IMG/VR virus record: IMGVR_UViG_3300033067_001487
Location: 1-32,101 of that record
Reading direction: 5' to 3' (one strand)
Length of the DNA stretch: 32,101 nucleotides
Origin: a virus
Lineage: Duplodnaviria; Caudoviricetes
A program made the position numbers and the translations under genes. This document shows, one piece after another, positions 1 through 32,101 of this stretch (its first letter is position 1; each line of letters starts with the position of its first letter). Under the pieces are notes generated by a model. That model worked only from the letters and a program-made list of their open reading frames with translations. It had not been told where the DNA came from and did no database searches.

Positions 1-407
1 GTGATGGCGGGGGAGGGGGTGAGGGTGTAGGTTGTGGTTCCACCTGCGGTGGTGATAAGTTCAGGTGTGGGGTGAAGTAGCGAATCAATTACTCCCTGGG
101 CCCATAGCGTATCAGCAGAAAACTCAACAATCGCTCCAACCGCATGATCCTGATCTGTTCCGGATGAGTCTGCATTGCGAGTGAGACCAGTGAGTGTGCT
201 ACCAGATACACCAGTAAAAATGACTACCTCTCGCTTACTTACCGTTTCAGTTCCATTATTGTCTACTCGATCTATGATACAAACACCAGGTTTATTCTGT
301 ATTCCTGTGACGTTGTTAAGCGTCATTGAAGCAGTGGCTCCTGTCAGAAGTTGTGCGTCAAGTGTTTTTTGTACAAAGTTTTTGGTGGTTGGATAATAGA
401 TCGTCAT
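1..407 (-). CDS. Putative tail fibre/tail structural protein, N-terminal part (runs off window edge; missing from ORF track)
   Basis: ATG at 407, 2 nt after the stop of the M23 gene. Open to base 1: MTIYYPTTKNFVQKTLDAQLLTGATASMTL...KREVVIFTGVSGSTLTGLTRNADSSGTDQDHAVGAIVEF. Thr/Gly-rich with an E-x(10)-LT-x-x-TR...H-x-x-GA-x-VE pattern typical of fibre attachment domains; follows the tail genes. Confidence 0.65.
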   Translation of the reverse strand, partial: MTIYYPTTKNFVQKTLDAQLLTGATASMTLNNVTGIQNKPGVCIIDRVDNNGTETVSKREVVIFTGVSGSTLTGLTRNADSSGTDQDHAVGAIVEFSADTLWAQGVIDSLLHPTPELITTAGGTTTYTLTPSPAI

Positions 408-409
408 AG

Positions 410-1927
410 TTATCTAAAAAGATTGCTAATGGTTTTTATGGCGCTTTGGAAAAATGTCTGTTGTGGTGCTGGTCGTGAGTAGCTCACAGGCGCTTTATAT
501 GTAGACATCATTGGTTGCACGCTGCGTGGTGCAGGGGTAGACATCATGGGACCCGATGAGTACGTAACAGGTTTAGATGAGTACGAGTTGTATGATGGTG
601 CAGGTGTTGGAGTTGGTGTTGAGCGTGGAGCAGACGATCCAGAATATGTAGCGGATACCTGAGGAGCAGAATAGATAGGGCTTACCTTGGGAGCCGACAC
701 CACATTGGATACACGCGGAGCTGAAGGAGTTGGTGTTGGTTTTGGCGTTGGAGGGGCAACTAATGGCCTATATGCTGCGGTATTTGAAACTGATTGTATT
801 GGTCGCGCTATAGAGTTGAATGCATTGCTCGCTTGTGATAAAAGTCCCGCAAACTGAGCATTTGCTCCTCCTCCTGTTGGACCACTTTTCTTTGGTACGG
901 ACTTACCGCCATATTTTTTGAGCAAATCTGCATAACTCTGTAGATCACCAGACGGACCCATCATTTCTACGTGGGTGTGAAGTCCACTACTATTTCCGGT
1001 GCTCCCCATTTGTAGTTGAGCAGATCCTGTTGCAAGATAATCAGGTTGGTTATATGTAGGATTTGCGAGATGACCGAGTATTGCTACGTTCTTTCCCCGT
1101 ATATTCATGTCTCTAAGTCCTGAAGCTGTTGGCATCTTTGCGTTTACCTCATTCATGATCGCTTGTCGCTCTTCAGGGGACATCTGAGCAGCCTCTTGCG
1201 GGTTTGCTCCGATTACTCCTAAATAGTTACCATATCCTCCACTTTGGAATCCGCCAAAAGGGATACCTCCCATTGGGTTAGTTACTGCTCGTTGTGATGA
1301 TCCAGGATCGTACGCATAGTCCTCGCCCTGATGACCAGGATACCCACCTATACCTGCGGTTGAGTACGCACCTGGTTGAAATGCGTTGACATAGTTTGGT
1401 GATCCAGTTTGCATACCCAAGACCTGTGGCTGTGCTTGTGGTTGTGTAGCAGATGGTTGTGTGATCCGATTTGGCGCAGTGACAAGGGGAGATTGTGGTG
1501 GAGGACTAGACAATCTATATTGCTGTTGTGACTGTTGTGCAGGCGCTATTTCGATAGGTTGCGTAGTCTGACCCGGCCTCTGTACAAGCTCTTGACGAGG
1601 TGGCGTATATGTCACGCGAGGAGCAGGGGTAGGCGGCATTTCCACACGTGGTGCTGCTACGGGGTATGGGTTTTGAGTTCCGCCCGTTATATCTTGCTGG
1701 GTTGGCGCAGCTTTGAGTAAGTCGTACGTAGGGTTTGCGCCCGACATTTGCATTTTTTGTACAGCCATCGCATGTACATTCATGTGTTTAACTGTTTCAT
1801 CAAAGTTACCGTTCATCTTGCTGTATAGATCTAAAAGATATTGATTAAAACCGTTTTCACCAAGTAAAGAAATGAGACGTTGCGCCTCAGGAGTTTTGAT
1901 AAGGTTATTCAATGCATTGTTTTCCAC
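410..1927 (-). CDS. M23-family metallo-endopeptidase domain protein, probably virion-associated/muralytic
   Basis: HxxxD (GHQGEDY), GGYGNY, GHL and MGSTGNSSGLHTHVE (HxH) motifs. Flanked by Pro/Gln- and Pro/Ser/Thr-rich low-complexity arms. GTG start 6 nt below a -10 box. Confidence 0.8.
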   Translation of the reverse strand: MENNALNNLIKTPEAQRLISLLGENGFNQYLLDLYSKMNGNFDETVKHMNVHAMAVQKMQMSGANPTYDLLKAAPTQQDITGGTQNPYPVAAPRVEMPPTPAPRVTYTPPRQELVQRPGQTTQPIEIAPAQQSQQQYRLSSPPPQSPLVTAPNRITQPSATQPQAQPQVLGMQTGSPNYVNAFQPGAYSTAGIGGYPGHQGEDYAYDPGSSQRAVTNPMGGIPFGGFQSGGYGNYLGVIGANPQEAAQMSPEERQAIMNEVNAKMPTASGLRDMNIRGKNVAILGHLANPTYNQPDYLATGSAQLQMGSTGNSSGLHTHVEMMGPSGDLQSYADLLKKYGGKSVPKKSGPTGGGANAQFAGLLSQASNAFNSIARPIQSVSNTAAYRPLVAPPTPKPTPTPSAPRVSNVVSAPKVSPIYSAPQVSATYSGSSAPRSTPTPTPAPSYNSYSSKPVTYSSGPMMSTPAPRSVQPMMSTYKAPVSYSRPAPQQTFFQSAIKTISNLFR

Positions 1928-1933
1928 GTCACT

Positions 1934-1963
1934 AACCTAGAAGCAGATGGAGCAGGTTATCAA
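1934..1963 (-). promoter_or_regulatory. Late promoter P1 (TTGATA-18-TAGGTT), leaderless, with dyad
   Basis: -35 at 1958-1963, -10 at 1934-1939, GTG at 1927. Dyad aacctag-N11-gcaggtt. Confidence 0.8.
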
Positions 1964-3907
1964 CTAGACTCTTTGTGATGAGGACAGGGAGCCTTTGCCT
2001 TGTGGTTTAGCGGTGAGTTCAGCAGAAAGCAGCTCAAAGTTAGAGTTGGCACTGTCACAAACGATTTCTATTTGTACAAGTCGCCCAGATTTGAAGAGTT
2101 GTCCCCATCTAGTAAGCTCATCGCCACCCGCAACAGGGGTACCTGAGCTTGATCCCCACAGGACACTTCCCCACAAAGATGCACCCCACCCTGTTCGTCC
2201 TGACACAGCAGCACCTGTGATTGTAAACGTCTTAGCAGTAGATGAAGCTCCATTGCGATCCTCGATGATTATGTTTACCGTGACTGATCCGGTGATGTTT
2301 CGGAATAAAATATAGAAGTATTCGATGATCTTGAGTTCAGTCCATGATGAAAACGCTTCTTTATTGAGGCGTATTGTCTTGGTGATTGTCTCTCCATTAT
2401 CTGAGTTGACCGATGATTCAAACGTGTACACCTGATTGCTTTCGGTCGTTCCCACTACCCAGTGTTCTGTGCCTGAGCTATCCACAAAAACCTTCATCTT
2501 TGTAATACCGAAAGGTAGCTTCCAAAGCCCCGCAAAGCATCCTCGCTCGCGATCATAAACGATTACCTCTTTGCGATCAGGGAAAGAGAGAAGGTATTTA
2601 TTATCTATATATGCTGAGTTTGCGCCTACAAAATCTGACGCTCCTAGCTTCTGTAGATATGGTCGCATTCGCGCACTTACCTCATTGGTTCGGATAATAG
2701 ACAAAAAGTTTGGTTCATATCCCGTCACATAGAGACCCTTTCGACCGAAGTAGAAAATGTCATTCTCAACTACCTGTATCACATCAGGGTTACACGCTCC
2801 AACAGATGTAGAGATGGGCTGATAACTAGGATCAAGTATGCTGTAGTTACCGATTGATACTGTATTTACTGAGACCTCATAGTGAGAAGTGTCTTTGTAT
2901 ACCACTATTTTGTTTGTACCAGGCTGCACGCCTACTGCTGTTATATCAGTACCAGAGTCAGGATCAATGAATACGTACCCACCACCATCGGCCCAGGAGA
3001 ATCTACCTTGATACGGGTATCGTCCTGAAATGAGCAGTTTGGTTCGATTGTCCGCATCTACCATCACAAGTCTATCGTTATATTTCACTACTATTTCTGA
3101 CTTTATTCCCCCCGTAGAGTTTGTGGACGGCACCACCCGAAGTGCTGAGGCTTCCCCGCCTGTATCAATATATTGTGACGTTGAAGCTCCAACAGCAGCT
3201 AAAAATGTCTCTGATCCAGCCTGTCCTCGATATATCTGAAAGCCTGCAAGTGTCGCTGCAGATGGAGCAGTCCACAGCACGCGAATAGTTGTGGTGGATA
3301 GATTCTGTGGCAGGTTGGGGAGTATTACCGCAGTTGATCCCGTTGTTTCCCCTCCATTTGGACCAAGGGCTGTTACTCTCCAGCTATATGTGTATGATCC
3401 AGACACCCCGGATACGTTTGTTGCATATCCGCCTGTAGGTGCTGAGATTGTTGCAAATATTGATACCGTAGTTCCTCCTGTATAAACTGCATAGGGACGA
3501 TTTTTATTGACAAAGTATGTGTTTCCACCTAGTTGCTCAGAGCGCACTGACGATCCAGATGGATACGATATGCCCGTTATTCTTGTTGAGCTTGTACCAT
3601 TCATCTTCGCAATGAAACCCTCATCGGTTGCCACAATCAACTCCTTTGTCAAAGATGCGGTATTTGCAAATGTCATGAGACCACGCACTGATCCGGTGGC
3701 GTTAGCGGTGAAATATGTTGCAGTTCCCCATCTACCCGTAGGCACACCTGACCCGATTAGCATGATATTGTCACCCTGTGCATATTCTTCACGAGACAGT
3801 TCGGTAGGACGCAATAGAAGATTGAGTCCCTTTTTGAGAGTGGCCCATTGAGCGGATACTCCCGCTCTGGGTTTATATGCAGGTGGTCGTGAATTAAAGA
3901 GTGGCAT
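1964..3907 (-). CDS. Putative tail nozzle/DNA stabilisation protein (P22 gp10 / T7 gp12-like)
   Basis: 647 aa, beta-rich, with the G-C-x(5)-I-x-x-V-E-N-D-I-F-Y-F-x-x-x-G-L-Y propeller-like segment common to nozzle proteins. Directly after the adaptor gene (TAATG overlap). Confidence 0.7.
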   Translation of the reverse strand: MPLFNSRPPAYKPRAGVSAQWATLKKGLNLLLRPTELSREEYAQGDNIMLIGSGVPTGRWGTATYFTANATGSVRGLMTFANTASLTKELIVATDEGFIAKMNGTSSTRITGISYPSGSSVRSEQLGGNTYFVNKNRPYAVYTGGTTVSIFATISAPTGGYATNVSGVSGSYTYSWRVTALGPNGGETTGSTAVILPNLPQNLSTTTIRVLWTAPSAATLAGFQIYRGQAGSETFLAAVGASTSQYIDTGGEASALRVVPSTNSTGGIKSEIVVKYNDRLVMVDADNRTKLLISGRYPYQGRFSWADGGGYVFIDPDSGTDITAVGVQPGTNKIVVYKDTSHYEVSVNTVSIGNYSILDPSYQPISTSVGACNPDVIQVVENDIFYFGRKGLYVTGYEPNFLSIIRTNEVSARMRPYLQKLGASDFVGANSAYIDNKYLLSFPDRKEVIVYDRERGCFAGLWKLPFGITKMKVFVDSSGTEHWVVGTTESNQVYTFESSVNSDNGETITKTIRLNKEAFSSWTELKIIEYFYILFRNITGSVTVNIIIEDRNGASSTAKTFTITGAAVSGRTGWGASLWGSVLWGSSSGTPVAGGDELTRWGQLFKSGRLVQIEIVCDSANSNFELLSAELTAKPQGKGSLSSSQRV

Positions 3908-4548
3908 TATTCAAGGACGTAATTTGCGATACCAGTTTTTTTGACGGTATTTGTTCCCCCGCCTGGCTTTCGCATTGAGCGTCCTACCATATTCTTTAAC
4001 TTACGCTGTGCCTCAGCCTCTATGATGGGGAATCTGTCGTCAGATCGTGATTGGAGGATGTAACTCTCGACTTTGGAGGTTACATAAGTAGGATCAGACA
4101 GCTCACATACACTTGTGAGTGTTGCAAATCCAGCAGGAGTCATTTGATAGTCAAAAGAAATCGTTGCGGATGCAGCAAGGCCATTAAATACTGCGGTATA
4201 TCCAAGCTGCGGATTTCCAAGTATGTAACAGTATTTTTCACTTGTGCTCATTCCATACCTATCTTCTGGCTCGATTTGAGGAAACTCATACCATCCACCA
4301 TTAACGCTTTGTTTTGGAGCAACTACCAATCCATTGAAGTTTGATGGAAGTGAGATTGAGGCCAGTGTGCTTGAGTCTACTGCGTATGTCGCTTTGAGCT
4401 CTGGTAGTTGTGCTATTGCAGATGCATCAAAGATTGCTTGATTTGCGTAGTTAGATCGGAGCACTAGTTCACTTCCTGTAGGCTCTGCTGCTTCTAGGTC
4501 AATATATGCATTTACATCGGTTAAGATTTGGGAGAGGGTCTTACTCAT
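3907..4548 (-). CDS. Putative head-tail adaptor (tail tubular protein A-like)
   Basis: 213 aa; N-terminal MxxTLxQI, N-x-A helix and SLPSNF motif typical of adaptors; precedes the nozzle gene. Confidence 0.65.
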   Translation of the reverse strand: MSKTLSQILTDVNAYIDLEAAEPTGSELVLRSNYANQAIFDASAIAQLPELKATYAVDSSTLASISLPSNFNGLVVAPKQSVNGGWYEFPQIEPEDRYGMSTSEKYCYILGNPQLGYTAVFNGLAASATISFDYQMTPAGFATLTSVCELSDPTYVTSKVESYILQSRSDDRFPIIEAEAQRKLKNMVGRSMRKPGGGTNTVKKTGIANYVLE

Positions 4549-4554
4549 GTGAGT

Positions 4555-4584
4555 AACCTAGCGTCCCTATATCCAGGTTATCAA
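4555..4584 (-). promoter_or_regulatory. Late promoter P2 (TTGATA-18-TAGGTT), leaderless, with dyad
   Basis: -35 at 4579-4584, -10 at 4555-4560, ATG at 4548. Dyad aacctag-N11-ccaggtt. Confidence 0.8.
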
Positions 4585-4585
4585 C

Positions 4586-4915
4586 CTATGAGTACACGTA
4601 TGATTCGCGGAGAGTCCACACCTTGTCATATGCATCAGTCCCGCTTGCGTAGATCACCGTAGATTCATCCAAAGTTATAGCCATGATCTGCCAATAGGGA
4701 AGTGTTGCGTTGATGCCCGGAGATGATCTACCCACAAAGGTGAGGGAGGCATTTGTAGACAGCCTGAGAGTTTGCTGTGCTTTTGAGGTAAACTTGAATG
4801 CTTGACCCGTTGAGAGTCCACCCATTCTGCCATGTTCAGCCATATCAATCACGTTTCCATCCTGGATATGGTTTTTTCCAAAAAGAGACTGGTATAGATC
4901 GGTGATTATTGTCAT
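4586..4915 (-). CDS. Hypothetical protein, possibly virion structural
   Basis: 109 aa, ATGA-coupled to the upstream gene. C-terminal FVG...PG...WQI...YASG...DKVW..R.SY.YS resembles small phage structural domains. Confidence 0.55.
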   Translation of the reverse strand: MTIITDLYQSLFGKNHIQDGNVIDMAEHGRMGGLSTGQAFKFTSKAQQTLRLSTNASLTFVGRSSPGINATLPYWQIMAITLDESTVIYASGTDAYDKVWTLRESYVYS

Positions 4916-5292
4916 CCCATTGAGTGAAACTTTTTCATGTCGTTTTCAATCCGTTTATGCTCTGATGCAAGGTAAGCGTATTGAGCCAAATAGCGCACTC
5001 TATTTTCTGAAATAGGGGGCGTGCCTACTCTGAGCTCAAGCGTTCGAATAGCCCATTTGAGGTCGTCTGGTGTTTTTCCCTTTGCGTTTTCTTTAGCCCA
5101 CTGTAAGAGCAAATCCACTTCATGTTTATATTTTGTCTTATCCCCATCATTCTCAAGTCCAAGTGCCTGTTGTATAGCCTTCTGGTCCATTTCTGGCATT
5201 GCAGATACGGTCATTGTTGCGGGAGGCTTGACCTCATCAGCTACTGATTTTACAGGGGAAGTATTGGACTTATCGACTACTTTTATATCCAT
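4912..5292 (-). CDS. Hypothetical protein
   Basis: 126 aa helical ORF with its own leaderless promoter. Confidence 0.7.
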   Translation of the reverse strand: MDIKVVDKSNTSPVKSVADEVKPPATMTVSAMPEMDQKAIQQALGLENDGDKTKYKHEVDLLLQWAKENAKGKTPDDLKWAIRTLELRVGTPPISENRVRYLAQYAYLASEHKRIENDMKKFHSMG

Positions 5293-5298
5293 AAAACA

Positions 5299-5328
5299 AA
5301 TCTACTGACAATCAATCTAGGTTATCAA
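5299..5328 (-). promoter_or_regulatory. Late promoter P3 (TTGATA-18-TAGATT), leaderless, with dyad
   Basis: -35 at 5323-5328 overlaps the upstream TGA stop; -10 at 5299-5304; ATG at 5292. Dyad aatctac-N11-ctaggtt. Confidence 0.75.
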
Positions 5329-6044
5329 ATGAACGGAAAGGACTGTGAGCCTGTAAATACTGGTGTAGGATCAAGACCCCACTTTTGTATATATCTCCGC
5401 TTCATTTCCATAAATTGCTCTGATAGATCCTTGGCGTGTGTAGTTTGTCCCTCTCTATGTTGGATCGAGCATCCATAGTTGACGTACAGCTTGAGACCCG
5501 CCTTCATGACTCTGGTGGAGTAGTCCCAGTCCTCCCAGTTACAGGGATAGTAAGTGTCCTGATCGTAGTAGCCAACTCGCGCAATTGTTTTTTTAGTCAA
5601 CATGACACACGCATGAGAAAACCATTTATAGTTTTCGACTATTCCCGCACCTTGCGGTAGATGTTCTACGTAGATGTTAGCGAGCCCTGCCTGGGGCATA
5701 TCCATAGCTTGCTTTAGGGCTTCTAGCCAACCTTCGTGGACTATCGTATCATCGCCAAGTATCGTGATGTAGTTTGCGCGTGCGAGTTTCATGCCTGTAT
5801 TCCAGCCATGAGATATGCCCATATTCTTATCGAGTCTTACGTACACGTCACAGTACTTGTCCCACTCAAATCGCTCTGTTGATCCATTGTCTACGATGAT
5901 CAGCTCGTAGTCTTTACTTGATCCGCGCACACTGGCCACACATTCTTTGGCCATTTCAACAAGCTCAGGGGTGCGGTGATAGATGAGCAGTACTACGCTA
6001 TATGTCGGTTTTGTTAAGTTTGGATTTACAAGTACATCTGCCAT
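5325..6044 (-). CDS. Glycosyltransferase family 2 (GT-A)
   Basis: SVVL..Y, ELIIVDNGS, N.G...GWN.G, LGDD and WEDWDY motifs. Confidence 0.9.
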   Translation of the reverse strand: MADVLVNPNLTKPTYSVVLLIYHRTPELVEMAKECVASVRGSSKDYELIIVDNGSTERFEWDKYCDVYVRLDKNMGISHGWNTGMKLARANYITILGDDTIVHEGWLEALKQAMDMPQAGLANIYVEHLPQGAGIVENYKWFSHACVMLTKKTIARVGYYDQDTYYPCNWEDWDYSTRVMKAGLKLYVNYGCSIQHREGQTTHAKDLSEQFMEMKRRYIQKWGLDPTPVFTGSQSFPFI

Positions 6045-6718
6045 AGTGATTTCCAGTCAACTGACGGAGCCATGAATCCACTAACCATATGAGTAGCAAA
6101 AGAGGGGATAGGAGTATAGAGCTGATGACCAAGCGCACGTAACTCATGCCACACGTCATTATCAAGATACCCATATCGATTAAATATGTCTCTACCAGAG
6201 GCAAATACATCTGGTCGAGTAGCAAAGGTCATGGTATTGCGCTCAGCAGTCCGAAAGTGGTGGTCTTCTACGAGCTTTAGTCCTACCGTTTCACTGTGTA
6301 TAGTGTGATCGATATAAAAGTTTAGATGATCGTAGGGCGACACCAGGCCCAAATCTTGAGTTGCACGGAGCAGTTTCTTGACTGATCCGGGTCTATACAA
6401 GTAGTCACACTCCTGAAATAGCACCACATCGCTGACATCTTGAGCAATCTCGTATGCACGCATAGCGGTTTCATTTATTCCAATTCGTGTATATTCGATG
6501 GTCATTGATTGAAGCCACGACATAGGCACAATGCCCTCGATCATTTTTGTATATGAGTCAGGACAAAAGTCACAAAGAAAGTGAACGCTTGGGAGCAAAT
6601 CACCGCATCCTATGACAAAAGATCGTAAGCAAAGCTCATTGAGCAAGTCTTTATAGTTTTGAAGCACAGGAGAGGGATTAGTAGAGGCTATCCCGCACAT
6701 GCGATAAATAACTTTCAT
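6026..6718 (-). CDS. Putative GT-A fold glycosyltransferase
   Basis: LFQECDYLY (degenerate EDD/DxD), VSPYDH and PIPSFATH; lies inside the sugar cassette. Confidence 0.6.
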   Translation of the reverse strand: MKVIYRMCGIASTNPSPVLQNYKDLLNELCLRSFVIGCGDLLPSVHFLCDFCPDSYTKMIEGIVPMSWLQSMTIEYTRIGINETAMRAYEIAQDVSDVVLFQECDYLYRPGSVKKLLRATQDLGLVSPYDHLNFYIDHTIHSETVGLKLVEDHHFRTAERNTMTFATRPDVFASGRDIFNRYGYLDNDVWHELRALGHQLYTPIPSFATHMVSGFMAPSVDWKSLWQMYL

Positions 6719-7617
6719 TTTATTTCATTTGCAAACTGTTTAATCTCAGGTAGCGATACATAGTCCCAGGTTTTCTTGAGTCCGACAAGAAGCGGTGTCT
6801 CGTTGTACGTTGTCATAAGGCTCTGCTTACGGTGTGAGGCCAGAAACAAATATATTTCTTGTGGACGAGCAGGGAGATGTTTTATCTTTGCTTTTTTGCC
6901 TGACACTGACTCAATAAGCATAAGCAAATATGCAAGGTCAATGTCAAAGCACGATCCAACATTGAGCACTTGCCCCATGTATTTAGGATTATTGATCGAA
7001 TCAATAAATACATCAACTACATCGTCTACATACGAGAATGCCCGTTTCATTTTACCTTCTCCAAAGATAGTGCACTCCTTATCCTCGATCAGATTGCGCA
7101 TAAACAGGGCTACTACATTTTTATATGGATTGCTCATGTCCTGGTGTGGACCATATATGTTGTGCGGACGGAATATGGTGTAGTTTAGTCCGTGCACTTT
7201 TGAAAGTATTTTGAGTATCTGCTCTGCTGCTAGTTTATTGACTCCATACACGTCTTTTGGTTTTGGTATGTCGTCCTCAGAGTAGGGCACTTCTGCCTCT
7301 CCGTATACCGCCACAGATGAAGTAAATATGAATTGTTTAGCCCGTATTGATGGGACAAGTACGTTTAGGAATATACCCAGGTTGTTATCTGTCATATCGA
7401 TAGGGGATACTTGACCCCGAGACTCAGCAGCATTCGCAGCAAGGTGGAATACAATTTCAGGACCAAAGCATTTTATGGTAAATGCAGTTTTTTCACGATT
7501 TAGCAAATCGTGTCCAAGTGTTTTTGACATTCTTAATACCACGTGACCTTCTTTGTACAAACGAGCCACTAGGTTTGAACCTAGCAAGCCCGTTGCACCA
7601 GTCACAAGTATTTTCAT
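6715..7617 (-). CDS. NAD-dependent nucleotide-sugar epimerase/dehydratase/reductase (extended SDR)
   Basis: TGATGLLG Rossmann motif, FHLAA, TSSVAVYG, catalytic YGVNK, RPHNIYGP. Confidence 0.92.
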   Translation of the reverse strand: MKILVTGATGLLGSNLVARLYKEGHVVLRMSKTLGHDLLNREKTAFTIKCFGPEIVFHLAANAAESRGQVSPIDMTDNNLGIFLNVLVPSIRAKQFIFTSSVAVYGEAEVPYSEDDIPKPKDVYGVNKLAAEQILKILSKVHGLNYTIFRPHNIYGPHQDMSNPYKNVVALFMRNLIEDKECTIFGEGKMKRAFSYVDDVVDVFIDSINNPKYMGQVLNVGSCFDIDLAYLLMLIESVSGKKAKIKHLPARPQEIYLFLASHRKQSLMTTYNETPLLVGLKKTWDYVSLPEIKQFANEIK

Positions 7618-8780
7618 ATCTTTTCAGCAACCGAACCAATAAAGTTGATCATTTCCTCAGTGATAGACGGATGGACTGATAAGAACATTCCATTCTTCAT
7701 CACCTCATCAGCATTGTCGAGCGTACCAGAGACAATGTACTCCACGTCCTTATATGCAGGATGCTTGGTGATATTTCCAGAAAATATTGTCCGACACTCT
7801 ATATTAGCCTTCTCGAAAGCCTCAAATACCTGCTTACGAGGTACGCTATTTATAAGTAGTGGGAATGAGAACCAGCACGTATCAGCCCCAGGTATAGTCT
7901 TTACCATTTGGAACCGAGGAAATCGAACAAACACATCTTTCATCATGGTATAGTTCATCCAGCGAGCTTCCTTGAACTCTTGCAACCTTCTGAGTTGTAC
8001 TCGTCCCATTGCACACTGTAGCTCTAGTGGTTTTACGTTGTAGCCCATCTCGGTATATACATACCGCTCACGATAATCATCTGGGAATCCCGGGTATTCA
8101 AATATCTTATCACTTCCAGACTCACGACCCCACTCACGCATCTTCATGGCCCGCGCTCCTATCTCCTCATCATTGGTCAAAATACCGCCACCTTCACCCA
8201 TCGTGATGATATGAGCTGCATGCATTGAAATGCATGACACATCCGCGTATGTTTCAATAAACTTACCATGCAGGGTCGTACCGTATCCATCACAGTTGTC
8301 TAGGATTATCTTTCGATCTCCGACTATCTCTCTGAGCGTAACTAGATCGACCGGATTTCCTGCAATATCCACAGCAATAACTGCCTTGATGTCAGGATGC
8401 TCAAATATGGCCTTTTTTACCCCATTGAGGGATAGATTGAGCGACTCGAGGTCTACATCAACTACAACTGGTATCAGCCAGTTTTGCACGATAGCATTGA
8501 AAGCTGTGGGGAAGTTTACAGCAGGCACAATTACCTTTGATCCCTTAGGTAGTTTTAGTGCAGCCATAGCGACAAGTAGTGCCGATGATCCTGAGTTAGT
8601 CAATACTGCTTTTTTGACTCCTGTTACCTCTGCCAATTCTTTCTCGAGTGCAATACTTTCTGGTCCTACGGTCCATCGCTTGCCTCCTTGAGATTCGATG
8701 ACATTCCATATTGCGTCACGCTCTGCATTGCCAATCATCGCTCCTCCGTACTCGATCCGATCCTGAACGGGTGTAAACAT
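7614..8780 (-). CDS. DegT/DnrJ-fold PLP enzyme, His-type; probable NDP-4-keto-6-deoxysugar 3-dehydratase (ColD/RfbH-like)
   Basis: NSGSSALL, DNCD and SMHAAHIITMGEGG with His at the usual Schiff-base Lys position. No Cys cluster after WGR. Confidence 0.8.
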   Translation of the reverse strand: MFTPVQDRIEYGGAMIGNAERDAIWNVIESQGGKRWTVGPESIALEKELAEVTGVKKAVLTNSGSSALLVAMAALKLPKGSKVIVPAVNFPTAFNAIVQNWLIPVVVDVDLESLNLSLNGVKKAIFEHPDIKAVIAVDIAGNPVDLVTLREIVGDRKIILDNCDGYGTTLHGKFIETYADVSCISMHAAHIITMGEGGGILTNDEEIGARAMKMREWGRESGSDKIFEYPGFPDDYRERYVYTEMGYNVKPLELQCAMGRVQLRRLQEFKEARWMNYTMMKDVFVRFPRFQMVKTIPGADTCWFSFPLLINSVPRKQVFEAFEKANIECRTIFSGNITKHPAYKDVEYIVSGTLDNADEVMKNGMFLSVHPSITEEMINFIGSVAEKI

Positions 8781-8781
8781 A

Positions 8782-10299
8782 TTATTTTTTAATTGGTAAA
8801 ATGTTTTGCCACTGAGATACTATCTCGACCGCATTGTATCTGAGCCACTTCACGACATCCTCATCTTCCACATCATCAGGGATAGAGTAGAGAAGCTCTA
8901 TCTGGTCATCGAGCTCTTGCGTACGGACAAGCGGGAGTAGTCCGGTTTCTACCATATCGTTCATCCAAATATACCGTGGATCGTTCAATTTTCGTGATCG
9001 ACCAAGACCCAGATCACTTGTGCCTTGTAGGGGAGCCCAATGATCTACACACGTAGCTATATTGAGCTCATCAAGGATGATCTTGTAGCCCAGCTCGAGC
9101 GCACGATAGGCTATATCAGTGTTGTCATATCCAAGTCCCTCATCATAGAACTCGTACCATCCGCCAAGCTCCTTAGCTACTTTTACGGGGATGGCTCCGT
9201 AGTTTTGTTCAAAGTCATAAGGATTGTCTGTATTCCTTAGTCCTTTATTCTGTATGCGTACGTTTTTTCGTATAAATGTACCAAATATGTCGTCCTCACC
9301 ATTGAACCAGTCTTCACTCTCAATGTCTGGCTTTACTTTGGCAGCGACATATATATCGGGTAGTGCGATTAGACTGTCAGGATGATCTTTGTGTAGTTTC
9401 ACAATCTGCTCGATTCCATCAAGCGGCATATACACGAAATCTTGTAGGAATACCAGTATCGATCCTTTAGCATTCTGCAGGGCAGTGTTGTTAGCATTTA
9501 CAAGCCCGTACGTTCGCTTGATTTTCCGTGGCTTACCTTTCATATACCGTATATCTATGTTCCACTCTTTAGCAGTCTTGGCAGCGATCTCTGATCGGTC
9601 ATCTTTGTAATCGTCTACGATCAGCCACTCTACGTTTTTATATGTTTGCTCACTTATGTTTTTTGCCATTGATCGCCAAAAGCCTTTTCTTATAGTAGCG
9701 GTATAAATAGTCACCTTGATGCCTTCGTCTTTTTCATTGAATACATTGATCCATTTAGCCGCAATGTCCTTCCATTGATAGTTTCTTGCAAACTCAACAC
9801 CTTTTTTCTGCTCTTGCTTCCATTTATTTTCATCGCTCATAAGGTCAAAAAGTGACTCAAGGTATTTTCTGTTTGTTTCCTCATCATATATATCACCGTC
9901 CACCTTTATGCCTGACCCAACAGTTTCTTTGAGCGCAAATACGTTGGTGACCACGGGGACGCAGCCATCAGCCTGACACTCAAGTGCGGTGATACAGTTG
10001 ATCTCATTGAACCACGTAGGATAGGACCATATTCCACACGATTGTCTTAGTTTTTTCAGCTCAGCTTTTCCTAGCCTTCCATGGTCGACTATGCCTGGGT
10101 ATTGCATCTTCTCAACGATTCCAGCTTTCCATGCTTTACGCTCCGGATTGTTTGCAAATATCATATCGAACACCTTCCATCCATAAGCGATGTGGAGCTC
10201 TGCATCAGGAAACATTGTTTTTATTTCCGGCCACATATCAAGAAGCACATCAAGTCCACGATCAGGAGAGGAAAGGTAGCAGAGTTTATGATGTCTCAT
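8782..10299 (-). CDS. Glycosyltransferase: C-terminal lobe of a GT4/GT-B domain fused to a GT2 domain
   Basis: Starts at YLSSPDRGL...YPTWFNEINCITALECQADG (GT-B C-lobe), then EWLIVDD, FLQD and GYDNTD (GT2). Confidence 0.85.
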   Translation of the reverse strand: MRHHKLCYLSSPDRGLDVLLDMWPEIKTMFPDAELHIAYGWKVFDMIFANNPERKAWKAGIVEKMQYPGIVDHGRLGKAELKKLRQSCGIWSYPTWFNEINCITALECQADGCVPVVTNVFALKETVGSGIKVDGDIYDEETNRKYLESLFDLMSDENKWKQEQKKGVEFARNYQWKDIAAKWINVFNEKDEGIKVTIYTATIRKGFWRSMAKNISEQTYKNVEWLIVDDYKDDRSEIAAKTAKEWNIDIRYMKGKPRKIKRTYGLVNANNTALQNAKGSILVFLQDFVYMPLDGIEQIVKLHKDHPDSLIALPDIYVAAKVKPDIESEDWFNGEDDIFGTFIRKNVRIQNKGLRNTDNPYDFEQNYGAIPVKVAKELGGWYEFYDEGLGYDNTDIAYRALELGYKIILDELNIATCVDHWAPLQGTSDLGLGRSRKLNDPRYIWMNDMVETGLLPLVRTQELDDQIELLYSIPDDVEDEDVVKWLRYNAVEIVSQWQNILPIKK

Positions 10300-12062
10300 A
10301 TTCCGTTTGAAATAATTGCAAACTTATGGTCTGCTATAGATGGAGCTATTGATCGATGATAGTTACTCTTGACCATTATTTTGTCGATTGCATTGAGCTG
10401 TTCAGGGTGCAGATCAACGGGAGAATAGATGTCATGCAGATCAACGAAAAACTTTCGGCACTTTACTTGACCCGCTAGTTGCCATCCCCTCCACTGCACA
10501 AATATGTTGAAGAAGTCATTTTTATTGAAGTGGAACCATGGCAGCCAGGTGACTCCATCTCGTGTCCCTTCCTTGACAGGATCACCATACACCGTTACCT
10601 TATACCCCATCTTCGCCCACTCTTGAGAAAGCCTGATGACCGATGTCTCTGATCCACCAATACCTGTTTCAAGTGCGGATTCGTCCCATTTCTCGAAAAA
10701 CTTAGCTCCAAAGTTTGCAAAATAGCAAATCTCATCCTCACCCCATTTACGGGGTGGAAGAACTTCCTTGCGTATAGATTGAGCAAATGGTTGCTGTGAT
10801 ATGGCCTGTGGAAGTGCATCGAGCGTCTTGATGACTGCTTTTGTGTCACCGATTGAATTAAGATAGATAAGTAGCTTATGCGTGTCCTTACATGCCTCGT
10901 TCAGATCATTAGCATCTGATAGGAAATCAACCATCTCTCCGTGTTGCTTGTCTGGGTGCTCGCTGTAGAGTAGTTTGGCAGCTTCCAGAGCCTTCTTTGT
11001 GTCTTTTTTGACTTCATAGTTTAGCTTGAGTAGTAGCTCTGCAAAAAGCACCTTCATTCCTTTGAAATTAGTGATGTTGGTTCCTTTATTATCCAGATCC
11101 ATGTTTGACGCTACATTGAGCCAGTACTCGCACGCACGATAGTTTTTGAGATTGTAGTAGGCATAGGCAAGGCGTATGTAGATAAGGGGCTGGTATGGCC
11201 ACTCTGCAATTGCGTTGTGCAGGCACTTTACCGCCTCTGCATCTTTACCTAGTTTGCCGTAGGCAATGGCCATGTGCTCGTTGCATGTGCCTCTTTCTTC
11301 ATCCCACCCAGACTTGGCAAGATACTCCTTACCCATTTCCACCACTTTATTTAGTATTTCTTTATCATCCAGCTCAGTGTAGATTTTCATGAGATAGAGA
11401 ATGGTGCGCGGATCTGTTTTCCCTGCTTTCTTTTCATCCTCTAGCTGCAATTCAAGTATTCGTCTATTCCGTTTAAGTTTTTCTTGTAGATCCGTATCAA
11501 GTGAGCAATGCATAACTGCTATTGGCCTTTCAGTCTCATGATAGTTATATGAAGTATATGTGTGCTTGGCTCCGTTTACTGGTACTGGTGTTTCGTGTAG
11601 TCTACCTTTCCAGGTTATCGTACCGGGCCGAATCAATCTTTCACGCATATGTTCCATGTCTACTTTAACCAGTGTAGATGGTGATGGTGGCCCACTAAAC
11701 TGACAACCATACCAGTAGGTAAAGAACACCACGTCTTTTTTGTTTTCCTTGGCAAGTTCCGCTACTTCTTTGAGTGCTGGTCCTCCCACAAAAAAGTCAT
11801 CAGAGTCGATCCACAATATGTAGTCCGTATCCTTAGCTGCTTGAGAAAAGTTAAAGTTACGCACAGCAGAGAAATCATCATTCCAAGCAAAGTGGGAGAA
11901 GTAGTATCCATTATCGATACAGTATCTGTTTATTTTGATGTCATTCTTTCCTGTTGTTGTTATGTATACACCATCAACAAACGGAGCCACAGATCCTACT
12001 GCTCTGACAAGTCCTGAGTATTCCGTGTCGTCTTTGACGATGATGCACGCTGATATTTTCAT
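10296..12062 (-). CDS. Glycosyltransferase: GT2 + TPR repeats + N-terminal lobe of a GT4/GT-B domain
   Basis: ISACIIVKD, W.DDFSA.RN, WIDSDD and GRLHE (GT2-TPR type); helical TPR-like middle; then GIGGSETS...DLHD...KSNYH...ISNGI (GT-B N-lobe). Confidence 0.85.
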   Translation of the reverse strand: MKISACIIVKDDTEYSGLVRAVGSVAPFVDGVYITTTGKNDIKINRYCIDNGYYFSHFAWNDDFSAVRNFNFSQAAKDTDYILWIDSDDFFVGGPALKEVAELAKENKKDVVFFTYWYGCQFSGPPSPSTLVKVDMEHMRERLIRPGTITWKGRLHETPVPVNGAKHTYTSYNYHETERPIAVMHCSLDTDLQEKLKRNRRILELQLEDEKKAGKTDPRTILYLMKIYTELDDKEILNKVVEMGKEYLAKSGWDEERGTCNEHMAIAYGKLGKDAEAVKCLHNAIAEWPYQPLIYIRLAYAYYNLKNYRACEYWLNVASNMDLDNKGTNITNFKGMKVLFAELLLKLNYEVKKDTKKALEAAKLLYSEHPDKQHGEMVDFLSDANDLNEACKDTHKLLIYLNSIGDTKAVIKTLDALPQAISQQPFAQSIRKEVLPPRKWGEDEICYFANFGAKFFEKWDESALETGIGGSETSVIRLSQEWAKMGYKVTVYGDPVKEGTRDGVTWLPWFHFNKNDFFNIFVQWRGWQLAGQVKCRKFFVDLHDIYSPVDLHPEQLNAIDKIMVKSNYHRSIAPSIADHKFAIISNGI

Positions 12063-12439
12063 AGCTTTAGATTAGTAGTCTTGAATAATGGGAAATCATG
12101 CGTCAATCGTTTAAGAAACTTTCTTTCTTTAAGGTCTTGACCAGGAAGGAGTATTTTCAGCATCTGGTACAACGTTGGAGGAAACCCAGCCATGTTGTAT
12201 CCGAATCCTTTTGCATGTGCCTGCAGAGATCGTTCATTTTTCAAATCTATATCGCGATCATGCATCCAGTCCGCGGCCTCTTCAGGATAAAAAGATTCCC
12301 ATGCTTTGACACAGGCTTTCATGACAGCCCATCCGGCTTCAGTAGAGCAATCGTCTGGCTTTCCTACTTTTTCCCACACATCATTCAGAAACTTTGTCAT
12401 CGCAGCTAATTCCGTAGATACCTGTTCGTAAACAGCCAT
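12059..12439 (-). CDS. Hypothetical phage protein downstream of the capsid gene
   Basis: 126 aa with own promoter; ATGA-coupled to the glycosyltransferase cassette. Confidence 0.7.
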   Translation of the reverse strand: MAVYEQVSTELAAMTKFLNDVWEKVGKPDDCSTEAGWAVMKACVKAWESFYPEEAADWMHDRDIDLKNERSLQAHAKGFGYNMAGFPPTLYQMLKILLPGQDLKERKFLKRLTHDFPLFKTTNLKL

Positions 12440-12445
12440 GTAAAG

Positions 12446-12474
12446 AACCTAGACACAGCCCTATGTATTTGCAA
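12446..12474 (-). promoter_or_regulatory. Promoter P4 (TTGCAA-17-TAGGTT), leaderless, half-site class
   Basis: -35 at 12469-12474, -10 at 12446-12451, ATG at 12439. Shares GCTGTGTCTAGGTT with P7. Confidence 0.75.
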
Positions 12475-12479
12475 GGGAT

Positions 12480-12511
12480 AAAAAATCCCCTCCTTTTAAG
12501 GGGAGGGGTTT
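12480..12511 (-). terminator. Rho-independent terminator after the major capsid gene
   Basis: Minus strand ACCCCTCCCC-TTAA-AAGGAGGGGA followed by TTTTTT, starting about 18 nt after the stop. Confidence 0.85.
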
Positions 12512-12528
12512 CGTGCAAATCAATCGCG

Positions 12529-13452
12529 TTATAGCGTTGTTGCATACCCAGTTCGCTTGGCACTTGCTCTTTGAGCAAATGATACGAGCGTAAACTCGGT
12601 AAGATACTGCCCAGCATCGTAGTCTCCTGATACAGCAAGACTTTGGAAGTTAGGCTCACGTCCTTTAAGGAAGGAGTGCTTGTAGGTATCTTCTCGCAGT
12701 GCGTACACTGTAAGTGATCCTGCAACGGCACGGACATCCTTATGAGGAATTACCATGACAGTCTGTCCGACTTGTGAGTCGTAAACTCGGATCTCGTTGA
12801 CGAGCTTCTTTGAGGAAGCATCGATGTTTCGAGTCAAGTTTGAGGTAAATCCAGAAATGCGGCGCTTGATGACCATAGGGGCCACGAGCAAATCAGCCAC
12901 ATATTCTGAACCAACCTGATCCCATGAGTCTTGAAGAATGTCATTGAGCTCAGTCTCGGTAAATGACGTACCAGAGGCACGACCAGTTACACAAGATGAG
13001 ATCATTCCATCAAATCCAGCCATTCCACGAGCGACACCCGAGGAACCTGATGCACGGGTACCGTTGATGGTAGCCCATTCCATCTTAGCCTTGAGGCGGA
13101 TAAGCGCCTGTCTCTTTTGGAATGCATAAGGATCTTCACTCAGGGCGGTGCTAACAGCACGCTCAGTTCCGGAGACCTTTACAGGCTCTGAAACGATAGC
13201 AGTGATGTTGTTGGTGCGTGCAGGAGCTGTAAGATCAGCGTATGCAGCATCAGCGCCTTCGATCGCGAACGTCACTGAAGTAGGACGCGCAGTGTTGTAA
13301 GTAACCCACTCATGGAGTGTGTTGCTTGCTGGTGATGCGACACCAAGGTTTGTGACGAAATAGTTATCGGTGTTTGGAGACACATCTTTCAAGATAGAAA
13401 GAAGGCTTTCACGTCGAGAACCATCATCGGCAGTTTGTAAACCGAATGCCAT
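12529..13452 (-). CDS. Major capsid protein (SU10-like/DUF5309 type, HK97 fold)
   Basis: 307 aa with RESL, HEW, EGADA, N.T.I....VSGT, R.M.G and EFTL motifs. Follows the scaffold and has a strong terminator. Confidence 0.88.
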   Translation of the reverse strand: MAFGLQTADDGSRRESLLSILKDVSPNTDNYFVTNLGVASPASNTLHEWVTYNTARPTSVTFAIEGADAAYADLTAPARTNNITAIVSEPVKVSGTERAVSTALSEDPYAFQKRQALIRLKAKMEWATINGTRASGSSGVARGMAGFDGMISSCVTGRASGTSFTETELNDILQDSWDQVGSEYVADLLVAPMVIKRRISGFTSNLTRNIDASSKKLVNEIRVYDSQVGQTVMVIPHKDVRAVAGSLTVYALREDTYKHSFLKGREPNFQSLAVSGDYDAGQYLTEFTLVSFAQRASAKRTGYATTL

Positions 13453-13474
13453 TTGTAATATAAAAAATGCTAAT

Positions 13475-14314
13475 TTAGTAACCTGCTCGTCTTAGACGCT
13501 CATTGAAAGCGCTTAAGTCGCCTTGGCGAGTCCCCTTTACTAAATCATCTTCCGATAACTTAGGCGTTGGACTTCTTTTGCCGCCTGCCTGTGCGGTAGC
13601 TTGTTGCCTTTGGGCGAGAGCGTCATTTTGAGGAGCTTCTGCTTGTGGTGGCTTGTAATATGCCATCACCTGCTTAGCCGCCTCGATTGGATCCGTCCTA
13701 CCTTGAGTCATTTGAAATACCAATTCCTTCTTCAAGTGATTGTAGAAGGCAGGATCAAACTTATCAGAGTATGGATCAGCCTGGGGGAACGACTCATGGA
13801 GCTTTTGAGTTACTTGGGTTTGCTCGAATCGAGCAATCTTTTCTTCAGCAGCTTTAGCGCGTTCCTCAGCTCGTTTGGCAGCTTCAAGGGCTACCTTTTG
13901 ACGAGAATCCGAATCTTTTAATGTGCGCTCAAGGAATTGTGTATCTAGATAGCCTTCCTTATCCACTAGACTCTGTTTGACCTCCTCCACTTGTTGAGTT
14001 AGCTCAACAGGCAGAGTTGCCGGGGCCTCTTGGACTTGTTGGACCGGGGGCGGACTAAATAATTCTTCCATCACCGATGCAGGTCTACTTTGTTGCTCTT
14101 TTAGTCGCAACTGTTCGGCAAGCTCTTTGTTTTTAGCTTTGAGCTTCTCAAACTCCTGTCTCGTCCGCTCGCTTGCGTCTGCGGGGAGCTCGCCTTCTGT
14201 GCTGGCCGGCACTTCCGGTGGGGTCTGACTGGTAACGGTTGGTTTGGTTTCCGCAGGCATGGCGGTAGCTGTTACTCCTTCAGCTCTTTCTTCTTGCCCG
14301 AGTGAATCTGGCAT
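13475..14314 (-). CDS. Putative capsid scaffolding protein
   Basis: 279 aa, acidic Pro-rich N-terminus and coiled coils; directly upstream of the capsid gene. Confidence 0.75.
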   Translation of the reverse strand: MPDSLGQEERAEGVTATAMPAETKPTVTSQTPPEVPASTEGELPADASERTRQEFEKLKAKNKELAEQLRLKEQQSRPASVMEELFSPPPVQQVQEAPATLPVELTQQVEEVKQSLVDKEGYLDTQFLERTLKDSDSRQKVALEAAKRAEERAKAAEEKIARFEQTQVTQKLHESFPQADPYSDKFDPAFYNHLKKELVFQMTQGRTDPIEAAKQVMAYYKPPQAEAPQNDALAQRQQATAQAGGKRSPTPKLSEDDLVKGTRQGDLSAFNERLRRAGY

Positions 14315-14391
14315 AGATTCGTAAAAGGTGGATATTTTAATTGCTCTGTTATTTTTCCAGCTAGAGCATCGGCTGTACCACTTCTAGGAGA

Positions 14392-14421
14392 AACTTAGAA
14401 GCAGGGTGCGTAGGTTTGCAA
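14392..14421 (-). promoter_or_regulatory. Late promoter P5 (TTGCAA-18-TAAGTT) with dyad and about 70 nt leader
   Basis: -35 at 14416-14421, -10 at 14392-14397. Dyad aacttag-N11-gtaggtt. Serves scaffold and capsid genes. Confidence 0.75.
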
Positions 14422-14422
14422 G

Positions 14423-14620
14423 TTATCTATTTTTGAGGATTTCGTAGAGGGTTGCCACATCATGACCTTGCCATCCTGCATGACATTTTTTGCAGGTAAG
14501 TGTATTGTCTTTCAGCTCAACGTCTTTATGTTCACACGTTGTGTGTTTTATTTCGACCGTTTCTTTTTCCCCATCAAATGCTTCATCGGGGAGTGGTGGG
14601 AGTGGCTCTTTAGATGACAT
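14423..14620 (-). CDS. Small putative zinc-binding protein
   Basis: ATG at 14620 overlaps the end of the upstream gene; CEH...CKKC ligands. Confidence 0.6.
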   Translation of the reverse strand: MSSKEPLPPLPDEAFDGEKETVEIKHTTCEHKDVELKDNTLTCKKCHAGWQGHDVATLYEILKNR

Positions 14621-14906
14621 AGCTTGAGGGGTCAGCAACTATTTGTTTGGCAAGCGTCTTTTCTGCTTCTTCCATATGTTCAAGAAGTCTGAGCAGTTCC
14701 TCATATGCTTGTGCCTTGGCCTTCATCTCCTGATACTTGAATATGAATGTATCTTTGTCTTTGTATTTCTCAACATCAAGCCAACGTACCTTTACCAGTT
14801 CATTAAGCACAGGCACAAGGTAATTTTGACAGTCTGTCGACTTATACAGACGGTTAAGGGCTTGAGCCTTTTCAAGCTCAAGCTGTAGCTTTTCTTTTTT
14901 TGTCAT
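14610..14906 (-). CDS. Hypothetical helical protein following the portal gene
   Basis: 98 aa coiled-coil, starts 1 nt after the portal stop. Confidence 0.7.
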   Translation of the reverse strand: MTKKEKLQLELEKAQALNRLYKSTDCQNYLVPVLNELVKVRWLDVEKYKDKDTFIFKYQEMKAKAQAYEELLRLLEHMEEAEKTLAKQIVADPSSYVI

Positions 14907-14907
14907 A

Positions 14908-16905
14908 TTAGCCCATCATCATCTGGCTAGGATCAGGCTGAGACATTTGGTCTCCGCCCATCATAGACATTTCTGGTGGCGTTGATTGATCTGCTCCTTG
15001 GGGGAGAGCAGGCATTGGACCCTGTTGAGCTGGTCCTTGTGGTAGTTGCTGAATAGGTCTGAAATACCTATCTGAGTCACGGAGACCCATATCTTCAAGT
15101 ATGTCAGTGAATAGATCCTTGAATGCTGGTTCTACACCTTCTTTAGACAGTTGCTGCATGGCAATAGGTGACGCAATCATTTCAAGCGCCTTCTGACGGC
15201 CTGCAATGAGTTCTTCTCCTGCACCTGATGCCATACTCTTAACTGACGGGATATAGTCAAACGTTCCATCAAGATCATCTGGGGTTATGGAGATTTCAGC
15301 AGAGGAATTATCCTCATCAATTCGCATCTTTGGCTTATACATTAGTTTTTCTGGGTCTTTTTCTTTTGGATTAGTGAATACGGGGTACTTAGGTACCTTG
15401 CCTGACTCTGCAAGTGACTGTATCTCTTGATCGGTAAGGTCGCCATTGTGTTGACCAATGATGTCTGCGATGACTTGAGCAGACTCACCAGGTAGCTGCA
15501 TCTCATCAAGTTCAAGCTGTTTGAATCCATTGTAAAGCTGAGGCCCTACAATTCTGACTATGTACTCTACTTTTTCTTTGTCTGCAAACAAGAATTGTTG
15601 GTTGTTTGATACCCACATACCCATCATGTCTTGGATTGATTCTGACAGTGACGCTTGATTCTTTTCATCGCGTACGTTTTGCTGTCTAAATGATTGTTTT
15701 ATTTCCGTAGCTGTTTTTTTGCCATTGGTAGGATCAATTGCTGACACTCCCTGGGAAATATCACCCATTGCAGTATTGAATGCGCTGGTAAGAGCCTGAT
15801 ACGTTGATTGGAAGTATCGCATTGCCTCACCATTTGATTGAAACTCTGTTACTGCATCCGGACGATCTACGATCCATTGAGCCTCAGCGCCAAAGGCGAT
15901 GGTTTCTATTCGAGCTGCACCATCAATGACTTTGAGTGGCGGGCGCATGTGAATATTCATGTTATCGAGGTATCCACAGACTGTGGCTTGTATAGCTCTC
16001 CATAGTGGGATTACAGGCTCAACTTCTGATTCTCCATGTGGGTCGCCCTGTATTGGGTAGTAGCGAAGCTGTACAACGGGTATCTTTCCGTGCTTGTAAG
16101 GATTTTTTATCTTTCGGAGTATGTGTTTGTATCGTGGTGAGAAGGTAATCCAGTAGTCCTCACAGTACTCTGTGACTACTTCTATGGTCTGATGAGCTTT
16201 ATCATCTCCAACACGATCAGAAAGACCTTTAAGTGAAAGTACTTTATCTACGTATGCATTCTCGCGCTTATCGCTGTTATTTTGCATAAGCTCCTTGAGC
16301 TTGTTGAGGCCTGGGTACATAAGATCGCCTGATATATCAGACACTTCTTCCATGTCCTCAATCTTTGCCCATTCACGATGCTGAAACCACTTAGCACTTC
16401 GGATATGTTCAGCGCTTGGATCAAGGCCACAGTCGCGTATATCTAGTGGGGTGAGTTCGTTTCCATCAAACACAACTTTTCCATCTCTTTCTTCGTGTCT
16501 CCATTTGACGAGTCCAAACTTTGACGCATAGAGCCTGGTATCCATATCCATTTTGCCCCACTTGTCGAGCATTGATCCGCCATAGTTAGCGTTATCCCAT
16601 TGAAAGTCGAGTAGTGCGTTGTTGATGCGGGCCTTGATGACATCAGATCCCTCACGGGGGACAAGTCGCCCACGGAGCTTTGCATTAAGGAGTCGAGCAT
16701 TTTTCTCGATGAGCGAGGTGCGGATACGAGGATCTACCACGCGTGAGGTGTATGGCCAGTCTTTAGGGAGTCTACCCCAATATGCTTCTGTTACATCATC
16801 CCAGCCATTCTTGCGTGTTCTGCGTATATCGTTGTCGTCCGTCCACATTTCATAATGTGACAATACGTCTTTGAGTACCTGTTCATCTGAGGAGTTCTTT
16901 GCCAT
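14908..16905 (-). CDS. Portal protein (P22-like podovirus type)
   Basis: 665 aa with KNPYKHGKIPVV, GESEVE, TATEI motifs and a Gln/Pro/Met-rich C-tail; upstream of scaffold and capsid. Confidence 0.88.
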   Translation of the reverse strand: MAKNSSDEQVLKDVLSHYEMWTDDNDIRRTRKNGWDDVTEAYWGRLPKDWPYTSRVVDPRIRTSLIEKNARLLNAKLRGRLVPREGSDVIKARINNALLDFQWDNANYGGSMLDKWGKMDMDTRLYASKFGLVKWRHEERDGKVVFDGNELTPLDIRDCGLDPSAEHIRSAKWFQHREWAKIEDMEEVSDISGDLMYPGLNKLKELMQNNSDKRENAYVDKVLSLKGLSDRVGDDKAHQTIEVVTEYCEDYWITFSPRYKHILRKIKNPYKHGKIPVVQLRYYPIQGDPHGESEVEPVIPLWRAIQATVCGYLDNMNIHMRPPLKVIDGAARIETIAFGAEAQWIVDRPDAVTEFQSNGEAMRYFQSTYQALTSAFNTAMGDISQGVSAIDPTNGKKTATEIKQSFRQQNVRDEKNQASLSESIQDMMGMWVSNNQQFLFADKEKVEYIVRIVGPQLYNGFKQLELDEMQLPGESAQVIADIIGQHNGDLTDQEIQSLAESGKVPKYPVFTNPKEKDPEKLMYKPKMRIDEDNSSAEISITPDDLDGTFDYIPSVKSMASGAGEELIAGRQKALEMIASPIAMQQLSKEGVEPAFKDLFTDILEDMGLRDSDRYFRPIQQLPQGPAQQGPMPALPQGADQSTPPEMSMMGGDQMSQPDPSQMMMG

Positions 16906-16911
16906 GTGTAT

Positions 16912-16941
16912 AAACTAGGATCAAGCGGGCTAGGTTATCAA
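16912..16941 (-). promoter_or_regulatory. Late promoter P6 (TTGATA-18-TAGTTT), leaderless, with dyad
   Basis: -35 at 16936-16941, -10 at 16912-16917, ATG at 16905. Dyad aaactag-N11-ctaggtt. Confidence 0.8.
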
Positions 16942-16944
16942 CTA

Positions 16945-17214
16945 TCACTCCACATACCGTATATGGAGGATCGTGATGAGTCGCAAAAACCTATGTAATG
17001 AGTGAATATGTCTAAAAATTCGGATGTGCTGACACAAGTGACAGATCCGGATATATTGATCTTCACCTATTTTGAATAAAAATGCCTCTATACCTGGTGG
17101 CTGAGGTTGTCCGCATGTTTGACAATGCCAGACCAAGGGTCGGTTTTCAGTCTCAAGTCCTGTCGCAACTCGTCCCCATTTTGACCAGCTAAACTTGATG
17201 TTTTTCAGCTTCAC
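16945..17214 (-). CDS. Small zinc-finger protein (89 aa; start revised from 17379 to GTG 17214)
   Basis: CQTC...CHLC with His/Arg-rich tail. GTG sits 7 nt below a TAGGTT box, and the revised start removes the overlap with the CAP gene. Confidence 0.65.
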   Translation of the reverse strand: MKLKNIKFSWSKWGRVATGLETENRPLVWHCQTCGQPQPPGIEAFLFKIGEDQYIRICHLCQHIRIFRHIHSLHRFLRLITILHIRYVE

Positions 17215-17221
17215 AAGAAGA

Positions 17222-17250
17222 AACCTAGACACAGCGCCCGAGCATGTCAA
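17222..17250 (-). promoter_or_regulatory. Promoter P7 (TTGACA-17-TAGGTT), leaderless, half-site class
   Basis: -35 at 17245-17250, -10 at 17222-17227, GTG at 17214. Confidence 0.75.
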
Positions 17251-17263
17251 TAGTGAGGTGGTT

Positions 17264-17272
17264 TGGTATACT
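17264..17272 (+). promoter_or_regulatory. Extended -10 promoter (TGG-TATACT) for the CAP gene
   Basis: tggtatact ends 8 nt before ATG 17281; divergent from P7. Confidence 0.55.
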
Positions 17273-17280
17273 ATTGGCTC

Positions 17281-17751
17281 ATGGGAAAGCCCTCTATCGC
17301 TCCTGCTGCATTTTTTATCTTTTTTGTTGCTCTGATCCTGCTTCTTGCTTTGAGAAGTACAGTCCCAAGCGAATCGCACATCTATGAACCACCAGAGATC
17401 AAAGAAAATGTGCTCTCAGATCTGATCCAAAAGTGGAGAAGAGACAATAAACTGAAAGAGTTTCGTAGCTCGCCCAATCTCTGTGAGTTTGCAAATCACA
17501 GATTAGATATGGTGCAGATACATTTCTCGCATGATGGCTTTGTAGACTACTCAAACGAAAAGAAATACTACGGATACGACATACTTATGGAAAATCTATC
17601 TAAAGACTATCCATCAGAACAGGAGATGCTTGACAAATGGCTTGCTTCGCCTCTGCATTTAAAAAATCTTGAGAGTGAGGCACAGGATGCGTGCTTGAAG
17701 TGTAAAAACAACTACTGCGTGCACATATTTGGCGAGATGCTAGGACGCTAG
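17281..17751 (+). CDS. Membrane-anchored CAP/SCP-domain protein (moron-like)
   Basis: N-terminal TM helix; WRR..L, LCEFA..R, FSHDGF, ENL and WLASPLHLKN CAP motifs; opposite strand to its neighbours. Confidence 0.8.
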   Translation: MGKPSIAPAAFFIFFVALILLLALRSTVPSESHIYEPPEIKENVLSDLIQKWRRDNKLKEFRSSPNLCEFANHRLDMVQIHFSHDGFVDYSNEKKYYGYDILMENLSKDYPSEQEMLDKWLASPLHLKNLESEAQDACLKCKNNYCVHIFGEMLGR

Positions 17752-20700
17752 ATCTTTGCCTTGATTTGTTTCCACTTCGGAGCCTTCATCGTTTTAATCT
17801 TGGGTGATTTTATCTTTTTAGTCTTGAACTTAGACATTTTGAGCTTGGTCATCTTTACTTTTTTGACTTTTATACTTTTCATCTTGATCTTCTTTTGCTT
17901 TGCAGTTGCGGTTTTTATATGTTCAGCTTCTGTTTTAACGGCCGCGATTTGTTTCATAGCCTCATCAAGCGTGATGAGTTTGTTGGCATATAGATCCTGT
18001 ATGTCATTGGCTCTTTTGGTGAGTTGTGATTTGTATTTTGCCATAGCAATTTTGTCTAGGTCTATATTCCCTGAGAAGGCTGGCTTGACTATAGCTGAGC
18101 CCAGGTCGATTCTTTTTGTTGATCCATCTTCCTGGGGAATGATATACACATCACTAATCTTCTGCCCAGCTCCTGTTTTTTTCACTGAATCACGGACATC
18201 CTGTTCATTTCTTTTGACTTTTAACTGATCCATATAGTCAACATATTCCAGTTTCTGAGGTTGTTTTTCTGTTGATATTCTGGCAGGTGAAATGGCATTG
18301 AGAAACCTGCTTTGATTTTCTATTGGATTGCCGTTCTGGTCAAGACGGGCTGGGACAGATTGCGAAAGCAAGGGGATTTGTGTTGCTATTTGCTGTAGTT
18401 GCTTGTCTAGTATTGATCCGTCTGGGTCGACCTTTCTTTGGTATGGGTCAGTTAGTCTGGTTATCCAACCAAGCAATGCGCGATAAGGGATCGTTTGTTG
18501 TACATAATTAGCAGGTATCTTTGCCATTCCTTCAACATCTCCCTTTACACCAGCAACAAAGTCTCCGACATTCTTCATGTATGACTGATCGACATAGAAG
18601 TTGAGCCACTTAGCTAGTCCATTTAGTACCGTGTTGGCTTCACTGTCATTTATCTTTTTATTGTCCAACGAGTTTTTGACGGCTGCCACTAATGCCATAT
18701 TAAAAGAAACTGCTGGGTGAAGTTTTGAATACGAAACCCAAGTGTCGCCTATCTTTACTGAGTAGGGCTGCATCCCTGCTGCTCTAAACATCTGCTTTTG
18801 CTTTTCACTTGTCGGCTCAGCCCATGTAAGTCTGTCAGTTGATACAAGTAGCGCTGTTGCCGCTGCTACAGACGAGCCCAAAATAGTCTTAGAAAGCTGC
18901 TCTATTTTTTTTGATGAACCAGGCAATGTCCCCACACCAAGTGGCGAGTATTCTATACCCTGCTTCAATATATTTGTTGGGGTGCGAACAAACGGTAAGG
19001 TAAACTTTGCAATATTAGATACAATTGGATTGTTACTGTTTTTTAGTCTTTGAACAGTGTTCGCAAGCACATCAACTGAGTCAAGCAACACGCTGCCCGA
19101 GTTGTCACCAAGCTCTGACCGAAACAGTCTTTTGGCAGCTTCATTTTGGGCTGCAGCAACAGGATCGTTCACTTTTATTCCACGAGAAGATTTGTATTCC
19201 TGTGCAGCTTTTGATCCGCCCTCTGTAAGAGCTGTAAAGAACTGATCGCTTGCCTCAAGTAACTTCATGGGTAACGCAAGGCCCTTTTCCACAGCCGCAG
19301 GTAATCCTTTTGTAGCCATTGGTATTTCTCGAATATCAGCGTTTTCAATCATCTTGTTTCCAGACATTACATCTACAAATGACTTAGCTGCGTTTTTTAC
19401 ATTTGAATAATAACCCTTTGCGTATGCTGCTCCTTCTCCAGTCAAGTACTGCCTTGGTTTTCCTGTTACCCCAGAAACAATTTTGTCCACAATACCAGTG
19501 AGTGTTTTTTCGACGGGTGTTATTATTCCAGTGCCTTGGAAGTTGGAAACAGCGTTGTTGATATGTGTGTTCGGACTTGAAAGCATCGAATTATACCTAA
19601 GGGTAGTGAGCCAATCTGATGCGGTTGGTTTTACAAATTTTCGATAAAACTCCGTTGCTTGTTTAAAATCCTGGAAGTTTACGCCGTTGGCTGCCTCAAG
19701 CACTTTCGCAGTGTCTTTCTCAGTTTTAAGCACAGATTCCAGAATAGCTTCTTTTGCCGTTACCATCTTTGGATCTGCACCGATTGAAAATGATTGTAGC
19801 TTTCTCGCTATGTCACTTGAGCTGGATTTAAGTGCCATCAATGTGTCTAGGTACTCTTGGTCAACCGTTCCGCTTTGGGACATGGCAGCTAGCTTTTGCC
19901 TAGTCTTAAGTAATGCGGCCTCCCAATCAAGAGTCTGCTGTCGATCAACAACATTGTTCAATACCCTGGCAGATCTATTTGCAACCTCAACAACTTCTTT
20001 GTTGGTCAACTTCTTTCCTACCCTTGTTTCTATTGCTGGTTTTAAGTCATTCACTGCCTGGGCAACCATTTCCCTGCTCTTTTCATCTACGTTAAGCCTA
20101 TTTGTGTTAAAATATGGCTGTGAAGATACATCTAAGACACTGCCTGGAGGCTTTCGGATACCTTTTTGCTCTGTCTGTATTTGTGGCGATATTTTCTCCG
20201 AAGTCTGCGGCAAACCTCCTGAAGATTGGGACAATGATCCTGGTGATGATTTCTCCCCTGTCGCTGTATTCTGGTCGTAAATGGTTGGTGACTGTCCTTT
20301 TGATTTTATGGGTGTTTTTATCGGGGATCCTTCTGTGTTGGTTATTGTTTGGTCAGCCGCTCCCATTTGACTCTTACCTTGAATACCGATAGGCTCATTG
20401 ATTGTTTGTGGTTCTTTCCCGTAAGCACTGTTCCACTTATCTCTGAACTGCTGCTTTGCTTGTTCTGGGGTCAATCCCGCACCAACATCATTAGCGTTCT
20501 TTATTTCTAGCTTCACTATTTTTCTCTGTTCAACCAACTGCGCTATTCGTGCCTTTGTTACCTCAATGCCCACGTCGTCTATAGCAGTTTTTGCTGCTTT
20601 AATGGCCTGATTTTCATTTTTGAAACCTCCTTCTGTTAAGGAGCGGCCAGTTGTAGCTTCTGAGACCACCCAGTTATCATTAATATCTTTGTGTAAAAAG

Positions 20701-21911
20701 GTTTCTATGCCATCAGCTATTTTAATTGGCTCTCCCTTTACTGTATCTATTTTTCCTCCATATCGCGCAACCTTATAAGTATTATTAGTCTTAGCCTTTC
20801 CTCCTATATTTTCATCTAGTTTTACCGCTCCCACATCTCCACTAGTCGGCAATGCGCCATCTGCCATTCTCTTGGTCAGTCTATTTGCGATTAGTACTGG
20901 ATTCCCGCTTGCCGGTTGATCTGCGACAGGAAGGTACTTTTCTCCAATCAGTCTTAGATCATCTGCTGCTTTTGCTATCTCAGCAGGACTGAACTTGCCT
21001 TTTTCATGAATGATCGTATTGGCCTGGTCATAGAGCTTGTAGTCATCTGGATGGATATAGCGAGGGTTTCCGACCATACCGGATTCACCATTGCTATATG
21101 GCCCCTCTACTGCAGTTTTGCCAACTTTTTTTGCAAGTCCAGATCCCATCGCAAAGTCTAGGGCCGCGTTTATGAGTTTATAGTCTTGACCAGTTGCTTT
21201 TGCCATCGCCATGCCTTGTGGGACAGAAAGCGACCCCTGTACAACTCTGTTAACTATATTTTGTCCTACTGTTCCTAGCTGTGGAAACTTTGACAGTACT
21301 TTTCCTGCCGTCTGTGCAATCATTGGGTTTGATATTTCGCTGATAGCAGAAATCTTTGGAGCTTGTACCAGTCCCTGCTGAACTCCATATCCTGCCGACT
21401 GAGCTACGTTAGCTAGCGGATTTCGTTTATTTGTTACGTTGTCATATATCTGGCTGCCTGCCCCGAATAGTCCTCCTATTGCACCAGATCCGATATATGT
21501 AGCGGCTCCTACCGATGGTGCAAGTGCCACATCTAGGACGGGAGATGCGGTCTTAGCCAATGCAACGAGTTTGAGCTTCTGTTGATCTACGTAATTAGAT
21601 ACTCCTTGTCTTGATAGTGTGACAGGTTTACTTTGTACAGCCTGGTTATATTTTATATTCGCATTAGCAGCAGAAGTGATTGCCTTCGGCATGAAATTAA
21701 CGAGTGGATTAGGGTTTTGTGACAATCTAGTGAGTGTCTGATCGTATTGATTGATACCTTGACCAATTGTATTCCCAACTGATGTTGCAGCCTGCTGTAC
21801 AGGCTTGACTATATTTTGTTGTGCTTGCTGTCCCGCCCAGCTTAGATTTGAAGATAAACGAGTCTGTGCGGTCTTGAGGATGTTGGAGATACTTTTAGAG
21901 ATAAGATCCAT
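17748..21911 (-). CDS. Large internal virion/DNA-ejection-type protein
   Basis: 1387 aa, Ala/Gly-rich with YNSMLSSP.TH..N, D.FF, LPFVRTPTNI and PYSVKIGD.W.SY motifs seen in large podophage ejection proteins; extremely Lys-rich C-terminus. Confidence 0.65.
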   Translation of the reverse strand: MDLISKSISNILKTAQTRLSSNLSWAGQQAQQNIVKPVQQAATSVGNTIGQGINQYDQTLTRLSQNPNPLVNFMPKAITSAANANIKYNQAVQSKPVTLSRQGVSNYVDQQKLKLVALAKTASPVLDVALAPSVGAATYIGSGAIGGLFGAGSQIYDNVTNKRNPLANVAQSAGYGVQQGLVQAPKISAISEISNPMIAQTAGKVLSKFPQLGTVGQNIVNRVVQGSLSVPQGMAMAKATGQDYKLINAALDFAMGSGLAKKVGKTAVEGPYSNGESGMVGNPRYIHPDDYKLYDQANTIIHEKGKFSPAEIAKAADDLRLIGEKYLPVADQPASGNPVLIANRLTKRMADGALPTSGDVGAVKLDENIGGKAKTNNTYKVARYGGKIDTVKGEPIKIADGIETFLHKDINDNWVVSEATTGRSLTEGGFKNENQAIKAAKTAIDDVGIEVTKARIAQLVEQRKIVKLEIKNANDVGAGLTPEQAKQQFRDKWNSAYGKEPQTINEPIGIQGKSQMGAADQTITNTEGSPIKTPIKSKGQSPTIYDQNTATGEKSSPGSLSQSSGGLPQTSEKISPQIQTEQKGIRKPPGSVLDVSSQPYFNTNRLNVDEKSREMVAQAVNDLKPAIETRVGKKLTNKEVVEVANRSARVLNNVVDRQQTLDWEAALLKTRQKLAAMSQSGTVDQEYLDTLMALKSSSSDIARKLQSFSIGADPKMVTAKEAILESVLKTEKDTAKVLEAANGVNFQDFKQATEFYRKFVKPTASDWLTTLRYNSMLSSPNTHINNAVSNFQGTGIITPVEKTLTGIVDKIVSGVTGKPRQYLTGEGAAYAKGYYSNVKNAAKSFVDVMSGNKMIENADIREIPMATKGLPAAVEKGLALPMKLLEASDQFFTALTEGGSKAAQEYKSSRGIKVNDPVAAAQNEAAKRLFRSELGDNSGSVLLDSVDVLANTVQRLKNSNNPIVSNIAKFTLPFVRTPTNILKQGIEYSPLGVGTLPGSSKKIEQLSKTILGSSVAAATALLVSTDRLTWAEPTSEKQKQMFRAAGMQPYSVKIGDTWVSYSKLHPAVSFNMALVAAVKNSLDNKKINDSEANTVLNGLAKWLNFYVDQSYMKNVGDFVAGVKGDVEGMAKIPANYVQQTIPYRALLGWITRLTDPYQRKVDPDGSILDKQLQQIATQIPLLSQSVPARLDQNGNPIENQSRFLNAISPARISTEKQPQKLEYVDYMDQLKVKRNEQDVRDSVKKTGAGQKISDVYIIPQEDGSTKRIDLGSAIVKPAFSGNIDLDKIAMAKYKSQLTKRANDIQDLYANKLITLDEAMKQIAAVKTEAEHIKTATAKQKKIKMKSIKVKKVKMTKLKMSKFKTKKIKSPKIKTMKAPKWKQIKAKI

Positions 21912-21918
21912 GAGTATT

Positions 21919-21948
21919 AACCTAGTCTCAAGATGTCTAGGTTTTCAA
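21919..21948 (-). promoter_or_regulatory. Late promoter P8 (TTGAAA-18-TAGGTT), leaderless, perfect dyad
   Basis: -35 at 21943-21948, -10 at 21919-21924, ATG at 21911. AACCTAG-N11-CTAGGTT. Confidence 0.8.
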
Positions 21949-21950
21949 TC

Positions 21951-23195
21951 TTATTGTTGTGGAGGAGTGACAGGGTTGCCACCTGCATCATACTTTGAGT
22001 ATCCGAAATCAAAGTTTTGTAGGGCTGGGTCCCAATAGACTGTCCGTCCTTGTTCGTCATCGCCTACAACAAACTTTTGGATCTGTCCGACCCAGAGTGG
22101 AGCTGAGGTGGTTGTGAATGTGGTTTGACCAATCTTGTATTGTGTTTGTGGCTTGAGCTGCATCTTGCTGCCAAGTACTGCGAATGCTCCCATTTCGTTT
22201 GATCGTTGCGTATTTACGTTTGCTTCGTTTTTCATTCGTTCTGTCTCAATCTGCTGTTGGAATTGCTTTTCCTGCATGTTGATCTGGAATTGCTGGTTAC
22301 GAAGTTGATACAGTGCTTCGAGCTTTCTTTGATTTTTAAGTGTTTCTGCTTCACCTTTCTTTTGTGCGATTTCAAGCATCTTAGCGGTGAACTCACTTAG
22401 GGCTGTTTTACGAGCTGTTTCTGCATTCTGAGCGATAGAGGCAAGCGCATCAGTGATACCCTGTTGTACTTTAGCAGCAGCCATATCAGACTGTTGGACG
22501 TATTCTCCATACTGATTTTGTGCTTGGCCCTGTTGTCTCATCTGTTCTGCACCAAGTAGCTCTGATGCAGCTTCACCTGCTGATGTAGCACCACCAAAGC
22601 GTTGACGAGTTGCCATCTGCATTTCATCGTAGAGTCTGCGTGCAGCAGACAAAGCATCTTCTTTTTGTTTATATGCCTTGTCTTTGTTTACTTGTTGCTC
22701 TTGCTTATATAGATCTGCGCTCTTTTTCACTGACTCTGTATTTGTATTGGCTGCATTCTGAGTAGCTGTGTTTGCATCGTTGTATTGTGTTCGCATCCAT
22801 CCCTCAACGCCATTCAGATAGTTCATTGTATTGTTATATTCTTGATTTGCGAGTTCTTCGACACTGGGCTGGGGAGGTTGTTCAATTTGGTATCCACCTG
22901 GGAGATTATTTACATCCCATCCCATATGAAGCGCATAGTCTCGTGAGATAGTTCCACCAGAGTTTTGTGATTGCTGTTGTTGTGGTTGTGGACTATATGA
23001 TTGCTGAGTTTGTGCACCTAGATTAGCACCAGGACTTGAGCTTGGAGTGGCTGGTTGTCTTGCTCCTGATGTTGCATTTGATACGTATGTTTTCTGTGTA
23101 GCTGGCAGGACAGGTCCGATAAATCCTGCTGGAGGTGTGACGGGTTGACGTTGAGCAGGTCCTATGAAGTTATCCGGATTTGGTACGTATGACAT
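21951..23195 (-). CDS. Gln/Ala-rich coiled-coil protein, probable ejection/pilot protein
   Basis: 414 aa; long Q/A/N-rich helix with RFGGATSAG turn and duplicated FIGP N-terminal motif; precedes the large ejection protein. Confidence 0.55.
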   Translation of the reverse strand: MSYVPNPDNFIGPAQRQPVTPPAGFIGPVLPATQKTYVSNATSGARQPATPSSSPGANLGAQTQQSYSPQPQQQQSQNSGGTISRDYALHMGWDVNNLPGGYQIEQPPQPSVEELANQEYNNTMNYLNGVEGWMRTQYNDANTATQNAANTNTESVKKSADLYKQEQQVNKDKAYKQKEDALSAARRLYDEMQMATRQRFGGATSAGEAASELLGAEQMRQQGQAQNQYGEYVQQSDMAAAKVQQGITDALASIAQNAETARKTALSEFTAKMLEIAQKKGEAETLKNQRKLEALYQLRNQQFQINMQEKQFQQQIETERMKNEANVNTQRSNEMGAFAVLGSKMQLKPQTQYKIGQTTFTTTSAPLWVGQIQKFVVGDDEQGRTVYWDPALQNFDFGYSKYDAGGNPVTPPQQ

Positions 23196-23201
23196 GGAGA
23201 A

Positions 23202-23231
23202 AACCTAGAGACAGTCAATCTAGGTTTGCAA
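23202..23231 (-). promoter_or_regulatory. Late promoter P9 (TTGCAA-18-TAGGTT), leaderless, perfect dyad
   Basis: -35 at 23226-23231, -10 at 23202-23207, ATG at 23195. AAACCTAGA-N9-TCTAGGTTT. Confidence 0.8.
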
Positions 23232-23235
23232 GATC

Positions 23236-23883
23236 CTATGAGATCCCCCACTTTTTTGAGTCATACTTTTTGTATCGAGCCTCACCATATCGACTCTTTG
23301 GCGGTTCCTTCTCACTCAAAAACATTTGATAGGCGATGGCGAGTGACATGACCAGATCATCGTGACTTCCTCGTTCTGCTTGGGCTTTCCATATCGTTGA
23401 TGACTGGACCAAAACAAAAGAATACAGCTCCTGAATAGTTTGCTTGTCATATATCTTGAGTGCACGCTTATCTATGATGTCTTTGAGGTCTTGCAACATC
23501 TTTGGTCTGGTTGCTGATGAAGTATCCCATCCGTAGACAGTTGGTAATCCATTGTCTATAGCTCCATACTTCGGCATGGCAAATAGCTTGTATTTCTGGG
23601 CATAGTTTATTGCAGATAGTCGATCTATGAGAAATGATCCACCATTGCCTCGCTCAATTGCCACAACTGGTTTGACTTGCGTCATATCATATATCTTATT
23701 GAGCGTGTCAGAAAGCACTGGGATGTAGTCTGATGTTGTGGTTTTACTATGATACACAAGCGGGACATCTATTCTATTTTTGGAAATAAACTGTGCAGCA
23801 GTGTAGTCACCCATACCAGCAGCAGTATCAACGGCGCATACAATAAACTCTCCATTGTCGAGTGGTCTATATGTTCTATACAT
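23236..23883 (-). CDS. terL: Terminase large subunit, C-terminal RNase H-like nuclease domain (separate gene)
   Basis: VDTAAGMGD, AIERGN, GW.T...TRP and HDDLVMSLA. ATG at 23883 overlaps the upstream stop (ATGTATAG). Confidence 0.85.
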   Translation of the reverse strand: MYRTYRPLDNGEFIVCAVDTAAGMGDYTAAQFISKNRIDVPLVYHSKTTTSDYIPVLSDTLNKIYDMTQVKPVVAIERGNGGSFLIDRLSAINYAQKYKLFAMPKYGAIDNGLPTVYGWDTSSATRPKMLQDLKDIIDKRALKIYDKQTIQELYSFVLVQSSTIWKAQAERGSHDDLVMSLAIAYQMFLSEKEPPKSRYGEARYKKYDSKKWGIS

Positions 23884-24670
23884 AGTTTTGAATAGGATCA
23901 TTTGCATTCCCCATATACCACGCAAGTGATTCAAGATTAAAATAACTATCTCCACTCGTCAAAAATGCTTCTGCGGGTGATTCTGGGTATTCCTGTACAA
24001 ACAGTCGCCCAAGTTCTTTTTGTTTCTGCTCAAGAAATGATTTATCATAAAACTCAGTAGCTTTGAAAAAGAGGGGAGAAAAGCCCGTTGATCCTCGCTC
24101 GCTCTCATCCCAAAACTCTTTGAAATCATTAAACCCATTTGCTGTAGTTTCAATAACTACTCGTCCATCTGGTCTGACTGCCTGCAAAGCTGATGCCATC
24201 ATCTTGCGTAGATGGGGATAGAAAGCTGCCTCTGACATGTGCAGGTTCTTGATCGTTTTAGATCTACCAAACTCTGTATTTTCAGCAGTACCGATCTGAT
24301 AGCGCGTATTGATTGCCTCATTCACCAGTTCATACTTAGAGTTGTACTTGAGTGGTATTTTGATCTTCGTTTTCTCTTCGTATGACTTAAGATAGTACTT
24401 TACCTTTTCAAGAAGCCCTGTCGCGTTATCGCTATTGTCAGCCAACACAATCGATACTGAGTTTTCGTCAAGTAGAAAGTCAGCAAGAAATATTGCTCCG
24501 ACAAGTGATGAGAATCCCTGCTGTCGAGCTTTCAGGATTATGTCTTTGCCTGTTGCTCTAGTGATAAATGCTTTCTGTGGTTCATTTAACATAAAAGCCA
24601 CATCCTGTCCTGACTTGTTGATGATTGATAGACGCTCCTCAATAAAGCGCTGGTATTTTGAATAAATCAT
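23876..24670 (-). CDS. terL: Terminase large subunit, N-terminal ATPase domain (separate gene)
   Basis: LNEPQ, ILKARQQGFSS (Walker A), LHMSEAAF (Walker B), ETTANG and QEYP...EAFL.SG. Confidence 0.88.
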   Translation of the reverse strand: MIYSKYQRFIEERLSIINKSGQDVAFMLNEPQKAFITRATGKDIILKARQQGFSSLVGAIFLADFLLDENSVSIVLADNSDNATGLLEKVKYYLKSYEEKTKIKIPLKYNSKYELVNEAINTRYQIGTAENTEFGRSKTIKNLHMSEAAFYPHLRKMMASALQAVRPDGRVVIETTANGFNDFKEFWDESERGSTGFSPLFFKATEFYDKSFLEQKQKELGRLFVQEYPESPAEAFLTSGDSYFNLESLAWYMGNANDPIQNYV

Positions 24671-24867
24671 GTGATTGAATATGGTCCAACATCCTCATAC
24701 CCTTTTCGTCCAAAATATGACCAAGTATTTTTTTTTAGATTATGCTTTTGACATTTTGTTGAACAATACACTCTGCGCTTGTAATGGGCCCAACATGCTC
24801 CATTGCGTGGGATAGGATTATGGCAATTTCCGCATGATCTTATGACAGTCTTTGGATCAAATGCCAT
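24667..24867 (-). CDS. Small zinc-finger protein
   Basis: CGNC...YCSTKC; overlaps both neighbours (ATGA with terL). Confidence 0.65.
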   Translation of the reverse strand: MAFDPKTVIRSCGNCHNPIPRNGACWAHYKRRVYCSTKCQKHNLKKNTWSYFGRKGYEDVGPYSIT

Positions 24868-25276
24868 ATTGCTCCTTCTCTGTTTTTATAAACTGATTGA
24901 TCTGTACCGTTGGTCCTTCTTGTTTGCCTTCGATGTGGTCAAGTACATTCACCAGTTTGTCTAGGTCCCTTTCTTTATCGACCAGATCATTCATACGAGC
25001 GTATGTCTTTGGACCCAATCTCATTCTGTAATGGGCCTGGTATCGATCCATCCAATACTGCTCAAAGTTATTTGGTGCAAGATGTCTATAAAACCATGCT
25101 TTGATCGCTGCTGGCTTCTTACCCATCGCGTCAGCAACCTCCCGCATAATTTCTGGTCGCTCTACCGTTCTGAGGCGTAGTGATGCTTCAATCCACATTC
25201 GGGCTACCTGATCTTTTGACCAATCGATCTTTTCTGTCGCGAGTGGTTGCGGATTTGGAGCAACAAGATCGTTCAT
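24857..25276 (-). CDS. Putative terminase small subunit
   Basis: 139 aa with an HTH-like segment (VADAMGKKPAAIKAWF), helical core and TVQINQFI beta-tail; upstream of terL; AAGGAGG SD. Confidence 0.55.
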   Translation of the reverse strand: MNDLVAPNPQPLATEKIDWSKDQVARMWIEASLRLRTVERPEIMREVADAMGKKPAAIKAWFYRHLAPNNFEQYWMDRYQAHYRMRLGPKTYARMNDLVDKERDLDKLVNVLDHIEGKQEGPTVQINQFIKTEKEQYGI

Positions 25277-25395
25277 TTTCTCCTCCTTCTGACTATCTTT
25301 CTAAAGCATGTTGAGCAAAGTTTTATTACTCCACAATAGACCGCATCCTGTCCGCAAAATGAACAGGGTATTTTGTATGGATAGAGGATAATCAT
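25273..25395 (-). CDS. 40-aa C4 zinc-finger microprotein (below ORF-track cut-off)
   Basis: MIILYPYKIPCSFCGQDAVYCGVIKLCSTCFRKIVRRRRK; ATGA overlaps at both ends. Confidence 0.7.
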   Translation of the reverse strand: MIILYPYKIPCSFCGQDAVYCGVIKLCSTCFRKIVRRRRK

Positions 25396-25580
25396 TCGCT
25401 CTCCTTTCCGTCTGATACCTCAACGGTAACTTTATACATACAATCATCCGGGAGCTTGACCACTTCGAGCACTTGCTCTTTTTGATACTCTCCTGTTTCA
25501 AATGTAAGAAGATTAGCGTTATCTGACGCTCTAGTTCGAAAGTGTTTCTTATCCGCAAAGAAGGTAACTGAGCTGGTCAT
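25392..25580 (-). CDS. Hypothetical protein (62 aa)
   Basis: First gene of the ATGA-coupled packaging operon. Confidence 0.65.
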   Translation of the reverse strand: MTSSVTFFADKKHFRTRASDNANLLTFETGEYQKEQVLEVVKLPDDCMYKVTVEVSDGKESE

Positions 25581-25623
25581 ATATCATGACCGCTTGTAGT
25601 GACGTGGGGGACGTCTAGTGAGT

Positions 25624-25654
25624 AGTTTATAATCGAGATACTCCTAGAATGCAA
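25624..25654 (-). promoter_or_regulatory. Probable promoter of the packaging operon
   Basis: TTGCAT at 25649-25654 followed by TCTAG (degenerate half-site); TATAAA at 17 nt or TAAACT at 19 nt spacing. Confidence 0.45.
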
Positions 25655-25657
25655 TGG

Positions 25658-26617
25658 CTATCGTTTGACAGCGAAAGATATGGTATCTCCTGTATTCTGC
25701 ACTTGTATATGAAATCCTGATAGCATCAACTCATCTTGTAGCGCTTTGATTCTCTCTCGTGCGTAGTCCATATCATGTGCGTCTGCAATCACGCTGAGTC
25801 GTCCCGCCACTGATCGTACATCATCCTCATCTGCCTGTATGTATTTAGATGTGGTATTTGCTGATTTGTGCCCTAAAAACTTCTGTATAAAGGCGAGATT
25901 TGATCCGCGTTTAGCTGCTTCTTTGGCTGCGGTATACCGTAAACAATGAGCGGATATGTCTTTATCGATCTTAGCGAGCCTGCACCGCTCTCGTATCTCC
26001 TGATTGAGCTTGTGTCCAAACATCTTGCACTCCCCATGTGAGCCAAATATATACGTTTGGCCCCTGTTTAGTGACAGTATCTTCTTTTCGAGAGTAGGGA
26101 ATAAAGGAGAAGTCTTAGCTGCACTATTTTTTGTCGTGCGGATAATAAGCGACCCATTTCGTAGATCAGACCATTTAAGACTACAAAGTTCTTCACGTCT
26201 CAGACCTGTGGCAAGCAAGGTAATAATGGCTATGGTGTATCGTTCATTTATATTATCCCTCACCTGTGAACGTAGTGGAGTGGTCGTAATTAGGAGTCTT
26301 TGCTCGTCCGGCGTGATCCATTCACGCGATACTTCTTGTTCTACAAGGTATCGTAGATCTTCAACAAAATCAAGTTTTGCACATCTACCAATATGTTTAA
26401 TAAACTTTATGTAGTTATTGATGGTGGATGGCTTGTTGCCATGCTCCCTACAGTCATCCAAAAATACATAGACACCACGCAAATCGAAGATTTTGTCCCT
26501 AAAATGCCTGAGAATCGTATTGAAGATTCTCTCGTAAACTCTTTCTCTCGCAGGTGTTCTACCTGCGCGGTAGGTTAGATAGGAGCGAAACTGGTCCCAC
26601 ACAATGGGCAGCCCCAT
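25658..26617 (-). CDS. int: Tyrosine integrase (start revised to ATG 26617)
   Basis: Complete catalytic set: TGLRREEL (R), TKN (K), HCLRY (HxxR), LGH, TSKY (Y); SAM-like N-terminus. The longer ORF start would overlap its own promoter. Confidence 0.92.
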   Translation of the reverse strand: MGLPIVWDQFRSYLTYRAGRTPARERVYERIFNTILRHFRDKIFDLRGVYVFLDDCREHGNKPSTINNYIKFIKHIGRCAKLDFVEDLRYLVEQEVSREWITPDEQRLLITTTPLRSQVRDNINERYTIAIITLLATGLRREELCSLKWSDLRNGSLIIRTTKNSAAKTSPLFPTLEKKILSLNRGQTYIFGSHGECKMFGHKLNQEIRERCRLAKIDKDISAHCLRYTAAKEAAKRGSNLAFIQKFLGHKSANTTSKYIQADEDDVRSVAGRLSVIADAHDMDYARERIKALQDELMLSGFHIQVQNTGDTISFAVKR

Positions 26618-26678
26618 AGCTATCTTTTGGATCGCTTCTACTGCGTGTTTAAGGGCACATTGAGTAATCAAAGGGTTG

Positions 26679-26707
26679 ATAGTACGGGCCAAACCCCTAC
26701 ATGTCAA
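26679..26707 (-). promoter_or_regulatory. Sigma70-type promoter for the integrase (TTGACA-17-TACTAT)
   Basis: -35 at 26702-26707, -10 at 26679-26684. Confidence 0.8.
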
Positions 26708-26725
26708 CACCTTCACAAATGCCCC

Positions 26726-26754
26726 TTGACATCACATAAAAATCAATGTACTAT
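26726..26754 (+). promoter_or_regulatory. Sigma70-type rightward promoter (TTGACA-17-TACTAT)
   Basis: -35 at 26726-26731, -10 at 26749-26754; back-to-back with the int promoter. Confidence 0.85.
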
Positions 26755-26809
26755 TCTCACAGTACCTTACAAGACCCACTCAGAAAACTGCATCTCGCAG
26801 CAAAACTCC

Positions 26810-26832
26810 GGTTCGACTCCCGTTGGGATCAC
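26810..26832 (+). mobile_element. Putative attP core: 3' end of a tRNA (likely tRNA-Glu)
   Basis: GG-TTCGACT-CCCGT-TGGGATC-A gives T-loop, 3' T-stem, 3' acceptor strand and discriminator. The 5' part of the tRNA is absent (upstream T-stem does not pair). About 190 nt from int and followed by a terminator. Confidence 0.75.
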
Positions 26833-26844
26833 AAAACCGGCTTT

Positions 26845-26869
26845 GCTCGCAGAAATGCGAGCTTTTTTT
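26845..26869 (+). terminator. Rho-independent terminator after the tRNA fragment
   Basis: GCTCGCA-GAAA-TGCGAGC-TTTTTTT. Confidence 0.9.
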
Positions 26870-26897
26870 GTGGTTCGTCTTGATAGGACGATCCAAT

Positions 26898-27137
26898 ATG
26901 GCCGATTATACCACCAGCATTGACACAAAACAACATATCGTCGCACTTGAGCGCGCAATTGGCGCAAAGCGAGGCGAAATAGTAGGGAAACTTCTTCTTG
27001 CTCTATCCAAAAAGCATCCACTCGCTAATGTCCGTGACATGGCAGAGATCTTAGGTGTCTCTTATCAGACCATCTACAACTGGATTCAAGACTACAACAA
27101 TTACCTTACCGAAGAAAAGGGGGTGTCACATAACTAA
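26898..27137 (+). CDS. Small HTH DNA-binding protein (Cro-like or excisionase-like)
   Basis: ATG at 26898 with AGGA upstream; VRDMAEILGVSYQTIYNWI HTH. Confidence 0.75.
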   Translation: MADYTTSIDTKQHIVALERAIGAKRGEIVGKLLLALSKKHPLANVRDMAEILGVSYQTIYNWIQDYNNYLTEEKGVSHN

Positions 27138-27364
27138 TGGTGACTACCGCACCCACTAACACTCTCTACAGAGAGACAACCAAGCAAAAGATTGCGCGAC
27201 TCTTTCAAAGCATTAAATGTGCATTGATCGGATCAATCGCAACCTTAGCAGCTATCGGACTAATCTGGTGTATTAAAAACACGAAAGCAATTGCAATTGT
27301 GATCGCACACCCAGACGTAGTTGCAGAATTGAAGATCGAAAGTCAGATGGAAGTTAAAAAATAA
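27137..27364 (+). CDS. Small membrane protein
   Basis: 75 aa with one TM segment; TAATG coupling. Confidence 0.65.
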   Translation: MVTTAPTNTLYRETTKQKIARLFQSIKCALIGSIATLAAIGLIWCIKNTKAIAIVIAHPDVVAELKIESQMEVKK

Positions 27365-27408
27365 CCTACGCGTCAAACGTAGGTCAGTTACAAAATTTAT
27401 CTAAAAGT

Positions 27409-27636
27409 ATGTTAGCACAACAGAACGAAGTACGCAACAGCTCAAACGATCTGTATCTCAAAAAGATAGTCATCGATGCTGAAGCACGCCAATTGAGTGA
27501 TCGACTCTTTACGTACGCATGGAGTGGGAGTGAGTGTCTGAGTGAGGAAGATCGAGTCATGTATCGAAAGATAAGCGAGCGTCTACAGATCGTCAAGCTC
27601 ATGCAGAAGCAGATTAACAGTTATCTATCAAAATGA
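27409..27636 (+). CDS. Hypothetical protein
   Basis: 75 aa, ATGA-coupled to the next gene. Confidence 0.6.
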   Translation: MLAQQNEVRNSSNDLYLKKIVIDAEARQLSDRLFTYAWSGSECLSEEDRVMYRKISERLQIVKLMQKQINSYLSK

Positions 27637-28175
27637 ACACCATTAACATTCACGGACGCGAATACGTCCCAGTGTCAGAACGAGTCAAGATGGCACATGC
27701 ATCAGAGGAAAAGCTTTCTATTACTACAGAGCTAGTGCAGTCAGAGCCTGTAGCGATCGTTAAGGCTACGGTGGTGACGAGCAAGGGTACATTCACTGGT
27801 TACAGTGCGTCCAACCCAGCCAAGCCACTAGAGAAGGTGTCTCCAATCGAAATAGCGGAGACCAGTGCAATAGGACGCTGCCTTGGATTCGCAGGCTTTG
27901 CTATAGACGATGGTATCGCGAGTGCGGACGAGGTGGAATATGCAACAAACAAGCCCGAAAGCGTACCTGCTTTTGTTAACAAGGCCGTGATTACCCAGAA
28001 TGAGCCTTTAATAAGCGATAAGCAACTAACATATCTTGCGATGCTTATGTCAGAAAAAGGAGTGCCAGAGGAAAACGTATACGAGGAGTTTGACGTAATG
28101 AGTCGAAAGGATTTGACCAAAAAACAAGCGTCTGTGCTCATTGACAGACTCATGAAAATGGAGGTAAGGAAATGA
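27633..28175 (+). CDS. Putative ssDNA-annealing/recombination protein (Rad52/Erf-like superfamily)
   Basis: YVPVSERV, VKATV, TGYS, EIAETSAIGR.L...G and IASADEV; C-terminal SDKQ...LTKKQAS.LID helical motif; early-region position. Confidence 0.55.
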   Translation: MNTINIHGREYVPVSERVKMAHASEEKLSITTELVQSEPVAIVKATVVTSKGTFTGYSASNPAKPLEKVSPIEIAETSAIGRCLGFAGFAIDDGIASADEVEYATNKPESVPAFVNKAVITQNEPLISDKQLTYLAMLMSEKGVPEENVYEEFDVMSRKDLTKKQASVLIDRLMKMEVRK

Positions 28176-28402
28176 ACACACTCAAAGGCTGTGATTGTGA
28201 TGGAGTGACAGCTACTTGTATGCACTGTGACCCGACAGGTGAGAAGTGGGCTCAGATCCAGGGATGGATGAGACCATACCAGGTCGCTCATGTGAGCCAT
28301 CTAGCTAATAACTATGGGTCTACAACAGTCGCGATGAAAAGAGAGTTGATTATGCCGGAGTTGGATGAAGATTCGTATTTAGATTTGCAGAGAGGATTTT
28401 AA
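28172..28402 (+). CDS. Hypothetical Cys-rich protein
   Basis: 76 aa; CDC...CMHC; ATGA overlap and GGAGG upstream. Confidence 0.6.
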   Translation: MNTLKGCDCDGVTATCMHCDPTGEKWAQIQGWMRPYQVAHVSHLANNYGSTTVAMKRELIMPELDEDSYLDLQRGF

Positions 28403-28410
28403 CAAATCGG

Positions 28411-28586
28411 GCCTAGCTTCTGTCCCACCGCTTAGGCGGTGACGTCACGGGGACGACGAGCCTACCCTCACAAGGGGTGGGAGAGGAGCTAGGCGCTAGA
28501 TGACCAGGGTGCGGTTATTGCAGGAATTGCACACGACTCACCCTGACCATGTAGGAAATTAATAGTTTGTTGACTACCGCAACAAA
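28411..28586 (+). ncRNA. Putative structured RNA/leader upstream of the replication initiator
   Basis: GC-rich intergenic region: 11-bp closing stem 28411-28421/28484-28494 enclosing two hairpins, then hairpins 28505-28545 and 28566-28586. G-U pairs favour the + strand. Confidence 0.55.
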
Positions 28587-29329
28587 TGATCGAAAATTTC
28601 GTGGCTCCACAAATCGAGGATGGATACGTCAAGGTCGCAAATGACTTGATTGAGGCGCTCGCACGCTTTAATCTGACAGGCATTGAGTGGCGCATTATCG
28701 CAGCCATCATGCGCAAAACGTATGGATTCAACAAGCTCCAAGATTCAATCTCGTATTCGCAAATTGCCGAAATCACCAAAATTGAGAGGCGAAATGTAAT
28801 CCGAGCAATCAAAAAACTTGTTGAGAAAAAGGTCATAACTAGTGTCAAGGCTGACACTAGTTACATCAACGGTTGGAAAATCAACAAATACTACATGGAT
28901 TGGATTGATGGGATCATCTATCCTCATCGAACTAGTGTCAAGGCTGACACTACCCCCTCAACTAGTGTCAAGGCTGACACTACCCTAGTGTCAAGGCTGA
29001 CACCAGAACTAGTGTCAGCGCTGACACCCACAATAGACAAAAGACAACTTACAAAAGACACTCCCCCTGTAAGGTCCCCCCTCATGAGATTTTCAACAAT
29101 CGAAAGTATTGACGAAAATGCAATCTCTGAGATTTCTGAGAAATACCACGTTTCAACTGACTTCGTACGGGATTGCCTCGACAACCTCGTGAATTACTGC
29201 GGTGCTCATGGCAAAAAATACAAGGATTACCGACTCGCCCTGATCAACTTCGTCAAGTCAGATAGCCGCAAATCGTTATCAGTTGCCCCAAATACCTATG
29301 GCAAACTTACCATCATCTCTGCCGCCTGA
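28586..29329 (+). CDS. Phage replication initiator, lambda O-like
   Basis: EDGYVKVANDLIEAL...RKTYGFNK..D.IS.SQ N-terminal wHTH, internal iterons and a C-terminal KYKDY...L.NF domain. Confidence 0.9.
   Translation: MIENFVAPQIEDGYVKVANDLIEALARFNLTGIEWRIIAAIMRKTYGFNKLQDSISYSQIAEITKIERRNVIRAIKKLVEKKVITSVKADTSYINGWKINKYYMDWIDGIIYPHRTSVKADTTPSTSVKADTTLVSRLTPELVSALTPTIDKRQLTKDTPPVRSPLMRFSTIESIDENAISEISEKYHVSTDFVRDCLDNLVNYCGAHGKKYKDYRLALINFVKSDSRKSLSVAPNTYGKLTIISAA
28836..29070. repeat. Replication origin: five palindromic 19-bp iterons plus an A-rich tract
   Basis: CTAGTGTCAAGGCTGACAC at 28839, 28932, 28962 and 28985; variant CTAGTGTCAGCGCTGACAC at 29009; followed by AGACAAAAGACAACTTACAAAAGACA. 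Confidence 0.9.
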
Positions 29330-29633
29330 GTGGCAGGAAAAATATCTCCTGAAGCGTATCGGAGAGCCCGACATTGTGCTTACTTTGGAGCAACGAGACG
29401 CCATTATCAAAGCATTGCTTGGCAATTCACGCTTTATCCAGGTCGACAAGTACACGATCATGGTCAACTCCATAAAGTCGATTGACCCGATGTTAGGCGC
29501 TAAAAACATACCAGAGAGACCAGCAGAGCAATTCAGAATCACGGAGGGATCAGGCCCGAACACGATTACTAAAACCATTACCAACCAGGCCGAGTTAGAC
29601 CTCTGGGACAAGCATTTCGCTGAACAAAAATGA
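29298..29633 (+). CDS. Hypothetical protein downstream of the initiator
   Basis: ATG at 29298 overlaps the initiator end; ATGA-coupled to the next gene. Confidence 0.6.
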   Translation: MANLPSSLPPEWQEKYLLKRIGEPDIVLTLEQRDAIIKALLGNSRFIQVDKYTIMVNSIKSIDPMLGAKNIPERPAEQFRITEGSGPNTITKTITNQAELDLWDKHFAEQK

Positions 29634-30475
29634 TCCACCAAAACTCAATCACCAGCTTCGAGCAGTTGAGCTTCAAGGCAGGACTCAGCCAGTCCGAGAA
29701 GGTCTACCACGCCCTTGAGCTGCTTGGACCTCAGACTGACCGTGAACTGGGTGCATCTACTGGTATCCCATACCACCTGATACCGCGCTGTAGAGGCCCG
29801 CTCATGTCATTCGATTCGATCAAGCAAGCAGGCTCCAAAACCGATCCAATCACGAATCGGACCGTGAGCGTATGGGCTACGTCCAAGAGCATCGACCAAG
29901 CAGCCTCACATCGAGCATCAGAAGCAGTCCGTCAGGTGATGGCTAGGGCGCCGTCGCAAAGTGTTCAGTCAGGGGGTCTATTTGGACTTCTTGTTGCGGT
30001 GGCGCTCTGTCTATTACCTTTTCAGGCGGAAGCTAAGACGATAGTGGTTAAACAGACCGTCAGGACGGTCTATGCAAAAGAGGTGAAAACAGTGAAAAGT
30101 GCCAAACATGCAAAAACGGCAGAAAAACAGGTCGTAAATAAATCAGAGATAGTCAAGAGTACCCCCATAAACAAAACATACCAAAAACATCAGGGCAAGG
30201 CATTTTATGAGCAAATTTCTACAAAAATTTATGCCATGTCAAACCAACCAGAGGCATTCTTAGAAATCGTTGCAAAAGAATCAGGATTTAACCCTTACTC
30301 AGTCAATTCATCGAGCGGTGCATGCGGTCTAGCCCAAGCATTGCCCTGCGAAAAGATGGGATGTGACCTGGGGGATGTTGATTGTCAGCTCAACTGGATG
30401 AATAGTTACATAAACAGACGCTATGGGTCACCAGAGCAAGCTCTTAATTTTCATTTATTTAACGGATGGTACTAA
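29630..30475 (+). CDS. Winged-HTH + TM + lytic transglycosylase (SLT/GWY-type) fusion protein
   Basis: N-terminal KVYHAL...GPQTDRELG..TG...R..L...DPITNR.V.VW wHTH; hydrophobic GLFGLLVAVALCLLPFQAEA; C-terminal KESGFNP...SSGACGLAQALP...QL.W...YI..RYG...GWY. Confidence 0.8.
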   Translation: MIHQNSITSFEQLSFKAGLSQSEKVYHALELLGPQTDRELGASTGIPYHLIPRCRGPLMSFDSIKQAGSKTDPITNRTVSVWATSKSIDQAASHRASEAVRQVMARAPSQSVQSGGLFGLLVAVALCLLPFQAEAKTIVVKQTVRTVYAKEVKTVKSAKHAKTAEKQVVNKSEIVKSTPINKTYQKHQGKAFYEQISTKIYAMSNQPEAFLEIVAKESGFNPYSVNSSSGACGLAQALPCEKMGCDLGDVDCQLNWMNSYINRRYGSPEQALNFHLFNGWY

Positions 30476-30480
30476 TACTT

Positions 30481-30651
30481 ATGTCCAAGCCCAAAACAGA
30501 TCACTCAACAGAGTTCAAAATATGTAAAGGGTGTCAAGTCATTATCCCACGCACTTACCAACACCAGCATAAATGGGATAAGCAACGGTTCTGCAAAAAA
30601 TGCAGATTGATCAATTACAAGAAATGGATTGGATCTCAACAATATTTATGA
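30481..30651 (+). CDS. Small zinc-finger protein
   Basis: CKGC...FCKKC; ATGA-coupled downstream. Confidence 0.6.
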   Translation: MSKPKTDHSTEFKICKGCQVIIPRTYQHQHKWDKQRFCKKCRLINYKKWIGSQQYL

Positions 30652-30998
30652 ACACCATACTCACTGAGGAACAAGATCAAAGACTACTTGTGGAGTGGAT
30701 GGATCTGATGATCGGATGTGGGAAGGACATCAAGTACACCCACATACCAAATAGTACGTATACGAAGTCGTGGAATCAGAAACGCAAAAACAAATATATG
30801 GGAGTACGAGCAGGGTTTCCAGATCTGGTACTGATCGTGAATGGACGGGTCCTATTTATCGAAATGAAGCGGATGAAAGGGAGTGTCATTAGTCCTGAAC
30901 AGGATAGTTGGCTCAAGGCCCTGGCTGAGGCAGGACAAGCAGTATTTCTGTGTTATGGATACGATCACGCAAAACAAGTTGTTGAGACATTTTTATGA
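30648..30998 (+). CDS. VRR-NUC (PD-(D/E)xK) nuclease, Holliday-junction resolvase-like
   Basis: E...Q, HIPN, GVRAGFPDL, FIEMK and SPEQ..W; ATG at 30648. Confidence 0.88.
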   Translation: MNTILTEEQDQRLLVEWMDLMIGCGKDIKYTHIPNSTYTKSWNQKRKNKYMGVRAGFPDLVLIVNGRVLFIEMKRMKGSVISPEQDSWLKALAEAGQAVFLCYGYDHAKQVVETFL

Positions 30999-31201
30999 AT
31001 AAGTTTAGAAAGATCACACCGGAAGTTGAGAAGGAGCGGATGGCTGATCGGAGAACATGTGGGTATTGTGGCAAAAAGTATGGCCCGAAATGCGTACGGG
31101 ACTATTGGCGATTTAGACGATCCATTTGCTGCTCGGTTAAATGCGCTCGTGATTTATGGGGTAAGCCATTATTAAAAGTTAAAACCTATGAAAACATATA
31201 A
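30995..31201 (+). CDS. Small zinc-finger protein
   Basis: CGYC...CCSVKC. Confidence 0.65.
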   Translation: MNKFRKITPEVEKERMADRRTCGYCGKKYGPKCVRDYWRFRRSICCSVKCARDLWGKPLLKVKTYENI

Positions 31202-31370
31202 AGTAACCGATCATTTTGTTACCCACTTTGTCTATCTCATTCTGATCTGTGTCGTGATGACGGTCTATTCGCTTCTGATTACTTGTTTATATTTTGTACG
31301 GGAATATGAGCTGGCTAGAGCAAAACAAATCCAGCAATTCGCAACCATTATCAATGATTCGACAAAATGA
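31188..31370 (+). CDS. Small membrane protein
   Basis: 60 aa with one long hydrophobic segment. Confidence 0.6.
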   Translation: MKTYKVTDHFVTHFVYLILICVVMTVYSLLITCLYFVREYELARAKQIQQFATIINDSTK

Positions 31371-31729
31371 AACAACACATAACGCTAGAGCAACTGAACG
31401 AGTTAGACGATGTTGCAATGAGAAAACTTGCTGAATATAAAGGCTTAGAAGAGTTTGACAAAACAACCATGGAAGTGTGGAGGAAAAGTGACAATAAGTG
31501 GGAAACTGTTCACTTATTGCTAAATATTGGTCAAATGATTGAGTTTTTAGATGAAAAGGAAGAAGGAGTTAATATAGACTCCTTTTCTGAACTAGACGGA
31601 GATAAATATGGCCCATCGATCTTTACAAATAACAACGAAATATCCGTACAAGGGAGTGGATGCGACATAGAGTCTTCTGAATTATGTGATGTTTTGTGGG
31701 AAGCTGTTAAAAGTATTTTAGAAAAATGA
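31367..31729 (+). CDS. Hypothetical acidic phage protein
   Basis: 120 aa; MKQHIT.EQL, LLNIGQMIEFL and ELCD.LWEAVK; ATGA overlaps at both ends. Confidence 0.7.
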   Translation: MKQHITLEQLNELDDVAMRKLAEYKGLEEFDKTTMEVWRKSDNKWETVHLLLNIGQMIEFLDEKEEGVNIDSFSELDGDKYGPSIFTNNNEISVQGSGCDIESSELCDVLWEAVKSILEK

Positions 31730-31926
31730 AAAGCGTCATCTATATCCCGACCCATATCTTAGAAATACTAACACAAGAAGAATTACAGCGACTTGTCGAC
31801 AATTTATTCGCGAAAGGAGGGGAACAAACTATGAAAGCCAAATCAAAAGGACTCACCAAAAATCAAAAGCTCAAGAAGCTCAAAACTTCCAAGGCCAAGA
31901 AATTAGTGAAGTCAACAAAAAAATAA
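31726..31926 (+). CDS. Hypothetical protein with Lys-rich C-half and probable internal start at 31831
   Basis: 66 aa; AAAGGAGG lies 10 nt before the in-frame ATG 31831. Confidence 0.55.
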   Translation: MKSVIYIPTHILEILTQEELQRLVDNLFAKGGEQTMKAKSKGLTKNQKLKKLKTSKAKKLVKSTKK

Positions 31927-31934
31927 CAGCTCGC

Positions 31935-31973
31935 CTCTGCATCGGCTAGGTGCAGAGAAAGTTAGTATTTTTT
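31935..31973 (+). terminator. Stem-loop, possible weak terminator or processing site
   Basis: CTCTGCATC-GGCTA-GGTGCAGAG, with the T-run displaced about 10 nt downstream. Confidence 0.4.
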
Positions 31974-31981
31974 ATAAATGT

Positions 31982-32101
31982 ATGGCAGACGAAAAAGGTA
32001 ACTCTGGGGACCGTAACTCTGGGGACTATAACTCTGGCGACTGTAACTCTGGGAACTATAACTCTGGCGACTATAACTCTGGGTACCGTAACTCTGGGCA
32101 C
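31982..32101 (+). CDS. NSGxx pentapeptide-repeat protein, N-terminal part (runs off window)
   Basis: MADEKGNSGDRNSGDYNSGDCNSGNYNSGDYNSGYRNSGH. Confidence 0.75.
   Translation, partial: MADEKGNSGDRNSGDYNSGDCNSGNYNSGDYNSGYRNSGH
32000..32101 (+). repeat. 15-bp coding tandem repeat, at least 7 units
   Basis: AACTCTGG(G/C)NACYRT units at 32000, 32015, 32030, 32045, 32060, 32075 and 32090 (partial). Confidence 0.95.

Follow-up and report, generated by a model that had tools for sequence, protein, structure and literature searches.

A long leader, predicted to fold into a hairpin, separates the early promoter from the early operon in a temperate phage whose family has integrated copies in tiny Roizmanbacteria-like bacteria. 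The tip of this hairpin is the place of the attachment site attP, and integration is likely to be the lysis-lysogeny switch itself. We give this reading, which leans on folding predictions, a probability of about 0.6. The feature is real and conserved. Its layout is parted between the two prophage ends in two lysogens, the two arms of the leader have co-evolved their complementarity, and an antisense promoter motif within the first early gene is conserved among relatives.

Gene layout of the phage genome

The 32,101 bases of DNA analysed here (hereafter the window) make up the entire linear virus record of a temperate phage, which CheckV estimates to be 76% complete. Left of 26.6 kb it carries genes for a tyrosine integrase, a split terminase, a portal, an SU10-type capsid and sugar-modifying enzymes, and right of 26.6 kb a small helix-turn-helix (HTH) gene, a lambda-O-like initiator with iterons (five repeats at 28837-29032), an SLT-domain gene and a VRR-NUC nuclease. 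The leftward and rightward gene blocks diverge at the leader between int and the HTH gene (Table 1). PF00589 is the sole match of the integrase and no arm-binding domain family was detected at its N-terminus; the best solved relatives of the integrase family profile are XerC-like and XerA recombinases, and the C-termini vary among relatives. The HTH protein gave a structure model with pLDDT 82, zero matches at E <= 0.001 in a fold search and a weak match to the excisionase/regulator family phrog_66 (E 4e-4), and by its position and this match it is probably a Cro/Xis-like factor. The minus-strand hairpin and T-run after the second early gene recur in all five free-form lineages examined.

Table 1. 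Coordinates of the features discussed in the text (positions in the window).
Feature	Position	Strand	Remarks
AACCTAG-N8-12-CTAGGTT-type palindromes	1933-1964, 4554-4584, 5298-5328, 14391-14422, 16911-16941, 21918-21948, 23201-23231		seven sites
Tyrosine integrase (int), 319 aa	25658..26617	-	PF00589, E 1.6e-22
P_int	26679..26707	-	TTGACA-17-TACTAT by sequence match; faces integrase
P_early	26726..26754	+	TTGACA-17-TACTAT by sigma-70 sequence match; predicted start near 26761
5' arm of rod	26761..26810	+	predicted antiterminator or anti-sequestering strand; 50/50 nt identical in L001
att core, tRNA-Glu 3' end, rod apex	26810..26836	+	dyad centre between 26822 and 26823 (tRNA positions 64/65)
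Intrinsic terminator	26845..26869 (stem 26845-26862)	+	7-bp stem, T7; mutually exclusive with rod
Hairpin ending 3 nt before HTH start codon	26872..26894	+	partly disrupted by full rod
First early gene (HTH), 79 aa	26898..27137	+	long N-terminal helix, C-terminal HTH; HTH_29/23/28, E about 1e-7
P_anti, antisense promoter	26905..26933	-	TTGTTT-17-TATAAT, extended -10 TG; inside start of HTH gene
Second early gene	27137..27364	+	small protein with hydrophobic stretch; conserved beside HTH gene, matches in L032, L033, L117
Leftward intrinsic terminator	27355..27386	-	hairpin and T-run after second early gene
Lambda-O-like replication initiator	28586..29329	+	internal iterons; PF04492, E 2.6e-23; operon downstream of leader

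Relatives and integrated copies

Searches with the integrase, the terminase and the second early gene returned four distant free-form relatives, L032, L033 (equal to G117), L100 and L117, whose integrases are 28-42% identical and which have in common the order int, divergent promoters, leader, HTH gene. From the terminase scan 12 of 17 loci were dropped, there being no integrase or HTH match in the DNA examined. tRNA-Glu-like 3' pieces lie at the apex of the predicted rod-like hairpin (the rod) in L032 and L033; the apex sequences of L100 and L117 differ, so that the att position there is assigned by analogy only. Across seven lineages this layout and a rod centred on the core or presumed core are kept, despite leaders that are unalignable. 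A metagenome scan yielded 58 loci, all with distant integrases, and was set aside. Viral contigs were scanned twice for motifs, yielding 48 and 9 loci, among which the only family members were L100 and L032, both already known. Within the integrase gene of L033 an opposite-strand insert (L033 5575-6050; L035 1-480) consists of a structured stretch rich in GAAA tetraloops and a 115-aa ORF, its 3' part overlapping the integrase tail.

Integrated copies were found in the genomes G166, from the same order as the Roizmanbacteria genome G001, and G423, from the same class. The latter was taken from a class-wide integrase search with 26 places in 22 of 401 genomes, in which upstream regions were judged by eye among the matches listed; an integrase search of a phylum sample gave 0/401 at E 1e-45. 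At attR of G166 (C2:458889-458909) a host NUDIX-like gene comes after int, the promoter, the 5' arm and 23 nt of tRNA sequence. Its attL (C1:4387-4407) is placed at the start of a different contig, which leaves the prophage with a contig gap; there an intact tRNA-Arg(TCT) precedes the 3' arm, the HTH gene and genes of the replication module. The prophage of G423 is 33.9 kb long, lies on one contig and is bounded by a 15-nt repeat equal to the 5' end of tRNA-Glu(CTC), the tRNA being in opposite orientation and pointing away from the prophage. In both lysogens attR has the promoter with the 5' arm, and attL has the 3' arm with an intact HTH gene. The claim of the original prediction that integration carries the promoter and the 5' strand to the other prophage end is thus borne out in these two genomes, and the T-loop, which it had named as the site of recombination, is disfavoured (see below). 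G126 and G220 have the attR half only, and an attL partner for these attR-like ends was looked for and not found. The end in G220 (L037 2540-2600, G220:C19) abuts the 3' end of an opposite-strand host gene, named by eye as penicillin-binding-protein-like, so the phage promoter would fire antisense into it. The tRNA-Glu of G423 is flanked on its far side by a second element (L170 415-2513), which carries an HTH_3 gene and a gene judged by eye to be recombinase-like.

Attachment site and promoters

A near-consensus promoter, a core derived from a tRNA 3' end and a terminator had been proposed from the letters of the window, and all three were located. ARAGORN places a tRNA-Glu at the core match in 23 of the 25 genome loci with the 21-nt pattern, the other two being at contig edges, and the suggested comparison of the core with host tRNAs gave a longest identity of 27 nt (26810-26836) with tRNA-Glu(TTC) of Candidatus Roizmanbacteria (L027). 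The core is in the non-coding leader, and the sole nearby HTH-family ORF starts 62 nt downstream on the lytic side. With a tRNA end in attP beside an integrase gene, the window belongs with tRNA-targeting tyrosine-integrase prophages; in the contigs of 8 of the 20 listed runs, no joint or loose end of the window phage to a host tRNA was found, and the searches likewise turned up no integrated copy of this phage. Likeness to tRNA starts at position 52 in the window, 53 in G166, 56 in L032 and 57 in L033 (the last two judged without their hosts' tRNAs), and the dyad at tRNA positions 64/65 is common to all four. Since the four cores share this dyad, the crossover would lie nearer the T-arm/acceptor junction (about 26819-26826) than the centre of the T-loop. 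Islander, as described in PMC4383910, merges the T/acceptor junction subsite with the T-loop class, the two being hard to separate. Any crossover within the core gives the same split of the leader.

P_early and P_int have identical hexamers, diverge and face outward, and P_int is followed directly by int. TTGACA promoters occur at the place of P_early in L001, L032, L100 and L117 and at the attR of G166, G126 and G220, and a promoter at this place was seen by eye in L033 and G423. Sites like P_int pass a strict scan in L001, L032, L033, L117, G126 and G220, and none passes in L100, G166 or G423. After integration P_int would remain within the prophage, aimed at the integrase and then the late genes. 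A motif like TTA.ATT.CGCTTC, possibly a protein site, is shared by the leaders of L033, L100, L117 and G126; it lies at the rod base, a short way downstream of the early promoter.

P_anti, missed in the original prediction, faces P_early across att. Its TGnTATAAT is the sole such site in the 32-kb window and is exact in six of the seven lineages, though n and the encoded residue vary; G166 has TTGCAA-17-TAGAAT at this place. A scan of 223 genomes for the start motif gave, by our own count, 79 matches against 17 for the reversed control, the motif being enriched in host genomes over that control, with 0 new family members among 42 matches inspected. In attP P_anti would read through the rod toward int. 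After integration it would point outward, opposing tRNA read-through in the window and G166 and likely acting as the tRNA promoter in G423, where at attL it lies directly upstream of the tRNA.

The rod and the terminator in the window

The whole leader is predicted to form one rod, 26762-26889, with z about -4 (0/200 shuffles). It is longer than the hairpin first described, whose four named helices are exact reverse complements, and folding of the leader agrees that hairpin and terminator exclude each other. An Rfam search of 26500-27500 gave no family at gathering score; the four weak matches were hairpin or terminator-like tails of small RNAs. The relative L001 is identical to the window at 23/29 positions in the promoter region, at 2/6 in the next 6 nt and at 50/50 in the 5' arm; its AACCGG helix is altered and still pairs in a shifted register. 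Among the rows listed, changes in close relatives cluster at 26834-26843. The hairpin just before the HTH start codon has an 11-bp version in L001, and the change 26874 T>A, present in L001 and in contigs of five other runs, closes its T-T mismatch.

Folding predicts almost equal energies for rod and terminator at the decision point. The rod would be the first to form, its 5' arm capturing the 5' strand of the terminator before the 3' strand emerges. Freeing the terminator 5' strand is predicted to cost 6.8 kcal/mol in attP versus 0.5 behind host tRNA (7/150 shuffled arms cost equal), and the refolding barrier in the window is predicted at about 11.6 kcal/mol. The suggested comparison of attP with a chimeric tRNA junction came out as expected on one side: the predicted terminator probability is at least 0.996 at the modelled host tRNA junction and still 0.58-0.89 in attP (4-12/150 shuffles as low; in L001, 0.30-0.73 in attP and 8-18/150). 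As the terminator would win 58-89% at equilibrium, read-through would need kinetic trapping or be only partial, and on these predictions the window leader is a balanced attenuator, not a dominant antiterminator.

Conservation of the pairing and closure of the start region

It had been expected that the pairing would be found in related phages, and it is kept across the seven lineages with different sequences. The rod has z of -4.2 to -6.9 with 0/200 shuffles in six lineages, and -2.7 with 3/200 in G423. With cores excluded and arm boundaries set by eye from promoters and cores, the duplex of cognate arms has a mean of -24.5 kcal/mol versus -11.5 kcal/mol for 42 non-cognate pairs, and cognate arms are best in 7/7 columns and 6/7 rows; the 5' arm of the window reaches -37.2 kcal/mol with its own 3' arm versus -8 to -13 with foreign arms. 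The arms of G166 and G423 pair much worse with the flanking host DNA that adjoins them after integration. The arms are bulged, and between close relatives the register shifts with the predicted pairing kept. From its beginning near the predicted +1 the rod extends almost to the start codon.

The proposed role of the 5' arm as an antiterminator stands for the window phage, in which it is predicted to weaken the terminator. As a family-wide mechanism antitermination is rejected, because the U-tract terminator in the 3' arm is found only in the window's lineage; in the other six lineages the rod competes with a hairpin into which the 3' arm by itself is predicted to close, over or beside the start codon of the first gene. 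We calculated the energy needed to open the region from 12 nt before to 12 nt after the start, first for the 3' arm by itself and then with the 5' arm present. Presence of the 5' arm lowers it from 13.6 to 4.4 kcal/mol in L032, 11.1 to 2.5 in L033, 8.3 to 0.9 in L100, 16.5 to 4.1 in L117 and, from the real attL, 11.7 to 3.0 in G166, and this attP effect of 7-12 kcal/mol is matched by at most 2 of 60 shuffled 5' arms in these five. For the window (11.3 to 8.1; 7/60), L001 (21/60) and G423 (11.4 to 6.9; 23/100) we find a weak effect. Against shuffled 3' arms the predicted sequestration is reached by 0, 1, 6, 11, 12, 12, 14 and 49 of 200, so that sequestration by the 3' arm alone appears individually marginal in several lineages (11-14/200; L100, 49/200). 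For 33 other starts in the window the mean is 6.4 and the maximum 12.1, compared with 13.2 at the HTH start when only its 3' arm is included.

Search for a repressor

No CI-like repressor had been visible around the divergent promoters, and this observation extends to the complete prophage of G423, in whose 52 ORFs there is none; its only matches of this kind are weak winged-helix matches within the early operon and the HTH of the terminase small subunit, and beyond attL, at a distance of 2 kb, there is an HTH_3 gene. In the 76% of a genome that the window represents, neither an HTH_3 match above cut-off nor an S24 domain occurs, and the same is true of the G166 prophage, with its contig gap, and of G595 (88% complete). 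The observation does not hold throughout the family: in G596 (L117, 94% complete), a siphovirus-like relative, a LexA-like S24 gene (L165 16717-17394, plus strand) is convergent with and adjoins the integrase, so the att-hairpin cassette can coexist with a repressor. The term repressor-free thus appears to apply, as far as searched, to the complete G423 prophage, and is unproven for the 76%-complete window.

Proposed switch and alternative explanations

Two RNA states of the leader are predicted. In free phage DNA, P_early would read across attP, and the emerging 3' arm would pair with the 5' arm, which would prevent the terminator in the window's lineage, or the start-codon hairpin in the other lineages, and so allow expression of the HTH and replication genes. 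Recombination would leave the promoter and 5' arm facing out into host DNA from attR, which is the arrangement seen in G166 and G423, and at attL any read-through from the host tRNA would meet an unpaired 3' arm, resulting in termination or a buried start region, with P_anti opposing the read-through. Silence of the putative Cro/Xis-like HTH protein would keep the prophage in place, and excision would restore the joint and commit the phage to lysis. Lysogeny would thus be held by the RNA states together with removal of the promoter. RNase III is present in all five host genomes examined and a Rho_N match in none of the five, which we count in favour of this model. The fullest form of this model is a repressor-free switch of nucleic acid only in phages of Patescibacteria, in which convergent promoters read across attP, a co-evolving two-state hairpin is cut at its tip by the integrase, and lysogeny is held in cis, without immunity, by recombination-gated folding; we regard this form as tentative, just short of an even bet.

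The main rival, which we consider unlikely, is a role of the inverted repeat at the DNA level: symmetric binding sites, or a hairpin or cruciform, would mark attP for an armless integrase and set directionality, silencing would come from promoter loss only, and the RNA folds would be by-products. A strand-asymmetry test showed that both strands fold about equally, with G-U pairs free of strand bias, so an RNA role is not singled out and a DNA role is possible; two convergent promoters, however, could account for the folding of both strands. Wherever the core is known or tRNA-like it coincides with the apex, and the Xer-like integrase has no arm-binding domain match, both as this rival would have it, but the bulged arms and the register shifts that keep the predicted pairing between close relatives speak against it. 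So does the span of the rod, from near the predicted +1 to shortly before the start codon. The tRNA of G423 points away from its prophage and therefore sends no read-through that would have to be blocked, which suits silencing by promoter loss; in most lineages, on the other side, the freed 3' arm closes the start region beyond what shuffles do.

It is quite improbable that the rod is instead an RNase III signal for processing or stability in the early and antisense leaders, with cleavage in attP freeing the start and tuning HTH and integrase, integration removing the site, and no co-transcriptional switch. Leaders of lambda N and of T7 are processed by RNase III. The stems of 30-45 imperfect pairs would suit the enzyme, which is encoded in 5/5 host genomes, but the overlap with the terminator in the window's lineage would be unexplained and the decision there precedes the outer stem; the on/off logic would be the same as in the recombination-gated switch. 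The chance is equally slim that this is ordinary attP anatomy, with a terminator capping the restored tRNA gene, outward promoters repairing host transcription (at the attR of G166 the promoter faces the host NUDIX-like gene directly after the tRNA, and at the attL of G423 the antisense promoter is directly upstream of the tRNA) and lysogeny under a conventional repressor from the missing genome part or host LexA (S24 proteins are present in host chromosomes, beside the LexA-like gene of G596), for it leaves the co-evolved pairing in seven lineages and the 50/50 conserved 5' arm unexplained, the complete G423 prophage has no repressor among its 52 ORFs, and a promoter gone from the operon needs no repressor.

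Comparison with known systems

None of the closest known systems matches the switch of the window family. The conjugative element Tn916 relies for its induction on upstream promoters and its own xis/int pair, whereas the window encodes terminase, portal and SU10-type capsid genes. The likeness is that promoters on one side of att drive genes across it only in the circle (PMC9632896, citing Celli and Trieu-Cuot, 1998), and in the attL/attR pairs of G166 and G423 promoter and operon are on opposite sides of att. The available text of PMC9632896 describes no att-spanning structure in Tn916; in the window, by contrast, a short leader, a co-evolving att-centred hairpin and a convergent antisense promoter would gate a phage replication operon.

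Integration-dependent immunity (BPs, Brujita and Charlie; corynephage CyranoPS) resembles the window family in that recombination itself sets two regulatory states, and in the compact arrangement of int, divergent promoters and a small cro-like gene, with an armless tyrosine integrase and a tRNA target (PMC3694055; 10.64898/2026.10.29.762952). In those phages, as described there, the repressor gene itself contains attP, and a degradation tag is lost on integration. In the window the lytic operon has attP in its untranslated leader, where the cut parts promoter and RNA strand; as attP lies outside any repressor gene, the window falls outside the definition of that immunity. No repressor gene lies between its promoters and int, unlike the rep of BPs and Brujita, which is described as co-transcribed leftward with int. 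Broussard and Hatfull suggest stochastic integrase accumulation for BPs-type phages (PMC3694055), which by analogy would fit the window family. P4 immunity by CI RNA is similar in achieving lysogeny without a protein repressor, through premature termination upstream of replication genes (PMC4825925), but there the agent is described as a processed, diffusible antisense RNA, and in the window family it is integration that takes away the competing strand, which would act in cis; the leader matches no CI/c4-like Rfam family and has a conserved putative antisense promoter. KplE1-type prophages also target a tRNA and have the integrase promoter beside the att region, under protein autorepression by IntS with TorI (PMC2951348); the words hairpin, stem and RNase III are absent from the main text of that paper. 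Temperate phages of Roizmanbacteria are known, and the word repressor is absent from the main text of the report on them (PMC6509639). Among full-text search matches, which covered few subscription papers, no att-centred hairpin switch appeared in titles or abstract openings.

Recombination was proposed by Broussard and Hatfull as a simple ancestral lysogeny switch (PMC3694055), and the examples considered here still need a repressor protein; the window family is a candidate with fewer parts, in the setting of poorly studied phages of Patescibacteria. The model predicts little or no superinfection immunity, induction limited by leakage of integrase or HTH protein, and a leader of about 140 nt with an on/off state. 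Should it hold, synthetic circuits would gain a compact RNA switch gated by a recombinase, and att sites in these phages could be found by the signature of rod and antisense promoter.

Other features of the genome

The record stops within an ORF of 5-residue repeats (31950-32101), a 15-nt repeat in the DNA that is the likely cause of an assembly break. The terminase large subunit is in two ORFs (23236-24670), as it is in L032, L033, L100 and G220, and in L032 and L100 small genes lie between the halves. After the integrase stop, a promoter-like site read by eye (25590-25655, minus strand; TTGCAT-17-TATAAA) is overlapped by an imperfect inverted repeat with CTAG and is a candidate late promoter. 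Glycosyltransferases, a DegT aminotransferase and an NAD-dependent epimerase lie amid virion genes at 5325-12062, mostly in common with G595, and may glycosylate the virion or the host surface. The seven palindromic sites of Table 1 stand directly 5' of several minus-strand late genes, where the motif may be a late-gene operator or an RNA hairpin.
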